Shown here: piece after piece, positions 1 through 64,000 of the stretch
Numbering within the stretch: position 1 is the first letter of the stretch
Layout of the letters: every line of letters starts with the position of its first letter
Assembly: GCA_018062825.1 (NCBI GenBank)
Contig: JAGORL010000001.1
Location: 47,137-111,136, forward strand
Length of the DNA stretch: 64,000 nucleotides
Direction: 5' to 3'
Source of the DNA: Patescibacteria group bacterium
GTDB taxonomy: Bacteria; Patescibacteriota; Patescibacteriia; UBA9934
Notes under the pieces: generated by a model
What the model saw: the letters and a program-made list of their open reading frames with translations, nothing else
What the model was told of the DNA's origin: nothing
Database searches by the model: none
Program-made: the position numbers and the translations under genes

Positions 1-1185
1 AAGATCAATCTGATTGATCTCCTTACGGTCGCGTCGGGCTGCAAAGATCGCACCTTCATTCATGATGTTGCCAAGGTCAGCTCCTGAGAACCCAACCGTG
101 CGTTCAGCAACACGCTGGAGGTCAACTTCCTTTGCAAGCGGCTTGCCTTCAGCATGAATGCCAAGGATAGCTAAGCGATCTTTAAGGTCTGGGCGATCAA
201 GAATAACGCGACGATCAAAGCGCCCAGGGCGAAGAAGAGCTGGATCAAGAACATCCGGTCGGTTCGTGGCTGCAATGATGATCACGCCAAGATTCGGATC
301 AAAGCCGTCCATCTCAACGAGGATCTGGTTGAGCGTCTGCTCACGTTCATCATGGCCTCCGCCAAGCCCAGCGCCACGCTGGCGACCAACCGCATCGATT
401 TCATCAATGAAGATAATACAAGGCGCTGCCTTTTTTGCTTTTGCGAAAAGATCACGAACACGGCTCGCACCAACACCAACAAACATCTCAACAAATTCAG
501 ATCCAGAAATATGGAAGAACGGTACGTTAGCCTCACCGGCAACAGCGCGAGCAATAAGCGTTTTACCAGTTCCCGGTGGACCCATGAGAAGAACACCCTT
601 TGGAATCTTGGCTCCAAGATCGGCAAACTTCTTCGGTGTCTTCAAGAATTCAACAACCTCATTCAACTCTTCTTTAGCCTCAGTGTTTCCAGCAACGTCG
701 GCAAAGGTAACGCGATTCTTTTTGTTTGTGACTTCACGAGCATTTGCCTGACCAAACATCATGGCTTTTGAGTTTGCGCCCTGCATCTGGCGCAAGAAGA
801 TCCACATCACAATTGTTAAGCCAACGATAAACAGTACGGTTGGCAAAAGTGAGCGAATAATCTGCGAGCTCTGCGATGGCTCAATAACTTCAACCTGAAG
901 GGTATTAAGCGCTTCTTGAGAAACGCCGTAATCGGTAAAGACGTCACCAGCCGTTTGGCCAGATTCCTTCTTTGCCGTGTAGATAGTTTCATCTTTAGCT
1001 GTGGCGGTTAAAAGGTTATCGCGAACCTCAACACGGCTAATCTCTTGATTATTGATCTTAGTCACCATTTCAGAGAGAGCGATGTCGGTATTCTCTTGCG
1101 GCTTAAGGGAAGCAAAAGAAAGCACAAGCCCAAGGAGCACAATTGCGCCAAGAAAGGCGATGAGATTTTTGGAGAATGGTTTCAT
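1..1185 (-). CDS. ftsH: ATP-dependent zinc metalloprotease FtsH, N-terminal part (C-terminus lies beyond window start)
   Basis: Minus-strand translation from ATG at 1185: [18 protein letters not shown] (TM), then the AAA+ module [26 protein letters not shown]...[15 protein letters not shown]...[24 protein letters not shown]. Not in ORF track because it runs off the window. Confidence 0.85.
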
Positions 1186-1274
1186 ACGTTCATGGCTGAT
1201 TTTGGCAGAAAAAATGAAATGGAGCAAGCAAAGTAAAAACCCGCCTATGCTGGCGAGTTTTTACCGGTCATGAT

Positions 1275-2426
1275 TTAGGAAGCGGCTTCTGGAGCTACTT
1301 CTTCTTTCTTTTCCTTCTCCTTGCTCTTCTTCTCTTCACGAAGAGAGAGGCCAAGGCGGTGTTCGTTTGGTTCAATGGAAACGATACGGAACTTCATCGT
1401 CTCACCAACCTTGCCGATCTTGGTTGGATCCTCAACTGCCTTGTCAGACAATTCAGAGACGTGTGCAAGACCCTGGATGTCCTCATCAAGCTCTACAAAG
1501 AAGCCGAATGGGTTCACCTTTACGATCTTACCCTCAACCCAGTCACCGGTGTTGTACTTCTTCGCTACGTTCTTCCATGGATCCTCGGTGAGCTTCTTCA
1601 TGGAAAGGAAGATCTTGGAGCCCTCAATGCCGATGATCTCAGCTTGAGCATTATCGCCAACCTTCAGGACATCCTTCGGGTGATCAATACGCTGCCAAGC
1701 GATCTCAGAAATGTGGACAAGACCCTCAAGTGGCGTGCTTGTACCTGTTGGGTAGAACTTCACGAATGCGCCGAAGTCTGCAACTGCAGAAACTTCACCC
1801 GCAATAACGTCACCAACCTTGCACTGAGCGATAACGTTCTTCTGCTCGTCCTCCCAGATAGCTTTCTCAGAAACGATGAGCTTGCCGTCGCCTTCCTGAA
1901 CATCGAGAACGCGAACGCGCATCTCGTTGCCAACGTAGCTCTTCAACTTTTCAAGAATCTTCTGCTTGTCGCCGCCCGCTACACGTGGGTAGTGCTCAGG
2001 AGCAAGCTGGGAAACTGGCAAGAAGCCCTGTACGTGACCAACGCGGACGATGAGTCCACCCTTGTTGGCGTCAAGAACCTTAACAGCGATCGCTTCACCG
2101 CGCTCAGAGAGCTCGGAAAGATCCTGCCAGGTACGCTTCTGACCGGCGTGACGGAAGGAAAGCTCCATTTCGCCATTCTCGTTTTCAAGGTCAACAACCG
2201 TTGCCTCTACTTCGTCTCCTGCATTGAGGTTACGGTAAACATCGCTCTCGTTATAAAGCTCGCGACCACGGACAACGCCGACCATAAGGCCGTTGATGTC
2301 TACCTTGATCTGACGACCCTTGGTGGAGAGAACCTTGCCCTTAACAAGGTCGCCCTTGCTTGGGATTGTTAGGTACGTACCATCCTCAAACAACTTATCG
2401 AGTTCTGATGATGAAACATCATTCAT
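1275..2426 (-). CDS. rpsA: 30S ribosomal protein S1 (four S1 domains)
   Basis: 383 aa with repeated S1-domain pattern (G..V.G.V....FGAFV). Acidic/Lys-rich C-terminal tail. Confidence 0.85.
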   Translation of the reverse strand: MNDVSSSELDKLFEDGTYLTIPSKGDLVKGKVLSTKGRQIKVDINGLMVGVVRGRELYNESDVYRNLNAGDEVEATVVDLENENGEMELSFRHAGQKRTWQDLSELSERGEAIAVKVLDANKGGLIVRVGHVQGFLPVSQLAPEHYPRVAGGDKQKILEKLKSYVGNEMRVRVLDVQEGDGKLIVSEKAIWEDEQKNVIAQCKVGDVIAGEVSAVADFGAFVKFYPTGTSTPLEGLVHISEIAWQRIDHPKDVLKVGDNAQAEIIGIEGSKIFLSMKKLTEDPWKNVAKKYNTGDWVEGKIVKVNPFGFFVELDEDIQGLAHVSELSDKAVEDPTKIGKVGETMKFRIVSIEPNEHRLGLSLREEKKSKEKEKKEEVAPEAAS

Positions 2427-2540
2427 AGAAATATTCCCGGCGGAGTCTCATGTACATGTGCATGAAAGCCTCCGGGCGCTAAGAATTCGTACTTCTTATA
2501 AGAAAGAAGAACGTGGAAATAGTAGTGAAGTAAGCCTAAA

Positions 2541-3275
2541 ATGTCAAACCTGCTACACTGTGCGCATATGGCCCATCCGTATCAATACCTCCTGCAAGAA
2601 TACGAAATTTCAATCAAAAAACTCGTTCCTTTAACGCCACCGGACGTAATTGGGGAAGCGCAGAAGCTTTTTGAAGACTTTCAGCGTAATGAAAACGTTA
2701 CTGAGCGTCAGATTCGTCAGGCACTCGTGCATATCGGTAAAAAAGAGTACGCATACCGAAAGGCCTATGAAGAACTCTGCGCCACTGATGAAGAAAAGCG
2801 CCTACAATCAGCGGTCATCGGGCGCCTAGAGCCCGCCGTTCAGGTCAAGCTCCAGCCGTTATTTGATAACGGAGTTCATGTGCTTGATTATGTGAATAGC
2901 CGACTTTTTGAGGAGCAGTTGAGTTCAGATGAGCGTTATCACGTAGAACAGGCGATCCTAATTGCGCATGATGAGCTGAAGAAGCAGTGTAGTGATCGTG
3001 CGGCTGAACGAAAAGAATCATATGAACAATTAGTAGCCAAGTGGCGCGCTAAACAAAACGAGATACAAACGCTCATTGATCAGCTGCGTGGCATGTCCAC
3101 CCGTGATGAAAAGTGGGCGAGTGAGATTATTGGTAAAGCCGATCAGTTAGAAGAAGGCTGGTCGGTCGTTGAGCGCGATCCGGATCACCAAGAAGTGCAA
3201 AAAGAACTCGAATACTGGCACACGGTTTTAGAAGAAGGCGAGTCAAGTGCTGATACCGATACCGGAACGTTCTAA
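2541..3275 (+). CDS. hypothetical protein, predicted helical/coiled-coil
   Basis: 244-aa ORF with native GC. No recognisable motif. Confidence 0.4.
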   Translation: MSNLLHCAHMAHPYQYLLQEYEISIKKLVPLTPPDVIGEAQKLFEDFQRNENVTERQIRQALVHIGKKEYAYRKAYEELCATDEEKRLQSAVIGRLEPAVQVKLQPLFDNGVHVLDYVNSRLFEEQLSSDERYHVEQAILIAHDELKKQCSDRAAERKESYEQLVAKWRAKQNEIQTLIDQLRGMSTRDEKWASEIIGKADQLEEGWSVVERDPDHQEVQKELEYWHTVLEEGESSADTDTGTF

Positions 3276-3337
3276 ACACCCCGCCTTCCTTAAGGATATT
3301 TGGTGTGTTACGCTTTGGCCGACTTTGATGCAACCGT

Positions 3338-3976
3338 ATGCAAATATCTTGGAATGGCTTGGGATCGTTTTCAATTGTGAGCAAACCAGCGCAAGCTGAC
3401 GTTACTTTGGTTACTAATCCGTTCTCGACCAAGGAGCAGAAAATGAAGGAGCAAACCGCTTCTCTTGTTGTCATGTCTCATGATGATAAAGACGCTAATG
3501 CGCTTTCCTTGGTAAACGCAGAACACCCTGAAGAAGGCAGAAAGGTGTTTGCTATTGAGCACGCCGGTGAGTTTGAAGTACAAGGCGTGTTTGTAACAGG
3601 TGTACATGCCCCAAGAAAGGGTGGCGTGCGTCACGCCGTGTACCGCATCCGCTCCGAGGGCTTGAATATTGCCTTTCTTGGAGCTCTAAACAGAGCGCTC
3701 ACAAATGCAGAAATAGAAGAACTAGGTAGTATTGATATTGCCATTGTTCCGTGTGGTGGTGGGGATGTATTAGGCGTAAAGGATGCCGCTGAACTTATTA
3801 CCGCCCTAGAGCCACGGGTTGTGATCCCTTCATATGTATCGTCCGCTGACGACGGTGGAACCCCACCGGATGCACTAGCAAAAGAACTGGGACTAGTGCC
3901 GGAGTCAGTAGGCAAGTACAAGATTACCCGTGCACAGTTACCACAAGAAGAAATGAAATACGTTATTTTAACCTAG
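3338..3976 (+). CDS. MBL-fold (Lactamase_B_3/UPF0173-like) protein with degenerate metal-binding motif
   Basis: Architecture matches UPF0173: MQISWNGLGSFSIV ... IDIAIVPCGGGDVLGVKDAAELITALEPRVVIPSY. The HxHxDH motif is replaced by SHDDKD. Confidence 0.5.
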   Translation: MQISWNGLGSFSIVSKPAQADVTLVTNPFSTKEQKMKEQTASLVVMSHDDKDANALSLVNAEHPEEGRKVFAIEHAGEFEVQGVFVTGVHAPRKGGVRHAVYRIRSEGLNIAFLGALNRALTNAEIEELGSIDIAIVPCGGGDVLGVKDAAELITALEPRVVIPSYVSSADDGGTPPDALAKELGLVPESVGKYKITRAQLPQEEMKYVILT

Positions 3977-3985
3977 TCAATACGT

Positions 3986-4261
3986 ATGCCAAGCGTGACG
4001 CGTACTATAACGCCTGAACAAAGACGTCGCGCACTCATGGTTGGTATTTTCGGTGGTCTCGCTGTGGTTACCTTGATCAGTTTTCAAGTGGTCGTTACCC
4101 TCACAAAGCCTCCGACATCAGCCCCACCCTCGGCGCAAGAGACTGAAACAAATGGACGGCTGATAAATGGGATGGACTCCTTAAAAGAGTCAGTGACCGG
4201 ATTAAAGGGTGTGACGCAGGAAGCTTGGGACGTTGCGCAAGATGAGGTACAAAATCAGTAA
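3986..4261 (+). CDS. small membrane protein, hypothetical
   Basis: 91 aa with one TM helix (LMVGIFGGLAVVTLISFQVVV). Confidence 0.35.
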   Translation: MPSVTRTITPEQRRRALMVGIFGGLAVVTLISFQVVVTLTKPPTSAPPSAQETETNGRLINGMDSLKESVTGLKGVTQEAWDVAQDEVQNQ

Positions 4262-4270
4262 TCATGAGCT

Positions 4271-6823
4271 ATGGCCGATAAAAAGCCCGTCAATCCAGAA
4301 CCAGAACCAAAGCAAGAGAATAGTCTCGTGCCTGTTGGAACGATCATCTCGCAAAGCATTACGGATGAAATGCGCCGAGCGTATCTTGATTACGCCATGT
4401 CGGTTATCGTTTCACGCGCCCTTCCGGATGTGCGTGATGGCTTAAAGCCGGTACACCGCCGTATTTTGTATGCCATGTGGTCGATCGGTTTGCGCTCTGG
4501 TGCGCGTTTCCGTAAGAGCGCAAACGTCGTGGGTGAAGTGATGGCTAAGTATCACCCGCACGGCGACTTCGCGATCTATGATTCCATGGTCCGCATGGCT
4601 CAGGATTTCTCATACCGCTACCCGCTTGTTAACGGTCAAGGAAACTTCGGTTCCATGGACGGCGATGCAGCGGCTGCCATGCGTTATACCGAGGCTAAGC
4701 TCACCGCTATCGCTGAAGAGCTGTTAACGGACATTGAAAAGAACACTGTTGATTTTCGTCCAAACTACGACGGCTCTCATGATGAGCCGGTAGTTTTGCC
4801 AACCAAACTGCCAAACCTGCTCGTGAACGGCATGCTGGGTATTGCGGTTGGTATGGCAACAAACCTGCCACCGCATAACGCCAAAGAGGTTTGTACTGGC
4901 TTACTCGCGCTTATTGATAATCCAGAACTCACCGTTGATGATCTTCTCGTACACATTCCTGGTCCTGATTTTCCAACGGGCGGTATTGTTTACGGCGCCA
5001 ATGACTTGAAGGCCGCTTACGCAACCGGTAAGGGTGGCGTTGTTGTGCGCGCCAAGGCGGATATCGTAGAGGGCAAAAAGGATGCGCACATGATCGTGAT
5101 CACGGAAATACCGTACATGGTCAACAAAGCTACGCTTTTAGAAAAGATCGCTGATCTTGTTCGTGATAAAAAGCTTGAAGGCATTCGCGATTTGCGCGAT
5201 GAGAGTAACAAAGAGGGCGTACGTATCGTGGTTGAGCTCAAGAAGGATTCCTATCCTCGCAAGGTCTTGAACATGCTGTATCAGCTCACGCCACTCCAGA
5301 CCACATTCCACTACAACATGCTTGCGCTTGTTGATGGTTTGCAGCCACGTATTTTGACCGTGAAGCAAATCCTTGAAGAGCACGTCAAGCACCGTAAAGA
5401 GGTCGTTCGTCGTCGCACGCAATTTGATCTTGATAAGATCAAAGATCGTTTGCATATCTTGGAAGGCTTGCGCATCGCGCTTGCCAATATCGATGACGTC
5501 ATCGCTACCATCAAGAAGTCGGCTGATAAAGATGAGGCTCGCGAGAACCTCATGAAGAAGTTCAAGATGAGTGAGCGTCAAGCTTCCGCTATTTTGGAAA
5601 TGCGCCTGCAGAATCTTGCCAACCTTGAGCGTTTAAAGATCGAGCAAGAGTATGATGAAAAGTCCGCCATCATGCGTGAACTTGAATCAATCTTGGCCTC
5701 TGAGAAGAAGATGCTCAAAGTGATCCGTGATGAGGTTGAAGCGCTCATGAAGCAGTACGGCGATGATCGTCGCACTAAGATCGTTAAGTCTGGCGTTAAG
5801 GAATTCTCCATGGAGGATCTTATTCCAGATGTGCAAACAATCGTCCTCATGACCAAAGACGGCTACATCAAGCGTCTTGCCTCTGACGCCTTTGCTCAGC
5901 AGGGTCGTGGTGGAAAGGGTGTCATGGGCCTCACCACCAAAGAGGAAGATTCTGTTGAAGCGGTTTATACCACCACCACCCACCAGGATCTGATGTTCTT
6001 CACCTCTCGTGGCCGCGTTTTCCGCCTGAAAGCCTATGAGATTCCTGAGGCGTCTCGTACCGCTAAGGGTCAGGCGATCGTGAACTTCTTAAACCTCGGT
6101 CCTGGTGAAAAGGTCACCGCTGTTCTTTCCGGAGATCTTAAGAAAGAAAAAGCAAAATTCATCGTCATGGTTACAAACCGTGGAACGATCAAAAAGACAT
6201 CACTCGATGACTTTGAAAACGTCCGCAGTTCCGGCCTTATCGCCATCAAGTTAAATGACGGCGATAACCTCGAGTGGGTTCGTACCTCAACCGGCAAAGA
6301 TGAAATCATGCTCGTCACTGCAAACGGTCTCTCTATCCGTTTCTCTGAGGATGATGTTCGCTCTATGGGTCGTGTTGCCGCCGGCGTACGCGGCGTAAAA
6401 CTCAAGGGTGAGGATTCGGTGATCGGCATGGAGGTTGTAACCCCAGAAGATCTGAAGAACGCCAAGCAGCTCTTGATTGTGATGGCAAACGGCTATGGCA
6501 AGCGCACAGATGTAAATGAGTACACACTTCAGGGTCGTGGCGGCATGGGCATTAAGACTGCTCAGATCACCACAAAGACGGGCAAGCTCGTAGCCGCTCG
6601 CCTCGTTGCAAACGACGACGAACGAGACCTGCTTGTCGTGTCAGTTGCCGGTCAAGTTATCCGCACCTCAGTGACCTCAGTTTCAATTCTCGGTCGTGCT
6701 ACCCAGGGGGTGCGTGTTATGCGCTTCAAAACCCCGGCAGACGCGGTAACAACGGTAACCCTCATTGGTGAGGATGCCGAGATTCCAGAGCCTGCAACTG
6801 AGAAAAAAGCCAAGAAAGAGTAA
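4271..6823 (+). CDS. gyrA: DNA gyrase subunit A
   Basis: 850 aa. HRRILYAMW..., active-site region [10 protein letters not shown]-terminal beta-pinwheel repeats. Confidence 0.95.
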
Positions 6824-6832
6824 AAAAGAGAG

Positions 6833-6868
6833 CCTCGTACCTAAAAAGTACGGGGTTTTCATTTGTGA
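6833..6868 (+). terminator. Rho-independent terminator after gyrA
   Basis: gcctcgtacc-taaaaa-gtacgggg followed by ttttcattt. Confidence 0.5.
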
Positions 6869-6887
6869 GCCAGACGCACAGGAATGC

Positions 6888-6916
6888 TTGACGGCTTTTC
6901 ACAATTCCGCTAGCAT
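6888..6916 (+). promoter_or_regulatory. candidate sigma70 promoter for rpmF
   Basis: TTGACG - 17 nt - TAGCAT, about 25 nt upstream of rpmF ATG. Confidence 0.35.
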
Positions 6917-6940
6917 ACGCCCATTCTTACGCATCCTCTT

Positions 6941-7237
6941 ATGCCATTGCCATCATTTCGTAACTCTCGTTCCAAGGTTCGCCGCCGCCGCTCACACCAC
7001 GCCCTTAAGCCACTTGCGGTAAACGCTTGTGCAGCTTGTGGTGCTACCGTGCTTCCACACCGCGCCTGTAAGGCCTGTGGTGCGTACAACGGTCGCTCTG
7101 TAAAGAAGACTGGTGACGCCGAGGTAAAGAAGGTTTTGGCTAAGAAGGTTGCAGCTACTTCCACTGAGGAAAAGCCGGTAGCCAAGAAGGCTGTCGCTAA
7201 AAAGCGCGTAGCCAAGAAGGCCGACAAATCCGAGTAA
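6941..7237 (+). CDS. rpmF: 50S ribosomal protein L32 with Lys/Ala-rich C-terminal extension
   Basis: SKVRRRRSHHALKP, zinc ribbon CAACG...CKACG. C-terminal tail KKVAATSTEEKPVAKKAVAKKRVAKKADKSE. Confidence 0.8.
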   Translation: MPLPSFRNSRSKVRRRRSHHALKPLAVNACAACGATVLPHRACKACGAYNGRSVKKTGDAEVKKVLAKKVAATSTEEKPVAKKAVAKKRVAKKADKSE

Positions 7238-7242
7238 CAAAA

Positions 7243-7266
7243 AGTCCCCGCGAGGGGACTTTTTAG
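7243..7266 (+). terminator. Rho-independent terminator after rpmF
   Basis: agtcccc-gcga-ggggact then ttttag. Confidence 0.6.
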
Positions 7267-7349
7267 TTCAATCAGCCGAGAGCGCCACCCACTTCCGCGA
7301 GCTAGAAATATGCGGTATGCTCCCTAAGGCTTATCTTTCTTTGTTGTCT

Positions 7350-7883
7350 ATGTCCAATCGTCACCTCGCGCGCACCATGGCTATGCAAGCCCTCTATGAG
7401 TGGGATTTTCGTGGTCAGAACGCCGCTCGATTGCCTGAAATTCTCGCCTTCGTAAAGGAGGAGTTTGCTAAGGGCTTTGATGACGGTGGCTACCTAGAGA
7501 GTCAGGTTGCAGGTGTTATGGGCAAAATGGCGGAGATCGACGCCCTGTTAAATGAGTTCACGCCAAACTGGAATATTGAAACCATGACCGCTATTGATCG
7601 CAATATTTTACGCCTTGGCGTATATGAATTGCGCTTCGATGAATCCATTCCTTCCAAGGTGGCCATTAATGAAGCGATCGAGCTCGGTAAATCATTTGGT
7701 GGGGAGGCGTCAGGTAAGTTCGTGAATGGTGTTCTTGGCGCTGTCTTCAAGGACATGACGGGGAAGGGCATTGTAAAGCAAGCAGATATCGATGCTGAAA
7801 AGAAAGCCAAAGAAAAGGAGGCTAAACAAAAAGATGCGACGATCGCCGAAGTTCAAGAGAGCGATGCGCCGCTTGAAACATAG
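7350..7883 (+). CDS. nusB: transcription antitermination factor NusB
   Basis: MSNRHLARTMAMQALYEWDF... is a NusB signature. ORF track starts at 7317; internal ATG at 7350 gives the canonical N-terminus. Confidence 0.85.
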   Translation: MSNRHLARTMAMQALYEWDFRGQNAARLPEILAFVKEEFAKGFDDGGYLESQVAGVMGKMAEIDALLNEFTPNWNIETMTAIDRNILRLGVYELRFDESIPSKVAINEAIELGKSFGGEASGKFVNGVLGAVFKDMTGKGIVKQADIDAEKKAKEKEAKQKDATIAEVQESDAPLET

Positions 7884-7885
7884 AT

Positions 7886-8578
7886 ATGAGAAAGAATATT
7901 ACGCAGTTAGCAGAAGTCTTAGGGGTTCCTTACAAAGCAGATGGACACTTAGAGCAGGCGGTTGTTCACCGGTCTTACCTCAATGAGCACGGTGACTTTC
8001 CTCTTGCCCACAACGAGCGCCTCGAATTTTTAGGAGATGCGGTTTTAGAGCTTGTTGTAACTGAGCACTTGTATCTCACGTACGGCAACCCAGAAGGGGA
8101 GCTGACAACCTGGCGTTCAGCGCTTGTAAACGGTGACAGTTTGGCTGATATCGCTATCGAACTTGGCATTGAGCCATACCTCTACCTTTCAAAAGGAGAG
8201 GAGCGTGATGCTAACTCCAAGGCTCGTCGTTACATTCTGGCAAACGCTATGGAGGCAGTGATCGGCGCTGTGTATCTAGATTTTGGTTGGGACATCGCAA
8301 AAACATTTGTCATGAAACACGTAGTAAGTAAACTCACCGAGATCATTGAGAAGCGAACGTACATTGATCCAAAGAGTCGCTTCCAAGAGGCGGCGCAATC
8401 AGTAGCTTCGGTTACACCAAGCTACAAAGTTCTCGAGGAGTCTGGTCCGGATCACGCGAAGCTTTTCCGCATGGGTGTCTACTTAGGTAAAGAGCTCGTG
8501 GCAGAAGGTAGCGGTTCAAGTAAGCAGGAGGCCCAAATCTCCGCCGCTGAAAATGGCCTGAAAGCCAAGGGGTGGTAA
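7886..8578 (+). CDS. rnc: ribonuclease III
   Basis: RNase III signature ERLEFLGDAVLELVVTEHLY plus C-terminal dsRBD. Confidence 0.9.
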   Translation: MRKNITQLAEVLGVPYKADGHLEQAVVHRSYLNEHGDFPLAHNERLEFLGDAVLELVVTEHLYLTYGNPEGELTTWRSALVNGDSLADIAIELGIEPYLYLSKGEERDANSKARRYILANAMEAVIGAVYLDFGWDIAKTFVMKHVVSKLTEIIEKRTYIDPKSRFQEAAQSVASVTPSYKVLEESGPDHAKLFRMGVYLGKELVAEGSGSSKQEAQISAAENGLKAKGW

Positions 8579-8588
8579 GAAAACAAAA

Positions 8589-8617
8589 AAGCACCAGCGT
8601 AAAGCGGGTGCTTTTTT
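8589..8617. terminator. bidirectional terminator (rnc on + / tRNA-Lys on -)
   Basis: aaaaaa-gcacc..ggtgc-tttttt hairpin flanked by A-tract and T-tract. Confidence 0.5.
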
Positions 8618-8691
8618 GGTGGACCGGGCGGGGATCGAACCCGCGACCAATTGATTAAGAGTCAACTGCTCTACCGCTGAGCTACCGATCC
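8617..8691 (-). tRNA. tRNA-Lys (anticodon CTT)
   Basis: Reverse complement folds as a cloverleaf: acceptor GGATCGG/CCGGTCC, anticodon loop CTCTTAA, T-loop GGTTCGATC, encoded CCA. Confidence 0.85.
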
Positions 8692-8729
8692 ATGGGAGAA
8701 AGTATACCTGAAAACGTCGGTAGTATGAC

Positions 8730-8762
8730 ATGATTTTTGACCTAAGTCAACAACTCACGTAC
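8730..8762. promoter_or_regulatory. candidate divergent promoter with palindromic -35 (TTGAC-N5-GTCAA) between the two tRNA genes
   Basis: ttgacctaagtcaa reads as TTGACC on + and TTGACT on -. Weak -10 candidates on both sides. Confidence 0.25.
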
Positions 8763-8775
8763 CCTATTTTCGCAT

Positions 8776-8852
8776 GCGGCGTTAGCTCAGTTGGATAGAG
8801 CGTCTGGCTTCGAACCAGAAGGTCGGGAGTTCGAGTCTCTCACGCTGCACCA
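8776..8852 (+). tRNA. tRNA-Arg (anticodon TCG)
   Basis: Acceptor GCGGCGT/ACGCTGC, D-arm GCTCAGTTGGATAGAGC, anticodon loop CTTCGAA, T-loop GGGAGTTCGAGTCTCTC, encoded CCA. Confidence 0.85.
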
Positions 8853-8882
8853 AAAAACCTCCTCAATCAGGAGGTTTTTTGT
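8853..8882 (+). terminator. Rho-independent terminator after tRNA-Arg
   Basis: aacctcct-caatc-aggaggtt + tttttt. Confidence 0.6.
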
Positions 8883-8910
8883 ATTTGCTATACTATAAGA
8901 AACGTCCACT

Positions 8911-9117
8911 ATGCCCATCCTCCTGCTCATCGGTATTGTACTCTTCGGCTTGCCAGCCGCGCTCATCATCGGCTTTGCCGCCTACATCTTCTGGGGCTTT
9001 ATTTCAGATGATAAAGATGCCCGTGCTATCTTCAACTTAGCGCTCATTATCATGTTGATTGGTGCCCTCTTTATTGCGGGTCACATTGTTGGCAACGTGA
9101 TCGTTGTTAGTCCATAA
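8911..9117 (+). CDS. small two-TM membrane protein, hypothetical
   Basis: 68 aa, two hydrophobic helices. Confidence 0.35.
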   Translation: MPILLLIGIVLFGLPAALIIGFAAYIFWGFISDDKDARAIFNLALIIMLIGALFIAGHIVGNVIVVSP

Positions 9118-9157
9118 ATTTGAAAGAGTAGCCAAGGCGCGGTACTATCCGCGTCGT

Positions 9158-10429
9158 ATGCGTTATTCTCTTCTTTTCTCACAAACAGAAAAAAACCGCC
9201 CTGCGGATGCTGAAAGCGTGAACGCACGCCTTCTCGTTCAGGGTGGTTTTGTTGATCAGGAAATGGCCGGTGTTTACACCTGGCTACCGCTTGGCTTAGC
9301 TGTACTTCGCAAGGTTGAGCAAGTCGTTCGTGAGGAAATGAACGATCTTGGCGCTATGGAGATTTTCATGCCATCCCTCCAGCCAAAAGAGTATTGGGAG
9401 GCTACCAACCGCTGGGAAGGGGTTGATGTGCTTTTTAAGCTCCAGTCTCAAACCAAGAAAGAGTACGCCCTTGGCTGTACACATGAAGAGGTGGTAACGC
9501 CGCTTGCTCAAAAGTTTGCGCGTTCGTACAAAGATTTCCCGTTTGCGGTTTATCAAATTAACACCAAGTTCCGTGATGAACTTCGTGCCAAGTCTGGAGT
9601 TTTGCGTGGCCGTGAGTTCCGCATGAAGGACATGTATAGCTTCCATACTAACCAGGAAGATCTCACAGCGTTCTACGAGAAGGCATTAGGGGCTTATGTG
9701 CGCGCCTTCAATCGTTGCGGTTTGCAAGTAAAAGTGGTTCAGGCGTCAGGTGGTGTCTTCACGCAAAACATGTCACACGAATTCCAGGCGCTAACTGAGG
9801 CAGGTGAGGATATACTCGTTGCCTGTCCAAACTGTGAGTTTGGCCAGAACACCGAGATCGCTACCTTGAAAGTGGGTGAATCCTGTCCAAAGTGTGCAGG
9901 CACGCTTGCGCAGATGAAAGGCGTCGAGGTAGGAAATATCTTTGACCTTGGCACTAAGTACTCAGACGCCTTCAAGTTCGATTTCGTAAACGAAAAGAGC
10001 GAAAAAGAGCGTGTGCTCATGGGCTGTTACGGTATCGGAACCACGCGTCTTGTTGGTGCGCTCGTTGAAACGCATAATGACGAGAAGGGAATCGTTTGGC
10101 CAAAGGCTATCGCCCCATATGCCGTTCACCTGACGTCTCTCTATGGTCGAACTGATGAATCCATCGATCAGGTACAAAAAGCGAGCGAGGAGCTTTATAG
10201 CGCGCTACGCAAAGCCGGAATAGATGTGCTGTGGGACGAGCGTAAAGACGTTTCCGCTGGTGCTAAGTTTGCGGACGCTGATCTACTTGGCATGCCACTT
10301 CGTCTCGTTCTTTCGGAAAAGACTTTGGCGCAAGGTGTAGCCGAATGGAAAGGTCGCAAGGATGCAGATGCACAAATGGTGCCAATTGCCGACGTCGTTG
10401 AAAAAATTGTTACCTGGTATCGATCGTAA
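9158..10429 (+). CDS. proS: proline--tRNA ligase (short form, no editing insertion)
   Basis: Class II motifs: GVYTWLPLGLAVLRKVEQVVREEM, YQINTKFRDELRAKSGVLRGREFRMKDMYSFH, and Zn-ribbon CPNC...CPKC. ORF track starts at 9104; ATG at 9158 (MRYSLLF) matches ProRS N-termini. Confidence 0.8.
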   Translation: MRYSLLFSQTEKNRPADAESVNARLLVQGGFVDQEMAGVYTWLPLGLAVLRKVEQVVREEMNDLGAMEIFMPSLQPKEYWEATNRWEGVDVLFKLQSQTKKEYALGCTHEEVVTPLAQKFARSYKDFPFAVYQINTKFRDELRAKSGVLRGREFRMKDMYSFHTNQEDLTAFYEKALGAYVRAFNRCGLQVKVVQASGGVFTQNMSHEFQALTEAGEDILVACPNCEFGQNTEIATLKVGESCPKCAGTLAQMKGVEVGNIFDLGTKYSDAFKFDFVNEKSEKERVLMGCYGIGTTRLVGALVETHNDEKGIVWPKAIAPYAVHLTSLYGRTDESIDQVQKASEELYSALRKAGIDVLWDERKDVSAGAKFADADLLGMPLRLVLSEKTLAQGVAEWKGRKDADAQMVPIADVVEKIVTWYRS

Positions 10430-10436
10430 AACAAAA

Positions 10437-10472
10437 AAAGCCGCCCCCGATGTTTCGAAGGGCGGTTTTTTA
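10437..10472. terminator. bidirectional terminator between proS (+) and DUF4157 gene (-)
   Basis: aaaaaaa-gccgccc-ccgatgtttcgaa-gggcggt-ttttt. Confidence 0.55.
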
Positions 10473-10474
10473 TT

Positions 10475-10984
10475 TCATCGCTGCTCACGTAGTGTTTCAA
10501 TATACGGCTGATATATCTCGGGCGAAGTAAGGTAGTACTCAGCAACAATTTCCGCCTGTTCCTCAATGTCGTAATCAAGAAAATCCTTCTCGCTATCATG
10601 GTGGACAACATACGTATCCCTTTGGCTAATCAGTTCAAATAACGAGCGGGGAATATAGCTAAGGCCAAAATGTTGATACTGCCAAACATGCACAACTTCA
10701 TGCACAAGTAGCGCCTGATCATCGCTCACGGCGAGGTCAAAGCGTCCTTTCGGAAACGCGATCGTGTTGCCAAGCGTGATACCCGGATAAACAAGCGTCA
10801 GCGGTCCACCTGATTTAATCCGTACCGCCTCAAGGTCAACACTCTGCTCAAAGACTGGCAGTAAGATAGCGCGCTCGTCTTCAGACAGCGGTCGGGTGAA
10901 TAAAAAGTGCGGGACAAAGATCGCGAGGAGGAGTGCGTCTATAGCGAAATTCACTATAAGTATCGTTCGAGTTCGAGAGTTCAT
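10475..10984 (-). CDS. membrane-anchored DUF4157-like zinc-metallopeptidase-fold protein
   Basis: N-terminal TM helix. LLVHEVVHVWQYQ matches the DUF4157 HExxHxxQ signature. Confidence 0.55.
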   Translation of the reverse strand: MNSRTRTILIVNFAIDALLLAIFVPHFLFTRPLSEDERAILLPVFEQSVDLEAVRIKSGGPLTLVYPGITLGNTIAFPKGRFDLAVSDDQALLVHEVVHVWQYQHFGLSYIPRSLFELISQRDTYVVHHDSEKDFLDYDIEEQAEIVAEYYLTSPEIYQPYIETLREQR

Positions 10985-11031
10985 ACCTGTGCAGTATAAA
11001 CAAAAAGAGCGACGAACGCCGCTCTTTTTGT

Positions 11032-11349
11032 TTAGGTATTGATAATCGGTTGCCCTGCTGGTGCTTGGCGCTTAGCCTTGAGGGCATCCTTGAGTGCCTT
11101 ACCAGCTTTGAACTTAGGAACACGTACCTCGGGCACACGAATCTTCTCTGACGGATTGCGAGGATTCACACCCATACGCGCGGTGCGTGTACGAGCTGAG
11201 AACGTACCGAATCCAGCAATAGTTACCTCATCACCCTCAACAAGAGCCTTGGTAACGATCTGCTCAAAGTACTCAACAAAGTCTTCGGCAGTCTTTTTAG
11301 GAAGATCCATGCGTTCTGCAACGCGCAGCGCTAGTTCCGCTTTATTCAT
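11032..11349 (-). CDS. hup: DNA-binding protein HU
   Basis: MNKAELALRVAE...GFGTFSARTRTARMGVNPRNPSEKIRVP is a classic HU/IHF fold signature. Confidence 0.9.
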   Translation of the reverse strand: MNKAELALRVAERMDLPKKTAEDFVEYFEQIVTKALVEGDEVTIAGFGTFSARTRTARMGVNPRNPSEKIRVPEVRVPKFKAGKALKDALKAKRQAPAGQPIINT

Positions 11350-11419
11350 ACCGTTCGTGAGAAGAAAGAATATGGGGTGATGGTACCTAAGTGGCTAAAA
11401 TTTGGCAAGTGCTAGCCAA

Positions 11420-13018
11420 CTATCGAGCAAACTCCGTTACGCGCTTTTCACGAATAACGGTCACCTTAACTTCGCCAGGATAAGTAAGTTCATCCTCAAT
11501 CTTCTTAGCAAGATCACGAGCAAGTTCAAAGGCCTTAAAATCATCTATCTGACCAGGCTCAACAAACACGCGGATTTCACGACCAGCCTGAATCGCATAC
11601 GCCTTTTCAACGCCACCAAAGCTCATGGCAGCATTCTCAAGGTTCTGCAGACGCTGTAGGTACTCCTCAATCGAGTTGCGGCGTGCTCCTGGTCGAGCAC
11701 CAGAAATGGCGTCTGCTGCCTTCACAATCACGCCCTCAATAGTGCGTGGTCTGTCCTCGTGATGCGCAATGGATTGATAACAAAGCTCCTCAGGAAAGCC
11801 GAACTTTTTCATGATGTTATAACCAATCTGCGGATGCGCGCCTTGCATGTCGTGATCAACTGCCTTGCCAATATCATGGAACAAGCCACCCTTCTTAAGA
11901 GGGAACGGATCCATGCCAAGCTCCTCACCAATCATGCCGGCAATACGTGCCACCTCCATGGAGTGCTGAAGGACATTCTGGCCGTAGCTTGTGCGGAACT
12001 TTAAGCGACCAAGAATAGAAACGAGCTTTGGATCAATAGAAGAGACTGGAATACCAAGTTCAAAAAGCGCATCCTCACCAGCCTTTTTCATTTCCTTAGC
12101 AAGTTCATTCTTTGCTTCTTTCACTGCATCCTCAATCTTAGCGGGCTGAATGCGACCATCCTTCATGAGCATCTCAAGCGCACGCTTAGCAACCTGGCGG
12201 CGAACAGGGGAGAAGCCACTGACGGTAATAAGCCCCGGTGTGTCGTCAACAATAAGTTCACAACCTGTCTGGTGCTCGATCGCTTTAATATTACGACCTT
12301 CCTTACCAATAATGCGACCCTTCATGTCTTCGCTTGGAAGTTCAACGTACGTAGTAGTAGCGTCTACAACTTGGCTGCTAGCGTAGCGCTGGATAACAAG
12401 AGAAAGGATCTTACGTGCGCGCACTTCGAGCTCCTCTTCACTCATCTGATCAAGTTTGCGTGTGCGGCTAACAAGAGCCTCCTGATAGTCAGCCTCAATT
12501 TGGGTCATTACTTTCTCAAGCGCCTGCTCGCGAGTAAGTCCTGCAACCTCATGGAGCTTGCGAACAACATCTTCAATCTTTTCTGAAAGTTTCAGTTTCT
12601 CCTGACCAAGTTCAAGCTTTGTATTTTCAAGCTGAGTCTTCTTATCCTCAAATTCCAAAAGCGTCTTATCAAACATGCGTTCACGCTCACCGAGTCTTTC
12701 AATAGCAGCCTTGTGTTCCTTCTCAAGGTTAACGATCTCTTTGCGACCGTCCTCGATGATCGCTAGTGACTTTTCTTTAGCAGACAACAAAATACGCTGC
12801 TCTTCGCTTTTGGCGTTTTCAAGCGCTCGCTGTTTTTCAACCTGAGCAAGCTCTTCAATGGTGCGTTCCTTATTCTTTGCGTCTTCAAGAATCCTAGCCG
12901 CTCGACTTTCAGCAGAGTCGGTAAGGCGTTTTCCCAGAAGTGCGCGAACCCCATAGCCAACACCTCCACCTAACAAGAGCCCAAGAAGAGCAAGTAGAAC
13001 CGGTATCAGCACGTTCAT
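11420..13018 (-). CDS. rny: ribonuclease Y
   Basis: N-terminal TM helix, coiled coil, KH domain (IIGKEGRNIKAIE) and HD domain (HSMEVARIAGMIG...LFHDIGK). ORF track extends to 13117; ATG at 13018 (MNVLIPVLLALL) is the likely start. Confidence 0.85.
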   Translation of the reverse strand: MNVLIPVLLALLGLLLGGGVGYGVRALLGKRLTDSAESRAARILEDAKNKERTIEELAQVEKQRALENAKSEEQRILLSAKEKSLAIIEDGRKEIVNLEKEHKAAIERLGERERMFDKTLLEFEDKKTQLENTKLELGQEKLKLSEKIEDVVRKLHEVAGLTREQALEKVMTQIEADYQEALVSRTRKLDQMSEEELEVRARKILSLVIQRYASSQVVDATTTYVELPSEDMKGRIIGKEGRNIKAIEHQTGCELIVDDTPGLITVSGFSPVRRQVAKRALEMLMKDGRIQPAKIEDAVKEAKNELAKEMKKAGEDALFELGIPVSSIDPKLVSILGRLKFRTSYGQNVLQHSMEVARIAGMIGEELGMDPFPLKKGGLFHDIGKAVDHDMQGAHPQIGYNIMKKFGFPEELCYQSIAHHEDRPRTIEGVIVKAADAISGARPGARRNSIEEYLQRLQNLENAAMSFGGVEKAYAIQAGREIRVFVEPGQIDDFKAFELARDLAKKIEDELTYPGEVKVTVIREKRVTEFAR

Positions 13019-13152
13019 ATGATAAAAAGGTGCGGCTACGGCGCCGGCGAAAGAAGACTTTCGCACGATATCTATTGACGAAGAGGAAGTTGCGTCAAGG
13101 CGGCACAAGTACAACAAAGGGCCGCAACCGAAAACCGGACCATCAAGAATTC

Positions 13153-13869
13153 CTATGCGGACGGTAGCACGAGGTTTTTAGCAAGGTCAAGCCAATTTTC
13201 CGGAGATACTTCGCTAAGCGGCGTGGCTTGCGTCAGGCTAAACTCGCCAATTGATGTACGGCGAAGGCTTTTAAGGTAGCCGCCAGTTTGAAGCGCAGCG
13301 CCTAGGTCACGAGCGATTGCTCGGATATACGTTCCAGATGAGCAGGAGATACGGACAGAAAGCGTGACGGGTAGGGGAATGGTATCTGGTATCGCTTCAA
13401 GTAGTTCAAACGTATGAACGCGTACCTGGCGAGGTTCGCGCTCGATGGTTTTTCCAGCACGCGCTAATTCATAGAGCTTTTTTCCACCAACCTTAATAGC
13501 AGAGTGCATGGGTGGTATTTGAGCTAGCTCGCCGGTAAGGCCCTTGATCGCCTCTTGAACCTCATGGGCAGAAATCTCGGTTCGTCCATCAGCTCGCGGT
13601 ACGTTAATAACCTCAGCTTCAGGATCAAAAGTCTCAGTCGTTTGCCCAAGGACGATCTCGGCCTCATACGCCTTATCCATACCAAGGAGCTGCCCAAGGT
13701 GCTTGGTTGAGTCCCGGGTAATGCCAATGATAAGAAGTCCGGTAGCAAATGGGTCAAGGGTGCCGGAGTGACCAACGCGTTTTTCTCCGGTGATACGTCG
13801 AATACGCGCCACAACGCCGTGACTAGTCATGCCCGCTGGTTTGTCGATGAGAAGAAAAGACATATACAC
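13153..13869 (-). CDS. truB: tRNA pseudouridine(55) synthase
   Basis: LLIDKPAGMTSHGVV...GHSGTLDPFATGLL is the TruB catalytic Asp motif. Confidence 0.9.
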   Translation of the reverse strand: MYMSFLLIDKPAGMTSHGVVARIRRITGEKRVGHSGTLDPFATGLLIIGITRDSTKHLGQLLGMDKAYEAEIVLGQTTETFDPEAEVINVPRADGRTEISAHEVQEAIKGLTGELAQIPPMHSAIKVGGKKLYELARAGKTIEREPRQVRVHTFELLEAIPDTIPLPVTLSVRISCSSGTYIRAIARDLGAALQTGGYLKSLRRTSIGEFSLTQATPLSEVSPENWLDLAKNLVLPSA

Positions 13870-13882
13870 TGCACACTATCTT

Positions 13883-14701
13883 ATGCCAGAACTGCCAGAA
13901 GTGGAAACAATCCGCCGTCAGCTCCATGAAAGGCTCGCCGGTCAGATTATCGATTCGATCATCATTATTGATAGCGATAAAGAGTCGCCAAAGGGGGAGG
14001 GGTTTGCTGTTGCCCTTGGCGATAAGCTGATCAAGTCCGTTGATCGCCGGGCGAAATTGTTGATCATTCGGTTCAGTGACAACTCCGGCGTCACTATTCA
14101 TTTAAAGATGACCGGTCGTTTGGTTTTTGTTGCCAAAGAATCCATACCAACTAAGCATGATCGTTGGCGCCTGAGCTTCACAAATAGTAACGATGTCCTG
14201 CAGTGGTCGGATGTTCGTCGCTTTGGTTACACGAGATATCTTGAGAGTGAAGCGATCGAGTTGCTCTTAGGTGAGTACGGCCCTGAGCCTCTTGATGCTT
14301 CCGTAAACACCTTAGCACTTGCCCTGCAAAAGCAAGGTCGATCACGTTCCGTAAAAGCCGCGCTCCTCGATCAATCGGTAATTGCGGGCGTTGGTAATAT
14401 CTATGCCGATGAAGCCTGCTTTCGAGCCGGAATTCTTCCCATGACTCGAGTGCACGACCTTTCGATAACTGATCTAGAGCGTATCGCAATTCATGTACAG
14501 GCCGTCCTCAAAGAATCAATCGCGCAAAAAGGAACGAGCGCAAATGATTATGTAGATGCAAAAGGAGAGCGCGGCGGATTCCTGGGTCTTCTGCGTGTCT
14601 ATGGTCGCGAGCACGAGCCATGTGTGAACTGCAAAACACCGATCAAGCGCACAGTGCATGCCTCACGCGGTACACACTATTGCGCGTCGTGCCAAAAGTA
14701 G
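13883..14701 (+). CDS. mutM: formamidopyrimidine-DNA glycosylase
   Basis: Begins MPELPEVETIRR (catalytic Pro2). C-terminal zinc finger CVNCKTPI...YCASCQK. ORF track start 13829 is upstream of the canonical Met. Confidence 0.9.
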   Translation: MPELPEVETIRRQLHERLAGQIIDSIIIIDSDKESPKGEGFAVALGDKLIKSVDRRAKLLIIRFSDNSGVTIHLKMTGRLVFVAKESIPTKHDRWRLSFTNSNDVLQWSDVRRFGYTRYLESEAIELLLGEYGPEPLDASVNTLALALQKQGRSRSVKAALLDQSVIAGVGNIYADEACFRAGILPMTRVHDLSITDLERIAIHVQAVLKESIAQKGTSANDYVDAKGERGGFLGLLRVYGREHEPCVNCKTPIKRTVHASRGTHYCASCQK

Positions 14702-15220
14702 TTGCTATACTTCATTTGTATGGCACGACATCACGCAAAATTCATGCGCGCTACCACGCTTGATATCCTGACGAGTTTTGTCATCTTTGCGTTCCTGGTG
14801 TTTTTAACGATCATGGTCACGCAGCCGCTCGCTGAGGCCCGAGCCCGGCGCAATGGGGTCCGCTCGGATGGCGTGCGCGCTGTTATGGCTGCACTTCTGC
14901 AGTGGTCACATGACGATCCAGCATCTTTTGTAATCTGGAAGGAGGCGCTCCAGGCGCAAGGAAATGAAAAGTATGTTATCAGCTTCGGGGCATCTTGTGA
15001 CGGCTCATTTAGTGAACGCTGCTCAGATGAACTGGTCGCCGATACCTGTATTCAGTTCGATGCCTTGCCGGACGCATACCTTGCAGCTTTACCCGTAGAC
15101 CCGGTCACAAAGGTTTTACACGGGACGTATTACCTAAGCTTTAGCTCGACTGATGTTGAAATAGGCGCCTGCCAGGCGGAACAAGGTGAGGTTATTTTGC
15201 AGACAGATCTCTTGCGATAA
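14702..15220 (+). CDS. hypothetical secreted/membrane-anchored protein (weak pilin-like N-terminus)
   Basis: N-terminal hydrophobic segment TLDILTSFVIFAFLVFLTIMV. Several Cys in C-terminal half. Confidence 0.3.
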   Translation: MLYFICMARHHAKFMRATTLDILTSFVIFAFLVFLTIMVTQPLAEARARRNGVRSDGVRAVMAALLQWSHDDPASFVIWKEALQAQGNEKYVISFGASCDGSFSERCSDELVADTCIQFDALPDAYLAALPVDPVTKVLHGTYYLSFSSTDVEIGACQAEQGEVILQTDLLR

Positions 15221-15276
15221 TCGCGCTTCAAGAAATTTTCTTTACAGAAAGCCCTTTTTTAAGTATCCTCTCGGCC

Positions 15277-17310
15277 ATGAATATCTCACAGCTTGCCCGT
15301 CAGCTCCGGGTATCAACCGAAGAATTACGTTCCAAGCTTCCAGAGCTAGGTTTTGACATTGGAAACAAGGCCATCAAGATCCCAGATAAGGACGTGGGTA
15401 AGATCACGGCCGCCTGGCATGACTTGAAAAAGCGTCAGTACCTTCAGAAGAAAATGGAGGATCAGAAGGCTCGTGCCGAGCGTAAAGCTCAGGTTGCCGC
15501 TGGTGTTGCAGAGCGCGTCGCGCTTCCTGCCACTATTAACGTCCGTGACTTTTCTGCCATGGTGCACATACCAATTGCCAAGGTCATGCAAGAGCTCATG
15601 CGAAATGGCATTTTGGCTTCATTGAATGAAAAGATCGACTACGATACCGCGGCAATCATTGCCGAGGATCTTGGTTTTATCGCTGAACGCGCTGAAGAAA
15701 AAGCTGAAGACGTAGATGCGTTTGGCGCAGACAAGCTCGCTCAGATTCGTGAAGAAGAGCGTGCTGCCGGTGAATCAACACCTCGCGCTCCCGTTATCGT
15801 TGTCATGGGTCACGTTGACCACGGTAAGACTTCGCTTCTTGACGTCATTCGTAAGACAAACGTAGTAGCCGGCGAAGCGGGTGGTATTACGCAGCACATT
15901 GGCGCCTACCAGGTAGAGCGTAGTGGCCGTGCATTAACATTCATTGATACTCCAGGTCACGAGGCCTTTACGGTCATGCGTTCACGTGGCGCTAAGGTTG
16001 CTGACATTGCTATTCTTGTAGTTGCGGCAGATGACGGTGTGCAGCCGCAAACACGTGAAGCCGCTGATATTATTAAGGCAGCTAAGCTTCCGTTCGTGGT
16101 AGCGATCAATAAGATCGATAAAGAAGAAGCTAATCTTGAGCTCATCAAGGGACAATTGGCTGAGCTCGGTTTCGTTCCAGAAGATTGGGGTGGAAAGACT
16201 GTTTGTGTTCCTGTCTCTGCTAAGCAGAACAAGAATATTGACGGCTTGCTTGATGTGCTACTTCTTGTTGCGGACATGGAGAAGGCAAATATCGTCGCTA
16301 ATCCAGACCGTCCCGCCGCCGGTACCATTATTGAATCAAGGGTTGATAAGAACCAGGGTCCAACCGCAACTGTTATCGTGCAAACCGGCACACTGCGCGT
16401 GCAGGATTATTTGAGCGTTCGCGGGTATAACTATGGTCGTGTTCGCGCTATGAAGTCTTTTGATGGTTCAGTGCTCAAGGAGGCTCCACCATCAACGCCT
16501 GTAAAGATCATTGGTCTAAAAGAGGCGCCGTCAGTTGGTGACATTCTTGAAGTCGCAACCGATCTTGATTCGTTGCAAGAACTTCGTTCCCAGGCATCTC
16601 GCAAGGTTGGTGTGCAGGAAATGCAAACAACCGGTGCTAGCACTAAGGGCCCTGGAAACGCTGATGACGAAGCCACCAAGGCAACGCTTAATATCATTGT
16701 GAAGTCCGACGTACTCGGCTCACTTGAAGCGCTTCTTGGTATGGTTGATAAGGTCAGTAACCCACACGTTGGTGTAAAGGTTGTAGGTAAGGGTCTTGGT
16801 AACGTTACCGATGCCGACGTACTGCGTGCAGAATCAGCAAACGCCGTTGTCTACGCTTTCAACGTGAAGCCAATGGGTAATGCTGCTGAAATCGCTCGTG
16901 ATAAGAATGTAGCGATTGAAGAGTACTCAGTTATCTATAAGCTCTTTGACGGTATCGTTGAACGCTTGAAGAAACTCATCCCTTCGGAGAAGGTGTATAC
17001 CGAGCTTGGTACTGGTGAAGTGCTTGCTCTTTTCAAGAAGCTTGATAAGGGGCAGGTTATTGGTGCCCGTGTGAAGAAGGGCAAGTTCATCCCAGGCGCC
17101 GTTATCCGCGTGCTTCGTGACGGTCAGATGATTGGTGAGGGTAAGATTGAGGCCATTCAGGCCGGAAAGATGGCGGTACGAGATGTCTTAGCAGGTCAAG
17201 AATGCGGTATTTCCTTTATTGGAAAGGCCAAGATCGAACCAGGTGATCAGCTCGAGGCCTACCAGGAAGAGATCCAGGCCCGCACACTGATCGTCGATGG
17301 TGCAAAATAA
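15277..17310 (+). CDS. infB: translation initiation factor IF-2
   Basis: G domain [15 protein letters not shown]...DTPGHEAF...NKIDK. Confidence 0.95.
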   Translation: MNISQLARQLRVSTEELRSKLPELGFDIGNKAIKIPDKDVGKITAAWHDLKKRQYLQKKMEDQKARAERKAQVAAGVAERVALPATINVRDFSAMVHIPIAKVMQELMRNGILASLNEKIDYDTAAIIAEDLGFIAERAEEKAEDVDAFGADKLAQIREEERAAGESTPRAPVIVVMGHVDHGKTSLLDVIRKTNVVAGEAGGITQHIGAYQVERSGRALTFIDTPGHEAFTVMRSRGAKVADIAILVVAADDGVQPQTREAADIIKAAKLPFVVAINKIDKEEANLELIKGQLAELGFVPEDWGGKTVCVPVSAKQNKNIDGLLDVLLLVADMEKANIVANPDRPAAGTIIESRVDKNQGPTATVIVQTGTLRVQDYLSVRGYNYGRVRAMKSFDGSVLKEAPPSTPVKIIGLKEAPSVGDILEVATDLDSLQELRSQASRKVGVQEMQTTGASTKGPGNADDEATKATLNIIVKSDVLGSLEALLGMVDKVSNPHVGVKVVGKGLGNVTDADVLRAESANAVVYAFNVKPMGNAAEIARDKNVAIEEYSVIYKLFDGIVERLKKLIPSEKVYTELGTGEVLALFKKLDKGQVIGARVKKGKFIPGAVIRVLRDGQMIGEGKIEAIQAGKMAVRDVLAGQECGISFIGKAKIEPGDQLEAYQEEIQARTLIVDGAK

Positions 17311-17372
17311 ATCGACCTTTGTTAGAATGCCCATACCTGCATATTGAGGTGTGGGTATTTCATTTTCTGTCT

Positions 17373-17687
17373 ATGTTGGAACTAAATTCAGGTAATTTTG
17401 ACGCACAGGTAATTCAGGCTGGCGGCGTTGTCCTTGTTGATTTTTGGGCGCCCTGGTGTACACCGTGCAAGATGATGGGTCCAGTACTTGAAGAAGTACA
17501 AAAAGAGCTGCCAAACGTTACCCTCGCTAAGGTAAATGTGGATGAAAATCAGGATCTTGCTATGCGCTTTAACATCCTTTCCATCCCAACCTTCGTGGTC
17601 ATGAAGGGCGGGGGAGAGGTTGCTCGCTTTGCTGGCGCTATGAGTAAGGAGCAGTTCTTGGAGCGCGTTGCCCCATACGTGTCCTAA
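17373..17687 (+). CDS. trxA: thioredoxin
   Basis: WAPWCTPCKMM active site (WCxPC). Confidence 0.85.
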   Translation: MLELNSGNFDAQVIQAGGVVLVDFWAPWCTPCKMMGPVLEEVQKELPNVTLAKVNVDENQDLAMRFNILSIPTFVVMKGGGEVARFAGAMSKEQFLERVAPYVS

Positions 17688-17696
17688 TAAGGTCCT

Positions 17697-18614
17697 ATGG
17701 ACGCTCGAAACGTTATTATTATTGGTTCGGGTCCAGCGGGCTATACCGCGGCTATTTATGCTGCCCGCGCCATGCTCCAGCCAATTCTTATTTCTGGCCG
17801 TGAACTTGGCGGGCAACTCATGCTTACAAGTGAGGTAGAGAACTGGCCAGGTGAGCCAACCGGCATCATGGGTCCAGAACTCATGGAAAAGTTGAAAAAG
17901 CAGGCTGAACGTTTTGGTACAGAAATGTATCAAGATGTAGTAACAAGCGTTGATCTAAGCGCAGCTCCTTATAAAGTAACCACAGAGACGGGTAAGGAAT
18001 TCAGTGCAAGCGCGATCATTATCGCAACCGGCGCCTCAGCTAAATGGTTACACGTTGGTGAAGAGCGTCTGCATGGTCGTGGTGTTTCAGCGTGCGCTAC
18101 TTGTGACGGCTTTTTCTTCCGCGGTAAAGAGGTAGTTGTTGTTGGTGGAGGTGATAGCGCTATGGAAGAGGCTACATTTCTCACGCGCTTCGCAAATAAA
18201 GTCACGGTTGTGCATCGATCACAAGAGCTCCGCGCTAGTAAAATCATGGTTGAGCGCGCTAAGCAAAATCCCAAGATCGAGTTTATTCTCGATAGTGCAG
18301 TTACGGGTGTTGTTGGGGAAGACCGCTTAACCGCCGTAAAGATCAAGAATATCGTCACAGGAGAGGAGAGTGAGTATAAAGCCGACGGATTATTCGTTGC
18401 TATCGGTCACAAGCCGAACACTGATTTGTTCCAAGGTCGCATCACTGTTGATCAAAAAGGCTACATCGTTACTGAAAATCGTTCTACAAAAACCAACATT
18501 CCAGGCGTTTTTGCATGCGGTGACGTTATGGACGCCACCTACCGCCAAGCGGTAACTGCGGCCGGTACTGGCTGTATGGCCGCCCTTGAAGTGGAGCGTT
18601 TCTTGGCTCACTAA
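17697..18614 (+). CDS. trxB: thioredoxin-disulfide reductase
   Basis: IIIGSGPAGYTAAIYAARA (FAD) and redox-active CATCDG. Confidence 0.9.
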   Translation: MDARNVIIIGSGPAGYTAAIYAARAMLQPILISGRELGGQLMLTSEVENWPGEPTGIMGPELMEKLKKQAERFGTEMYQDVVTSVDLSAAPYKVTTETGKEFSASAIIIATGASAKWLHVGEERLHGRGVSACATCDGFFFRGKEVVVVGGGDSAMEEATFLTRFANKVTVVHRSQELRASKIMVERAKQNPKIEFILDSAVTGVVGEDRLTAVKIKNIVTGEESEYKADGLFVAIGHKPNTDLFQGRITVDQKGYIVTENRSTKTNIPGVFACGDVMDATYRQAVTAAGTGCMAALEVERFLAH

Positions 18615-18634
18615 AATACATTTTGTATTCAGTA

Positions 18635-18673
18635 AAAAATCACCTTGCATAAACGCGAGGTGATTTTTGTTTT
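18635..18673 (+). terminator. Rho-independent terminator after trxB
   Basis: aaaaa-tcacct-tgcataaacgcg-aggtga-ttttt. Confidence 0.55.
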
Positions 18674-18701
18674 CAAACATACTTTGCTACCCTCAAGCTA
18701 T

Positions 18702-19364
18702 ATGCGTTTTATCATCGTTGTTGCCCTTATATTTTTGCTCGGCGCTGGTTGCGCGCAACAAGGTCGAGAAACTACTGAAGATCGTGTCGCAAATCCAGAT
18801 AATAACTCTTCAGCGATCGATGAAGCGACCGAAAATAGTGAGAATGAAATACTGGAAGATGCTGAAGAATCTCAGGACCTTGTCGTGCCGCCGATTGATC
18901 CGGAAGCGGCTTGGGGTTATCACGCGACGCTTAAAGTTTTTGGCCAATTTGTCGATGACCGTTTCTATGGCTATCACGCCGGTGAAGATGTGGAAGTACT
19001 TCCAGAATTTGAAGGAAGTGATGTTGAAGTACGCGCAGCAGCAGAGGGTTACATTGTGTACAAAAATTGGGTAGGAGGTTATGGGGGAGTGGTAATTATC
19101 GAGCATGAAATCTCAGGCGAAATCTATCGATCGCTCTACGGACACCTTGATCTTGATTCAGTCACGCAAGACGTGGGTGAGCCGCTACAAAAGGGCGAAG
19201 TCTTTGCGCTTCTTGGCGACCCTTATTCAACCCAAACCGACGGCGAGCGTCAGCATCTGCACTTTAGTGTTTGGAAAGGTGAAGCGGTGCAGTTGGCGGG
19301 CTATGTCGGAAAATCAAGCGAGCTTGCTAAGTGGCTAAACCCACAAGACTTTTACAAGCTATAG
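18702..19364 (+). CDS. M23-family metallopeptidase lipoprotein
   Basis: Lipobox LLGAGC. M23 motifs GYHAGEDV, GGYGGVVIIEH, HLHFSV. ORF track starts at 18645; ATG at 18702 precedes the signal peptide. Confidence 0.75.
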   Translation: MRFIIVVALIFLLGAGCAQQGRETTEDRVANPDNNSSAIDEATENSENEILEDAEESQDLVVPPIDPEAAWGYHATLKVFGQFVDDRFYGYHAGEDVEVLPEFEGSDVEVRAAAEGYIVYKNWVGGYGGVVIIEHEISGEIYRSLYGHLDLDSVTQDVGEPLQKGEVFALLGDPYSTQTDGERQHLHFSVWKGEAVQLAGYVGKSSELAKWLNPQDFYKL

Positions 19365-20600
19365 ATACTTTCGTTTCTTTAGTCGATCAGGCAGATAGTC
19401 CTGCTTGGCATCCTCTGCATTTTCAAAAGCTGGTGTGTATTTGTAGTTCTTTCCGTAGCCAAGCTCTTTCATGAGCTTCGTTGGCGCATTGCGTAGGTGG
19501 ATTGGTACCGGCTCGTTCGGAAGTTCAGCAATGTCTTGCTTCACTTTTGCGTATCCAACATAAAGCGCATTTGATTTCGGGGCTTTCGCAAGATACGCCA
19601 CACACTGTGATAAAACGACGTTGCATTCCGGCATGCCAATGGCGTGCGCAGCTTGGTGCGCCGCCACCGCCTGAACAAGCGCCTGCGGATCAGCGAGACC
19701 GATATCTTCAGAGGCAAAGCGGACCAAGCGCCTGGTGATGTAGAGCGGATCTTCGCCTCCCTCAAGCATCCGACCAAGCCAGTACATAGCAGCTCCCGCA
19801 TCACCTCCTCGCATCGATTTGTGGAGGGCTGAGATGATGTTGTAATGCTCTTCGCCACCCTTGTCATAAAGAACGGCATTCTTTTTCAAAACGTCCGCCA
19901 CGAGTTCTTTGGTGATCTTCTTATTCTTCGTGGTCGTTGCCGCAATCTCAAGCGCGTTTAGCGCACTGCGTGCGTCGCCACTTGCGGTTGCCGCCAAAAA
20001 GCCGAGCGCTGCTTTATCTGCTGTGACTCCAAGTTTTCCAAGACCCTTCTCACTCTCGTTAAGCGCCCGTTGCAAAATACGCACAAGAGCTTCTTCTGGT
20101 AACTGTTCGAGTACCACCACTCGGCACCGAGAAAGCAAGGCGGCATTTACTTCAAATGAAGGATTCTCAGTCGTAGCACCAATAAAAGTCACAATCCCTT
20201 TTTCAACTGCTGGCAAAAATGCATCCTGCTGTGCCTTGTTAAAGCGATGAATCTCATCAACAAAGAGTGTTGTCCGTTCGCCGTAAAACTTGCGACGCTC
20301 CTCGGCATCTTTAATCACAGCTCGTACATCAGTAATGCTTCCACCGACTGCTGAAAATGGCACAAAGCGTGCCTTGGTGAGTGTGGCGATAATCCGGGCA
20401 AGTGTTGTTTTCCCAACCCCCGGTGGGCCCCAGAGCACAAGTGATGGCAATGAATCTTGTTCAATTGCTTGCTTAAGCCAAGTACCCTCACCGATGGCCC
20501 CAAGTTGACCCTCGTACTCAGAAAGGGTCGTTGGTCGAATGCGATCAGCAAGCGGAACCCCTTTAGGTAGGGTGTTCATTTTGGCATCAAAGAGGTCCAT
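19359..20600 (-). CDS. rarA: replication-associated recombination protein A (AAA+ ATPase)
   Basis: LVLWGPPGVGKTTLARIIA Walker A and MgsA C-terminal helical domain. Likely start at MDLFD (20600) rather than the track's 20669. Confidence 0.85.
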   Translation of the reverse strand: MDLFDAKMNTLPKGVPLADRIRPTTLSEYEGQLGAIGEGTWLKQAIEQDSLPSLVLWGPPGVGKTTLARIIATLTKARFVPFSAVGGSITDVRAVIKDAEERRKFYGERTTLFVDEIHRFNKAQQDAFLPAVEKGIVTFIGATTENPSFEVNAALLSRCRVVVLEQLPEEALVRILQRALNESEKGLGKLGVTADKAALGFLAATASGDARSALNALEIAATTTKNKKITKELVADVLKKNAVLYDKGGEEHYNIISALHKSMRGGDAGAAMYWLGRMLEGGEDPLYITRRLVRFASEDIGLADPQALVQAVAAHQAAHAIGMPECNVVLSQCVAYLAKAPKSNALYVGYAKVKQDIAELPNEPVPIHLRNAPTKLMKELGYGKNYKYTPAFENAEDAKQDYLPDRLKKRKYL

Positions 20601-20692
20601 AGCAATAAAATGACAGTAGTTGGAAGATTGACTTTTGTCACGTAAAATACTAGGATTATTAGTCCGCACCTGTGGACACCGGGAGATCAGAC

Positions 20693-21934
20693 ATGCTGGA
20701 AGGATTTCGTTCCTTGCTCGCCGACGAGTCGGCGGCCTACACCTGGCTCATGGAGCTTCACGAGGGAAGTCTCGCCACGATCGCGAAGGAGCGCGAGAAG
20801 ACCAACTGGGACAGCCTCACGCCTACCGAGCTTCTGCAGGAAGCTATGCAGGCGGTGGATCGCTGTGTGGCCGTTCTGCACCGCTGGGGCTTCGAGACCC
20901 ACTCCATGGACGCCGGCCACGGCATGGGCCACATCGTGCGTGACTACACGATGGCGCTCATCCTCGCGCCCTCCATGGAATGCTCGAACGTCGCGCGCTT
21001 CGCGGTCGTCCTCGCTGGCACCTTCCACGACATCGGCTGCGCCCTGCAGGGGCGCTACGAAGACGGCGAGCGCGCCGTTCGTCACGCCGAGGCCGGCGCG
21101 TACCTCATGCAGCTCGTGTTCACGGAAGCGGGTATCGACCCGCTCGTGAGCGAGCTCGCGGTCCTTGGGATCGTGGGTCACACCCACTACCCGCGGCCCA
21201 TGAAGGTCGTCTGCAAGGACGGCGTCGAGCGTGAGGTCAAGCCGTTCGTGGACCTGCACCCGGATGGGTCCCCCGTGATGTCGATCTGGGGACCCCGCTG
21301 GGTCGATCGCTGCGACCTGAACGGTCCGACCTTCATCGGTCGGCACGTGCTCACCCTCACGAACGTGCGGAAGGACTTCGATGGCGATGGCTTCTACGCC
21401 ATCGATCCCGCCGAGCACTTCCGTCCGATCATGCGCACCGCGGACGAGATCAAGGCCGCCGGTGGCGCCCGCACCATGCTCGAGCACATCGAGCTGTACC
21501 GTGGCAGCCAGTCGAACGCGTCCCTCTACGGCAAGTTCGACAGCCCCTTCATGCAGAGCATCCGCGACGAACGGGCGTCCTGCCTGAGCCACATCATGGC
21601 CGCGGTGCTCACCGGCGATGCGCCGCACGACATCGAAGCCACCCTCGTGCGCTTCGAGAGCTTCCTCGCCACGAACATCGAGCCAGATCCGGATCTCGGT
21701 CGACCGGCGGCAAGGAAGATCATGGCGGCCTTCCGTGAGCTCCCCGAACACACCAAGGAGCGTTGGGCAGCCGGGTTCGAGGCCACGATGGCCGAGTACC
21801 ACGTCTACCACGAGCAGATGATCGAGCTGCTCGCCGGAAGCAAGATCAGCCAGGGTCCAAGCGATGAGTTCCGGATCCTTGGCTACAGCGTGCTCTCGGT
21901 GCTCACCCCGCACCGTTCCTGGTCCGCGCGCTAG
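20693..21934 (+). CDS. HD-superfamily metal-dependent phosphohydrolase; compositionally foreign (~65% GC)
   Basis: Motifs H...GHGMGH ... FHDIG ... H ... D. Good SD sequence (GGGAG 8 nt upstream). GC3-rich codon usage, unlike neighbours. Antisense ORF 20687..21955 has GC-artefact composition. Confidence 0.6.
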   Translation: MLEGFRSLLADESAAYTWLMELHEGSLATIAKEREKTNWDSLTPTELLQEAMQAVDRCVAVLHRWGFETHSMDAGHGMGHIVRDYTMALILAPSMECSNVARFAVVLAGTFHDIGCALQGRYEDGERAVRHAEAGAYLMQLVFTEAGIDPLVSELAVLGIVGHTHYPRPMKVVCKDGVEREVKPFVDLHPDGSPVMSIWGPRWVDRCDLNGPTFIGRHVLTLTNVRKDFDGDGFYAIDPAEHFRPIMRTADEIKAAGGARTMLEHIELYRGSQSNASLYGKFDSPFMQSIRDERASCLSHIMAAVLTGDAPHDIEATLVRFESFLATNIEPDPDLGRPAARKIMAAFRELPEHTKERWAAGFEATMAEYHVYHEQMIELLAGSKISQGPSDEFRILGYSVLSVLTPHRSWSAR

Positions 21935-21948
21935 GCGCCGCGACCACC

Positions 21949-21986
21949 TCGCCACCCAAGCCTTGAAAGAGGTGCGGGTGGCTTTT
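21949..21986. terminator. GC-rich hairpin terminator shared by HD gene (+) and rsmB (-)
   Basis: gccaccc-aagccttgaaagaggtgc-gggtggc followed by ttttctattt. Confidence 0.5.
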
Positions 21987-22925
21987 CTATTTGTCGGACT
22001 TCTTCACCTTTGCAACGAAGAACCCTTCATGAAGCACAGTTGGTAAAACAATCGTGCCTGCAGTTGTCTTTTTAATATCTTTAAGGGGGAGTGCGCTTGG
22101 CTGCAAGCTTAATTCAGGAAACTCAGTAAGAAGCCAAGTAATCATCTGTTCATTTTCTTGCGGCGCAAGCGTGCAGGTTGAGTAAACAAGTTCGCCTCCT
22201 GGGGCAAGTGCGCGTACAGCTGCACGCAAGAGTCGGCGCTGCAGCTTGGCATGCTCGGTAATATTTTTCTCAGACCAGTACTTAAAGGTACGTACGTCGC
22301 TAAAATCAACGCGCCCTTCAGCCGAGCAGGGGACGTCGGCTAGGATCTTGGTAAAACGACCATTCCACTCTTCAGGTAGGCGAGTGCTATCAATATGCTT
22401 TACCTCGGTATGAAGTACGCGTTGCACATCAAGCGTATGCTGCAGTTTTTGCACGCGGATGTCATTCTCTTCACAGGCAATGAGCGTGCCCTGATCATGC
22501 ATAAGTGCCGCCATCTGCGACGTCTTACTGCCAGGAGCCGCACAAAGGTCAAGAACAAGATCGCTCTTGGTTGGCGCAAGAACAAGCGGTGGCAATTGAG
22601 AGGCTATGCCTTGAAGATAGATCTTGCCACTTGTGGTAAGCGGGTGAGCAAGCATCTCTTTGTCACCTTTATTTTTAACTACAAAGGCATGCGGAATATC
22701 CTTCACACGCTCAAAGGCAATAGCATCGTTCCGCAGTGTCTCCATGACTGATGCGTCATCGGTAACGATTGTGTTTACTCGAAACGTTGTTTTGCGAGGG
22801 CTACCAAAAACCTTCACCATCGCGTCGGTTATATGATCGCCAAATTGAGTACGCAGTCGATCGTAGAGGGTTTGATGTAGGGGATTTTTCATACATGACG
22901 CAAAGTCGGATGGGTATAGTGCCAA
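21987..22925 (-). CDS. rsmB: 16S rRNA m5C methyltransferase (RsmB/RsmF, NOL1/NOP2/Sun family)
   Basis: SAM motif LDLCAAPGSKTSQMA and catalytic PCSAEG...YSTCTL. Confidence 0.75.
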   Translation of the reverse strand: MALYPSDFASCMKNPLHQTLYDRLRTQFGDHITDAMVKVFGSPRKTTFRVNTIVTDDASVMETLRNDAIAFERVKDIPHAFVVKNKGDKEMLAHPLTTSGKIYLQGIASQLPPLVLAPTKSDLVLDLCAAPGSKTSQMAALMHDQGTLIACEENDIRVQKLQHTLDVQRVLHTEVKHIDSTRLPEEWNGRFTKILADVPCSAEGRVDFSDVRTFKYWSEKNITEHAKLQRRLLRAAVRALAPGGELVYSTCTLAPQENEQMITWLLTEFPELSLQPSALPLKDIKKTTAGTIVLPTVLHEGFFVAKVKKSDK

Positions 22926-22961
22926 GATTAGCGCTTTCTGGAAAAAACGGTAGCCAGGTTA

Positions 22962-23327
22962 GTGATAATAAAGTACACTGTTCCTAGTATGCAAGCCATT
23001 CTCGCCACCGAACTCAAGGCTCACCTTGAGGCTCAAAAGCCAGTCACGCTTATTGATTTGCAGGACGATCAAGGGTTTACGCACCGCCACATCCCAAGCG
23101 CTACGCACCTTGTTGTGCAAGTAGGCGATGAGGCTGAGGTAGGAAATGTGCTCAAAGATAAAGATGCGTTTATTGTGATCTATGGTGAGTTTGATGAGCT
23201 AGGTAAGGGCTCTGCCGCGGAAGCGGTCTTGCAGTCTCTCGGCTATACAAATGTGCATCGGTTACAGGGTGGGTTAATGGGTTGGATGGAGGCCGGTTAC
23301 GCCGTTGAGGGCGGGGCATCATCCTAG
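22962..23327 (+). CDS. single-domain rhodanese-like protein (no active-site Cys)
   Basis: Rhodanese fold ending in GGLMGWMEAGY. The CX5R catalytic loop has no cysteine (VIYGEFDELGKG). Confidence 0.55.
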   Translation: MIIKYTVPSMQAILATELKAHLEAQKPVTLIDLQDDQGFTHRHIPSATHLVVQVGDEAEVGNVLKDKDAFIVIYGEFDELGKGSAAEAVLQSLGYTNVHRLQGGLMGWMEAGYAVEGGASS

Positions 23328-23372
23328 AAATGTCCCCAAGAGCGGTTTTCCGCTCTTTTTTGTAAAATAGTT

Positions 23373-24575
23373 ATGGTTGCTTCGGAAAACTTCCTATCAC
23401 AACTTAAAGATGCTGAACGGGTTACTTCGTATCCAAAGCGTTTTCTTTCCTATCTAAAAATGCCAATGGCAGAGGTGCACCGCCGAATTAAGCTGCGCTT
23501 AGATAATGGCAGTGTTAAGGAGATCCCGGCTTTTCGTGTTCAGCACAACAATTGGCGAGGACCATTCAAAGGCGGCATTCGCGTTGATGCCGCAATTGAT
23601 CTTGATGAGATGCGCACGCTTGCTACCTTGCTGTCGTTAAAAACGGCGGTCGTGAATATTCCCATGGGCGGAGCTAAAGGCGGCATAGCCATTGATCCAA
23701 AAAAGCTTTCTCATACTGAGCTTGAGCGATTGGCACAAGGGTACATTGAGGCGTTTAGCGATATTCTCGGGCCAGAAACAGATGTTCCAGGCCCTGATAC
23801 CTTTGAGGACCGACACATGGATGTTATGGCACGAGTGTTTGGGCATCCGGGCGTAGTCACTGGAAAAAGTATTGAACAAGGAGGGAGTGAGGGGCGAGAA
23901 ACAGCGATCGGTGATGGCGGCTGGTACGTGCTAGCCGCCTTGCGTCCATGCCTTGATCTCCCAAAGCGAGGAGCGCGTATTGCGATTCACGGTTTTGGTC
24001 GCGTCGGTCAATCGTTTGCTCGCGCCGCACAAAAGCGCGGGGACCTCATAGTTGCCGTGGCTGATTCTCAAGGCGGCATTTACGATCCCGATGGTTTGGC
24101 TATGGACCAACTATGCGATCACAAGTTGAAAACCGGCTCCGTTGTTGGTTATCCAGATGCTAAGCCGCTAAATACTGATGAGATCATCTCCGTTGCCTGC
24201 GACATTTTTGTTCCTTCGGCGTTTGAGGGTCAAATGCAAGAAGTTGATGCAAAGCACGTGGACGCTAAGGTTGTACTGGAACTTGCAAGCGGCCCAGCAA
24301 CCATTGAAGCGGACCGTGTCCTTGAAGAGCGAGGGATTACTGTCATTCCGGATATCTTGGCAAACGCTGGTGGCGTTACTGTGAGTTACTTTGAATGGGA
24401 ACAAAATAGAACTCATCTGACTTGGTCAGCGGCTGAGGTTGAAGCAAAGCTGCAAAAAACCATGACTGATGCCGCAAATGAGATCTGGGATCTGCATGAG
24501 GCGCATGGCTACAGTTTACGTACCGCTGCGCTTGTTCTGGCTCTGAAACGTCTAGCAACCGCGGCCGTTTATTAA
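23373..24575 (+). CDS. Glu/Leu/Phe/Val-family amino-acid dehydrogenase
   Basis: NIPMGGAKGGIAIDP catalytic Lys box and HGFGRVG NAD Rossmann motif. Confidence 0.8.
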   Translation: MVASENFLSQLKDAERVTSYPKRFLSYLKMPMAEVHRRIKLRLDNGSVKEIPAFRVQHNNWRGPFKGGIRVDAAIDLDEMRTLATLLSLKTAVVNIPMGGAKGGIAIDPKKLSHTELERLAQGYIEAFSDILGPETDVPGPDTFEDRHMDVMARVFGHPGVVTGKSIEQGGSEGRETAIGDGGWYVLAALRPCLDLPKRGARIAIHGFGRVGQSFARAAQKRGDLIVAVADSQGGIYDPDGLAMDQLCDHKLKTGSVVGYPDAKPLNTDEIISVACDIFVPSAFEGQMQEVDAKHVDAKVVLELASGPATIEADRVLEERGITVIPDILANAGGVTVSYFEWEQNRTHLTWSAAEVEAKLQKTMTDAANEIWDLHEAHGYSLRTAALVLALKRLATAAVY

Positions 24576-24617
24576 GGCACTTGCCAGTAACCCCCCAAGT
24601 TCCTACACTACTTCAGT

Positions 24618-26969
24618 ATGTCGTACGATTTTGAAAAGATTGATGGAAAGTGGCAGGCAAGGTGGCTTGAAAATAAGGCCTTCGCTGCTAAAAATAATGA
24701 TCCCCGTGAGAAATACTACGTTCTCGTAGAGTTTCCTTTTCCTTCGGGCGCCGGTTTGCACGTTGGTCACGTGCGCAGCTATACGGCGCTTGATGCTGTC
24801 GCGCGCAAGAAACGCATGGACGGCAAGAATGTGCTGTTCCCAATGGGTTGGGATGCCTTTGGTTTGCCAGCTGAGAACTATGCTATTAAAACCGGTATTC
24901 ACCCCTCGGTGATTACTAAAGAAAATACCGATACCTTCCGCCGCCAATTACAAAGCATGGGTTTTAGCTTTGATTGGGACCGTGAGATTGATACGACCGA
25001 TCCGAAATACTACCGCTGGACACAGTGGATGTTCTTAGAGTTTTTCAAAGCAGGTTTGGCATATAAGGCCACCACCACCATCAATTGGTGCCCCAAAGAT
25101 AAGACCGGTCTCGCTAATGAGGAGGTTGTCGCTGGCGCATGTGAACGCTGCGGAACGCCTGTTGAGAAGCGCGAGAAAGAGCAGTGGATGCTCGCTATTA
25201 CCAAATACGCTGATCGTCTAATCGACGATTTAAAAACCGTCGATTACTTGCCGAAGATTAAAAAGCAGCAAGAAGACTGGATTGGTCGATCAGAAGGTGC
25301 AGAAATTAGCTTTGCCTTGAAATTTATTTTCAACAAAGAGGCTAATAATAATCGCGGTCCAAATGGCGAGGTTGCACAACTCCCGGTGTTTACCACGCGC
25401 CCAGATACTATTTTCGGTGTAACCTATATAGTCATTGCCCCAGAACACCCGTGGGTCACCTTGGCGCTCGATAGCAATCACGAAGTTCTTGAAAATAAGG
25501 CTGAGGTTACAGCGTATGTCGAGGACGTAAAAAAGCGCACCGACATTGATCGCACCAATGACGATAAAGAGAAAACCGGTGTTGAGCTAAAAGGCATCAA
25601 AGCCATCAATCCAGCAACAGGTGAAGAAGTGCCTGTTTGGGTAGGGGATTACGTACTCCCACATTACGGCACTGGCGTTGTCATGGCTGTGCCACAGCAT
25701 GATGAACGCGATGCTGCCTTTGCCAAGAAGTACAACCTCCCTGTTCTTGATAAGCCGCTTGTTTCATTCGCTGAGGCTCTCAAGGCTACCGGCGGCAAGA
25801 AGCAGGTGAAATACAAGCTGCGCGATTGGGTCTTTTCACGCCAGCGATATTGGGGCGAACCTATTCCACTTATTCACTGTGAAAAAGATGGTTGGGTGGC
25901 GGTTCCGGAGGATCAATTGCCAGTAACCTTGCCGCAAGTAGAAAAGTACGAACCAACCGATAACGGTGAGTCTCCGCTTTCCGCTATTGATAGCTTTGTA
26001 AATACTACCTGCCCAACCTGTAACGGTCCTGCCAAGCGCGAAACCGACACCATGCCAAATTGGGCGGGTTCAAGCTGGTATTTCTTGCGTTATATTGATC
26101 CAAACAACGATCAAGCCTTTGCTTCCAAGGAGAATCTGAAGTATTGGATGCCGGTTGATCTGTATAACGGCGGCATGGAGCACACGACACTCCACCTTCT
26201 ATACTCCCGTTTTTGGAATAAGGTACTTTTTGATCGCGGTCACGTACCGGTAAGTGAGCCCTATCACCGCCGCCACAGTCATGGGCTCATTTTGGCTGAA
26301 GATGGCTCAAAGATGTCCAAGTCAAAAGGCAACGTCGTCAACCCGGATGAAATCGTGTACAAGCACGGTGCTGATACTTTGCGTGTCTATGAGCTTTTCA
26401 TTGGCCCCTTTGAAGAGCCAGCGCCATGGAGCATGAATGGCGTCGCTGGCGTTAAGCGCTTCCTTGACCGCTCGCTTCGTCTTATTGAAAAAGTTGCAAG
26501 CGCTGAGCCGATCGAGGTTACCAAGGCTCTCCATAAAACCATCAAAAAAGTCGGATCAGATCTTGATGGCTTGCATTTCAACACCGCCGTGTCGCAACTC
26601 ATGATGTTTGTCAACGCCGCCACTGATGCCGGCGCCATCACCAAAGAATCGCTTGTGAAGTTCGCTCAGATTCTTTGTCCACTTGCTCCACACGTTGCTA
26701 ATGAAATCGCTGAGCGCCTTGGAGAGTCTCAGATCGCGCAAGGGCAGCAGTGGCCAATTGTTGATGAATCGCTACTTATCGAGGATGTTATTACTATCTC
26801 TATTCAGGTAAATGGCAAGTTGCGTGGCACGGTTTCTGTGGCTCCTGCCATTGAGAAGGAAGCTTTAATCGCCTTGGCGCAAGCCGAAGAAGGAGTTGCA
26901 AAGTTCATTACAGGTGAGCCAAAGAAGGTCATTGTTGTTCCAGGTAAAATTGTTAATTTCGTGGTGTAG
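24618..26969 (+). CDS. leuS: leucine--tRNA ligase
   Basis: HVGHVRSY (HIGH), KMSKSKGN (KMSKS), 783 aa. Confidence 0.95.
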   Translation: MSYDFEKIDGKWQARWLENKAFAAKNNDPREKYYVLVEFPFPSGAGLHVGHVRSYTALDAVARKKRMDGKNVLFPMGWDAFGLPAENYAIKTGIHPSVITKENTDTFRRQLQSMGFSFDWDREIDTTDPKYYRWTQWMFLEFFKAGLAYKATTTINWCPKDKTGLANEEVVAGACERCGTPVEKREKEQWMLAITKYADRLIDDLKTVDYLPKIKKQQEDWIGRSEGAEISFALKFIFNKEANNNRGPNGEVAQLPVFTTRPDTIFGVTYIVIAPEHPWVTLALDSNHEVLENKAEVTAYVEDVKKRTDIDRTNDDKEKTGVELKGIKAINPATGEEVPVWVGDYVLPHYGTGVVMAVPQHDERDAAFAKKYNLPVLDKPLVSFAEALKATGGKKQVKYKLRDWVFSRQRYWGEPIPLIHCEKDGWVAVPEDQLPVTLPQVEKYEPTDNGESPLSAIDSFVNTTCPTCNGPAKRETDTMPNWAGSSWYFLRYIDPNNDQAFASKENLKYWMPVDLYNGGMEHTTLHLLYSRFWNKVLFDRGHVPVSEPYHRRHSHGLILAEDGSKMSKSKGNVVNPDEIVYKHGADTLRVYELFIGPFEEPAPWSMNGVAGVKRFLDRSLRLIEKVASAEPIEVTKALHKTIKKVGSDLDGLHFNTAVSQLMMFVNAATDAGAITKESLVKFAQILCPLAPHVANEIAERLGESQIAQGQQWPIVDESLLIEDVITISIQVNGKLRGTVSVAPAIEKEALIALAQAEEGVAKFITGEPKKVIVVPGKIVNFVV

Positions 26970-26970
26970 T

Positions 26971-28437
26971 GTGAGAAAAGTGGAGGAAGCGATCCCGCCG
27001 TCATACGTGCTTTCCGCACTGTGCGGCGGTTTTGTTATTGGTGTTATCGCTTGTTCGTTCATTGTTTCCTGGTGGTTGCCGCTCGCGTGTGCTCTGGGTG
27101 CTTTCTTTGGAGCCAGATATCTTTTTGGCATTAATAAGAGTACGTGGCGTCTGATTGTGTTTGGGGCTTTTATGCTCGGAGCTGCTTTGTCATGGGGAAG
27201 GTATGCCGCCATGACGCCCGATAGTCAGAGCGTGGCTGGCGTACTCGGCGATAAAGAGGTGGAGGGGCAAGTGGTAGCGATCCAGATCACTGATTCCGGG
27301 CAGCGTTTAACCCTGAACAATCTTCGTGTTCAAGGTAGTGGGGTAAATGATCGGGTACTACTCACGGTTCCTAGGCTCCCGCTGTATCGCATCGGCGACG
27401 TAGTACGAACCGCGTGCAGCCTCAAGGCTCCGGAGCCATTTGATGACTTTCGTTACGATCATTACCTAGCCGCCAAAGACATATACGCCACCTGTAAAAC
27501 GTATCAGTCGCCACTTATTGTCGAACATAGAGTCACGCCGCGCTCATTAATTGCAGACCTGCATGACGCTTCATTGCGCGCCATTGAACGCACCGCGCTT
27601 CCTCCTCATGATGCGTTACTTGCCGGTCTTCTTTTTGGCGATGCTCGCTTTTCAGAGGCTTGGGATGAGCGCTTTTTACGAACCGGTACAACCCACGTTG
27701 TAGCCGCCTCGGGATACAACGTTACGCTCCTAGTATCACTCCTGGGCGGACTCGCTGTTGCCTGCGGAATTCGTCGCCGTTCCGCGATACCGGCACTGAT
27801 CATCGGTGTTATCTGTTTCGTCTTTTTCGCAGGGGCCGGAGCAGCGGTAACACGTGCCGGCATGATGGCTTCAATCGCACTTGTCGCTACCTACGTCGGT
27901 CGACCAAGCGGTGCTCCAAGGGCGCTCTTTTATGCCGTGTGCGTCATGCTCGCCATTAACCCACTTCTCTTGCGTGACGACATCGGGTTTCAGCTCTCAG
28001 TAACCTCAACAATGGGGTTGCTGCTTTTCGCGTCTCCTCTTGGGAAAAGGCTCATATTCATTCCAGAGACTTTCGGTATCCGCGAGTCAGTCGCCTCAAC
28101 GTTCGCAGCTAGTTTTACCACGCTCCCGGTACTACTTGCCGCCGGTAGTGGCATCTCCGTAACGTCGTTTCTGACTAACTTTTTCATCCTGCCATTTGTG
28201 CCATATGCCATGGGATTTGGAGCGCTCGCAGCTGTCGTCGGCATTGTGTCAGAAAGTCTTGGTCGATTGGTTGGTCTTGGAGCAGTTGGCTGCACTGCCT
28301 GGATGCTGTTTGTGATTCGTTCCTTTGCACAGTTTGGCGATGCGCTTGTGGCGCCACCTGGAGTGAAGGAGTTGCTCATACTCGCGTCTCTACTTGCGAT
28401 TATGTACGCGGTACATAGAACACGTTCATATGAATAA
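26971..28437 (+). CDS. comEC: ComEC/Rec2 competence protein, membrane channel portion (GTG start)
   Basis: DUF4131-like N-terminus followed by a polytopic competence domain. In-frame GTG at 26971 lies just after the leuS stop. Confidence 0.65.
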   Translation: MRKVEEAIPPSYVLSALCGGFVIGVIACSFIVSWWLPLACALGAFFGARYLFGINKSTWRLIVFGAFMLGAALSWGRYAAMTPDSQSVAGVLGDKEVEGQVVAIQITDSGQRLTLNNLRVQGSGVNDRVLLTVPRLPLYRIGDVVRTACSLKAPEPFDDFRYDHYLAAKDIYATCKTYQSPLIVEHRVTPRSLIADLHDASLRAIERTALPPHDALLAGLLFGDARFSEAWDERFLRTGTTHVVAASGYNVTLLVSLLGGLAVACGIRRRSAIPALIIGVICFVFFAGAGAAVTRAGMMASIALVATYVGRPSGAPRALFYAVCVMLAINPLLLRDDIGFQLSVTSTMGLLLFASPLGKRLIFIPETFGIRESVASTFAASFTTLPVLLAAGSGISVTSFLTNFFILPFVPYAMGFGALAAVVGIVSESLGRLVGLGAVGCTAWMLFVIRSFAQFGDALVAPPGVKELLILASLLAIMYAVHRTRSYE

Positions 28438-29272
28438 ACGACCGATAGCAATCACGCTTGGCATTGCAGTACTTTGCGCTCTTACGCTCATGCCAAAGTT
28501 ACCACGCCAATGTGAGGCGATAGTCTGCGTCTGGGTATTTGATATCGGGCAGGGCGATGCCATCTATATCGATGGCCAGGATTACGATCTTGTCATTGAT
28601 GGTGGACCAACGGATATGGTCGTCGAAAAAATCGGTGCCATCCTCTATCCGTGGGACACCTCTATCGATGCTACCCTCATGACGCACCCGGATGCGGATC
28701 ATATGAACGGCCTCGCGCATCTACTGGGTCGGTATCGAATACTAAATGTGTTCGACTCACTTCAGGCCGGTTCATCTGCCGAGTACGCCGCCTATGAAGA
28801 ATTATCCGGGCCAAGAAGGCAAGGGCTACATGCGGGCGATAGGCTAGAGCTTGGCGGGGGAGCGTATCTTGAGATTGTATACCCGGAGCAAACCTTTGAT
28901 CGAAATAAACTCAGCGATCCAAACGGCGCCTCGATTATCGCCATACTTCATGTTGGGGATCAGGCTATGCTGTTGACGGGCGATGCTGGAGTCGAGCAAG
29001 AGCGAGAGATAGTAAACAGCTTACCGGACATCGATGTATTAAAAGTGGGTCATCACGGGAGTCGTACTTCAACAAGTGCCGAGCTTTTAGAGGCAGCAAA
29101 GCCAGAGATCGCAATCATTCCGGCGGGCAAAGATAATGATTACGGTCATCCGCACCCGGACGTCGTTGATCGTCTGCTTGAATACGGCGTCACCGTGTAT
29201 CAAACCAATCTTCATGGTGATATTCGGATAGACTTTGGTCAAGAAATAACGGTAAAACGTTTTTCACTATAA
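28430..29272 (+). CDS. comEC: ComEC C-terminal metallo-beta-lactamase domain, separate ORF in +1 frame
   Basis: DGGPTDMVVEKIG...HPDADHMNGL...GDAG...VGHHGS. Overlaps upstream ORF by about 8 nt in a different frame. Confidence 0.65.
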   Translation: MNKRPIAITLGIAVLCALTLMPKLPRQCEAIVCVWVFDIGQGDAIYIDGQDYDLVIDGGPTDMVVEKIGAILYPWDTSIDATLMTHPDADHMNGLAHLLGRYRILNVFDSLQAGSSAEYAAYEELSGPRRQGLHAGDRLELGGGAYLEIVYPEQTFDRNKLSDPNGASIIAILHVGDQAMLLTGDAGVEQEREIVNSLPDIDVLKVGHHGSRTSTSAELLEAAKPEIAIIPAGKDNDYGHPHPDVVDRLLEYGVTVYQTNLHGDIRIDFGQEITVKRFSL

Positions 29273-29276
29273 AAAA

Positions 29277-29312
29277 GAAGGCCCGCACCAGAGGGGATCT
29301 GGTGCGGGGAGA
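29277..29312 (-). terminator. GC-rich terminator for the minus-strand NTase gene
   Basis: Minus strand: cccgcaccagatcccctctggtgcggg followed by ccttctttttt. Confidence 0.5.
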
Positions 29313-29317
29313 ATTGC

Positions 29318-30169
29318 CTAAGGCACAGCAACAAGCAGGCGGTGCAGGAGCGTGGTCGCAAGAACGGCGCTGTCGCCAAGCTTGTCCACCGCGCGTTGGT
29401 ACCCTTCGGCGTTGTACGAGCGCAGCTGTTCGCTAAGCTCGTCGTTGTACGCCTGATTCACTGCGCGCAGCTGCCTGAGGCCAGCTACGAGGTCTTCGTC
29501 GAAGATGAGTGGGTGCGCCTCGGCACGCGCGATGATCTCATCGTAGTGCACGAGCATCGGACACGGCTCTCCCAGGCATTGAAGTACGTTGCGGACTCCG
29601 TGAAACGGGGCCTTGGTGGCATCGGTCAGAAGGTCGGCGCTCTCCTGGCGCCGCAGCGCTCGTTGGCGAGACAGTGCATCCTCCATGGCCTGATGCTTGT
29701 ACGTCAGGTAGGAGAGTGCCACCGCGCGCGGCTTGTGCCGACCGTTGAACTTGAAGTAGCGGGTCGGTTCAGGCGTGCGTGAGGCAAGTCCAATCGCAGC
29801 GCACGCGTGCAGGTGAGAGGCGAACCCTTCACCGATCGCGTGCTTGGCGCTACGTGCCAGGAAAAGGTCGCACCAGATGGTGGAGACCTTCACGTGATAG
29901 TGTGCCAAGTTCGCGAGGAACTCATCGACTTGCTGCGCTCGACGCCGCGTCTCGCGCGGATCAAGCGTCGTGCTCTCGTACAGGATGAACACATCAAGGT
30001 CAGACCGCGGCCCGTGTAGGCCCGCGGCATACGAGCCGCAAATGACGGCGTTCACCACCCAGGGCTGCTCTTTGAGCCAGGTCAGAAGGGTTGTCGCAAC
30101 TACGGTGAAGTTCTCGTGAGTAGGAACCTTCTTCAGACGTACGTCGGCGGCCAAGTAAACGCGTCCCAC
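29318..30169 (-). CDS. Pol-beta superfamily nucleotidyltransferase, AadA/ANT(3'')(9)-like; compositionally foreign (~62% GC)
   Basis: VICGSYAAGLHGPRSDLDVFILY has the same GS-x10-DxD spacing as AadA (LYGSAVDGGLKPHSDIDLLV), plus LDPRETRRRA and a helical C-terminal domain. GTG start with AGGAGG SD. Confidence 0.55.
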   Translation of the reverse strand: MGRVYLAADVRLKKVPTHENFTVVATTLLTWLKEQPWVVNAVICGSYAAGLHGPRSDLDVFILYESTTLDPRETRRRAQQVDEFLANLAHYHVKVSTIWCDLFLARSAKHAIGEGFASHLHACAAIGLASRTPEPTRYFKFNGRHKPRAVALSYLTYKHQAMEDALSRQRALRRQESADLLTDATKAPFHGVRNVLQCLGEPCPMLVHYDEIIARAEAHPLIFDEDLVAGLRQLRAVNQAYNDELSEQLRSYNAEGYQRAVDKLGDSAVLATTLLHRLLVAVP

Positions 30170-30282
30170 GCCCGCCTCCTATGAAAGAGCTAGCGCTAAG
30201 GTAACAGGCCGGTGCCTGTTGTGCAATATATTGACTACTAGGGTATTTTTGTTACACTTTCGCCAAATTATTTTTTCTATCT

Positions 30283-30750
30283 ATGGCCGATATCCAGCGA
30301 ACACTTGTTCTTATTAAGCCAGATGCCGTACAGCGCGAGCTCGTTGGTGAGGTCGTGACTCGCTTTGAGCGCAAAGGCTTGAAGATGATCGCCATGAAGC
30401 TTACGCACCTTGATGAAGCAACCCTCACCGAGCACTACGGACATTTGAAGGATAAGGCGTTCTTTCCAAGTCTTGTGCAGTTCATGATGCAGACCCCGGT
30501 GGTTGCTCTTGTGCTTGAAGGTCTTGATGTCATTGAATCCGTACGTAAGGTAGTTGGCGCCACGAACCCTCGTGCTGCTGACGCTGGTACCATCCGTGCC
30601 GATCTTTCCATGAATGTACCGTCAAACATGGTGCACGCCTCAGATTCTGTCGAGGCTGCTACTACGGAAATCACTCGTTTCTTTAAGCCAGAGGAGCTTA
30701 TGCAGTACGAAAAGATGACCGACAAGTTCCATTTTGGCGAGGGAATCTAA
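30283..30750 (+). CDS. ndk: nucleoside-diphosphate kinase
   Basis: TLVLIKPDAVQR...NMVHASDS (catalytic His region). Native GC. Confidence 0.9.
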   Translation: MADIQRTLVLIKPDAVQRELVGEVVTRFERKGLKMIAMKLTHLDEATLTEHYGHLKDKAFFPSLVQFMMQTPVVALVLEGLDVIESVRKVVGATNPRAADAGTIRADLSMNVPSNMVHASDSVEAATTEITRFFKPEELMQYEKMTDKFHFGEGI

Positions 30751-30762
30751 AAGAACCAGATA

Positions 30763-30797
30763 AAAGCACAAGGAAAATCCTTGTGCTTTTTGTTTTT
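30763..30797 (+). terminator. Rho-independent terminator after ndk
   Basis: agcacaagga-aaa-tccttgtgct + ttttgttttt. Confidence 0.6.
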
Positions 30798-30847
30798 CTA
30801 TGCTTCACTGAAGTGTCGTTCTTTCACCACTTGGGAGGTTATAGCGT

Positions 30848-32074
30848 ATGGTCCACTTCATCGACGATTCGTCGAGTGATGCTTGGTTCGCTTCGATCAA
30901 AGAGCATCCAACGCTCGGTCGTGAATACAGGCTGATGATGCAGCTGCTGGAGGTTCTGCTCCCCACTTCCTCCAACAAGCATGGGCGCCGCTCCCGATTC
31001 GGGATGGCATACCAGGAGGTTTACGGGCCAAGTGAGTACGCGGCAGAGGTCATTCACCGCCGGTTCAAGCAGTGCGCTGCTCGTATCCGCACGGAAGATG
31101 AGCGGATCGTGAAGGAGTTCTTCTACCCGTATGAGGCGGATCTGCATGCGGAAAGTCGCGTGCGCAACACCTACGATCCCGAGTCGCTTCTCGGCTACTG
31201 CAATCTCGGTGCAAGCGACGGCCTGATTGACATGCAGGCACGCGTGGAAGCTGTGGCACGCTTCATCACCTCGCGCCTCTTGCTGTACGCCGATCTTCAC
31301 GAGAGTGAGGTTGACGTCGGCGAGCAAGAAGGGGTAATTCTCGCGCAACTGCTCCCGCGGTTGTTCGTGCAAGAGTGTTCCCTCGAGACCTTCCTGGATC
31401 TGTCTCTTGATCGTCGCGCCAAGTGGCGCATCAAGGACTGGTCGATCGACGGTCGTCGGCTCGACGGCCGCATCCGCCTGCAGGAGCGCTTCCTGTGCCG
31501 AGCCTTCGAGATCGATGGCGTCAATCACCCCGTCTACATCGAGGATCGCGTGAAATCCGATTTCAGCAGCATCCTCAAGATGCTGAGGAAGAATCAAGAC
31601 ATGGGCAAGGAGAACGATAAGCGCGGCGTGCGCATGATCGTTTTCTCCCAGAAGGCCTTCAACGAGTTCGTGAAGGCGCTGCGTTCAGAGCTCTCTCGTG
31701 GCCGCTTTCAGGTCATCGAAGAGAGTGAGAATATCTCCACGGCTGGGAAGGTGGACAGCAATAACCCGGTGAGTAAGGAGGACTTCCGCGTACATCGCTT
31801 CGTGGCTGAGTACGCCGACCCGGGCCACAGCAAGTACCGCGTGGAGGTGAACGTTCAGTTCGTCGACGACTACCTCAACGACCGTTGGTCGCTTTCGCCG
31901 GCTCGGCACGAGCTCTATCGGTTTGAGCAACTGCAGCGCTACTTCTGCCCGTTCCGATACCCGCGCTTCATCCACGGCATCGACTGGACACCCGGTTCGC
32001 AGTTCGATCAGCGCATGCGAACCTTCATGGACTACCGACGTCGCGCCAAGGTCCTGGCTCGGTCCGCTCGCTAG
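30848..32074 (+). CDS. RelA/SpoT-family (alarmone synthetase fold) nucleotidyltransferase with ~230-aa N-terminal domain of unknown function; compositionally foreign (~60% GC)
   Basis: RVKSDFSSILKMLRK matches RxKxxxSxxxK (compare RelQ RVKPVASILEKARRK). DKRGVRMIVF matches DxxGxRI. VEVNVQF...ARHELYRFE is an EIQIRT...H..YKY analogue. GGGAGG SD. Confidence 0.55.
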   Translation: MVHFIDDSSSDAWFASIKEHPTLGREYRLMMQLLEVLLPTSSNKHGRRSRFGMAYQEVYGPSEYAAEVIHRRFKQCAARIRTEDERIVKEFFYPYEADLHAESRVRNTYDPESLLGYCNLGASDGLIDMQARVEAVARFITSRLLLYADLHESEVDVGEQEGVILAQLLPRLFVQECSLETFLDLSLDRRAKWRIKDWSIDGRRLDGRIRLQERFLCRAFEIDGVNHPVYIEDRVKSDFSSILKMLRKNQDMGKENDKRGVRMIVFSQKAFNEFVKALRSELSRGRFQVIEESENISTAGKVDSNNPVSKEDFRVHRFVAEYADPGHSKYRVEVNVQFVDDYLNDRWSLSPARHELYRFEQLQRYFCPFRYPRFIHGIDWTPGSQFDQRMRTFMDYRRRAKVLARSAR

Positions 32075-32082
32075 TTCGCAAA

Positions 32083-32125
32083 GCCCCACACCTCGCCAGG
32101 TGTGGGGCGCTTCTTATTTGTGGGG
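32083..32125 (+). terminator. strong GC-rich terminator after the RelA/SpoT-like gene
   Basis: gccccacacct-cgcc-aggtgtggggc + ttcttatttgt. Confidence 0.55.
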
Positions 32126-32145
32126 GTTTTTTAAATTTGCTATAA

Positions 32146-32179
32146 CTTGAGATGAAAATAATTTTGAACTGATCTCAAG
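32146..32179 (+). promoter_or_regulatory. hairpin in murA 5' leader
   Basis: cttgagat-(18 nt)-atctcaag, immediately upstream of a murA start region with no obvious SD. Confidence 0.2.
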
Positions 32180-32188
32180 CTGATCTGT

Positions 32189-33490
32189 ATGAGCGTTCTG
32201 AAGATTACAGGTGGAAAGCCGCTACGTGGTGAAGTGCAGATTGCTGGAGTAAAAAATGGAGCTTCAAAAATGATCATCGCTTCGCTGTTAACAGCGGGGG
32301 AGATGACGCTTGAGAACGTGCCGCTCCAGCAAGAAACCGATATTTCACGTGAACTGGTTACTACGCTTGGCGCTGCATCATCGCTCGAGGGTCACACCTT
32401 AAAACTGCACGCTAAAGAGATTACGCGTACATCTGCCATGCAGTTGTCGCGCAAAAACCGTCTAGCGATTTTGGCGTTAGCTCCGCTTCTGCACCGCACT
32501 GGGGAAGCATATGTGCCAACCCTTGGTGGCGATAAAATCGGTCCTCGTCCGGTAAATTTTCACCTGGACGCCCTTGAATCAATGGGTGCTAAAATTGAAG
32601 TTGATGCCGATGGTTATCGCGCTTCAGTGAATGGTCGCCTGAAAGGTGCTGTCATTGCATTGCCATATCCTTCCGTTGGAGCCACGGAAACCGTACTTTT
32701 CGCTGGCGTTCTTGCGGAGGGCCGCACGGTACTCAAGAATGCTGCTATCGAACCAGAAATCATCGAGCTCATCATGATGCTGCAAAAAATGGGTGCGATC
32801 ATTGATGTTAAGGAGGATCGTAATATTGAAATTCTTGGTGTTCATGAATTGCACGGTTGCACACACCGCGTTATTCCAGATCGCAATGAAGTCGCATCGT
32901 TTGCGAGTTTAGCTCTTGCAACGCACGGTGAGATTTTCTGCAAAGGAGCAGATCATCGAGATGTTATTACTTTGTTAAACGCTGTGCGTCGCATCGGGGG
33001 AGAATACGAGGTTCGCAAGGATGGCATTTTATTCCGGGGCAATGGCAAGTATCACGGCCTTCAGCTGGAAACAGATACCCATCCAGGCTTCATGACCGAC
33101 TGGCAGCAGCCGTTTACAGTTGTTCTAACGCAAGCGGAAGGAACATCGGTTGTGCACGAGACCGTTTATCAAGAGCGATTCGGCTATACAGCGACACTCA
33201 AACAAATGGGCGCAGATGTCACGCTCTTTGATAGTTGTCTTGGTGAAATAAAGTGTCGATTTAAGGATCATAACTACAAGCACAGCGCAGTAATCAAGGG
33301 GCCGGCAAAGTTAAGTGCAACAAAAATGGTCATTCCAGATATTCGTGCGGGCTTGGCTTATGTTATCGCAGCGCTTGTCGCTGAGGGCACGAGTGAACTA
33401 ACCGGTGTCGAGCACCTGGAGCGTGGCTATGAAGACCTATACGGCAAGCTTGAGGCAATCGGCGCTGATATAGAAGTCGTACGCGACTAA
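32189..33490 (+). CDS. murA: UDP-N-acetylglucosamine 1-carboxyvinyltransferase
   Basis: 433 aa, EPSP-synthase-like fold. N-terminal KITGGKPLRGEV. Confidence 0.9.
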   Translation: MSVLKITGGKPLRGEVQIAGVKNGASKMIIASLLTAGEMTLENVPLQQETDISRELVTTLGAASSLEGHTLKLHAKEITRTSAMQLSRKNRLAILALAPLLHRTGEAYVPTLGGDKIGPRPVNFHLDALESMGAKIEVDADGYRASVNGRLKGAVIALPYPSVGATETVLFAGVLAEGRTVLKNAAIEPEIIELIMMLQKMGAIIDVKEDRNIEILGVHELHGCTHRVIPDRNEVASFASLALATHGEIFCKGADHRDVITLLNAVRRIGGEYEVRKDGILFRGNGKYHGLQLETDTHPGFMTDWQQPFTVVLTQAEGTSVVHETVYQERFGYTATLKQMGADVTLFDSCLGEIKCRFKDHNYKHSAVIKGPAKLSATKMVIPDIRAGLAYVIAALVAEGTSELTGVEHLERGYEDLYGKLEAIGADIEVVRD

Positions 33491-33496
33491 CAACGT

Positions 33497-34165
33497 ATGA
33501 TATTTGACCTTCTCTTCGGAAACCCCATTTTCGGCATTCTTTGGATAATTGCCTTAGTTTTGTCGCTAACAGTGCATGAATTCTCACACGCTCTTGTCGG
33601 TCACTTGCGCGGTGACGATACAGCCGAGCGTATGGGGCGTCTCACCTTAAACCCACTTGCGCACCTTGATGTTGCCGGCACGATCGCTCTGTTGATTCTG
33701 GGCGTAGGATGGGCAAAACCAGTGCCTTTTGACCCACGTCGCCTGGCAGATCCGTTTCGTGACGGCGCACTCATCGCCTTTGCGGGTCCTTTGGCAAATA
33801 TCCTCTTTGCTGCGGTAGCTGGGCTTACTTTCCGTGCGTTAAGTTCAGCGGGCATTATGCCGGTCGACTCACTGTTGCCGCCATTTTTGGGAATTCTGGT
33901 TTTTGTTAACCTTCTCCTGTGCTTCTTTAACTTCATTCCAGTGCATCCTCTTGATGGGGCAAAGATTGCGGATCTCGTTTTGTGGCGCCTGAAAGCCTTC
34001 AAAACCCTTGAGCTTCTTACGCGCTATGGTCCAAATCTACTCTTGGTTTTGATCCTAATCTCGCTCGTTACCCCGCTCAATATCTTTATTATCGTTCAAT
34101 TACCGGCCTTTTTGGGCTGTTCTGCGTTCATTGGGCAGTCTTGCGTGCCTTATCTTGCCGGTTAA
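33497..34165 (+). CDS. site-2 protease family (peptidase M50) membrane metalloprotease
   Basis: HEFSHALVGHLRGD (HExxH in TM helix). Polytopic, with later LDG motif. Confidence 0.7.
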   Translation: MIFDLLFGNPIFGILWIIALVLSLTVHEFSHALVGHLRGDDTAERMGRLTLNPLAHLDVAGTIALLILGVGWAKPVPFDPRRLADPFRDGALIAFAGPLANILFAAVAGLTFRALSSAGIMPVDSLLPPFLGILVFVNLLLCFFNFIPVHPLDGAKIADLVLWRLKAFKTLELLTRYGPNLLLVLILISLVTPLNIFIIVQLPAFLGCSAFIGQSCVPYLAG

Positions 34166-34186
34166 GCATCCGGGCCCTGAAGAGGT

Positions 34187-34220
34187 AGTTCTGACTCCTG
34201 AAAAGTCAGTGTTATATTTG
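34187..34220 (+). terminator. candidate terminator after M50 protease gene
   Basis: ctgact-cctgaaa-agtcag then tgttatatttg. Confidence 0.35.
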
Positions 34221-34233
34221 TACCCCAGAGCGG

Positions 34234-34262
34234 TTGACCCATTTTTTGGCTTATGCTAGAGT
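34234..34262 (+). promoter_or_regulatory. candidate sigma70 promoter of the str operon
   Basis: TTGACC - 17 nt - TAGAGT, about 15 nt upstream of rpsL ATG. Confidence 0.4.
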
Positions 34263-34277
34263 TTGCCCACTTTTTGT

Positions 34278-34718
34278 ATGCCAACAATTAATCAACTCAT
34301 CCGCAAGGGTCGCAGCACCAAGAAGGCGAAGTCAAAGTCGCCTGCTATGCAGTACGCGTTGGACTCCCTCCACCGTAAGCGCACCCTCTTGCCAAAAGGC
34401 GCTCCGTTTAAGCGCGGCGTCTGTCTCAAGGTTACGACCATGACGCCAAAGAAGCCGAACTCGGCTCTTCGTAAGATTGCTCGTATCCGTCTTTCAAACG
34501 GTACTGAAGTTACTGCTTACATCCCTGGCGAAGGTCACAACCTTCAAGAGCACTCTATCGTGATGATTCGCGGTGGTCGTGTAAAAGATCTTCCAGGTGT
34601 GCGCTACCACATTGTCCGTGGTCGCTACGATGCTACCGGCGTAGAGGGCCGCAACCGCGGTCGTTCACGTTACGGTACCAAGCGTCCAAAGGCTGGTGCT
34701 GCTCCTAAGAAAAAGTAA
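34278..34718 (+). CDS. rpsL: 30S ribosomal protein S12
   Basis: [12 protein letters not shown]...[10 protein letters not shown]. Confidence 0.95.
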
Positions 34719-34796
34719 CATTCACTAAATAAATATTAACAATGTCCGCTCAGTACCGCTCCACGCGGGAAGGTGAACGGCATTGCAAGACTCATT

Positions 34797-35264
34797 ATGC
34801 GTGGTAAGGCCGCCGTTAAGCGCTATCTAGCGCCAGACCTCAAGTACAACAATGTACTTGTTGCAAAGTTGATTAATTACGTGATGCGCGATGGTAAAAA
34901 GTCCACCGCAACACGTGTGGTATATGATGCGATGGATATCATCGCGACAGAGGCTGAACAAAGCCCGATCGATGTCTTTGACAACGCGCTCAAGAACATC
35001 ATTCCAACGGTTGAAGTAAAGTCCAAGCGTGTTGGTGGTGCAAACTACCAGGTTCCAATGCCAGTTCGTGGCGATCGTCGCTACGCACTTGCATACCGCT
35101 GGGTTCTCGCTGCAGCACGTGCTCGTAAGGGCCGTCCAATGGCAGAGAAGCTCGCGGAAGAAATCATGCTTGCGGCCAAAAATGAAGGCGAAGCGGTAAA
35201 GAAGCGTGCAGACGTACAGCGTATGGCAGAAGCCAACCGTGCGTTCGCTCACCTTGCCCGCTAA
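34797..35264 (+). CDS. rpsG: 30S ribosomal protein S7
   Basis: Characteristic S7 sequence. Start at MRGK (track ORF starts 34773). Confidence 0.9.
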   Translation: MRGKAAVKRYLAPDLKYNNVLVAKLINYVMRDGKKSTATRVVYDAMDIIATEAEQSPIDVFDNALKNIIPTVEVKSKRVGGANYQVPMPVRGDRRYALAYRWVLAAARARKGRPMAEKLAEEIMLAAKNEGEAVKKRADVQRMAEANRAFAHLAR

Positions 35265-35336
35265 ACGCGCAAAAACGAGGCTGCGGCATTTCCGCGGTCT
35301 CGTTTTCTTTCAAAGAACAATTCCTCATTTCTTTAT

Positions 35337-37424
35337 ATGACTCGTGATTATCCACTAGACCGGGTACGTAACATCGGTATCATTGCTCACATCGACGCTG
35401 GTAAGACCACTACTACCGAGCGCGTACTTTTCTATACAGGAAAGAAGCACAAGATCGGTGAGGTACACGAAGGTGAGGCAACCATGGACTGGATGGAGCA
35501 AGAGCAGGAGCGTGGTATCACCATTACTGCCGCTGCCACCACCTGTTTCTGGAAAGATCACCGCATTAACATCATTGATACCCCAGGTCACGTAGACTTT
35601 ACCGTTGAAGTTGAGCGTTCACTTCGCGTTCTTGACGGTGGCGTAACCGTTTTCGACGGCGTTGCTGGCGTGGAGCCACAGTCAGAAACTGTTTGGCACC
35701 AGGCTGATAAGTACAATGTACCTCGCGTTTGTTACATCAATAAGCTTGATCGTACCGGTGCTGACTTCTACAAAGATCTTGCTTCTATTCACGCTCGTCT
35801 CACAACGAAAGCTTACCCAATTCAGTTGCCAATCGGTGCTGAATCAAACTTCGTAGGCTTGATCGACCTCTTCACACGCAAGGCTTACATCTACAAGGAC
35901 GACCTTGGTAAGCAGATTGATGAGGTAGATGTTCCAGAAGACATGAAGGCTAAGGTAGAGGAATACCGAGCTCGTTTGGTTGAGGCGATCGTTGAACAGG
36001 ATGAGAACCTCATGGAACGCTACTTGGCGGGAGAGGAGATCACGGTTCCTGAGCTCAAAGCAGCGCTTCGCAAGGGTGTTGTTGCCATGAAGATTTTCCC
36101 AGTTATTTGTGGATCTTCTTTGAAGAACAAGGGTGTACAGCAGATGCTTGACGCTGTTGTTGAACTTTTGCCAAGCCCACTTGATCGTCCACCGCTTGAA
36201 GGTTTTAACCCAGAAAACCCAGATGAAATCATCCCTTGCCCAGCAAAGGATGACGCACCATTTGCCGCCCTTGCTTTCAAGATCGCCGCTGATCCATTCG
36301 TGGGTAAGCTTGCTTTCTTCCGCGTATACTCCGGTTCGGTAAAGGCTGGTTCATACATTTTGAACTCAAGCACCGGTGAAAAGGAGCGTCTTTCTCGCAT
36401 CGTGCGTTTGCACGCCAACTCTCGTGAAGAGGTGGATGAAGTATTCGCTGGTGAAATTGCTGCCGCTGTTGGTTTGAAGGGTACGATCACAGGTCACACG
36501 ATGTGCTCCCCAGAACACCCAGTTGTTCTTGAGGCAATCACCTTTGCTGATCCAGTTATTTCTCAGGCAATTGAGCCAAAAACCAAGGGAGATCAGGAGA
36601 AGATGGGCATGGCACTTGCAAAGCTCATGGAAGAAGATCCAACCTTCCGCGCCCGCACCGATGCCGAGACCAGCCAAACCATCATTGATGGTATGGGTGA
36701 GCTCCACCTTGAAATCATGGTTGACCGCATGAAGCGTGAATACAGTGTTGAGGTGAATGTTGGTAAGCCGCAGGTAAGCTACCGCGAAACCATTCGTGGT
36801 TCCGCAGAAGCAGAAGGTCGCTATATCAAGCAGTCTGGTGGTCGTGGTCAGTACGGTCACTGTTGGTTGCGCATTGAGCCTCAGACCGAGCCAGATCAGC
36901 CAAACTTCACTTTCTTTGATGAAGTAAAGGGTGGCTCTGTTCCTCGCGAATACATCCCAGCTATTGAAAAGGGTGCTCGTGAGTCATGTGATCGCGGTGT
37001 TTTGGCAGGTTTCCCGCTCATCAACATCAAGGCGACCGTTTTTGACGGCTCCTACCACGATGTCGACTCAAACGAAGCGGCTTTCAAGATGGCTGGTTCA
37101 CTAGCCTTCCAGGAGGGTATTAAGAAGTCTAAACCAGTTCTTCTTGAGCCAGTTATGCGTGTTGAGGTTGTTACCCCGGAAGATTTCATGGGTACAGTTG
37201 TTGGAGATTTGAACTCTAAGCGTGGTCAGATCCAGGAAATGGGCGATCGTGGTACGGTCAAGACCGTGCGCGCTATGGTTCCACTTGCTGAAATGTTCGG
37301 CTACGCCACAAACTTGCGTTCTATTACTCAGGGTCGCGCTTCGTACTCTATGGAGTTTGGAGAGTACCAGGAGGTGCCGCGCAATGTTTCTGAGGCAATT
37401 ATTAAGGAGCGAGCAGGGAAGTAG
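35337..37424 (+). CDS. fusA: elongation factor G
   Basis: [25 protein letters not shown]. 695 aa. Confidence 0.95.
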
Positions 37425-37443
37425 TCCCCAGTTTATCCTCAAA

Positions 37444-37470
37444 AGACCGGCAAATGCCGGTCTTTTGTTT
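37444..37470 (+). terminator. Rho-independent terminator after fusA
   Basis: agaccggc-aaat-gccggtct + tttgtttt. Confidence 0.6.
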
Positions 37471-37506
37471 TGACGCCACGAGGTTCAGGTCTTACCATGC
37501 GAGCGT

Positions 37507-37944
37507 ATGGATATTCCTGCATATTTTGAACGGTTGTTGCGCCTAGTCCGAAAAGGAGGCGGACCAGTGGTCATTGCTGGCGAAGGCGGCGAAGAGCCAC
37601 TTGTTGTCCTGACGCTAAGCGCGTACGAGGCGCTATCTGACCAGGGCTCCGGTTCCCAGAATCTTTCACCACGCGAACGAGTCTACGAGGACGAAGATTT
37701 TGATCCTCAGGTCGTGGAGAGGCAGGTAGAGGAAGTGGCGCCACCGCGTCCTCCAAGACCGCTTGGCGGTATGGCAGCTATGCGCCCACGTCAGTCTTTG
37801 AATGCCACGCGCGAGGTAGCTGAGCCAAAAGGAGAAATAAGACAGAAACCTCAGGAAAATACGCAAAGTCGCCGCCCAATTCTGAGGCGTCCAACCGAGC
37901 GAAATGAAGGGGGAGAGGAGCGGTTTTACCTAGAATCTGTCTAG
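37507..37944 (+). CDS. Phd/YefM-like antitoxin-fold N-terminal domain with disordered Pro/Arg/Glu-rich tail; hypothetical
   Basis: PVVIAGEGGEEPLVVLTLSAYEAL resembles the Phd/YefM core (PVVITRNGKPVAVL..EEYESL). No toxin partner adjacent. Confidence 0.35.
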   Translation: MDIPAYFERLLRLVRKGGGPVVIAGEGGEEPLVVLTLSAYEALSDQGSGSQNLSPRERVYEDEDFDPQVVERQVEEVAPPRPPRPLGGMAAMRPRQSLNATREVAEPKGEIRQKPQENTQSRRPILRRPTERNEGGEERFYLESV

Positions 37945-37980
37945 CTAAAAGAAGGTGTCCACCGAGATAAGGGTCAGTAC

Positions 37981-38009
37981 TTGCAAGAAATTTCGCACTT
38001 TGCTACACT
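37981..38009 (+). promoter_or_regulatory. candidate promoter for tuf
   Basis: TTGCAA - 17 nt - TACACT. Confidence 0.35.
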
Positions 38010-38092
38010 CATTGCGCATTTCATTATTAGATTTGTACTTGTCTTAGAGCCTTTTCGCTATTTTCGCGAGAAGGAACGAGCAACAAAAGCTT

Positions 38093-39286
38093 ATGGCAGA
38101 GCAATTCGTGCGTGAGAAACCGCACTTGAACGTCGGAACTATTGGTCACGTTGACCATGGTAAGACCACAACTACCGCCGCTCTTACAGCCGTTTCTGCG
38201 GCTCGCGGTCTTGGTAAAGTTAAGTCCTACGCGGATATCGCAAAGGGTGGTACGGTGCGCGATTCTTCAAAGATCGTTACTATCGCTACCTCTCATGTTG
38301 AGTATTCCTCGGACAAGCGCCACTATGCGCACGTTGACTGTCCAGGTCACGCCGACTACGTCAAGAACATGATTACTGGTGCCGCTCAGATGGACGCTGC
38401 AATTCTTGTAGTTTCCGCAGCTGACGGTCCAATGCCACAGACCCGCGAGCACATTCTTTTGGCTCGTCAGGTTGGTGTTCCATACATCATCGTTTTCTTG
38501 AACAAGGTTGACCTTGTTGACGATCCAGAGCTTTTGGATCTCGTTGAGCAGGAAATCCGTGACCTTTTGAACAAGTACAACTTCCCAGGCGACACCACGC
38601 CGATCGTTCGTGGTTCAGCTTCCAAGGCACTTGAGAACCCATCTGACGATGCGGCTGCTAAGTGTATCCTTGACCTCATCAAGGCTCTTGATGAGTACGT
38701 TCCAGATCCAGTTCGCGAGACCGAAAAGCCGTTCCTCATGTCTATCGAAGACGTCTTCTCTATTGAAGGTCGTGGTACGGTAGCAACCGGTCGTATCGAG
38801 CGCGGTCAGCTTAAGGTAGGTGATGAAGTTGAAGTTGTTGGTCTCCGCGACACCCAGAAGACGGTTGTTACGGGTATCGAAATGTTCAACAAGTCTCTTG
38901 ATTCTGGTATGGCAGGTGACAACGCTGGTGTTCTTCTTCGCGGTGTGAAGAAGACCGACCTTGAGCGTGGTCAGGTTCTTGCTAAGCCAGGTTCCGTAAC
39001 TCCTCACACCAAGTTCGAGGCTGAGCTTATCGCTCTTACAAAGGAAGAAGGTGGTCGCCACAAGCCTTTCTTTAAGGGTTACAAGCCACAGTTCTACATC
39101 CGTACCACAGATGTAACGGGTGAGATCGAGCTTCCAGCAGGTGTTGAGATGGTTATGCCAGGCGACACCGTTAACTGTATCGTTACCCTTTCAAGCCCAG
39201 TTGCTCTTGAAGACAAGATGCGCTTCGCTGTTCGTGAAGGTGGTCGCACAGTTGGTGCTGGTGTTGTAGTAAAAATTCTTGAGTAA
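38093..39286 (+). CDS. tuf: elongation factor Tu
   Basis: [23 protein letters not shown]. 397 aa. Confidence 0.97.
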
Positions 39287-39348
39287 TTAAGTAATGGAGG
39301 GGAACCCACAAGGTTTCCCTCCTTACCGTTCTTACCGTACCTTCTTCT

Positions 39349-39687
39349 ATGTCCGACGCAGCAAAAAAAGTGCAAGATCAGAAAGAGCAGCGCATTCGCA
39401 TCAAGATCCGCGCGTATGATCACAAGGTGATCGACGCCGCTACCGTCACGATCATCAAGACGGCTGAGCGCAGTGGTGCAAGCATCATCGGTCCAGTACC
39501 TCTGCCAACCGAGCGCCGCCGTTACACCGTGAACCGCGCAACCTTTATCGACAAGACCTCACGCGATCAGTACGAGATGCGTGTACACAAGCGCTTGATC
39601 GATATCGTGAACCCAACCGAGCGCACGATTGACTCCTTGATGAGTCTGAACTTGCCAGCTGGTGTGGACATCGAGATCAAAATGTAA
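39349..39687 (+). CDS. rpsJ: 30S ribosomal protein S10
   Basis: [16 protein letters not shown]...IEIKM. Confidence 0.95.
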
Positions 39688-39714
39688 ACAAAACGCAAGC
39701 CCCCACATGGGTGG

Positions 39715-39962
39715 CTGCGCACGGCAGCTCTTTATAAAGAGATATCGTGCGCAGTTTCTCAACTGCACGTCGAAACCGAACCGGAAAGAAAGATTCCTTA
39801 ATGCTTAGGCAAAAAGGAAAAACCTTCCCGACGCTTCGTACCGGCGCAAGGAGACGAATTATTCATTGAACGAAGACACAACATCCTGATAGCAGTTAAG
39901 GTTTTGCTTCAGGCTGGAAGCCGCTGGTGACGCGTATGCGTCAGACGGGCTTCTAGTTTTTG
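39715..39962 (+). promoter_or_regulatory. structured leader/attenuator in the unusually long rpsJ-rplC spacer
   Basis: Nested palindromes ctgcgcacg...cgtgcgcag with ctcttta/taaagag (39715-39754) and competing gcagtt/aactgc. Then a terminator-like hairpin gaagccg...tgacgc-gtat-gcgtca...gggcttc followed by tagtttttgtt (39917-39962), 47 nt before the rplC ATG. Confidence 0.35.
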
Positions 39963-40009
39963 TTCATAAAAGCGTTCCTCTGTCTTTCTCCAGGCATGAA
40001 CGTAGGTGT

Positions 40010-40633
40010 ATGAAATATCTTCTAGGGAAAAAGCTTGAAATGACCCAGGTTTTCCGCGAAGACGGTTCGGTGGTTCCGGTAACGCTCATTGAAGCGGGAC
40101 CGATGACTGTCGCCGCTCTTCGTAAGGACACTCAGGGTCGCTCGGTCGCTGTACTTGGTTTCGGCAAAAATGTTCGCGCCGCAAAACCACAACAGAAAGA
40201 GTTTGGCGACATGGGTCCATTTGCTGTCACGCGCTCAGTTCGCCTCGGGGAAGGTGAAGAAGTAGCTGCGGGTACAGTGTTCACCGTTTCGACATTTGCT
40301 CCGGGTGACGCAGTGTCTATCACAGGCACGAGCAAGGGTCGTGGCTTCCAAGGTGTTGTAAAGCGCCATGGATTCCGCGGTCACCCAACAACGCACGGTC
40401 ACAAAGATCAGGTACGTAAGTCCGGATCTATCGGTGCGGGTGGCATCCAGCGCGTGTTCAAAGGAATGCGCATGGCAGGCCGCATGGGTGGTGATCAGGT
40501 GACGGTGAAAAATTTGGAGGTGGTGACGATTGATCCAGAGAAGAATGTGATCGGCATCAAAGGTGCCGTTCCAGGAGCTCGCGGAACACTCATCACGATT
40601 ATTGCAACTGATGGCAATGTATGGCGGAAGTAA
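40010..40633 (+). CDS. rplC: 50S ribosomal protein L3
   Basis: MKYLLGKKLEMTQVF... Confidence 0.95.
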   Translation: MKYLLGKKLEMTQVFREDGSVVPVTLIEAGPMTVAALRKDTQGRSVAVLGFGKNVRAAKPQQKEFGDMGPFAVTRSVRLGEGEEVAAGTVFTVSTFAPGDAVSITGTSKGRGFQGVVKRHGFRGHPTTHGHKDQVRKSGSIGAGGIQRVFKGMRMAGRMGGDQVTVKNLEVVTIDPEKNVIGIKGAVPGARGTLITIIATDGNVWRK

Positions 40634-41253
40634 AGCTTTATACCTGGGAAGGCAAGGAAGCGGGATTGATCCCTCTTTCTGATGCTCTCTTTGCAGTTGA
40701 GCCAAAGGCGGAAGTAGTCCACCAGGCCGTAACCGCGCAAGATGCGAACAGTCGCGCTATTTCGGCGCACGTTAAGGATCGCAGCGAGGTTCGGGGTGGT
40801 GGTAAGAAGCCTTGGAAACAAAAGGGTACAGGTCGTGCTCGTCACGGTTCCTCACGCTCCCCAATTTGGGTAGGTGGTGGTGTGGCACACGGTCCAACCA
40901 AAGATCGTAATTTCTCAGTAAAGCTCAACAAGAAGGCCAAGCGTTTGGCTCTTGCCATGGCTCTTACCGATAAGTTGCGTGAAGGGAAGTTTGTTGCAGT
41001 TGAAGATTTCAATATTCCAGAAGCAAAAACAAAGCACGCAAACACCATGCGTTCTGCGCTTCCTGGAGCGGATAAGCGAGCTCTCGTGCTCGTGGTAACG
41101 GGCGATAGCAAGATGAAGCGCGCAATGCAGAACTTGCCAAAGACCGAGACCATGCATGCACACAGCTTGAACGTCCGAGACCTTGTTAAGGCGAATTACG
41201 TTATCGCTTCTAAAGATGCGATTGCGATGATCGTCGAAACGTTCACCTCCTAA
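40621..41253 (+). CDS. rplD: 50S ribosomal protein L4
   Basis: KPWKQKGTGRARHGS. Confidence 0.95.
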   Translation: MAEVKLYTWEGKEAGLIPLSDALFAVEPKAEVVHQAVTAQDANSRAISAHVKDRSEVRGGGKKPWKQKGTGRARHGSSRSPIWVGGGVAHGPTKDRNFSVKLNKKAKRLALAMALTDKLREGKFVAVEDFNIPEAKTKHANTMRSALPGADKRALVLVVTGDSKMKRAMQNLPKTETMHAHSLNVRDLVKANYVIASKDAIAMIVETFTS

Positions 41254-41255
41254 GT

Positions 41256-41696
41256 ATGCCGATTCTCAAACGTACAAAGAAAACGACAGATGTAGCTGCT
41301 GATGAAGTAGCTAAGCCTGTTGAAACGGCTGAAACAAAGAAGGTTGTAGCTAAGAAGCGTGTTGCCAAAAAGGTAGCAGCTCCAAAAGCGCAAAAGTCCC
41401 CCGGTCTCTCAGCGTTCGCGGTTTCCATTCTTATCGCTCCGATTGCTACGGAAAAGTCCGCCAAGCTCTCAGATGCAAGCATGGTAACCTTCAAGGTTCA
41501 TCCTTCAGCAAACCGCGTATCCGTTCGCCAGGCCTTTAAAGAGGCTTACGGCGTAATGCCAAGAAAGGTAAACGTTATGAACGTTCATGGTAAGGAGAAG
41601 CGTTTTGGTGGCTTCGCATCTCGTCGTTCCGACTGGAAGAAGGCGATCGTGCTTTTGCCAGAGGGTACAACGGTAAATGTGTTTGAAACCGTGTAG
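41256..41696 (+). CDS. rplW: 50S ribosomal protein L23 with Lys/Ala-rich N-terminal extension
   Basis: Extension ETKKVVAKKRVAKKVAAPKAQK precedes the L23 core (ILIAPIATEKS...). Confidence 0.85.
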   Translation: MPILKRTKKTTDVAADEVAKPVETAETKKVVAKKRVAKKVAAPKAQKSPGLSAFAVSILIAPIATEKSAKLSDASMVTFKVHPSANRVSVRQAFKEAYGVMPRKVNVMNVHGKEKRFGGFASRRSDWKKAIVLLPEGTTVNVFETV

Positions 41697-41697
41697 T

Positions 41698-42546
41698 ATG
41701 CCGATTACAAAGTATAAACCAACATCCGCCGGTCGCCGCCTCTCAAGCGTGCAGTCCTTCAAGGATGTAACATCAAAAAATCCAGAAAAGAAGCTCCTTC
41801 TTTCTAAGAAGCAGCAAGCTGGTCGCGGTGCAGGCGGTAAGATTACCGTTCGTCATCGTGGAGGTGGTGTCCGTCGTCATATCCGTATGATCGACTGGAA
41901 GATGGATAAGTACGAGATTCCTGCCAAAGTGCAGACAATCGAATACGATCCAAATCGTGGTGCTCGTATCGCTCTTATCTCCTATGCGGATGGTGAGAAG
42001 CGCTACGTGCTCGCTCCAGCAGGTCTCACGGTTGGCATGCAAATCATGAACTCCAAGGAACGCGGTGAGCCAAGTATTGGCAACCGTTTCCCACTTGAGA
42101 AAGTTCCAGTTGGTATGCAGGTGCATAACGTTGAACTTGCTCCAGGTCGCGGCGCTCAGCTTGCGCGTGGTGCTGGTAACGGCGTTGAACTTCTTGCGAT
42201 CGATGGCGACAACGCTATCTTGCGCCTCCCATCAGGTGAGATGCGTACCGTCAAGAAGACCTGTATGGCAACGATCGGTACTGTCTCAAACCCAGACTGG
42301 GGATTGATCCGCTGGGGTAAGGCAGGTCGCTCACGTTGGCGCGGTATTCGCCCAACCGTTCGCGGTAAGGCTATGAACCCAGTCGATCACCCACACGGTG
42401 GTGGTGAGGGTCGTAACTCAATCGGTCTCAAACACCCTAAGACTCCTACTGGTAAGCCGGCACTTGGCGTTAAGACGCGCCGTGCGAAGAAGCCGTCGAA
42501 CAAGTTCATTCTTCGTCGCCGCAATCACGGCAAGAACCAGGCCTAA
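41698..42546 (+). CDS. rplB: 50S ribosomal protein L2
   Basis: MPITKYKPTSAGRR...HPHGGGEGR. Confidence 0.95.
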   Translation: MPITKYKPTSAGRRLSSVQSFKDVTSKNPEKKLLLSKKQQAGRGAGGKITVRHRGGGVRRHIRMIDWKMDKYEIPAKVQTIEYDPNRGARIALISYADGEKRYVLAPAGLTVGMQIMNSKERGEPSIGNRFPLEKVPVGMQVHNVELAPGRGAQLARGAGNGVELLAIDGDNAILRLPSGEMRTVKKTCMATIGTVSNPDWGLIRWGKAGRSRWRGIRPTVRGKAMNPVDHPHGGGEGRNSIGLKHPKTPTGKPALGVKTRRAKKPSNKFILRRRNHGKNQA

Positions 42547-42552
42547 CCCCGT

Positions 42553-42861
42553 ATGACACGTAGTCTCAAAAAAGGCCCATTCGTGGCATCACACCTCTTG
42601 AAGAAAGTAAGTAAGCTCCGCCCAGGCGATAAGACAATCGTCAAAACCTGGTCACGTGCTTCTACGATCACTCCAGAAATGGTTGGCTTCACCTTTGCCG
42701 TCCATAATGGTCGTGACTTCATCCAGGTACGCGTTATTGAAAACATGGTCGGCCACAAGTTGGGTGAATTTTCGCCAACGCGTAAGTTCGCTCGTCATGG
42801 TGGCAAAGTAGCAGAAGCAGCACCAGCTGCCGCTCCAGCTGCTCAAAAGATTAGCCGCTAG
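42553..42861 (+). CDS. rpsS: 30S ribosomal protein S19 (Ala/Pro-rich C-terminal tail)
   Basis: [19 protein letters not shown]. Confidence 0.95.
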
Positions 42862-42872
42862 TGCTCCAAAGT

Positions 42873-43250
42873 ATGGAAGCAATCTCTAAAGCTCGCTTTA
42901 TTCGCATCGCCCCACGAAAGACCCGCCTTGTTGTAGGTCTTATCCGTGGCCGCCGTGTTGCGGACGCACGTCAGCAGCTCTTGGTCTCCAAGAAGCTTGC
43001 TGCTCGCGCAGTACTTAAGGCACTTGATTCGGCTGTCGCAAACGCCGTTAACAACAATAAGACAGCTGCTGAATCGCTTGTTGTCTCTCGCGCCTTCGTG
43101 GACGAGGGTCCAAAGATCAAGCGTTTCACGCCTCGCGCGCAAGGTCGCGCAACGCCGATTCGATTGCGTATGTCGCACATCACTATCGCTGTTGCCCCTG
43201 GCACGCCAAAGTTAGCTGGAAAGAGTTCAGGTAAGAAGAATCGCGCCTAA
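42873..43250 (+). CDS. rplV: 50S ribosomal protein L22
   Basis: MEAISKARFIRIAPRKTRLVVGLIRG. Alternative GTG start at 42861 overlapping the rpsS stop. Confidence 0.9.
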   Translation: MEAISKARFIRIAPRKTRLVVGLIRGRRVADARQQLLVSKKLAARAVLKALDSAVANAVNNNKTAAESLVVSRAFVDEGPKIKRFTPRAQGRATPIRLRMSHITIAVAPGTPKLAGKSSGKKNRA

Positions 43251-43255
43251 GTCCT

Positions 43256-43978
43256 ATGGGTCACAAAGTACATCCGAAAGTATTCCGCCTCTCAACGATC
43301 TACACCTGGGATTCCAAGTGGTTCGCCCGCGGAAAGCAGTTCGTGTCCCAACTACAAGAGGACGTAGAGTTGCGTGAATTCCTCCGCATCGCATTGAAAG
43401 ATGCCGGTGTAAGCGAGATCAATGTTGAGCGCACGCCAAAGAACGTTACGATTACTATTCACGCTGCAAAGCCCGGATTCGTCATCGGTCGTGCTGGCGC
43501 TGGCATCGAAGAACTCAAGAAAAAGATCATGAAGCGTTTTTACAGCGGTCGCCGCGTAACGCTAAATATCAATGTGCAGGAAATCGCTCGCCCAATGCTC
43601 TCTGCGGAGGTTGTTGGTCAGCAGATTGCCCAAGAGATCGAGCGCCGCATGCCGTTCCGTCGTTCCATGAAAATGGCGATTGAGCGTGTCATGAAGGGCG
43701 GCGGTCGCGGTGTGAAGCTTACGCTTTCCGGTCGTTTGAACGGTGCAGAAATTGCTCGTACAGAAACAATCGCAAACGGCAGCATTCCACTTCATAACCT
43801 CCGCGCTGACGTAGACTTCGCACGCGTGCGTGCAACCACCCTTCAAGGTGTAGTTGGTGTGAAAGTCTGGATCTACCGAGGTGACGTTTTCGATCGTAAG
43901 GACACTGACACTCGTGCCTCTGCTGAACAGGATAACAACCGAGCCCCTCGTCCACCTCGTGGTCGAGCGGCACGCTAA
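43256..43978 (+). CDS. rpsC: 30S ribosomal protein S3
   Basis: MGHKVHPKVFRL, KH domain. Confidence 0.95.
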   Translation: MGHKVHPKVFRLSTIYTWDSKWFARGKQFVSQLQEDVELREFLRIALKDAGVSEINVERTPKNVTITIHAAKPGFVIGRAGAGIEELKKKIMKRFYSGRRVTLNINVQEIARPMLSAEVVGQQIAQEIERRMPFRRSMKMAIERVMKGGGRGVKLTLSGRLNGAEIARTETIANGSIPLHNLRADVDFARVRATTLQGVVGVKVWIYRGDVFDRKDTDTRASAEQDNNRAPRPPRGRAAR

Positions 43979-43999
43979 ACCTCTTAGAGAAGAGCTCCT

Positions 44000-44413
44000 A
44001 TGCTGCTTCCGAAGAAAATGAAATACCGCAAGTGGCAAAAGCGCCACGCGAAGGATAACCGTGTTGCAACCCAAAAGACTGACGTTTCATTCGGAACGTT
44101 TGGCCTTAAGGCGATCACCGGTTCCTGGGTCACCGCTCGTCAGATTGAGGCAGCGCGTCGTGCAATGACGCGTGCTATCAAGCGCGGCGGTAAGATCTGG
44201 ATCCGCATCTTCCCTGATAACCCAGTTACCAATCACGGTGCAGAAGCGCCGATGGGTAAGGGTAAAGGTGGTGTGGATTACTACATGACCCCTGTACGCG
44301 CCGGAACAGTAATGTTCGAAATGGATGGCGTAACAGAGGAAGTGGCGCGTGAAGCATTCCGCCTCGCGGCTTACAAACTCCCTGTGAAGACTAAGATCAT
44401 CACCCGAGTCTAA
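44000..44413 (+). CDS. rplP: 50S ribosomal protein L16
   Basis: [16 protein letters not shown]. Confidence 0.95.
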
Positions 44414-44414
44414 T

Positions 44415-44609
44415 ATGGAGTATAAAGAAATCGCTCAAAAAACCTCTGCCGAGTTAGATAAGACTCGCACAGAGCTTCGCACAAAGCTTCATGGCTTACG
44501 CTTACAGCGAGTCACGGGTGGTGTGAAAAATGTTCGTGAGCTCCGTGTCTTGCGAAAGACCATTGCTCGCATCAATACCGCGCTTCGTGCTAACGAGCGC
44601 TCCGCCTAA
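44415..44609 (+). CDS. rpmC: 50S ribosomal protein L29
   Basis: 64 aa, conserved position and helical pattern. Confidence 0.85.
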
Positions 44610-44611
44610 GT

Positions 44612-44860
44612 ATGCAAACGAAACGCACAACAAAACGCCGAACGCTTACGGGCGTCGTTGCTTCCAACAAGATGACGAAAACCGTCAGTGTTGTAGTAAC
44701 ACGCACAGTAACGCATCCAAAGTATGGCAAGCGCTATGTGGTTAGCCGCAAGTTCTTGGCGCACGCGGAAGGTGAATTCAAGGTAGGCGATTCGGTTGTT
44801 ATCGAGGAGACGCGTCCACTGTCAGCGCGCAAGCGTTGGCGTGTGATTAGCAAGGCGTAA
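44612..44860 (+). CDS. rpsQ: 30S ribosomal protein S17
   Basis: [19 protein letters not shown]. Confidence 0.9.
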
Positions 44861-44875
44861 TGGCCCACCATTCGT

Positions 44876-45247
44876 ATGTTGCAACACCGATCCATGATGA
44901 GTGTCGCCGATAATTCCGGCGCGAAGAAACTGCAAGTCATTCGCGTCCTCGGCGGCTACAAGAAGCGCTACGCCCGCATTGGTGACATTGTTACCGCGGT
45001 CGTGAAGGAAGCTTCACCACACAACCCAGTAAAAAAGAGTGACGTTGTACACGCTGTAATCGTACGTACCCGCAAGGAGACGCGTCGTAAGGATGGTTCA
45101 TACATCCGCTTCGATGAGAACGCAGCCGTTATCGTCAATCGTGAAACAAAAGAGCCAAAGGGTACACGTATCTTCGGACCGGTAGCACGCGAATTGCGTA
45201 CTGAAGGTTTCATGAAGATCGTATCTCTCGCTCCTGAAGTCCTTTAA
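44876..45247 (+). CDS. rplN: 50S ribosomal protein L14
   Basis: [18 protein letters not shown]. Confidence 0.95.
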
Positions 45248-45256
45248 TCCATTCCT

Positions 45257-45568
45257 ATGAAATTCAAAGTTGGCGATTCCGTCAAAGTGATGGTAGGGAA
45301 GGATAAGGGCAAGATTGGAAAGATCATGCAGGTCTTTCCAGACATGAATCTCGTCGTAGTTGAAGGTGTGCGTGCAAGCACGCGTCACTTGAAGCCACGA
45401 GGTGAGAAGAAGCAGGGCGAGCGTGTCACGTACAATGCGCCACTTCGCGCAGAGAACGTTTCACTCACGTTGCCATCAGGTGCGACGGGTCGCGTTGGAT
45501 ACAAGATTACCGGTGACAAGAAAATTCGCGTCCTTCGTTCAAAGAAGAGCGTTGAGGAGGTTGGCTAG
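45257..45568 (+). CDS. rplX: 50S ribosomal protein L24
   Basis: MKFKVGDSVKVMVGKDKGK (KOW). Confidence 0.9.
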   Translation: MKFKVGDSVKVMVGKDKGKIGKIMQVFPDMNLVVVEGVRASTRHLKPRGEKKQGERVTYNAPLRAENVSLTLPSGATGRVGYKITGDKKIRVLRSKKSVEEVG

Positions 45569-45569
45569 T

Positions 45570-46115
45570 ATGACCATGAAGGAGAAATATCTCAAATCCG
45601 TCGTTCCTGCTCTTAAGAGCGAGTTCGGCTATACCAATGCACACGACGTACCAAAGATCGTAAAGATCACTTTGAACGTCGGCCTCGGCAAAGGACGTGA
45701 TGCAAAGTTTGCAGACGTCATTGTTGATACGTTGCGCCGCATCAGTGGCCAGGCCCCAGTGAAGACTAAAGCTCGCAAGTCAATTGCCGGTTTCAAGCTT
45801 CGTGAGGGAATGGTTGTTGGTGCTATGGTGACACTTCGTGGTGAGCGCATGTGGGACTTCCTTGAAAAGATGAACAACATTGCGTTTGCTCGTATCCGCG
45901 ACTTCCGTGGTATTCCAGAGCGTTCTGTTGATCGCGATGGTAATTTCAACTTCGGTTTCACTGAGCACATTGCCTTCCCTGAAATTCGTCCAGATGAAGT
46001 AGAATCGTTGCATGGTTTGCAAGTAACGATCTCAACGACCGCTGGTGATTTCAAGCACGGTACCGCGCTCTTCAAAGGTCTCGGCTTCCCATTTGTTGGG
46101 AAGGAGCAGAAATAA
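45570..46115 (+). CDS. rplE: 50S ribosomal protein L5
   Basis: MTMKEKYLKSVVPALKSEFGY... Track ORF 45402 carries an out-of-context N-terminal extension overlapping rplX. Confidence 0.9.
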   Translation: MTMKEKYLKSVVPALKSEFGYTNAHDVPKIVKITLNVGLGKGRDAKFADVIVDTLRRISGQAPVKTKARKSIAGFKLREGMVVGAMVTLRGERMWDFLEKMNNIAFARIRDFRGIPERSVDRDGNFNFGFTEHIAFPEIRPDEVESLHGLQVTISTTAGDFKHGTALFKGLGFPFVGKEQK

Positions 46116-46118
46116 ACT

Positions 46119-46304
46119 ATGGCAACTGCTAATCAAATCGCAAAGTCAAAGAAGACTCCGAAGTTCACAAGCCGCCGCGTAAATCGCTGCTGGCGCTGTG
46201 GACGTAAGCGTTTCTTCATGCGTGATTTCGGCCTTTGCCGTATCTGTTTCCGAGAACTTGCGAACGTCGGTGAGATTCCTGGTATTCGCAAAGCAAGCTG
46301 GTAG
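46119..46304 (+). CDS. rpsZ: 30S ribosomal protein S14 type Z (zinc-binding)
   Basis: 61 aa, CWRCGRKR...CRIC. Confidence 0.9.
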   Translation: MATANQIAKSKKTPKFTSRRVNRCWRCGRKRFFMRDFGLCRICFRELANVGEIPGIRKASW

Positions 46305-46310
46305 CCCCCT

Positions 46311-46706
46311 ATGATGACCGATCCAATTTCCGACATGCTTACTCGCATCCGTAACGCTGCCATGGCAGGGTTGCGAAATGTAGAGATGCCAATGTCGAAC
46401 ATCAAAATGTCCATCGCCAAGATCCTCGCGTCTGAGGGATACCTCGCGCACGTTGAATTATTCAACGAAGGAACTCGCCCGATGCTCCGCGTCGTATTAA
46501 AGTACGACGAAGCCGGAAGCCCAGTTGTTCACTCGCTCAAGCGAGTAAGCAAGCCAGGTCGCCGCGTCTATGTGAAAGCCAGTGATCTTGGAGCAGTACG
46601 CTCCGGATTCGGCCTCGCTATTCTCTCCACGCCAAACGGTCTTATGACCGCAGGTGAAGCGCGCAAGCGCCGCCTTGGTGGAGAACTTATCTGCGAAGTC
46701 TTCTAA
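46311..46706 (+). CDS. rpsH: 30S ribosomal protein S8
   Basis: MMTDPISDMLTRIRNA. Confidence 0.95.
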   Translation: MMTDPISDMLTRIRNAAMAGLRNVEMPMSNIKMSIAKILASEGYLAHVELFNEGTRPMLRVVLKYDEAGSPVVHSLKRVSKPGRRVYVKASDLGAVRSGFGLAILSTPNGLMTAGEARKRRLGGELICEVF

Positions 46707-46710
46707 GTCT

Positions 46711-47265
46711 ATGTCTCGTATTGGTAAAAAGCCCGTCTTTCTTCCTAAAGGCGTAACAGCAACTATCTCTGATGAAGAGGTGAAGGTTGTTGGTCCAAAG
46801 GGAGAATTGACGCTTAAACTTCACCCTCATGCACACGTTGCACAGGTTGAAGAGGAAGGTGCGATGCGCATGGATGTAACCGTGGACGACCCTGAGCGCG
46901 AAGATCGCGCTGTCTGGGGAACGACCCGCGCGTTACTTGCAAAGATGGCGCAGGGAGTTGTGGAAGGGTTTACAAAGATACTGGAACTCAACGGCGTTGG
47001 TTTCCGCATCAACCTTTCCGGCCAGAAGCTCAAGATGTCTCTCGGATTTTCCCATGAGGTGGAATACGAGTTGCCAGTAGGTGTGACGGCAAAGGTAGAG
47101 AATAACGTACTGACCTTGTGGAGCGCTAGCGCCGAACTTGTCGGACGTGTCGCTTCCGAAATCCGCGCACTCAAGAAGCCTGAGCCATATAAGGGCAAAG
47201 GGTTCAAGTATCACGATGAAGTTATCCGTCGTAAGGCTGGTAAGGCCGCGAAGGGTGACAAGTAA
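46711..47265 (+). CDS. rplF: 50S ribosomal protein L6
   Basis: [15 protein letters not shown]. Confidence 0.9.
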
Positions 47266-47270
47266 GACCT

Positions 47271-47627
47271 ATGAACCGCAACGAAATTATTGCTAAGCGT
47301 GGTCGCCAAGAGCGCCGCGCTACCCGAACTCGCGCAAAGATCGCCGGCACAGCCGAACGACCTCGCTTGAGCGTTTTCCGCTCCACTCGCTATATCAGCG
47401 TGCAGGTTATCGACGACGTCGCTGGCCGCACACTTGCAAGCGCAAGTGATATGAAGAGTAAGAGTGGTAAGCCTCTAGAACGCGCTGTAGTTGTTGGTAG
47501 CGAAATCGCTAAGGCAGCAAAGGCAGCGGGTATTACTAAGGTCATTTTTGATCGCGGTTCGTTTAAGTTCCATGGTCGCATCAAGGCACTTGCCGATGCG
47601 GCTCGTGAAAACGGACTAGAGTTTTAG
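47271..47627 (+). CDS. rplR: 50S ribosomal protein L18
   Basis: [16 protein letters not shown]...PRLSVFRS. Confidence 0.9.
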
Positions 47628-47630
47628 CAT

Positions 47631-48281
47631 ATGACCGAAGCAGCCAAAACAAATACAGCTCCGACAGCTCCAGTACAGAACTCTGCTGCTCCTCGTCGCC
47701 CAATGGGTGGTCGTGGTGGTGCAGGTGGTCGTGGTAATGGTCGCGGTCCTGGAGGTGGTCAGCCAGGTGGTGGTCGTGGTAATGGTCGCGGCGGTGATCG
47801 CCGTGGTCGTCCTGAGCGCGAAGTACGCGAGTTCGAGCAGAAGCTCTTGGAGCTTAACCGCGTTACTCGTGTGACAAAGGGTGGTAAGCGCATGCGTTTC
47901 CGCGCAACGCTTGTCATCGGTGACCGCAAAGGTCGCGTAGGATACGGAACCGCAAAGGGTCTCGATGTCTCTATGGCGATCGATAAGGCGTACCGTCAGG
48001 CAAAGAAGAACGTTCTCACCATTCCACTTGTGAACGAGACGCTTCCTCACCAGGTTGAGTACAAGTTCGCAGCCGCCAAGGTTCTTCTGAAGCCAGCGCC
48101 AAAAGGTACTGGACTCAAGGCCGGTGGTCCTACCCGTATGATTCTTGAACTCGCTGGCGTGCCAAACGCCGTCAGTAAGTTGCTCGGATCAAATAACAAG
48201 ATCAACAACGCCAAGGCAACCTTCGCAGCATTGAAGAAGCTTGGCTCACTCAAGAAGAAAGCTGAACAGAGCGCTTCCTAA
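47631..48281 (+). CDS. rpsE: 30S ribosomal protein S5 with Gly/Arg-rich N-terminal extension
   Basis: RGG-repeat tail, then VTRVTKGGKRMRFRATLVIGD core. Confidence 0.9.
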   Translation: MTEAAKTNTAPTAPVQNSAAPRRPMGGRGGAGGRGNGRGPGGGQPGGGRGNGRGGDRRGRPEREVREFEQKLLELNRVTRVTKGGKRMRFRATLVIGDRKGRVGYGTAKGLDVSMAIDKAYRQAKKNVLTIPLVNETLPHQVEYKFAAAKVLLKPAPKGTGLKAGGPTRMILELAGVPNAVSKLLGSNNKINNAKATFAALKKLGSLKKKAEQSAS

Positions 48282-48287
48282 CCTCCT

Positions 48288-48725
48288 ATGACACTTTCAC
48301 TTCATAACCTTGCACCAAAGCCCGGCACACGCCCTTCAAAGAAGCGTGTTGGTCGTGGTCTTGGTTCAAAGGGCACCACGGCAGGTCGTGGTCAGAAGGG
48401 TCAAAAGTCTCGCGCTGGCGCGGGTGGTTTGAAGCGTCTTGGTTTGCGTGCACAATTGCTCGCGATCCCGAAAGTACGTGGTTTCAAATCCATGCAAAAG
48501 AAGGGTCAGGCGATTAACATCGCAGTCCTTGATAAGGCGTTCATTGCTGGTGAAGTGGTTAGCCCACGCACGCTTGCAAAGAAGGGTCTTGTTGCTTCAG
48601 CAAACGCTCCGGTAAAGTTGCTAGGTGACGGCGATATCACAATCGCAGTAACCGTAAAGAACTGTACGGTAAGTGCTTCTGCAGCTGAAAAGATCACAAA
48701 GGCAGGAGGTAAGATTGACGCCTAA
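48288..48725 (+). CDS. rplO: 50S ribosomal protein L15 (directly after rpsE; no rpmD/L30 gene)
   Basis: LHNLAPKPGTRPSKKRVGRGLGSKGTTAGRGQKGQ. Confidence 0.9.
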   Translation: MTLSLHNLAPKPGTRPSKKRVGRGLGSKGTTAGRGQKGQKSRAGAGGLKRLGLRAQLLAIPKVRGFKSMQKKGQAINIAVLDKAFIAGEVVSPRTLAKKGLVASANAPVKLLGDGDITIAVTVKNCTVSASAAEKITKAGGKIDA

Positions 48726-48740
48726 ACAAACGCGCGTAGT

Positions 48741-50006
48741 ATGACCGCATTGGCCCGTATCTTCAAAACTCCGGAATTGCGCAACGGTCTGTTGTTCATC
48801 TTGGGTGCAGTAACGATATTCCGTGTCGTTGCTCACATTCCTGTTCCTGGTATTGATGCCTCTGGCCTTGAAGGTTTATTGGCAGGAAACCAGTTTCTAG
48901 GTCTGTTGAATGTATTCTCAGGTGGTACGCTTGAAAATTTCTCTATCGTGGCACTTGGTGTTGCGCCGTATATCACGGCTTCCATCATTTTCCAGCTTCT
49001 TGGCATGATCTTTCCATCCGTGGAAGAGATGCAGAAAGAAGAGCAGGGTCGCCAGAAGTTAAATCGCTACACGCGATTTGCTACGGTGCCTTTGGCGGTA
49101 TTGCAAGGCTACAGCTTGGTGATGCTCTTGACCCAGCAGGGAGTTTTAAATAGCGGCGCACTTTCGACGCTTGAGTTCGTAACAGCGATCGGATCAATGG
49201 TTGCGGGTACGGTATTTCTTATGTGGCTTGGTGAGTTAATCTCCGAGCGAAAACTGGGAAATGGTATCTCGATCATGATCTTCGCCGGTATCGTTTCCGC
49301 CTTTCCGGGCTTTATTGCTCAAACGGTGGCCACATACACGAGCGCTGATCTGATTAACGTAATTGTCTTTGCGGCACTTACGGTAGCAACAGTGGTAAGC
49401 GTCGTTGTTATCAGCGAAGCTCAGCGAAATCTTCCAGTCCAGTACGCCCGCGGTGGCCGTAATCAGGCAACGAAAGTTGTCTCTACGCTCCCACTTCGTG
49501 TGAACATGGGTGGTATGATCCCGATCTTGTTCGCGCTCTCGATCATTGTTCTTCCACCGCTCGTCGCGCAGTTTTTCGTAAATGCGCGCACCGAGGTGAT
49601 TAGAACGATCGCCGTGCAAACGATCGCGCTTTTCGGAAACAGTGCCTTCTACGCTCTCTTCTACTTTGCACTCGTTGTCACCTTTACGTTCTTCTACGCA
49701 TCTGTGGTCTTTAAACCAGATCAGGTTGCTGAGAACTTGCAAAAGCAGGGTGGATTCATCCCAGGTGTACGCCCGGGTGAGCCGACGGCAAATTACTTAC
49801 AGTGGGTCATGAACCGCTTGCTCCTTATCGGAGCGGTTTTCCTCGCAACGCTCGCAATTCTCCCGGTACTTGTGCAAGAGTTTACGGGAAATGTGAACCT
49901 CGTTGTTGGTGGTTCGTCAGTGCTCATTGTGGTATCAGTCGTTATCGACATTGTGAAGCAGATTGACTCGCAGTTAACCATGCGTTCGTACGACGACGTG
50001 GTTTAG
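48741..50006 (+). CDS. secY: preprotein translocase subunit SecY
   Basis: 421 aa, 10 TM helices. Confidence 0.95.
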   Translation: MTALARIFKTPELRNGLLFILGAVTIFRVVAHIPVPGIDASGLEGLLAGNQFLGLLNVFSGGTLENFSIVALGVAPYITASIIFQLLGMIFPSVEEMQKEEQGRQKLNRYTRFATVPLAVLQGYSLVMLLTQQGVLNSGALSTLEFVTAIGSMVAGTVFLMWLGELISERKLGNGISIMIFAGIVSAFPGFIAQTVATYTSADLINVIVFAALTVATVVSVVVISEAQRNLPVQYARGGRNQATKVVSTLPLRVNMGGMIPILFALSIIVLPPLVAQFFVNARTEVIRTIAVQTIALFGNSAFYALFYFALVVTFTFFYASVVFKPDQVAENLQKQGGFIPGVRPGEPTANYLQWVMNRLLLIGAVFLATLAILPVLVQEFTGNVNLVVGGSSVLIVVSVVIDIVKQIDSQLTMRSYDDVV

Positions 50007-50007
50007 A

Positions 50008-50036
50008 AAACAGCCCCCAACCGGGGCTGTTTTTCT
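50008..50036 (+). terminator. Rho-independent terminator after secY
   Basis: cagcccc-caacc-ggggctg + tttttc. Confidence 0.55.
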
Positions 50037-50065
50037 TTGCTATTGACGCTATCATTACTCGGCTT

Positions 50066-50620
50066 ATGAGAAAAATTATCATTCTTGGCCCACAGGGCTG
50101 TGGAAAGGGAACGCAGGCCACTCGTCTGGCAACACTCTTTGGTCTCCAGAAGATCTCCATGGGTCAGTTATTGCGTGATGAGGTTGCTGCCGGTACGCCT
50201 ATGGGAAAAAAGATCGGTAACACAGTAGCGACTGGTGAGCTAGTGTCAGATGAGATCGCCTCAGAAGTATTGCATCAGCGCTTGCGTCAGCCGGATGTTA
50301 TGAAGGGGTACATTTTGGATGGCTTTCCAAGAGACATGAAGCAATATGAAGCTTTTGAAAAGTTCGATAGCCCGACAGACGTTATTGTAATAACACTACC
50401 AAGAGAGAAGAGTGTCATGCGCCTTCTAGATCGCGCGCAAAAAGAAGGCAGGGCAGATGATACGCTTGAAGTCATTAATCGTCGGCTTGAGATATACGAA
50501 ACCGATACACAACCAGTCCTAAATGCTTATGAAGAGCGCGGTATTTTACGCACGATCGACGGCGATGCCTCAATTGATGACGTAGCGGATAGAATTGCAA
50601 AAATGCTCACTTCAGCATAA
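50066..50620 (+). CDS. adk: adenylate kinase (short LID form)
   Basis: ILGPQGCGKGTQ P-loop. 184 aa. Confidence 0.9.
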   Translation: MRKIIILGPQGCGKGTQATRLATLFGLQKISMGQLLRDEVAAGTPMGKKIGNTVATGELVSDEIASEVLHQRLRQPDVMKGYILDGFPRDMKQYEAFEKFDSPTDVIVITLPREKSVMRLLDRAQKEGRADDTLEVINRRLEIYETDTQPVLNAYEERGILRTIDGDASIDDVADRIAKMLTSA

Positions 50621-50634
50621 AGTGGGGGAATCGT

Positions 50635-51417
50635 ATGGCGCTTATAAAGACCAAAGAAGAGATTCTTGCAATGCAAGAAGGCGGAGCACTATTGTCACGC
50701 GCGCTCCAGGCTGCAGTTGACGCTGCAAAGCCAGGTGTCACCATGGCACGCCTTGATGCTATCGCTCGAGATGTTATTGAAAAGGGTGGCGGCAAGCCAT
50801 CATTCTTAGGGTATAAAGGCGGCGGAAGCATTCCTTTTCCAGCTACGGTCTGTATTTCACGAAATAGTGAGGTGGTGCATGGCGTTGGAACGCGAGAGGT
50901 TGTGCTAGAAGAGGGTGATATTGTTGGACTAGATATTGGCTGCTGGTATAAGGGTCTTTGCACCGATATGGCGGTAACCGTGCCAATTGGAGAGACCACA
51001 GCTGAGCGCAAAAAGCTTCTCAAGGTAACGCGTAACGCCATGTATGCCGGCGTGGATGCCGCTAGAGCAGGGCGTCATATTTCAGACGTTGCCGCTGCCA
51101 TTGAGGCGCAGATAGATGAGAAGAAGTACGGGATTGTAAAGGCGCTCGTAGGTCACGGCGTTGGCCACGCTGTGCATGAGGGGCCAAACGTACCAAACTT
51201 TACCGGCGGTGGATTTCCTAAGGTGCTCATTAAAGAGGGGATGTGTTTAGCGATCGAGCCAATGCTCACGCTTGGAACCGACGACGTTCGTACAGCTAAG
51301 GACGGTTGGACAATTGTGACCGCTGATGGATCAGATGCGGCGCATTTTGAGGTAACGCTCGCTGTACTTCCTGATGGCCCAGCAATTCTTACTCCGCAGC
51401 CGGAAATAGGTTTCTAA
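50635..51417 (+). CDS. map: type I methionine aminopeptidase
   Basis: 260 aa, metal ligands in DIGCWYKGLCTDMAVT...HGVGHAVHE. Confidence 0.9.
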   Translation: MALIKTKEEILAMQEGGALLSRALQAAVDAAKPGVTMARLDAIARDVIEKGGGKPSFLGYKGGGSIPFPATVCISRNSEVVHGVGTREVVLEEGDIVGLDIGCWYKGLCTDMAVTVPIGETTAERKKLLKVTRNAMYAGVDAARAGRHISDVAAAIEAQIDEKKYGIVKALVGHGVGHAVHEGPNVPNFTGGGFPKVLIKEGMCLAIEPMLTLGTDDVRTAKDGWTIVTADGSDAAHFEVTLAVLPDGPAILTPQPEIGF

Positions 51418-51423
51418 AGAGCT

Positions 51424-51639
51424 ATGATGCGTGATTTAGAGTACGACAAACGCTTTATAACAGAGGCGGTCAAGCGTTCGGGAGTAAAAGAAGCTATATA
51501 TATTACGCCAAATTTGTACGACGGCGGGTATGAAGTGCGTGTTGGTAGCGAAGATTTCTTTTTTGAGTATCCGGTAATTGATGGGGGAGATAAAGACCAC
51601 ATCGAAAATGAAGTGAAGAAACGCTATGATCTTTACTAG
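51424..51639 (+). CDS. hypothetical small protein (in the place usually occupied by infA/rpmJ)
   Basis: 71 aa, no recognisable motif. Not IF-1. Confidence 0.3.
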   Translation: MMRDLEYDKRFITEAVKRSGVKEAIYITPNLYDGGYEVRVGSEDFFFEYPVIDGGDKDHIENEVKKRYDLY

Positions 51640-52111
51640 ACTTGGTTGGCAAAAAGGTGACGTTATTGGTTTAGCGATGGTGCTTGCAGTTATTGCGCTC
51701 ATCGCCCTCTTCTTTGTCTTTGCGCCAAAAGCGCCTGAAGTAACCTATGCGCCTACAGAGGTAGCCGGAAGTAGCCTTGAAGTCATGGACTCCTCACTGG
51801 CTGCAACAACCTTTACGGTAACAGCCCCGGTCCCTGCTTTTGTAACGGTACACGAGGCCGTAGGATCGGCTCCTGGCCCGGTACTTGGTGTTTCTGAGCT
51901 CTTAACAGCATCGCCCGATTCTCGCGTTATTCGGCTTGATCTTGGGGAGACGTCTTGGCCACCAACAAAGCTGATCGCATTACTTTTTGCTGACGACGGT
52001 GATGGGATCTTTGAGGCAGGCATCGATTTGCCAATCTCTGCTGACGGAGTTGTGGTTCGTGTGGATTACTCGCCAAACACAGGAGAGGAGGTAAGTCCAG
52101 ATAGCCTGTGA
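51626..52111 (+). CDS. hypothetical membrane-anchored secreted protein
   Basis: N-terminal TM (VIGLAMVLAVIALIALFFVF), then Ser/Thr/Ala/Pro-rich region. Confidence 0.35.
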   Translation: MIFTRLGWQKGDVIGLAMVLAVIALIALFFVFAPKAPEVTYAPTEVAGSSLEVMDSSLAATTFTVTAPVPAFVTVHEAVGSAPGPVLGVSELLTASPDSRVIRLDLGETSWPPTKLIALLFADDGDGIFEAGIDLPISADGVVVRVDYSPNTGEEVSPDSL

Positions 52112-52494
52112 AGCTTTTAGCGATTGATTTAGGTACAAAAAAAACCGGTTTAGCGCTCGGTGATGTTGAGGCTAAAGTCGCTGTTCCTTTTGGTCGTCTT
52201 GAAGGCGAAAAAAATACGCTAGAAGAAGTTATTCGTCTTGCGCACGCTGAAGGAGTTGAGGCCTTTGTTGTTGGCTTGGCGACAGCGGAAGCAGGTCAGC
52301 ATCGAGGGCAGACTGATCGTACGCTTGCATATATTGAAGAGCTGAAGCGAGTTTCAAGCCTTGCGGTTCATGTTGTTGATGAACAGTTCAGCTCAGCGGA
52401 AGCGCGTCGAATGCAGGAGGAGTACGGTTCAAATATTTCAGAAGATGAGTTAGCGGCAATGTTGATTTTGCAAGCGTGGCTTGATGAGAAATAG
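52108..52494 (+). CDS. ruvX: Holliday-junction resolvase-like RuvX/YqgF
   Basis: MKLLAIDLGTKKTGLALGD. Confidence 0.85.
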   Translation: MKLLAIDLGTKKTGLALGDVEAKVAVPFGRLEGEKNTLEEVIRLAHAEGVEAFVVGLATAEAGQHRGQTDRTLAYIEELKRVSSLAVHVVDEQFSSAEARRMQEEYGSNISEDELAAMLILQAWLDEK

Positions 52495-52496
52495 CT

Positions 52497-53285
52497 ATGT
52501 GGGCATCGGTGAAAACCGAAGCGATCGTCTTAACGACGCAACCCTGGAAAGAGGCTGATCGTCGCTATACGGCGATTTCGCCAGAGTTGGGGTATCTAGA
52601 GTTCATTGGGCGTGGAGCTCGCAAGGGCAAGGCAAAACTTGCCGCACATATTGAACCACTATCGGTGGTGCAATTAGAGTTGGTACGTGGCGCCCGCCAG
52701 ATGACGGTGATTAATGCCGAACGGCAAGAAGTGTTTAGGCATATGCATGCGAGTCTCGAGGGTCGCATGGCAGCTTTATCGGCTGCCTCGCTTCTGCATG
52801 CTTCACTACGCCCTGAAGTGCCCGATGCTGAGCTCTATCTCGACTTCCTCACCTTCGCCCGTACCGTAAATGAGGCACCTCAGCTAACCGGAGCTCGAGC
52901 GGCTTTTTTTGCTGGCGGCTTTGCACTACGTACGCTTACCGCACTTGGGTACGCAGTATCGCTCAAGCGGTGTGTTGGCTGCTCAACACACATTGTCCCA
53001 TTGTCATTTCGTTGGCATGACATAAAAGGGGGAGTGGTTTGCACGGACTGTATATTAAGTGCACCGCATGAATGGGTGGAGGCGCGTAGCACCCCTGAGG
53101 AGGTTTTAGCGCTTTTACGCTTTGCGCGCATGAGTGCGTATGACGACCTATTGCGTCCACAGCTCAGGGTGGCTGATGTCTATGCTTTTACGCAATGTGT
53201 TCAGGGTTTGGTGAGATTGCATGTGCCTGGCGCGATTGGTTGGGGTGACGAATTGGCTGACCTATTTTTACTACCAAAGGCTTAA
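52497..53285 (+). CDS. recO: DNA repair protein RecO
   Basis: N-terminal OB fold, Zn motif CVGCS...CTDC. Confidence 0.8.
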   Translation: MWASVKTEAIVLTTQPWKEADRRYTAISPELGYLEFIGRGARKGKAKLAAHIEPLSVVQLELVRGARQMTVINAERQEVFRHMHASLEGRMAALSAASLLHASLRPEVPDAELYLDFLTFARTVNEAPQLTGARAAFFAGGFALRTLTALGYAVSLKRCVGCSTHIVPLSFRWHDIKGGVVCTDCILSAPHEWVEARSTPEEVLALLRFARMSAYDDLLRPQLRVADVYAFTQCVQGLVRLHVPGAIGWGDELADLFLLPKA

Positions 53286-53288
53286 GGA

Positions 53289-53317
53289 TTGACGATAAAA
53301 ACCCCCTTTGCTATCTT
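53289..53317 (+). promoter_or_regulatory. candidate promoter of the aspS leader
   Basis: TTGACG - 17 nt - TATCTT. Confidence 0.35.
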
Positions 53318-53323
53318 CAGGTT

Positions 53324-53519
53324 AACGGCATTGAGGCGGCTGACACCGCTGAGCTAAAGGTAGAACCCTGGTATATCCAGGTAGTAGACCCTTTCGGGAG
53401 CGCCCGTTATTGCGCAAATGAGGCCCTGGCTAAACGCCGGGTAAAGTAAGGTGGCACCGCGATTTGATCGCCCTTACGTACCGTTTATGCTGAGCATAAA
53501 CAACGCAGGGCGCTTTTTA
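53324..53519 (+). ncRNA. T-box leader (tRNA-Asp-sensing transcription attenuator) upstream of aspS
   Basis: Conserved T-box AAGGUGGCACCGCGA at 53447-53462 overlaps the 5' arm of a terminator (cgccct...agggcg + ctttttatttcccc). GAC codon sits in a candidate specifier region (ggctGACacc). Confidence 0.55.
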
Positions 53520-53540
53520 TTTCCCCGCGAAACTCATTGT

Positions 53541-54935
53541 ATGAATCGAATTTTTACTAAAGACATCGTGAATAAGGTAGGTGAAACCGTTACCGTTGCT
53601 GGCTGGATCCATGCACGCCGTGACATGGGTAAGGTGGCCTTTTTTGATCTTCGCGATAAGGACGGTCTGTTGCAGGTCGTAGCGGTACCATCTGAACTTG
53701 GCGACTCTGCTGAAGTTGCAACCAAACTTCGTTCTGAGTGGGTGGTTGAGATTGAAGGCGTTGTGCAGGCTCGTGGAGCCAAGCAGGTCAATGACAAGAT
53801 CGCGACAGGCACGGTTGAGCTGCTAGCAAAAGCTATTCGTGTACTAAACGAAGCGAAGACGCCACCTTTTGAGCTTGATAAAGATACACGTGTCATTAAC
53901 GAAGAAACACGTCTCACGTATCGTTATCTTGATTTGCGCTCCGAGCGCATGCAAAAGAACTTGCGCAATCGTCACGCGATGTTTCAGTACATGCGTTCGT
54001 ATCTTGGTGATCAAGGATTTATTGAAGTTGAAACACCGGTTCTCACAAAAGGTACCCCAGAAGGCGCTCGTGAATTCATCGTGCCATCACGTTTGCATGC
54101 GGGAAACTTCTACGTACTTCCACAGTCACCTCAGCAGTTTAAGCAGCTACTCATGGTAAGTGGCGTCGAGCGCTACTATCAGCTTGCTAAGTGTTTCCGT
54201 GATGAAGACCAGCGCGGTGATCGTCAGCCAGAATTCACGCAGCTTGACCTTGAGATGAGCTTTGTTGAACGCGAAGATGTCATGCAGCTGATCGAGAAGC
54301 TGCTTATCGAGCTCGTGAAGGCGTACCGACCTGACGCTAAGATGCAGCAGGTGCCGTTCCCACGCATGTCTTACAAGGAAGCGATGGAAAAGTACGGCAC
54401 TGATCGTCCAGATATTCGCGTAAACAAGGAGGATCCGAACGAGTTCGCTTTCCTGTGGGTTATAGATTTCCCATTCTTTGAGAAAACCGAAGACGGCGGT
54501 TGGACTTTCACCCACAACCCGTTCTCGGCCGCACTTCCTGAGTGGCGAGAAAAGTTGATGGCAAAAGAAGACATCGCAAGTATCATCACTAGTCAGTACG
54601 ATATTGTGTTAAACGGTTTTGAGATTGGCGGCGGTAGCGTGCGCAATCACCAGCCAGAGGCCTTGAAGCGTGTCTTTGAGATCATGGGCTTCACAGATGA
54701 GCAGATTGAGGAGCAGTTTGGTCATATGCTTAATGCCTTCTCCTATGGCGCGCCTCCACATGGCGGCATCGCCCTTGGTATTGATCGCGTGCTAGCGCTC
54801 TTCCAGGGCGAACAGAATATTCGTGAGGTCATGGCTTTTCCAAAGGACGGTAACGCTCGCGACCACATGATGGGCGCGCCTTCACCGTTGCCAGAAAAGG
54901 CATTGAAGGAAGCAAACGTAAAAATCGCTTCTTAA
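53541..54935 (+). CDS. aspS: aspartate--tRNA ligase (compact bacterial type)
   Basis: QSPQQFKQLLMVSGVERYYQLAKCFRDEDQRGDRQPEFTQLDLEMSF. Class II motifs 2 and 3 (GGGSVRNH, GIDRVLAL). Track ORF 53451 start lies inside the leader. Confidence 0.9.
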   Translation: MNRIFTKDIVNKVGETVTVAGWIHARRDMGKVAFFDLRDKDGLLQVVAVPSELGDSAEVATKLRSEWVVEIEGVVQARGAKQVNDKIATGTVELLAKAIRVLNEAKTPPFELDKDTRVINEETRLTYRYLDLRSERMQKNLRNRHAMFQYMRSYLGDQGFIEVETPVLTKGTPEGAREFIVPSRLHAGNFYVLPQSPQQFKQLLMVSGVERYYQLAKCFRDEDQRGDRQPEFTQLDLEMSFVEREDVMQLIEKLLIELVKAYRPDAKMQQVPFPRMSYKEAMEKYGTDRPDIRVNKEDPNEFAFLWVIDFPFFEKTEDGGWTFTHNPFSAALPEWREKLMAKEDIASIITSQYDIVLNGFEIGGGSVRNHQPEALKRVFEIMGFTDEQIEEQFGHMLNAFSYGAPPHGGIALGIDRVLALFQGEQNIREVMAFPKDGNARDHMMGAPSPLPEKALKEANVKIAS

Positions 54936-54944
54936 GAAAGGAAT

Positions 54945-54980
54945 AACCCCCGAGCACATGGCGCTCGGGGGTTTTGCGTG
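54945..54980 (+). terminator. Rho-independent terminator after aspS
   Basis: cccccgagcg-acatgg-cgctcggggg + ttttg. Confidence 0.55.
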
Positions 54981-55069
54981 TCAGTGAAAGTACATGTGAC
55001 CGTAGGCGATATGGCAAAACAGCGCGGTAGTTATTGAGGTTTTCGAAAAAAGAGGTATACTTTTCTTAT

Positions 55070-55768
55070 ATGGGTTTTGCGGTGGCACAGCCATCATACT
55101 CTGGTCCGCTTGAGCTTCTTCTGGAGCTTATTGAGGGTCAAAAATTGCCAATCACAAGCGTTTCTTTGGCGAGTGTCGCTGATGCATACGTCACCTATGT
55201 GAAAGAGGCAAAGGTAGAAGGTGACGAGCTGGCCGATTTTTTATTGATTGCAGCTCGGCTTATTTATCTTAAAAGCCGGGAGCTCATTCCGTATCTTTAC
55301 ATTGAAGAAGAAGAGAATGCTGTAGCTGATCTTGAAGAGCGCCTACGTCTTTACAAAGAATTTCTGGAGGTAGCAGAAATGCTAAACGAACGTTTCGGTG
55401 CAGCGACGATGTACGTTCGTCGTAGGGAAGAGAAGAAGCGAGTAACCCCAGGGGCAATGCCGGCCAATGTACATGCACAAGCACTCGCTGATGCCTTTCA
55501 TGGGGTGATCAAAAGACTCGAGCCGTTCTTTGCCTTGCGAGAAGCTAAGATGGACAAAACCATTTCGGTCGAAGAGAAGATAGAGAGGCTTCATGAGGCG
55601 TTAAAGTCACGTGCTAAGATGACCTTCCGAGAAACAATAGGTGATGATTCAAAGGAAGGGGATGTTGTTGTAAGTTTCTTGGCGCTTTTAGAGCTATTGC
55701 GTCGTAAGGCCGTGAAAGCAGAGCAGTCCGGTGCTTTTCAGGATATTCATCTTACAAGAAGCGAGTAA
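55070..55768 (+). CDS. scpA: segregation and condensation protein A
   Basis: GPLELLLELIEGQKLPITSVSLASVADAY. Confidence 0.8.
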   Translation: MGFAVAQPSYSGPLELLLELIEGQKLPITSVSLASVADAYVTYVKEAKVEGDELADFLLIAARLIYLKSRELIPYLYIEEEENAVADLEERLRLYKEFLEVAEMLNERFGAATMYVRRREEKKRVTPGAMPANVHAQALADAFHGVIKRLEPFFALREAKMDKTISVEEKIERLHEALKSRAKMTFRETIGDDSKEGDVVVSFLALLELLRRKAVKAEQSGAFQDIHLTRSE

Positions 55769-55771
55769 CGT

Positions 55772-56332
55772 ATGGATTTATCATTACATGCAATATTAGA
55801 AGCAGTGCTCTTTGCCGCTGGTCGACCACTTGGGGCGAAGACGCTTGCTGCCGCGGTAGACGCTTCACAAGATGAGGTTATTGCTGCACTCAAGGAGCTT
55901 GCGAGCGGGTGCGAATCCGGTGATCGTGGCCTTCGGATTCTTACTGATGGCGTTACGTGGTCATTAGTAACAGCAAAAGAGGCCGCAAAAGCGGTGGAGG
56001 AAGTGGCCAAAGTAGATGAGGCGGGGGAGTTAACGCGTCCAGCTCTTGAAACGCTTACGGTTATTGCCTACAAAGGACCGATCACAAAACCGGAGATTGA
56101 AGCGGTACGTGGCGTAAACTGCACGCTTGTTTTACGAAATCTTTTGGTGCGAGGATTGGTTGACGAAAAAGAAGAGTCGCCAATACGTACCGTGTATACT
56201 CTTTCTCACGATGCGATGCGCTATCTCGGCATCACGAAGCTTGCTGAACTGCCTCACTACGATCGATTGCACAAAGACACCACTATCGAGCGACTCCTCG
56301 CGGCGTTAGAAACGCCTCAGGCGAGCGTATGA
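55772..56332 (+). CDS. scpB: segregation and condensation protein B
   Basis: LEAVLFAAGRPL... Confidence 0.8.
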   Translation: MDLSLHAILEAVLFAAGRPLGAKTLAAAVDASQDEVIAALKELASGCESGDRGLRILTDGVTWSLVTAKEAAKAVEEVAKVDEAGELTRPALETLTVIAYKGPITKPEIEAVRGVNCTLVLRNLLVRGLVDEKEESPIRTVYTLSHDAMRYLGITKLAELPHYDRLHKDTTIERLLAALETPQASV

Positions 56333-57279
56333 TCTTACGAAATGTCGGACAACTTGTACTCGTGAGTGTTATGGGAGGCCTATTTGCCCCTGATGCTACT
56401 CTACTTGAATGGCAGGCAGGACTTGGCTCCATGCCGGTTTTTATGTCGGTAGCCCGGGCGCGCCATTTGCCAGAAGCGGCAGATCGCCAAGCGCCTGTGC
56501 CAATGAAGATAGATGCAGAGTCATACGGCGTTGGCATTGGTGCTGATGCCGCAGTTGTGATCGATGCAAGAAGCGGCGCGCTTCTGTACGCAAAGGGTCC
56601 GGAAGAAGTGCGATCAATCGGCAGTATCACCAAAGCTATGACTGCGCTCGTGTATCTGGAAGCAGCCCCTGATTTAGAGGAGATGGTGGTTATTAGGAAT
56701 GAAGATATCTTGTTTGGTGGTCGTATTTACCTGCAGACAAATGACGCCTTGCGCGCGAGAGACGTGCTTGCCGCGGCGATGATCGGCTCAGATAACAGCG
56801 CCTCAAAGGCGCTCATCAACCTTTCCGGGTTATCTGAAGAGGATTTTATTAGTCGTATGAATACCAAGGCAAAAGAGCTTGGTATGATCACTACTACGTT
56901 TGTTGACCCGAGCGGACTTTCTGCAAATAACACTTCAAGCGCGAGAGACATTGCGCTTTTACTCGCGGAGGTTGCAAAGCATGAAGACTTAACTTCGCTC
57001 ATGACAAGAAGTGAGATAACGATTCGTCAGGCAAGTGGCTTTGCCGCCACTATCACAAGCACGAATACATTACTGACGACGCTTCCAGACGGTTATGAGA
57101 TTACTGCCGGTAAAACCGGCTTCCTACCACAGGCCGGATACTGTTTCATGGCAGCATTTGAGCATGAAGGAAATGATGTGTATGTAGTGGTTCTAGGGTC
57201 AGATGAAATAGATGGTCGTTTTGCTGACGCGCAGTCACTTGCACTTTGGACGTATCAGACTTTTGCTTGGCCCGAGTAG
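56329..57279 (+). CDS. dacA: D-alanyl-D-alanine carboxypeptidase (peptidase S11, PBP5-like)
   Basis: SITK (SxxK), SDNS (SxN), KTGF (KTG). Confidence 0.8.
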   Translation: MILRNVGQLVLVSVMGGLFAPDATLLEWQAGLGSMPVFMSVARARHLPEAADRQAPVPMKIDAESYGVGIGADAAVVIDARSGALLYAKGPEEVRSIGSITKAMTALVYLEAAPDLEEMVVIRNEDILFGGRIYLQTNDALRARDVLAAAMIGSDNSASKALINLSGLSEEDFISRMNTKAKELGMITTTFVDPSGLSANNTSSARDIALLLAEVAKHEDLTSLMTRSEITIRQASGFAATITSTNTLLTTLPDGYEITAGKTGFLPQAGYCFMAAFEHEGNDVYVVVLGSDEIDGRFADAQSLALWTYQTFAWPE

Positions 57280-57280
57280 T

Positions 57281-57778
57281 ATGAAAGAAGTTGTCTTTAC
57301 ATTTGTTGAAGCGCTCCCGGCTTGGTTCCAGGTTTTACTAGTCGCTGCTGTGCCGATTGTGGAGTTTCGAGGAGCGATACCATTCGCGCTTGAAGTGCAC
57401 GGCTTTAGCGTTTTAGAGGCGATCATTCTAACAACGATCGGCAACATGTTGCCGTTTATTCCACTCTATTTTGGCTTAGCGAGCTTGCGTCGTTTACTTG
57501 CAAAATACATGCCAAGGCTCGTCGCACCTCTTGATGCATTTATTAAACGCGCCGACCATAAGCTACGAGATCATTTTGAAAGATACGGCGCACTGGCGCT
57601 TCTGCTCTTTGTGGCTATTCCATTACCGCTTACCGGAGTGTGGACGGCAACGGTCGGTGCAGTTTCTCTGAAGATTCCAGTCAAACACGCGGGCTTAGCA
57701 CTCACAGGTGGTGTGATAATCGGCTCGATCATCGTTGCGTTGATCACGAAAGGAGCTTTAGCGATTATCAATGAGTAA
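57281..57778 (+). CDS. small membrane protein of the COG2426 / small multidrug export-like family
   Basis: VPIVEFRGAIPFAL...GNMLPFIPLYFGL...RYGALALLLFVAIPLPLTGVWT. Confidence 0.5.
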   Translation: MKEVVFTFVEALPAWFQVLLVAAVPIVEFRGAIPFALEVHGFSVLEAIILTTIGNMLPFIPLYFGLASLRRLLAKYMPRLVAPLDAFIKRADHKLRDHFERYGALALLLFVAIPLPLTGVWTATVGAVSLKIPVKHAGLALTGGVIIGSIIVALITKGALAIINE

Positions 57779-57816
57779 GTATCAGACCGGTGACGGCTTG
57801 ATATACTGATCGTACT

Positions 57817-58626
57817 ATGAAAACAACCATGCCAGCTGGGATGCGAGCCATTGAGATCATGCTGATCAGCATTCTCGGAGTCACGGTTGTTGTAGCTTTG
57901 TGGATCGGTATCCTTTTTCAAAATAGAGGGGAAGACACGCGTGCCTTAGCCTGGGCAGATGCGGCAAAGTATAACTGCGAACTAAGTGATGGTATTTTTG
58001 AAGGCGGTCAGTGTACATGTTCGTCAGCGCAAGGAGAGTCGGGGCGGCAGCCTGAGTCCAATGGTTTTTGTGTAGACGCCATGGACGGCTCGCCAAGTGG
58101 AAATGCGCGTTATGCAACAATCGGCTTGCCGTGGGGAGATTACGAAGGTCATCGGGCACAGATTGTAAGAAGCGCTGTCGCTGATAGTGAAAAGTCAGGA
58201 AAAGTCGGTGTCGAGGTGATTAGAGTGAATGAAGATTTTGGTGATGTTTTTTATTTCTATCCAAATCAAGATGCGGCGCAAGACGGTATCAATCACAGTT
58301 TACTAGTCGCGCATTCGCTAACGATGGCAAACAAGGGAGTAACCAATCCCTTTGATGAGATTAAGTATCAAGATGTACTGACGTCCCCGGATGGCAAATA
58401 TGCGGTTCTTTCAGCTGCCTGTTGGGAGCAAGATTGTTATCAAATCTTTGATATTGAGCAGCGAGAGTTGCACTGGGTAAATGCGGCTGCGGATATGGTT
58501 TCATGGACCCCAGAGAACCGTTTGCGGCTAGAGGGGGATTGCTATACCCCAATGGCGACTGCTTGCGGGCCGTATGAATCAGTCTCTGTAAGTGAGCCGT
58601 GGATTGTTGCAGAGGTTGCGCAGTAG
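57817..58626 (+). CDS. hypothetical secreted Cys-rich protein with N-terminal TM anchor
   Basis: TM helix, then about 12 Cys in the ectodomain. Confidence 0.35.
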   Translation: MKTTMPAGMRAIEIMLISILGVTVVVALWIGILFQNRGEDTRALAWADAAKYNCELSDGIFEGGQCTCSSAQGESGRQPESNGFCVDAMDGSPSGNARYATIGLPWGDYEGHRAQIVRSAVADSEKSGKVGVEVIRVNEDFGDVFYFYPNQDAAQDGINHSLLVAHSLTMANKGVTNPFDEIKYQDVLTSPDGKYAVLSAACWEQDCYQIFDIEQRELHWVNAAADMVSWTPENRLRLEGDCYTPMATACGPYESVSVSEPWIVAEVAQ

Positions 58627-58640
58627 TGAGTGGATCATAC

Positions 58641-58667
58641 AAAAAAACACCCAAATTGGGTGTTTTT
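58641..58667. terminator. bidirectional terminator
   Basis: aaaaaaa-caccc-aaatt-gggtg-tttttt. Confidence 0.55.
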
Positions 58668-58744
58668 TGGTGGCTGGAGTGGGAATCGAACCCACGACCT
58701 AAGGCTTATGAGTCCTTCGCTCTAACCGACTGAGCTACCCAGCC
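58668..58744 (-). tRNA. tRNA-Met elongator (anticodon CAT; could be Ile2 if lysidinylated)
   Basis: Cloverleaf with G1:C72 and anticodon loop CTCATAA. T-loop GGTTCGATTCC. Encoded CCA. Confidence 0.8.
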
Positions 58745-58829
58745 AAAAACGGTAAAATAATAACAAACCAAGGAAAAGAGGGCAAGCAGTAGCCGAATTA
58801 GCGCTAATATGCTACTATAATCGCCAGAT

Positions 58830-59306
58830 ATGACCCTCACAACCCATGCCGCAATCGGTATTGCGATCGGCTCAGTTATTGGTCAGCCAGCGCTAGGTTT
58901 CGCTCTTGGAGCCGCCTCGCATTTTCTTGTAGACATGATCCCGCACGGGGACAATTATCTAGCAGATGGCTATAAATCAAAGCAAAAAACCAAGATGGCC
59001 CTTGCCTATGTATCTACGGATGCAGCGCTAGCAATTTTGGTTCTTTTAGCGGTTTTCGCTACCCGTCCAGAAGGTGGAACCCCTAATATTGCCTTTGCAG
59101 CTACGGTAGCTGGTAGCGTGCTCCCGGATCTCATTGTGGGTCTTTCAGAACTGGTAAGTAAGGAGTACCGCTTCTTCCGAGCTTTCAACAAAGTACATTT
59201 TTTCTTTCACGACTTCTTCTCGCGCCGGTATGGTGATGTGCGTCTAAGCTATGCGCTTATTGCGCAGGCAGGTTTCATCGCGATTCTCCTCAACTTCGTC
59301 TACTAA
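58830..59306 (+). CDS. hypothetical polytopic membrane protein
   Basis: 158 aa, four hydrophobic helices. Confidence 0.35.
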   Translation: MTLTTHAAIGIAIGSVIGQPALGFALGAASHFLVDMIPHGDNYLADGYKSKQKTKMALAYVSTDAALAILVLLAVFATRPEGGTPNIAFAATVAGSVLPDLIVGLSELVSKEYRFFRAFNKVHFFFHDFFSRRYGDVRLSYALIAQAGFIAILLNFVY

Positions 59307-59335
59307 ACAAAAACTCCCCGTTTCCGGGGAGTTTT
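59304..59335. terminator. bidirectional terminator
   Basis: aaaaa-ctccccg-tttc-cggggag-ttttt. Confidence 0.55.
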
Positions 59336-59421
59336 TGGTACCACGAGAGGGACTCGAACCCTCAATCCATCGCTGGAAGCGGATTTTGAGTCCGCCGCGT
59401 ATACCATTCCGCCATCGTGGC
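59336..59421 (-). tRNA. tRNA-Leu (anticodon CAA)
   Basis: 86 nt with long variable arm. Anticodon stem-loop gcgga-CTCAAAA-tccgc. Encoded CCA. Confidence 0.8.
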
Positions 59422-59521
59422 AAGCGGGGATAGGGTAACAGAAAGCGGTAGCGGAGGGAAGAGGGATGTTTGGTAACAAGGCATGCCTATATGTGCCGCA
59501 AGATCAGAAAAATGGAGGAAT

Positions 59522-59550
59522 AAAAAAATCCCACAAAAGTGGGATTTTTT
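59522..59550. terminator. bidirectional terminator
   Basis: aaaaaaa-tcccac-aaaa-gtggga-ttttttt. Confidence 0.55.
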
Positions 59551-59627
59551 TGGTTGCAGGGGTCGGATTTGAACCGACGACCTCCGGGTTATGAGCCCGG
59601 CGAGCTGCCTGGCTGCTCTACCCTGCG
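59551..59627 (-). tRNA. initiator tRNA-fMet (anticodon CAT)
   Basis: C1xA72 mismatch, three G:C pairs at the base of the anticodon stem (ccGGG-CTCATAA-CCCgg). Close to E. coli tRNA-fMet. Confidence 0.85.
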
Positions 59628-59705
59628 TTAGAGGTGGCGAAACTATAGCATAACGCCCTTGGCATGGCAAGAAAATCTCGGTACCGTAATGCGGCTGGAG
59701 GTGTC

Positions 59706-60098
59706 ATGACAAGTGATTCAAACCCGCGTGAAGCGCGGATTAGGAAGATTGGGGAAAGTGGTGGAATATGCACGGATATAAAGTCCGGAGATACCGTGTT
59801 TTTCACCTGGGAAGAACACAGGGATTTCGAACTTTTTCCAGAGCTGATCGACTACCTGAAGGCCGGCAATTTGAAGGTAGGTGATGCGATTATCTACAAC
59901 CGTCGCGTCCGAAATCTCAAGCCGTCAGAGATCGAACGCGAACGACGCAAGAAAGAAGCTCCTAAGGCAGCAACGCTTGCCGGCAGACTCAGGGCTTTTT
60001 TCTGGCGCCCGACTGAGGATCTGCGAATGCTGACTGGTGGCTGTGCTACCGATCTTGCAATCGCTGCAGCATATTGGTACGTGCCAAAGGCGCCGTGA
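59706..60098 (+). CDS. hypothetical protein
   Basis: Track ORF 59664..60098. Basic, no motif. Confidence 0.3.
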   Translation: MTSDSNPREARIRKIGESGGICTDIKSGDTVFFTWEEHRDFELFPELIDYLKAGNLKVGDAIIYNRRVRNLKPSEIERERRKKEAPKAATLAGRLRAFFWRPTEDLRMLTGGCATDLAIAAAYWYVPKAP

Positions 60099-60217
60099 AC
60101 CATACTTTGCTCAAATGTCTCCCCGTACGCCGACCCTTAGCCAAGGGTCGGTGGTTTTTTCTCTACACAGGGCGGCTCGAAAGACTCAAAAAAGAATGCT
60201 AGAATCACGCGGAAGCT

Positions 60218-60988
60218 ATGGCGCATATTGTCTCAATCGTGAACCAAAAAGGTGGTGTCGGAAAGACCACTACCAGTATGAACTTAGCGGCATACCTGTC
60301 GCTTTTTGGTAAGCGAGTGCTGCTTGTTGATCTAGATCCTCAAGGCAATGCCTCAAGTGGCCTTGGTCTTGATATCTCTGATCTTCAAGGCACATATGAG
60401 GTGCTCGGTGGCGCTGATCCTAAGCCGCTTGTTATGGCGACTGCTCACGAAGGGTTATACATCTTGCCGGCTAATCAAGATTTGGCCGGCGCACAGGTGG
60501 AGCTTGTGAATGAGTTCAACCGAGAGCGGAAATTATTTACCGCACTTGAGTCACTGCGAGATGATTACGACTACATGATTATTGATAACCCACCATCGCT
60601 TGGGCTATTGACGATCAACGGTCTCGTGGCCAGTGATAGCGTCCTCGTACCTGTTCAGGCAGAGTATTATGCTCTTGAGGGCCTTGGGCAACTGCTGCAC
60701 ACGGTGAAACTCATCCAAGACAATATCAAACCGGAACTTGAGGTGTTTGGCGCCGTGATCACAATGTTCGACCCAAGAACAAAGTTATCCAATCAGGTAC
60801 TCCAAGAACTGTACAAGCACTTTCCGGGAAAAATCTTCCGCTCGGTAATTCCACGCAGTATTCGGCTAGCAGAAGCGCCAAGTTACGGACAATCTATCAT
60901 TCACTATGATGCATACTCCAAGGCAGCCAAGGCGTATGAACGTTTAGCAAAAGAATTCTTGGAGCGTGAAGAAACCGTAATCGTATGA
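60218..60988 (+). CDS. parA: chromosome partitioning ATPase ParA/Soj
   Basis: VNQKGGVGKTTT deviant Walker A. Confidence 0.9.
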   Translation: MAHIVSIVNQKGGVGKTTTSMNLAAYLSLFGKRVLLVDLDPQGNASSGLGLDISDLQGTYEVLGGADPKPLVMATAHEGLYILPANQDLAGAQVELVNEFNRERKLFTALESLRDDYDYMIIDNPPSLGLLTINGLVASDSVLVPVQAEYYALEGLGQLLHTVKLIQDNIKPELEVFGAVITMFDPRTKLSNQVLQELYKHFPGKIFRSVIPRSIRLAEAPSYGQSIIHYDAYSKAAKAYERLAKEFLEREETVIV

Positions 60989-61941
60989 ACAAAAGTAAAG
61001 GTGGACTCGGTCGCGGCTTAGGGTCACTCCTGTCTGCGCCCCCACAGGGTTCACAAAGCGCAGTTGTAGGTACGGTGAATTCAGCTGCGCCGGTCGCAGT
61101 GGAAGTGAATACACCTCAGCAGATACCGGCACTGATCCCGCAAGATACCCAAGATGCGCAAACGCAATTGCGTATTTTAGAAGTGAGCCCACTGACAATT
61201 AAGGTCAATCCGCGTCAGCCACGCATGCTCTTTTCAGAAGAGCACCTATCTGAACTTGCCGATAGCATTAAGGAGCACGGTATTTTGCAGCCGCTTGTTG
61301 TAAGCGAGAATGCTCCGGGTTCGTATGAGCTTATTGCCGGTGAGCGTCGTTTACGAGCGGCATCGTTTCTTGGTCTAGCAACCGTGCCGGTTGTGATTCG
61401 TCCAAAAGAAGGTGATCAAAAGAAGTTAGAGCTCGCGTTGATTGAAAACATCCAGCGCCAAGATCTCAATCCAGTTGAAGAGGCGCGCGCCTATAAGCTC
61501 CTTGCTGAAACCTTTGGCTTGCGCCAGGAGGATATTGCCCAAAAGATGGGTAAAAGCCGCTCAGCGATTGCAAACACCATGCGCTTGTTGGAGCTTGAGG
61601 AGGAGATGCTTGCCGCGCTAGCTGAGGGTAAAATCTCTCGCTCGCACGCTCGCACCCTGTTAGCTGAACCGATTCCGAGCCGTCGCAAAGTGCTTTTTGA
61701 AAAGATGCTCGAGGGCGGTATGACGGTGCGCGAAGCTGAGGCAAGAGCCGGGGCTCGCAGCCGTCAACTACGTTTGGATAAAGATCCAAACATCGCCGCT
61801 ATCGAGATTGAGCTTCGTGAACGCTTTGGTACAAAGGTAACCATTGATGAGCAAGGAACGGGTGGTAAGGTCGTTATTCAATTCTACTCCCGAGAAGATC
61901 TGAAAGAATTGGTACGAAAACTTACCGCACCCGCCGCATAA
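60985..61941 (+). CDS. parB: chromosome partitioning protein ParB/Spo0J
   Basis: GERRLRAA ParB box, HTH. Confidence 0.85.
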   Translation: MNKSKGGLGRGLGSLLSAPPQGSQSAVVGTVNSAAPVAVEVNTPQQIPALIPQDTQDAQTQLRILEVSPLTIKVNPRQPRMLFSEEHLSELADSIKEHGILQPLVVSENAPGSYELIAGERRLRAASFLGLATVPVVIRPKEGDQKKLELALIENIQRQDLNPVEEARAYKLLAETFGLRQEDIAQKMGKSRSAIANTMRLLELEEEMLAALAEGKISRSHARTLLAEPIPSRRKVLFEKMLEGGMTVREAEARAGARSRQLRLDKDPNIAAIEIELRERFGTKVTIDEQGTGGKVVIQFYSREDLKELVRKLTAPAA

Positions 61942-63393
61942 GTGATGACCAGATGCCTTGACGCTGCGCGCGTAGGGCATCTTTTATTTTCTCCTTAGCA
62001 TGACGAGTTTTTACAAACTGCAACCAATCCTCATTGGGAAGTTTGCGATTTTTATCAACGATAATCTCACACATGTCACCTGATTTGAGGCGGGTATCAA
62101 GAGCACGAATTTCGCCATTCACTCGGCACTGCACAGCTTTATTGCCGATTTCTGAGTGGATTGCGTACGCTAAGTCAACCGGCGTTGCCTCTTCAGGAAG
62201 ATCAAGAACATCTCCGCGTGGGGTAAAGACGAAGATGTGGCCATTAAACATGTCGAACTTAAGCTCATTCAAGTGACGCATGAAGTCGCTTGTTGAGAGT
62301 TCTTTCTGGATAAGGGCGAGTTCTTCCATCCACCGCACCTGGCGCTCCTTATCATTTTCACCTTCTTTGTATTTCCAGTGCGCCGCAATACCGTATTCAT
62401 TCTCCTCATGCATGGTTTTAGTACGAATCTGAAACTCGAGGATTGAGCCATCTTTGTCAAAAACAGTGGTGTGGAGTGATTGATAGCCGTTTGGCTTTGG
62501 CTGAGCGATGTAATCCTTAATACGCCCCGGAAGCGGGGTATACATACCGTGCAAAATACCAAGAACCGCGTAACAATCTGGAATAGAATTTACAACAACA
62601 CGCAGGGCAACGATGTCATACACCTTGCTCATGTCACCCTTATAGCGCTCCAGTTTTTTGTGCAGTGAATAGCAGTGCTTAACGCGGCCGTGAACGCTTG
62701 CTCCTTTAATACCATGCTCTTGTGAGCTTATATCGACCTCCTTGAGGGCGCGATCCATGGCTGGTCCAAATTTCTTAACGCGCTCTTCAAGAAGATGCTG
62801 AGTCCAGCTATACGATTTAGGATCCAGGTACTTAAAGGAGTAATCCTCAAAAGCACCACGGTATTCACCCATACCAAGGCGGTTAGCGATCGGGGCGTAG
62901 ATTTCCAGCACTTCTTTAGCAATGCGTAGCCGTTTATGTTCTGGAAGCGCATAAAGCGTTTCCAGGTTATGCATACGATCAGCAAACTTAATGAAAATAA
63001 CGCGTACATCTTCCGCCATGGCAACGAACATCTTGCGCAAGTTCTCAGCGTAGCGTTCCTCGCCACGATACTTCACCTTTCCAAGCTTAGTGATCGCTCC
63101 AACCATGTGCGCGACGTCATCGCCAAAAGCGTCACGAACATCCTCCACGGTTTTAGAGGTATCTTCTGGCACGTCATGCAGAATACCTGCAGCAATAACA
63201 CTACTTGGCAGCTTCAACATGGCGAGCTTTTTCGCAACCTCTGCAGCATGAAAAAAGTAAGGCTCACCGGTGTGGCGCACCTGACCGTCATGGGCTTGTT
63301 GTGCAAACACATATGCCCGCTCTATAAGCGAAACATCCTCGCTTGTATAGCGATCATCCAAGAGGTCACGCAGTTGTGGAAACGAAGTCTCCA
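61922..63393 (-). CDS. rel: compact bifunctional (p)ppGpp synthetase/hydrolase (long RSH with HD, SYNTH and TGS domains)
   Basis: HD (ILHDVPEDT), synthetase (ALRVVVN..GYQSLHTTVF..EFQIRTKTMHE..AAHWKYKEG), TGS. Track ORF extends to 63616; ATG near 63393 (METSFPQL) is the likely start. Confidence 0.85.
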
Positions 63394-63423
63394 TAGTGCT
63401 CTGACAATATCCCTCAATCCGGG

Positions 63424-63459
63424 TTTGGTAAAGGGGGTAGGTAGAGATGGTACAATATA
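63424..63459 (+). promoter_or_regulatory. candidate extended -10 promoter
   Basis: TTGGTA - 17 nt - TGgTACAAT, just upstream of the 63465 ORF. Confidence 0.35.
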
Positions 63460-63464
63460 CATGT

Positions 63465-63821
63465 ATGCAAAAAAACTCGGGATCCGAGGCTTTATCGGCT
63501 ATTGCAGAAGAAGCGCGCCAGCACGGAAAAGAGCTGGCTGAGTTATTAAATGCCTCGCCAATTTCCGATGATGAGAAAGCCGCTTGGGCTACGCTTATTC
63601 CAGCCATGGACGCCACTGCGCTTGGGCAACTAGAAGCGGTGCTTAAAAAGAAGCTACAGGAGTTGGCTGCGGATGCCTTTGAGGAACAGATAATTACTAT
63701 CCGAGCCAGTGAAGCAAGGCGTCACTTAGAAGAGGCGGCTATTACTACGGATTTCGTACATGCACTTGATGATCTTGAAGCAGAATTTTTGGCCGCTGAA
63801 GAAGCTGGCTCTAAAGAATAG
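63465..63821 (+). CDS. hypothetical acidic helical protein
   Basis: Track ORF 63447..63821. Confidence 0.3.
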   Translation: MQKNSGSEALSAIAEEARQHGKELAELLNASPISDDEKAAWATLIPAMDATALGQLEAVLKKKLQELAADAFEEQIITIRASEARRHLEEAAITTDFVHALDDLEAEFLAAEEAGSKE

Positions 63822-63823
63822 GT

Positions 63824-64000
63824 ATGGCAAAAAAGGGTCGACCAATAGCAGATAAGCCGATGCGAGAAGCTCACGAAGCTCCAAGTAGAGAGCGCGTCTT
63901 TGATATTACGGATTTTCCTCAACTAGCCGGCGCCACCCGAGCTTTTCATGATTTAAACCTTGATTTTGAAAAGCGACGTGGGCCAGGGGATATTGAAGGC
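63824..64000 (+). CDS. hypothetical protein, 5' partial (runs off window)
   Basis: ATG at 63824 (MAKKGRPIADKP...), open to window end. Confidence 0.25.
   Translation, partial: MAKKGRPIADKPMREAHEAPSRERVFDITDFPQLAGATRAFHDLNLDFEKRRGPGDIEG

Follow-up and report, generated by a model that had tools for sequence, protein, structure and literature searches.

History and predicted function of a GC3-rich HD-domain gene lying between rarA and rsmB in a Patescibacterium

Within the window, that is, the whole stretch of 64,000 nucleotides analysed here, one gene located between rarA and rsmB is much richer in G and C than its neighbours. An earlier note on this DNA described it as a compositionally foreign cassette, and the locus raises the question of whether the gene is a recent arrival that still bears the codon usage of its donor or an old resident whose composition is kept up. 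The answer to which we give slightly better than even credence is that a self-contained accessory unit of ~1.37 kb (promoter, conserved 5' palindrome, Shine-Dalgarno sequence, 413-aa coding sequence and terminator) fills the rarA-rsmB interval, a slot of variable content, in this Uhrbacteria-like Patescibacterium, and that it encodes an HD hydrolase, was acquired and then inherited vertically, and has had its GC3 held up.

Organization and base composition of the unit

The coding sequence of the HD-domain protein (positions 20693..21934, forward strand; overall GC 0.654) begins with the ATG at 20693 in all orthologues and in the NCBI annotation; the mechanical list of open reading frames begins it with the GTG at 20672. 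The length of 414 aa given in the earlier note is corrected here to 413 aa, and the description of a single HD-superfamily gene between rarA and rsmB holds. The two native flanks, both on the reverse strand, are intact as had been stated, with MgsA_C and AAA domains in rarA/mgsA (19359..20600, 413 aa, GC3 0.48) and a Methyltr_RsmB-F domain in the rsmB/rsmF-type 16S rRNA methyltransferase gene (21987..22889, 300 aa, GC3 0.47). The start of rarA is the ATG at 20600, which gives 413 aa, matching the related locus L001, and not the GTG at 20669.

The 92-nt intergenic region between rarA and the HD gene contains two overlapping sigma-70-like promoter matches on the forward strand (20620..20656; TTGGAA-17-TAAAAT and TTGACT-17-TAGGAT), against 0.3 sites expected, and the promoter region is near-identical in L001 and conserved in a second related locus, L057. 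An imperfect palindrome (GTCCGCAC-N-TGTGGAC; 20662..20677, forward strand) lies between the -10 element and the Shine-Dalgarno sequence. It occurs only once within the window and is kept in the window, L001, L057 and L058, where the central base alone varies. This palindrome could be a putative operator or a 5'-UTR hairpin; as RNA it gives a 6-bp hairpin with a stability no better than that of shuffled sequences (z=-0.7), and no known RNA or riboswitch was found in the 5' region with Rfam at E<=1. The Shine-Dalgarno sequence read from the DNA (GGGAGA, 20681..20686, forward strand) is located 6 nt 5' of the ATG, and its core, GGGAG, is conserved in L001, L057 and L058. The intrinsic terminator (21951..21992, forward strand) consists of a stem-loop (21951-21982) followed by UUUUCUAUUU; direct folding yielded an energy of -23.9 kcal/mol for the hairpin, plus a U-tract within which the rsmB stop codon (21987-21989, reverse strand) falls, and L001 carries the same hairpin. 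These features agree with the earlier reading of a gene with its own Shine-Dalgarno sequence and a hairpin terminator at the rsmB stop. A consensus terminator scanner found no terminator at the HD gene, probably because of its 8-nt loop limit, which the ~18 nt within the outer 7-bp stem exceed.

In 300-nt windows, GC content increases from ~0.48-0.52 to 0.64-0.68 between positions ~20700 and 21950. The GC1, GC2 and GC3 values of the coding sequence are 0.652, 0.442 and 0.867, respectively, with a GC3 of 0.41-0.53 in neighbouring genes, and relative to the native genes of the window (n=63; mean GC3 0.497, sd 0.052) the HD gene has a z-score of 7.1, which confirms the ~1.3-kb high-GC, GC3-biased segment reported previously. 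When the gene is divided into 40-codon blocks, GC3 lies between 0.75 and 0.93 in all of them, compared with 0.47 and 0.52 in the nearest blocks of rarA and rsmB, respectively; GC content in the 5' intergenic region is 41%. Only third codon positions are affected: the excess is even over the whole length of the gene and stops sharply at its edges, and GC1 and GC2 barely exceed the host values.

Such sharp steps in composition at both ends could be produced by a mis-assembly in which a high-GC fragment is joined into a 50%-GC contig, and the earlier note had asked whether the junctions were chimeric. However, the junctions, promoter region and terminator are repeated in the independent assemblies L001 and L057, and the overlap of the terminator U-tract with the rsmB stop codon also argues against a mis-join. 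A chimera is refuted for practical purposes, and we consider it extremely improbable. Translational selection in the host was rejected as the cause of the high GC3, since tuf-like and ribosomal-protein-sized genes have GC3 values of only ~0.43-0.58 (tuf, at 38093-39286, being a probable identification only, with the ribosomal-protein-sized genes at ~40-52 kb). Regional biased gene conversion is disfavoured by the sharp boundaries coinciding with the coding sequence and by the 41%-GC promoter region.

The opposite strand contains an open reading frame of 422 aa (20687..21955), which had been suspected to be an artefact. It was rejected as a gene: it lies in the exact reverse-complement codon register of the HD gene and arises as a by-product of the GC3-rich sense frame, in which antisense stops would need TTA, CTA or TCA codons. 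The probability of the frame being open, given the codon usage of the HD gene, is 0.11; the corresponding frame of L001 is broken (<=226 aa open), and the 422-aa translation had no Pfam match.

Two further accessory genes in the window are also GC3-rich, and comparison with the gene order of locus L140 shows one of them as an insertion.

Distribution of the family and history of the slot

The protein belongs to a ~400-aa unannotated HD family which, judging from the sequences recovered, is almost wholly confined to CPR bacteria and DPANN archaea. Every named sequence among 20 homologues was from Patescibacteria or Nanoarchaeota, clustering of the family at 50% identity gave ~212 clusters, and its members were found at 51 genome loci, most of them from CPR or DPANN. 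The other labels were those of two MAGs assigned to 'Acidobacteria' and several implausible 'Gammaproteobacteria', and one member (L019) came from a contig of 66% GC carrying the label Vicinamibacterales. In the family tree, the window clade formed an isolated long branch, and its nearest outside relatives were Patescibacteria. An exact-sequence lookup of the window protein returned no record.

Orthologues 78% and 71% identical adjoin rsmB, with the same jump in GC3, in two independent samples. The gene order in L001 (SRR17347193) is M23-rarA-HD-rsmB-rhodanese-gdh-leuS, with a GC3 of 0.836 for the HD gene, and that in L057 (JGI 3300032144) is Nudix-HD-rsmB; flank dS values for the lineages with same-site orthologues are 0.9-2.6. 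Three relatives that are more distant keep rarA and rsmB around the slot but carry no HD gene there; their orders are rsmB-NUDIX-rarA (L140), rsmB-unk288-rarA (L141) and rsmB-Hly-unk225-rarA (L139), Hly being an unrelated HemolysinCabind gene. The slot genes of these three loci all have GC3 values of 0.76-0.87. The slot contains a Nudix gene in L139 and L140 and a gene for an unannotated, Nudix-like protein in L141. The Nudix found beside the HD gene in L057 and L058 is of another subtype than that in the slot of L139 and L140, and there was no direct BLAST match between them.

Given that three distant relatives with the same gene order do not have the HD gene at this site, it was most likely acquired at the rarA-rsmB slot. 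Comparison of the loci suggests that the ancestor of the window clade most likely received it along with a Nudix of the second subtype, and that this two-gene state survives in L057, the same pair being found in L058; the Nudix would then have been lost in the window/L001 lineage, the HD gene having been inherited vertically since. An alternative, which we regard as unlikely, is that there was no transfer, the Nudix and HD pair being ancestral to the slot and differentially lost (the HD gene in the L139, L140 and L141 lineages, and the Nudix in the window/L001 lineage), with a GC3 that is an intrinsic selected property. Gain of the HD gene and its loss in the outgroups are about equally parsimonious, the pairing of Nudix and HD genes is widespread and crosses domains, and the slot Nudix of L139 and L140 is vertical, with a GC3 near 0.8 despite saturation. 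Furthermore, the family-wide excess of GC3 is one-sided (21 loci above +0.10 and 2 loci below -0.10, with the flank GC3 of high-GC loci underestimated by crude ORF calling), even within rml operons (L007, L034). However, the different subtype of the HD-adjacent Nudix suggests that an incoming module replaced the slot Nudix, and neither the isolated long branch of the window clade nor the usual context of the family, an NDP-sugar cluster and not the rarA-rsmB slot, favours an ancestral pair. We therefore retain acquisition followed by vertical descent as the preferred reading.

No signature of mobility was found at the slot. The only direct or inverted repeats flanking the gene were chance-level 10-mers inside rarA and rsmB; no att sites, target-duplication repeats, tRNA target or integrase were detected between these genes, and no homologue of the HD protein was present in the phage, plasmid and IMG/VR collections. 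A search for an empty site with rarA in metagenome contigs yielded best matches of ~60% identity, none of which was syntenic. The foreign cassette proposed initially is supported as an acquisition, by the absence of the gene from L139, L140 and L141, but not as a mobile cassette.

Age of the gene and persistence of its GC3

The HD gene and its flanks have diverged together, with synonymous divergence close to saturation, and the gene still has a GC3 near 0.85. A younger coalescence and synonymous constraint are inseparable by NG86 dS alone; they were separated by a test based on G<>C changes. These changes, per four-fold site with G or C in both sequences, amounted to 32/130 (0.246) in the HD gene and 87/379 (0.230) in the flanks (p=0.72), and the GC-changing (S/W) mismatch was 0.179 in the HD gene versus 0.387 in the flanks (p=3e-8). 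The control gene NTase283 was flank-like in this test, and the slot Nudix, compared between L139 and L140, had the same pattern as the HD gene. A neutral model calibrated on the flanks was rejected even with an ancestral GC3 of 1.0 (P=2e-7 and 4e-10). GC-neutral changes in the HD gene thus accumulate at the flank rate, with GC-lowering synonymous changes about two-fold under-represented, and the extreme GC3 appears to be held up and not to be fading.

In a maximum likelihood non-stationary S/W model with free branch lengths, a simple decay to the host GC3 was not rejected (LRT 0.49, p=0.49), so the claim of maintenance rests on the use of the flanks and the G<>C changes as a clock. A parsimony polarisation of synonymous changes that suggested stationarity (p=1.5e-5) was not robust and has been withdrawn, because the maximum likelihood model does not reject a host equilibrium and homoplasy with distant outgroups inflates both classes of change. 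With a GC3 near 0.85 after near-saturating divergence, neutral amelioration cannot produce the composition of the HD gene, and the recent arrival with a donor fingerprint that the earlier note had envisaged is not sustained. The pattern of substitutions would imply gene-specific selection, or an equivalent force, for G/C-ending codons; the high GC3 of the HemolysinCabind gene of L139 and of the two other accessory genes of the window would fit a GC-rich accessory pool equally well.

If the gene had recently come from a high-GC donor that is not a CPR bacterium, for instance an actinobacterium, its GC3 would reflect donor codon usage that has yet to ameliorate. This would account for a value of 0.87, which is typical of genomes with 65-70% GC, and the maximum likelihood model allows a root GC3 of ~0.97 that decays to host values. 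The member on the 66%-GC Vicinamibacterales-labelled contig is also in line with such a donor. Nevertheless, none of the 212 clusters or 51 genome loci, and none of the named homologues, is actinobacterial, and the closest relatives outside the window clade are Patescibacteria. The same-site orthologues in lineages with flank dS of 0.9-2.6, the G<>C clock, which makes the HD gene as old as its flanks, the rejection of neutral decay and the near-host values of GC1 and GC2 also conflict with a recent transfer, which is largely refuted and, in our judgement, very improbable.

The rarA-rsmB interval might instead be a hot spot for integration or recombination, refilled from a GC-rich mobile pool, with contents that are always young. 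Six lineages have at least four different slot contents, all GC3-rich, including the unrelated HemolysinCabind gene, the GC3-rich accessory genes elsewhere in the window could come from the same pool, and in Terrybacteria loci the family gene has an IS-type integrase ~540 bp upstream. However, the G<>C clock gives the HD gene (window/L001) and the Nudix (L139/L140) the same age as their flanks, the slot itself has no repeats, att sites or integrase, the protein has no homologues in the phage, plasmid and IMG/VR collections, and no CPR donor pool with a genome-wide GC3 of ~0.9 is evident. We consider this explanation quite unlikely and prefer that of an old acquisition.

The locus resembles a classical acquired islet, as described in the Lawrence-Ochman amelioration model, in being a single atypical gene with its own promoter and terminator, flanked by housekeeping genes and absent from relatives; it differs in the lack of mobility signatures, in the absence of amelioration at the neutral rate and in an anomaly restricted almost purely to third positions. 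A GC3 outlier of 7 sd that appears to be old, vertical and compositionally maintained calls for caution in the detection of horizontal transfer from composition. The rarA-rsmB slot, with its several contents, all GC3-rich, across deep divergence, may be a compact natural system for studying what holds synonymous sites off mutational equilibrium.

Fold and candidate function of the HD protein

The GHGMGH and FHDIG motifs noted earlier are present in the protein, and the Pfam check proposed for it gave a match to HD (PF01966) that barely passes (22.9 bits, cutoff 22), the domain being detected in 53 of 117 family members. As the earlier note had indicated, no named housekeeping HD enzyme was matched. 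The conserved residues are H76, H80, R83, D84, H112-D113, H131, E133, H163, D205, R206 and R217, of which H76, H80, H112-D113, H131, H163 and D205, among others, are invariant in the family alignment. Conservation of the metal-type residues of the HD superfamily (H80, H112-D113, D205) is complete or at least 90%; among 117 sequences it is also at least 90% for H131 and H163, which gives an H..HD..H..H..D pattern. This six-residue pattern is diagnostic of a two-metal site (PMC8177086), and such a site is probable in the family on the basis of its alignment. A conserved arginine near the first metal histidine is a feature of HD phosphatases (PMC8177086); R83, at least 90% conserved, lies three residues after H80, not before it, and aligns with the arginine of 2pq7, 2qgs and 3dto.

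The AF2 model (pLDDT 91, pTM 0.91) has the all-helical HD fold, with an N-terminal helical segment, a beta-hairpin insert and a C-terminal helical domain of ~160 aa in addition. The best Foldseek matches of this model were 2pjq, 3dto, 2pq7, 3b57 and 5dqw; the top matches were HD hydrolases (probability 1.00, target-normalised TM 0.54-0.68), and the similarity to YpgQ-like structures was weak (E>0.03, query-normalised TM ~0.3). A search of the PDB with the single sequence gave no match, and the family profile retrieved 2pq7 (E=1.2e-5), 2qgs (1e-3), 3dto (0.04) and YpgQ 5dqv (0.12). The family and the YpgQ-like structures have in common the motifs GHxxxHxxR, HD, HAExGA and DRLDxxG.

The YpgQ-like (d)NTP pyrophosphohydrolases (Bacillus subtilis YpgQ, 5DQV/5DQW; 2PQ7, 2QGS, 3DTO, 2PJQ, 3B57) share the HD fold with the family and are the sole solved structures among the listed Foldseek and family-profile matches, which makes a nucleotide substrate plausible. 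Enzymes of this subfamily are Mn-dependent and convert (d)NTP to (d)NMP plus PPi. The similarity is weak (best E=1.2e-5, ~15% identity); the YpgQ-like proteins are single-domain proteins of ~200-220 aa, whereas the window protein has 413 aa with N- and C-terminal helical regions, and the HD family is restricted to CPR and DPANN, in an NDP-sugar and Nudix context. YpgQ is reported to be mononuclear (PMC8177086), in contrast with the six conserved metal-type ligands of the family. YqeK, an Ap4A hydrolase and dinuclear HD phosphohydrolase, has the extended H..HD..H..H..D motif, but no sequence or structure match to the family was detectable, and its size and context differ. The Cas3/Cas3'' models remained below threshold (TIGR01596, 16 bits versus a cutoff of 43.45; PADLOC Cas3 models, E 1e-3 to 7e-2), no cas genes were found near the HD gene, and the defence-system, phage and NCBI family libraries yielded only sub-threshold Cas3-HD/HDIG-like noise. 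Nothing relevant to the family was found in the literature beyond the HD-superfamily review.

Family members are usually located within NDP-sugar clusters, often adjoining a Nudix gene. The 148 nearest neighbours included 33 RmlB/RmlD-class epimerase/dehydratases, 9 RmlA-type and 5 RmlC proteins, together with 5 GT2, 3 DegT and 3 C-methyltransferases. In L018, L049, L050, L057 and L058, a divergently oriented Nudix gene, homologous across loci, lies within 200-510 bp of the HD gene; no sugar or Nudix gene is adjacent to the HD gene of the window. These contexts, together with the motifs, point to a metal-dependent phosphohydrolase, with a nucleotide-type compound (NTP/NDP, a nucleotide-sugar or their products) as the candidate substrate. 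The protein and its partner Nudix hydrolase would probably recycle or clear the nucleotide moieties derived from NDP-sugar metabolism, in organisms dependent on nucleotide salvage.

MIOX also feeds sugar-nucleotide metabolism, and the HD protein could be a mixed-valent diiron oxygenase of the MIOX/PhnZ/TmpB type, modifying a sugar or phosphonate in glycan biosynthesis: the six-ligand motif is the same, and the family genes sit among sugar-modifying genes. However, MIOX, PhnZ and TmpB were absent from the listed Foldseek matches and from the profile matches at E<=10, which were YpgQ-like only, the Arg-rich pocket of the family, with its many conserved arginines, and the Nudix partner fit a phosphorylated nucleotide substrate and point to phosphate chemistry, and the neighbour census contained no PhnY-like partner. 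We consider an oxygenase improbable, and a phosphohydrolase remains the preferred assignment.

An unannotated ~400-aa HD family common to both ultra-small symbiotic radiations, CPR and DPANN, is a candidate to fill a gap in the recycling of nucleotides or nucleotide-sugars where de novo nucleotide synthesis is absent. A broader proposal, which we make tentatively and hold to be doubtful, is that the Nudix + HD module of CPR and DPANN represents an unrecognised nucleotide/NDP-sugar activity whose genes are under strong selection of their own for codons ending in G or C, their GC3 equilibrium being ~0.8 versus ~0.5 for the genome. If so, it would be a case of persistent intragenomic selection on codon composition that mimics recent transfer and would as a matter of routine be mis-scored as such. 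It might be speculated that the high GC3 shields the mRNA of the module from an RNA-directed activity of its own enzymes. In one locus (L028), a purine-nucleoside-phosphorylase-like gene adjoins the HD gene.

A GC-rich single-gene unit between rarA and rsmB

In 300-nt sliding windows, GC content rises from ~0.48–0.52 to 0.64–0.68 over roughly 20700–21950, and the jump claimed in the earlier note is therefore real. The HD ORF (20693–21934, forward strand) has a GC content of 0.654, with GC1, GC2 and GC3 values of 0.652, 0.442 and 0.867, the anomaly lying almost entirely at third codon positions. GC3 is 0.41–0.53 in rarA, rsmB and the other neighbours and 0.497 ± 0.052 in the native genes of the window (n = 63), from which the HD gene lies 7.1 sd away. 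GC3 is uniform along the CDS (0.75–0.93 in each 40-codon block) and drops sharply outside it, to 0.47 in the bordering rarA block and 0.52 in the rsmB block; the 92-nt upstream intergenic region has a GC content of 41%.

The NCBI annotation and all orthologues concur on the ATG start at 20693, giving a protein of 413 aa rather than the 414 aa first reported. Two promoter-like sites (0.3 expected) were found at 20620–20656, an SD sequence (GGGAGA) lies 6 nt upstream of the ATG, and a GC-rich hairpin followed by a U-tract (21951–21992, −23.9 kcal/mol) has the rsmB stop codon inside the U-tract, so the gene has its own SD and terminator, as had been proposed. The flanking genes are indeed intact, with MgsA_C and AAA domains in rarA and a Methyltr_RsmB-F domain in rsmB. 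The mechanical rarA ORF (GTG at 20669, 436 aa) is over-extended; the orthologue and conserved sequence point to an ATG at 20600 (413 aa), so that the two genes do not abut but are separated by a divergent, conserved promoter region of 92 nt. The 422-aa antisense ORF, already suspected of being a high-GC artefact, is a shadow ORF. It occupies the exact reverse-complement codon register of the HD CDS, in which its stops would equal sense TTA, CTA and TCA; only 4% of HD-gene third positions are A, and the chance of none of these codons occurring is 0.11. One CTA and one TCA interrupt this frame in the orthologue at L001 (SRR17347193), leaving at most 226 aa open, and a Pfam search of the 422-aa ORF gave no match.

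A large protein database contained an identical protein (hypothetical protein KBC55_00395, "Patescibacteria group bacterium", 406-kb contig) and three closer relatives with 78%, 71% and 60% identity. The 78% relative, that of L001, lies in an identical gene order (M23-rarA-HD-rsmB-rhodanese-gdh-leuS), with a GC3 of 0.836 versus 0.41–0.48 in its flanks and with conserved promoter region and terminator; the gene for the 71% relative (L057, a JGI sample) likewise adjoins rsmB. Since independent assemblies share the same junctions, an assembly mis-join is excluded.

Affiliation, distribution and context of the HD family

The Pfam check gave a marginal HD match alone. NCBIfam and PADLOC yielded sub-threshold Cas3-HD/HDIG noise, and PHROGs and PDB, searched with the single HD sequence, nothing useful; these library results agree with the earlier statement that no recognised housekeeping HD enzyme is matched. 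Residues H76, G79, H80, R83, D84, H112-D113, R121, H131, E133, H163-T164, R202, D205-R206 and R217 are conserved in alignments of 20 and 117 members. The HD-family residues form the extended H..HD..H..H..D pattern, diagnostic of a dinuclear site according to a review of the superfamily (PMC8177086), and the family probably has a two-metal HD site; the many conserved arginines would fit a phosphate-rich substrate.

The AlphaFold model built from the family alignment is confident (pLDDT 91.2, pTM 0.91) and consists mostly of helices; it includes a small beta insert, and its C-terminal domain is helical. Foldseek against PDB gave weak matches only (E>0.03), the best being 2pjq, 3dto, 2pq7, 3b57 and 5dqw, YpgQ-like HD proteins of ~200 aa (target-normalised TM 0.54–0.68). 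The family profile retrieved 2pq7 (E=1.2e-5), 2qgs (1e-3), 3dto (0.04) and YpgQ (5dqv, 0.12) from the PDB sequences, and the family has GHxxxHxxR, HD, HAExGA and DRLDxxG in common with this group. YpgQ itself has been characterised as an Mn-dependent (d)NTP pyrophosphohydrolase (PMC8177086). As both searches find the same YpgQ-like group, the protein is filed, from sequence and predicted structure, as an HD-superfamily member and a putative distant, enlarged relative of the YpgQ-like branch, not as a YpgQ orthologue. An oxygenase role is a minority possibility; no oxygenase, SAMHD1, YqeK or Cas3 entries were retrieved by the profile from the PDB sequences.

The remaining homologues are 30–43% identical. 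An exhaustive HMMER search produced 212 clusters at 50% identity, nearly all of 390–430 aa and none with actinobacterial members, and the named homologues are from CPR (Terry-, Falkow-, Uhr-, Peregrini-, Woese- and Shapirobacteria, Saccharibacteria) or DPANN (Nano-, Woese- and Pacearchaeota, Parvarchaeum). The actinobacterial source for which a BLASTP check had been proposed is thus not borne out, and the family is almost entirely restricted to CPR and DPANN. Many TPA/binchicken MAGs with the family gene are titled "uncultured Gammaproteobacteria" or "Pseudomonadales" (L011, L012, L014, L023, L024, L026, L030 and others); these labels look like placeholders or errors, since the loci share the family gene and neighbourhood types with CPR-labelled loci. 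Acidobacteria labels are attached to two further loci (L019, Vicinamibacterales; L048, Sulfotelmatobacter). In the family tree, DPANN members are intermixed with CPR members, with a Woese/Pace/Nanoarchaeota clade, a separate Nanoarchaeota and Parvarchaeum pair and one "archaeon" among CPR sequences, which argues for several inter-domain transfers of the HD gene.

Among 148 nearest neighbours (up to three per locus, ~50 loci; representatives confirmed one by one), 33 were NAD-dependent sugar epimerase/dehydratases of the RmlB/RmlD class, accompanied by RmlA-type nucleotidyltransferases (9), RmlC (5), GT2 (5), DegT aminotransferases (3) and NDP-hexose C-methyltransferases (3). A Nudix hydrolase gene recurs near the HD gene. 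In L018 (Parvarchaeum), L049 and L050 it is divergent and within 200–510 bp; in L057 and L058 it directly precedes the HD gene. All of these Nudix proteins are homologous to one another. In L028 the HD gene has a purine-nucleoside-phosphorylase-like gene as its neighbour. From the census and the recurring Nudix partner, we infer that the enzyme may be a metal-dependent phosphohydrolase with a nucleotide-type substrate, functionally coupled to the Nudix hydrolase and NDP-sugar metabolism, and plausibly recycling the nucleotide moiety in salvage-dependent organisms. The interest of this uncharacterised CPR/DPANN family lies in its probable two-metal site and consistent NDP-sugar and Nudix context.

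Several loci have further peculiarities. L028 comes from an independent Patescibacterium with a flank GC of 0.47; here the HD-family gene (GC3 0.86), the phosphorylase-like gene and a small ORF together occupy a GC-rich block of ~2.8 kb (4870–7724). L050 is the reverse of the window case: the Nudix partner (4681–5379, reverse strand) has a GC3 of 0.61 versus ~0.28 in the flanks, and the HD gene is host-like (0.23). In Terrybacteria, the HD-family gene is preceded at a distance of ~540 bp by an IS-type transposase (rve integrase, HTH_32; L002 6507–7457, L003 37–987), and a 67-aa ORF lies between the two.

History of the rarA–rsmB slot

The nearest rsmB relatives outside the window clade are 55–62% identical, many being labelled Candidatus Uhrbacteria. 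Three such relatives keep the backbone infB-trxA-trxB-rarA-slot-rsmB, followed by gdh or leuS, and none has the HD gene: the slot holds a 223-aa NUDIX protein in L140, a 57%-identical orthologue of it together with a HemolysinCabind protein in L139, and a 288-aa Nudix-like protein in L141. The rarA–rsmB interval is therefore a variable accessory slot, with the HD gene present there only in the window clade. It is possible that the HD gene was ancestral at the slot and lost in these outgroups; a rarA search for an empty site in a closer relative gave no syntenic match. In L057 and L058, the Nudix that adjoins the HD gene differs in subtype from the Nudix occupying the slot in L139 and L140, which suggests that an incoming Nudix and HD module would have replaced the resident Nudix, the incoming Nudix being lost later in the window/L001 lineage. 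The HemolysinCabind gene of L139 (5963–7120, reverse strand; 385 aa, RTX repeats) is unrelated to the HD and Nudix proteins and has a GC3 of 0.756 versus 0.42–0.61 in its flanks. The L139 leuS product (1–1957, reverse strand) has 947 aa, versus 783 aa in the window, and a NUDIX match inside the synthetase, and may represent a Nudix insertion or fusion.

At the window locus, neither repeats of the att or target-duplication type nor an integrase were found, and phage, plasmid and IMG/VR collections contained no HD homologues. The earlier interpretation stands in part: the unit consists of an accessory HD-enzyme gene, probably acquired, that carries its own expression signals; it is neither recent nor actinobacterial, shows no demonstrable mobility and is no assembly artefact.

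Retention of high GC3

All slot genes have a GC3 of 0.76–0.93 in every lineage compared, versus 0.42–0.61 in host genes. Between the window and L001 (NG86), flank dS is 0.87–2.6; the dS of the HD gene (0.53) is below, and its dN (0.136) above, that of every other gene in the comparison. A parsimony polarisation had suggested GC3 stationarity; this claim was withdrawn, since decay towards the host GC3 was not rejected (p=0.49) under a non-stationary two-state ML model in which branch lengths were free. At four-fold degenerate sites, GC-neutral G<>C differences per site with G or C in both genomes amounted to 32/130 (0.246) for the HD gene versus 87/379 (0.230) for eight flank genes (p=0.72), so that the divergence of the HD gene is as old as that of its flanks. 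Mismatches between G/C and A/T states (S/W), however, were 0.179 versus 0.387 (odds ratio 0.35, p=3e-8). A neutral relaxation model calibrated on the flank genes, even with an ancestral GC3 of 1.0, predicts a present GC3 of 0.72 versus the observed 0.84 (P=2e-7) and 40% mismatches versus the observed 18% (P=4e-10); the back-extrapolated ancestral GC3, 1.25, is impossible. The internal control, a GC-rich accessory nucleotidyltransferase gene of the same two genomes, behaved neutrally (S/W mismatch 0.41, back-extrapolated GC3 0.88).

The slot Nudix of L139 and L140, an independent pair, repeats the HD pattern: with flanks ~90% saturated, G<>C divergence is 0.327 in the Nudix gene versus a pooled value of 0.344 in the flanks, and the Nudix gene still has a four-fold GC3 of 0.80 and an S/W mismatch of just 0.225. 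Family-wide, HD-gene GC3 is >0.10 above the flanks at 21 loci and >0.10 below at only 2, flank values from crude ORF calling being underestimates in high-GC loci; the excess persists inside rml operons (L007, L034). We conclude that GC-lowering synonymous changes are filtered in the HD and slot Nudix genes. As to the cause, selection on codons or mRNA, or an equivalent force, may account for this filtering. Host translational selection is unlikely (probable tuf and ribosomal-protein-sized genes have GC3 near 0.5), and regional biased gene conversion is disfavoured because the GC3 borders are sharp and coincide with the CDS. Repeated refilling of the slot from a GC-rich accessory gene pool remains a rival; frequent replacement from such a pool, however, conflicts with the G<>C clock. 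Far-from-equilibrium GC3 maintained in this way in slot genes mimics recent HGT.

Two other GC3 outliers occur in the window. The control nucleotidyltransferase (29318–30169, reverse strand; 283 aa, GC3 0.735) has an NTP_transf_2 Pfam match and a weak MntA-antitoxin-like NCBIfam match, and is conserved in L001 (synonymous-site GC3 ~0.68–0.70); its S/W turnover is flank-like, unlike that of the HD gene. In L140, ndk directly adjoins the MBL gene, and the nucleotidyltransferase gene is therefore an insertion in the window/L001 lineage. The third outlier, a 408-aa ORF just after ndk (30848–32074, forward strand; GC3 0.757), gave no Pfam or NCBIfam match; long shadow ORFs run antisense to it.

Follow-up and report, generated by a model that had tools for sequence, protein, structure and literature searches.

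The GC-rich gene between ComEC and ndk in the 64,000-nucleotide stretch of DNA analysed here (the window) is a real gene and encodes a nucleotidyltransferase (NTase) of the Pol-beta superfamily. The host is a Candidatus Uhrbacteria bacterium. The protein is a divergent member of an uncharacterised Patescibacteria family of proteins of about 275 aa. It is not the product of an AadA-type resistance gene, and a specific relationship to AadA was not supported. The gene, its motifs, fold class, family membership, distribution and selection are shown by the data, and catalytic activity, reaction and substrate class are inferred from them. The protein is probably a catalytically competent, stand-alone NTase of two domains, and it is likely to be an active accessory enzyme. 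The acceptor is most likely not a polycationic aminoglycoside, and we tentatively favour some other small molecule or the side chain of a protein.

Gene, signals and composition

A preliminary description of this DNA had reported a minus-strand gene of about 62% GC with a GTG start, an AGGAGG Shine-Dalgarno sequence and a GC-rich terminator of its own, and all of these features were found (Table 1). The GTG start is supported by the family N-terminus, M-G-x-V-F, which matches MGRVY in the window protein; 95% of members have M1 and 85% have G2. The terminator hairpin, running from 29308 to 29282 on the minus strand, has a loop of 5 nt and an 11-bp stem in which 8 pairs are G-C, and is followed by the T-run. 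It lies directly 3' of the NTase stop codon, and the convergent ComEC-MBL ORF has its stop codon right next to it. The palindrome in the divergent spacer was not conserved in the copy of the locus on the syntenic contig L001, and no Rfam family was found in the NTase region.

Table 1. Features of the NTase gene and its surroundings (window coordinates)
Feature	Position	Strand	Details and basis
NTase coding sequence	29318..30169	-	283 aa, GTG start 30169-30167, stop codon 29318-29320; ORF list
Shine-Dalgarno AGGAGG	30175..30180	-	5 bases 5' of the GTG start; read from sequence
Intrinsic-terminator-like hairpin and T-run	29272..29308	-	Terminator scan and sequence
N-terminal Pol-beta-type NTase domain, residues ~1-106	29852..30169	-	Model secondary structure, Pfam, column conservation
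Catalytic motif G45-S46-x10-D57-x-D59 (NTP and Mg2+ binding, by motif)	29993..30037	-	Family conservation; hhalign against AadA1
D101, putative third metal-binding or catalytic carboxylate	29867..29869	-	Model strand 95-101; analogy with AadA E87
C-terminal all-helical domain, residues ~107-283	29321..29851	-	Model helices, conservation
Divergent spacer between NTase and ndk, 113 bp	30170..30282		Promoter scan and sequence
ndk promoter TTGACT-16-TACACT	30231-30258	+	Promoter scan; conserved in six loci
Palindrome AACAGGC-ACCG-GCCTGTT, 7-bp stem	30203-30220		NTase leader or promoter region; sequence
Candidate NTase promoter	30296->30267	-	Consensus match only; promoter scan

The GC content of the gene is 0.617 and its GC3 is 0.735, and the window mean GC is about 51%. 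The 65 ORFs of the window have a mean GC of 0.510 (sd 0.033) and a mean GC3 of 0.499 (sd 0.065). The gene is the second most GC-rich of these ORFs (robust z = 4.7), which agrees with the atypical composition noted earlier. Its GC exceeds that of its own genome by 11 points, compared with a family mean of 3 points. Neither direct repeats nor mobile-element genes were found flanking the insert.

Family, fold and proposed reaction

With a limit of E<=1e-3, an exhaustive HMMER search found at least 176 cluster representatives. Almost all are 270-280 aa long and align end to end, with matches spanning query residues 1 to about 270 and E-values down to 2.6e-17. Conservation was calculated from an alignment of 140 members (A2), in which G45 is invariant. 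Conservation is at least 98% for S46, S56, D57 and D59 and at least 90% for H110, H119, Y154, P188, R193, Y241 and Y257. The window protein keeps all of these near-invariant residues, along with M1, G2 and P16. The family was found only in Patescibacteria MAGs and metagenome contigs, its named members are Patescibacteria, and the sources label them 'hypothetical' or 'predicted nucleotidyltransferase' (e.g. MFA5945906.1, HET9641709.1). Family loci were located with a 15-sequence subset of the alignment. At 22 non-redundant loci the neighbours are diverse housekeeping genes and no conserved partner gene was found. Less sensitive searches returned little: the word-index search recovered the identical protein and a 71% copy only (at least 6 matches with the family profile), a scan of GTDB genomes with a two-sequence alignment found no relatives, and single-sequence phmmer against the PDB gave only chance matches to ketol-acid reductoisomerase. 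No relatives were found in the phage, plasmid and IMG/VR collections.

Pfam NTP_transf_2 (PF01909) matches residues 34-97 of the window protein with 34.4 bits against a cutoff of 21 (E 3e-8), and 114 of the 140 relatives match the same model. The GS-x10-DxD core described earlier is present as ICG45S46-x10-D57LD59VF, in agreement with the Pol-beta motif hG[GS]-x9-13-Dh[DE]h. The N-terminal domain also carries a family-conserved segment, MGRVY...P16...F21. An AlphaFold model from the family alignment had a pLDDT of 96 and a pTM of 0.90; one from a two-sequence alignment had a pLDDT of 55.7 and was discarded. In the model, the N-terminal domain is composed of H18-33, E38-44, E58-64, H71-86 and E95-101, giving the third acidic residue and the alpha-beta-alpha-beta-alpha-beta core of the Pol-beta superfamily. 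D101 closes the predicted strand 95-101, and D is the consensus at this position in 63% of the family. The C-terminal domain is modelled as helices 114-125, 147-167, 174-198, 209-217, 225-250 and 254-281, and its family-conserved residues are H110, H119, Y154, K158, P188, H190, R193, Y241 and Y257. This domain gave no Pfam or NCBIfam match in the window protein or in the 140 relatives.

The best solved structures in a Foldseek search were ANT(9) (6xz0), AadA (5lpa/5g4a) and ANT(4') (6un8), which aligned over the full length (about 290 columns) with a probability of about 1.0. The structural comparison proposed in the preliminary description placed these enzymes closest, but the matches are weak (E >= 1e-3, TM 0.43-0.48, rmsd 7.6-10 A), and all Foldseek matches are NTases, with MNT, HalB, the GlnE N-terminal domain and CdnC in the same list. 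The model suggests a protein built on the general two-domain plan of AadA and other enzymes that adenylate antibiotics.

In the proposed reaction, the Pol-beta-type N-terminal domain and the helical C-terminal domain would form a cleft that binds an NTP, probably ATP, and two Mg2+. The N-terminal contacts would come from G45-S46, S56, D57, D59 and D101, and the C-terminal contacts from the conserved basic and aromatic residues R193, K158, Y241, Y257, H110 and H119. The NMP would be moved to a hydroxyl of an acceptor held by the helical domain, with release of pyrophosphate and a geometry like that of ANT/KNTase-type enzymes. By analogy with E87 of AadA (PMC6065190), D101 may act as the third carboxylate, in a putative metal-binding or catalytic role. 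In AadA the ATP phosphates are contacted by Arg, Lys and Tyr of the C-terminal domain (PMC6065190), so R193, K158 and Y241/Y257 are plausible counterparts of these phosphate-binding residues.

The ComEC-MBL/ndk junction

The NTase gene is flanked, as had been described, by ndk (30283-30750, +) and by the split ComEC, whose metallo-beta-lactamase (MBL) part is a separate ORF (28394-29272, +). NTase and ndk are transcribed divergently. The locus was recovered in related species by a ndk-based scan of GTDB genomes. At least seven Uhrbacteria lineages carry a family member at this junction with identical orientation (loci L001, L014, L091, L089/L090, L093 and L092), and L092 has two copies in tandem. 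The junction is empty in 22 of 31 species-level loci, with MBL and ndk abutting (gap <=114 bp), and in genomes without the NTase the ndk promoter directly follows the MBL stop. In other species the junction holds other cargo. A search of L003, L007, L018, L019, L024 and L028, whose junctions are empty or odd, found no degraded NTase remnants. Most related genomes do not have the gene at this site. The earlier proposal of a foreign cassette has to be qualified, since junction and orientation are shared by at least seven Uhrbacteria lineages and the wider family is known from Patescibacteria MAGs and metagenome contigs only. No outside donor was identifiable.

The copy on L001 is 71% identical to the window protein, whereas ndk, LeuRS and MurA are 95% identical between the two contigs. 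The dN/dS between the two NTase copies is about 0.21, and this value together with the syntenic copy indicates that the gene is real. It evolves fast yet under purifying selection. In a NJ tree, the window NTase was sister to P0008, P0011, P0017, P0054, P0065 and P0088. With another distance method, bootstrap support was only 13-20% (100 replicates), so the orthology of the same-locus copies rests on position and not on the tree. Our data indicate that the Uhrbacteria genes form a fast-evolving, GC-rich branch of the family with accessory status, present at the ComEC-MBL/ndk-promoter junction in some lineages and absent from it in others.

Two candidate associations with neighbouring genes were rejected. 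Obligate pairing with the downstream 408-aa gene does not hold, as that gene has a much wider distribution than the NTase, being present in about 18 loci, most of them without an NTase. A functional link to ndk or ComEC was dismissed because 33 other family loci have neither gene.

A broader scenario, which we regard as unlikely, is that the NTases at this junction form a rapidly diversifying conflict or xenobiotic-modifying module of episymbiotic, naturally competent Uhrbacteria. Such a module would be swapped by transformation and homologous recombination via the conserved flanks. The persistent GC3 excess, common to the neighbouring 408-aa and HD-domain orphan genes, would then come from recombination-associated GC-biased conversion, and the helical domain without sequence relatives would serve a new class of acceptor.

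Possible substrates and comparison with known systems

A genuine ANT(3'')(9), ANT(9) or ANT(4') adenylyltransferase giving resistance to streptomycin, spectinomycin or kanamycin is very unlikely, although the closest solved structures align over the full length, the two-domain size is alike (283 versus about 260 aa), the GS-x10-DxD spacing is the same and a few relatives give sub-threshold ANT_9 and ANT(3'') matches. The close parallel with AadA quoted in the preliminary description is the generic core of the superfamily, and likeness at the sequence level is limited to this core of about 50 residues. A profile of the 140 members matched the MNT-type structure 2rff (E 2.6e-4) better than ANT(9) (3e-3) and AadA (0.57), with all PDB matches confined to residues ~20-85 (~19-79 for AadA/ANT(9)), and hhalign against an AadA1 sequence aligned GS...DxD over 47 columns with 59% probability. 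No NCBIfam ANT model scored above its cutoff for the window protein or for any of the 140 relatives. ANT_9, ANT_3pp and PRK13746 had no match to the window protein at E<=1, and at most 6 of the 140 relatives gave sub-threshold ANT matches (best 7.7e-4). The HMM check suggested earlier thus identified a Pol-beta NTase, but no ANT, DUF4111 or resistance model above cutoff. DUF4111 and KNTase_C were matched by neither the window protein nor its relatives, and a DUF4111-type C-terminal helical domain was not found, there being no Pfam match beyond residue 97. The PLSDB plasmid collection is expected to hold many aadA genes, and tblastn of the NTase against its 72,556 plasmids gave no match. Aminoglycoside-modifying enzymes hold cationic drugs in strongly acidic pockets, whereas the window NTase is a basic protein (pI 8.25 and net charge +2, against pI 4.6 and -21 for AadA1, counting whole-protein charge only). 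The family median pI is 6.8, and the same-locus copies range from 6.6 to 9.6. The only Trp residues of the window NTase are W31, W37 and W99, which precede D101, and therefore counterparts of the AadA determinants W112 (spectinomycin/streptomycin C ring) and W173 (streptomycin), which are required for activity (PMC6065190), cannot be present. Many AadA relatives that keep only the N-terminal ATP/Mg residues act on other substrates (PMC6065190).

Three other activities were weighed against the same data. MntA is a type VII antitoxin that AMPylates a HEPN toxin, and nucleotidylylation of a protein, as by MntA or GlnE/GlnD, is rather unlikely; its target could be a regulator or the HEPN-like helical domain of the enzyme itself. 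In its favour, the best NCBIfam match is MntA_antitoxin (E 1.6e-4), which 75 of the 140 relatives also match, the fold matches include MNT structures and the N-terminal domain of GlnE, and the near-invariant Y154, Y241 and Y257 could be acceptor or phosphate-binding residues. However, the MntA model (NF047752) scores 21.5 bits against a cutoff of 60 and covers the core alone, the window protein is twice the size of MntA, its helical domain has no conserved Rx4-6H motif as judged from the consensus, and neither this locus nor 22 other family loci have a HEPN or HepT gene next to the NTase. The fast evolution of the gene, its patchy presence at a variable junction that carries other cargo elsewhere and the tandem copy in L092 would also suit an anti-phage or conflict sensor or synthase (HalB or CD-NTase-like) that makes a nucleotide signal and diversifies quickly in an arms race; the fold matches include HalB and CdnC, and up to 6 relatives have sub-threshold HalB or CBASS matches. 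This reading is highly improbable given that the PADLOC matches are all weak (MNT-like candidate models PDC-S09 and PDC-M05A, E >= 1.2e-3), the flanks are ComEC-MBL and ndk with no effector or partner gene, and the 408-aa gene mostly occurs without the NTase. Most family members sit among housekeeping genes, no relatives occur in the viral and plasmid collections, and dN/dS is 0.2, not above 1. Least probable is a nucleic-acid substrate, with addition to RNA or tRNA 3' ends or modification of RNA or DNA, as by poly(A) polymerases, CCA-adding and MenT-type enzymes. The neutral to basic charge (pI up to about 9.6 in same-locus copies) is consistent with it, as are weak matches to models and structures of MTPAP-like proteins, poly(A) polymerases and archaeal CCA enzymes, but these matches cover the core only and lie far under cutoff, no RNA-binding domain is recognisable, and the helical domain is closer to that of ANT enzymes than to polymerase 'fingers'. 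Better homology to a housekeeping NTase, which the preliminary description had named as evidence against its own reading, was not found: the score for cca_archaeal is 13.7 bits, with a cutoff of 281.3, and the N-terminal domain of GlnE is only a weak fold match (E 1.6e-2, TM 0.40).

A stand-alone two-domain enzyme acting on another acceptor is the reading that we prefer, and as matters stand it is an ordinary uncharacterised enzyme. Patescibacteria have tiny genomes in which a large share of genes has no assigned function. A compact NTase family is now defined among them, with at least 176 cluster representatives, and it is tractable for biochemistry because its structure is modelled with confidence and its conserved residues are clearly defined. 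The results also advise caution against labelling the family as aminoglycoside resistance from its AadA-like fold. The ComEC/ndk and ndk/murA junctions of Uhrbacteria are variable sites with fast-evolving, GC-enriched genes, and they bear on accessory gene gain and loss in streamlined, naturally competent bacteria. If the acceptor were an antibiotic or a host-derived molecule, it would give insight into the symbiotic lifestyle.

Among known systems, ANT(9) and AadA (6xz0, 5lpa, 5g4a, 6fzb) are two-domain enzymes of about 260-280 aa and the best full-length Foldseek matches. They share with the window NTase the Pol-beta N-terminal domain, GS-x10-DxD, the putative third carboxylate and a helical C-terminal domain of similar size. 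They differ in that identity is 12-15%, the structural similarity is low (TM 0.43-0.48, E >= 1e-3) and homology of the C-terminal domain is not detectable by sequence; the window NTase is basic, has no W112/W173 and, from the PLSDB search, is not on plasmids or integrons. The kanamycin nucleotidyltransferase ANT(4') (1kny, 6un8) also combines an NTase domain with a helical (HEPN-like) domain and can be aligned structurally over the full length, but TM is 0.34-0.38, identity is 10-12% and KNTase_C does not match the window NTase. MNT/MntA proteins (2rff, 8xeo, 7ae2; NF047752) are the best sequence-level matches to the NTase core. They are about 100-140 aa long, have no helical domain and come with a HEPN toxin gene as partner, whereas the window NTase has 283 aa and is solitary. 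The unnamed Patescibacteria family differs from the window protein in several motifs (GGxIK is replaced by GLASRT, DDSK by LVHY and ARK by VRN), and therefore specificity, and even activity, could differ from those of the family. Identity to any member is 20-29%, except for the L001 and L002 copies, and the GC of the window gene is unusually high. With this family, however, the window protein shares homology over the full length, the near-invariant residues and the N-terminus, and some members lie at the identical ComEC-MBL/ndk junction.

The GC-rich gene between MBL and ndk

The nucleotidyltransferase (NTase) gene is real, and the preliminary description of a GC-rich (~62%) minus-strand gene, with a GTG start, an AGGAGG Shine-Dalgarno sequence and its own GC-rich terminator, divergent from ndk and lying between ndk and a split comEC, was borne out (see table). 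Its GC content is 0.617 and its GC3 0.735, compared with means over the 65 ORFs of the window of 0.510 (sd 0.033) and 0.499 (sd 0.065), and it is the second most GC-rich of these ORFs (robust z 4.7). The protein has the proposed GS-x10-DxD core as G45-S46-x10-D57-x-D59, and the suggested search for a Pol-beta NTase domain gave a Pfam NTP_transf_2 match of 34.4 bits (cutoff 21). Between the Shine-Dalgarno sequence and the ndk promoter lies a palindrome, AACAGGC-ACCG-GCCTGTT, with a perfect 7-bp stem. It is partly kept in the related contig L001 and absent at the other loci compared, and could be an operator, an insulator or a chance occurrence.

Positions of the features discussed (window coordinates unless a locus, L, is named)
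Feature	Position	Strand	Basis
NTase ORF, 283 aa, GTG start	29318-30169	-	ORF listing
Shine-Dalgarno AGGAGG, 5 bases 5' of the NTase GTG	30180-30175	-	sequence
NTase terminator: hairpin, 11-bp stem, 8 G-C pairs, then T-run, 3' of stop	29308->29282	-	terminator scan
MBL (metallo-beta-lactamase) ORF of split ComEC	28394-29272	+	ORF listing, domain search
ndk	30283-30750	+	ORF listing, domain search
ndk promoter TTGACn, 16-17 nt, TAnACT, then GCAAAT...ATGGC	30231-30258	+	conserved at equivalent positions in L001, L014, L091, L089, L003-L015
Palindrome	30203-30220
408-aa ORF	30848-32074	+
HD gene, 420 aa	20672-21934	+
Two-ORF ComEC	26896-29272	+
Two-ORF ComEC	L001 3843-5904; L091 5891-8165
Tandem NTase-family genes	L092 6-743, 1039-1881
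980-aa repeat-rich protein	L006 4700-7642
~180-aa PaaX/Cas2-like protein	L017 7335-7892; L020 2779-3321; L023 7334-7876
309-aa unknown and 241-aa ORF	L018 3936-5682
645-bp stretch	L019 4886-5533

A variable junction in Uhrbacteria

Relatives of ndk place the host genome in Candidatus Uhrbacteria (Patescibacteria), where the order LeuRS - ComEC - MBL - ndk - (variable) - MurA is conserved in ~33 loci. Of the 31 GTDB species-level loci in which MBL and ndk can both be seen, 22 have no more than 114 bp from the MBL stop to the ndk start, and in these the ndk promoter directly follows MBL; conservation of this promoter across Uhrbacteria is independent of an upstream inserted gene. The NTase gene is therefore additional DNA that separates MBL from the ndk promoter. 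Copies at this junction span at least seven lineages of Uhrbacteria. Besides the window, a family member lies there, identically oriented, in L001 (71% identity, full synteny), L002 (99%), L014 (member P0017, a GTDB MAG), L091 (P0088), L089/L090 (P0008), L093 (P0054) and L092 (P0065, plus another copy in tandem). Those at the last five sites are ~25-29% identical to the window NTase, and ndk identity at L014 and L089-L091 is 77-91%. All junction copies exceed the GC of their flanks, by 5-12 points. The tandem pair in L092, beside the ComEC-MBL gene, indicates local duplication in one lineage.

Other Uhrbacteria carry unrelated cargo at the junction, including a 980-aa repeat-rich protein, a ~180-aa PaaX/Cas2-like protein at three loci, and a 309-aa unknown protein with a 241-aa ORF, possibly glycosyltransferase-like from the look of its sequence. 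L019 has 645 bp of 62% GC in a 45% GC genome, with no convincing ORF, only a low-complexity 188-aa reading frame, and no detectable similarity to the NTase family. The gap between ndk and murA varies between 86 bp and 6.5 kb across Uhrbacteria loci; together with the varied cargo, this marks both flanks of ndk as variable sites. The two-ORF ComEC (DUF4131 and Competence, then a separate MBL domain) recurs in L001 and L091, so that the split appears to be an arrangement conserved in Uhrbacteria and neither a pseudogene nor an assembly error.

Family, rate of evolution and origin

A word-index homologue search returned only an identical protein and the 71% copy, and an exhaustive HMMER search with a limit of E<=1e-3 yielded 176 cluster representatives, of which all but a few are 270-280 aa long and align over their whole length. 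In an alignment of 140 members, which are 20-26% identical to the window NTase, G45 is invariant, conservation is 90% or higher at M1, P16, S46, S56, D57, D59, H110, H119, Y154, P188, R193, Y241 and Y257, and a third carboxylate is represented in the consensus by D101. The window NTase retains all of these and lacks the common family motifs GGxIK, DDSK and ARK. Members are named 'hypothetical protein', 'predicted nucleotidyltransferase' or 'nucleotidyltransferase domain-containing protein', and the sources that carry a name are MAGs of Patescibacteria or Paceibacterota. At 42 further metagenome loci gene GC tracks contig GC (0.37-0.64, mean excess +3 points), neither ndk nor ComEC is nearby and no recurrent neighbour was found; the flanks are housekeeping genes, e.g. 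translation GTPases, aminoacyl-tRNA synthetases, TGT, MreB, Pth, RRF and DnaG. No relatives were found in plasmids, phages or IMG/VR, and the family appears confined to Patescibacteria.

Amino-acid identity between the window and L001 is ~95% for LeuRS, ndk and MurA, 81% for ComEC, 80% for the 408-aa ORF, 76% for MBL and 71% for the NTase. Nei-Gojobori dN/dS for this pair, rough as dS is near saturation, is 0.21 for the NTase (0.14-0.34 across thirds), 0.09 for MBL, 0.08 for the 408-aa ORF, 0.03 for ndk and 0.02 for LeuRS. The NTase gene is clearly constrained and yet clearly outpaces its neighbours, as a functional accessory gene that evolves rapidly.

The compositional anomaly and patchy distribution that had suggested a foreign cassette are real. 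Recent import from outside is a different matter: the junction copies in at least seven lineages, the confinement to Patescibacteria, the lack of an identifiable donor (relatives other than the L001 and L002 copies are at most 29% identical) and a dS versus L001 close to the values for the flanking genes all argue against it. Phylogeny did not discriminate between an ancestral gene lost repeatedly and one exchanged among Uhrbacteria, and a search of empty junctions found no NTase remnants.

Two other GC-rich, fast-evolving orphans lie with the NTase gene within 12 kb. The 408-aa ORF, just 3' of ndk (GC 0.59, GC3 0.76), belongs to a fast-evolving family of ~410-460 aa that occupies the ndk-murA interval at ~18 of 33 Uhrbacteria loci. 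This family shows the same GC excess as the NTase gene, always above the host genome and tracking host GC, which suggests gene- or site-specific bias and not recent import. Its sole annotation is a weak RelA_SpoT match (E 0.038, residues 234-281), and its profile had no match in the PDB. As the family is far commoner than the NTase, we rejected it as an obligate partner. The HD gene is the most GC-rich of the window (GC 0.66); its phosphohydrolase domain is barely above the Pfam cutoff (22.9 vs 22 bits), and its syntenic L001 copy has 78% identity and a dN/dS of about 0.26. The folds of the HD protein and of the NTase are nucleotide-related; for the 408-aa ORF there is only the RelA_SpoT hint.

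Predicted activity and comparison with AadA

For the window protein and its family, Pfam, NCBIfam, PADLOC and PHROGs detected only a generic core (NTP_transf_2, Polbeta, sub-threshold MntA). Matches of the family profile to the PDB were confined to positions ~20-85 and ranked minimal MNT-type NTases (2rff, 2.6e-4) above ANT(9) (3e-3) and AadA (0.57); hhalign against AadA1 covered 47 columns at a probability of 59%. AlphaFold with a deep alignment (pLDDT 96, pTM 0.90) gave a model in which residues ~1-106 form an alpha/beta NTase domain and six helices make up a second domain after it. The top Foldseek matches of this model in the PDB were ANT(9) 6xz0, AadA 5lpa/5g4a/6fzb and ANT(4') 6un8, over ~290 aligned columns at a probability of ~1, but they were weak (E 1e-3 or worse, rmsd 7.6-10 A, identity 10-15%), with TM scores of 0.43-0.48 (0.34-0.38 for ANT(4')). 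HalB, the GlnE N-domain, MNT, LinB and CdnC followed.

The active-site motif is intact and the NTase is very probably an active enzyme. The nearest solved folds bind NTP in an interdomain cleft, and the helical domain of the family has conserved basic and aromatic residues. In the predicted Mg2+-dependent reaction, NMP, probably AMP, would pass from NTP to a hydroxyl group of an acceptor that the helical domain binds. A small molecule other than an aminoglycoside is the leading, if tentative, candidate for this acceptor; a protein side chain, as for MntA or GlnE, is possible but rather doubtful. The genomic context is stand-alone. A nucleic acid acceptor seems improbable, as does, to the same degree, signal synthesis for defence; the remaining probability falls to an inactive protein or another role.

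An aminoglycoside acceptor, which the likeness to AadA had suggested, is slightly less probable still. AadA binds Mg2+ through D47, D49 and E87 and contacts the ATP phosphates through S36, S46, R192, K205 and Y231; spectinomycin requires E87, W112, D182 and H/N185, and streptomycin additionally W173 and a 177-178 insertion (PMC6065190). Many AadA relatives in which just the N-terminal ATP/Mg residues are kept use different substrates (PMC6065190). The window NTase has counterparts of the N-terminal set in S46, S56, D57, D59 and D101, but no Trp after residue 99, and therefore no equivalent of W112 or W173. Its pI is 8.25 and its net charge +2, compared with 4.6 and -21 for AadA1, and same-locus copies reach a pI of about 9.5; such a charge is hard to reconcile with binding of a polycationic aminoglycoside. 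A role in aminoglycoside resistance is thus unlikely. The resemblance to AadA is real for architecture but is no sign of membership, and the NTase does not belong to the AadA/ANT family. It belongs, as a divergent member, to a family of Patescibacteria NTases that is uncharacterised and has an ANT-like architecture.
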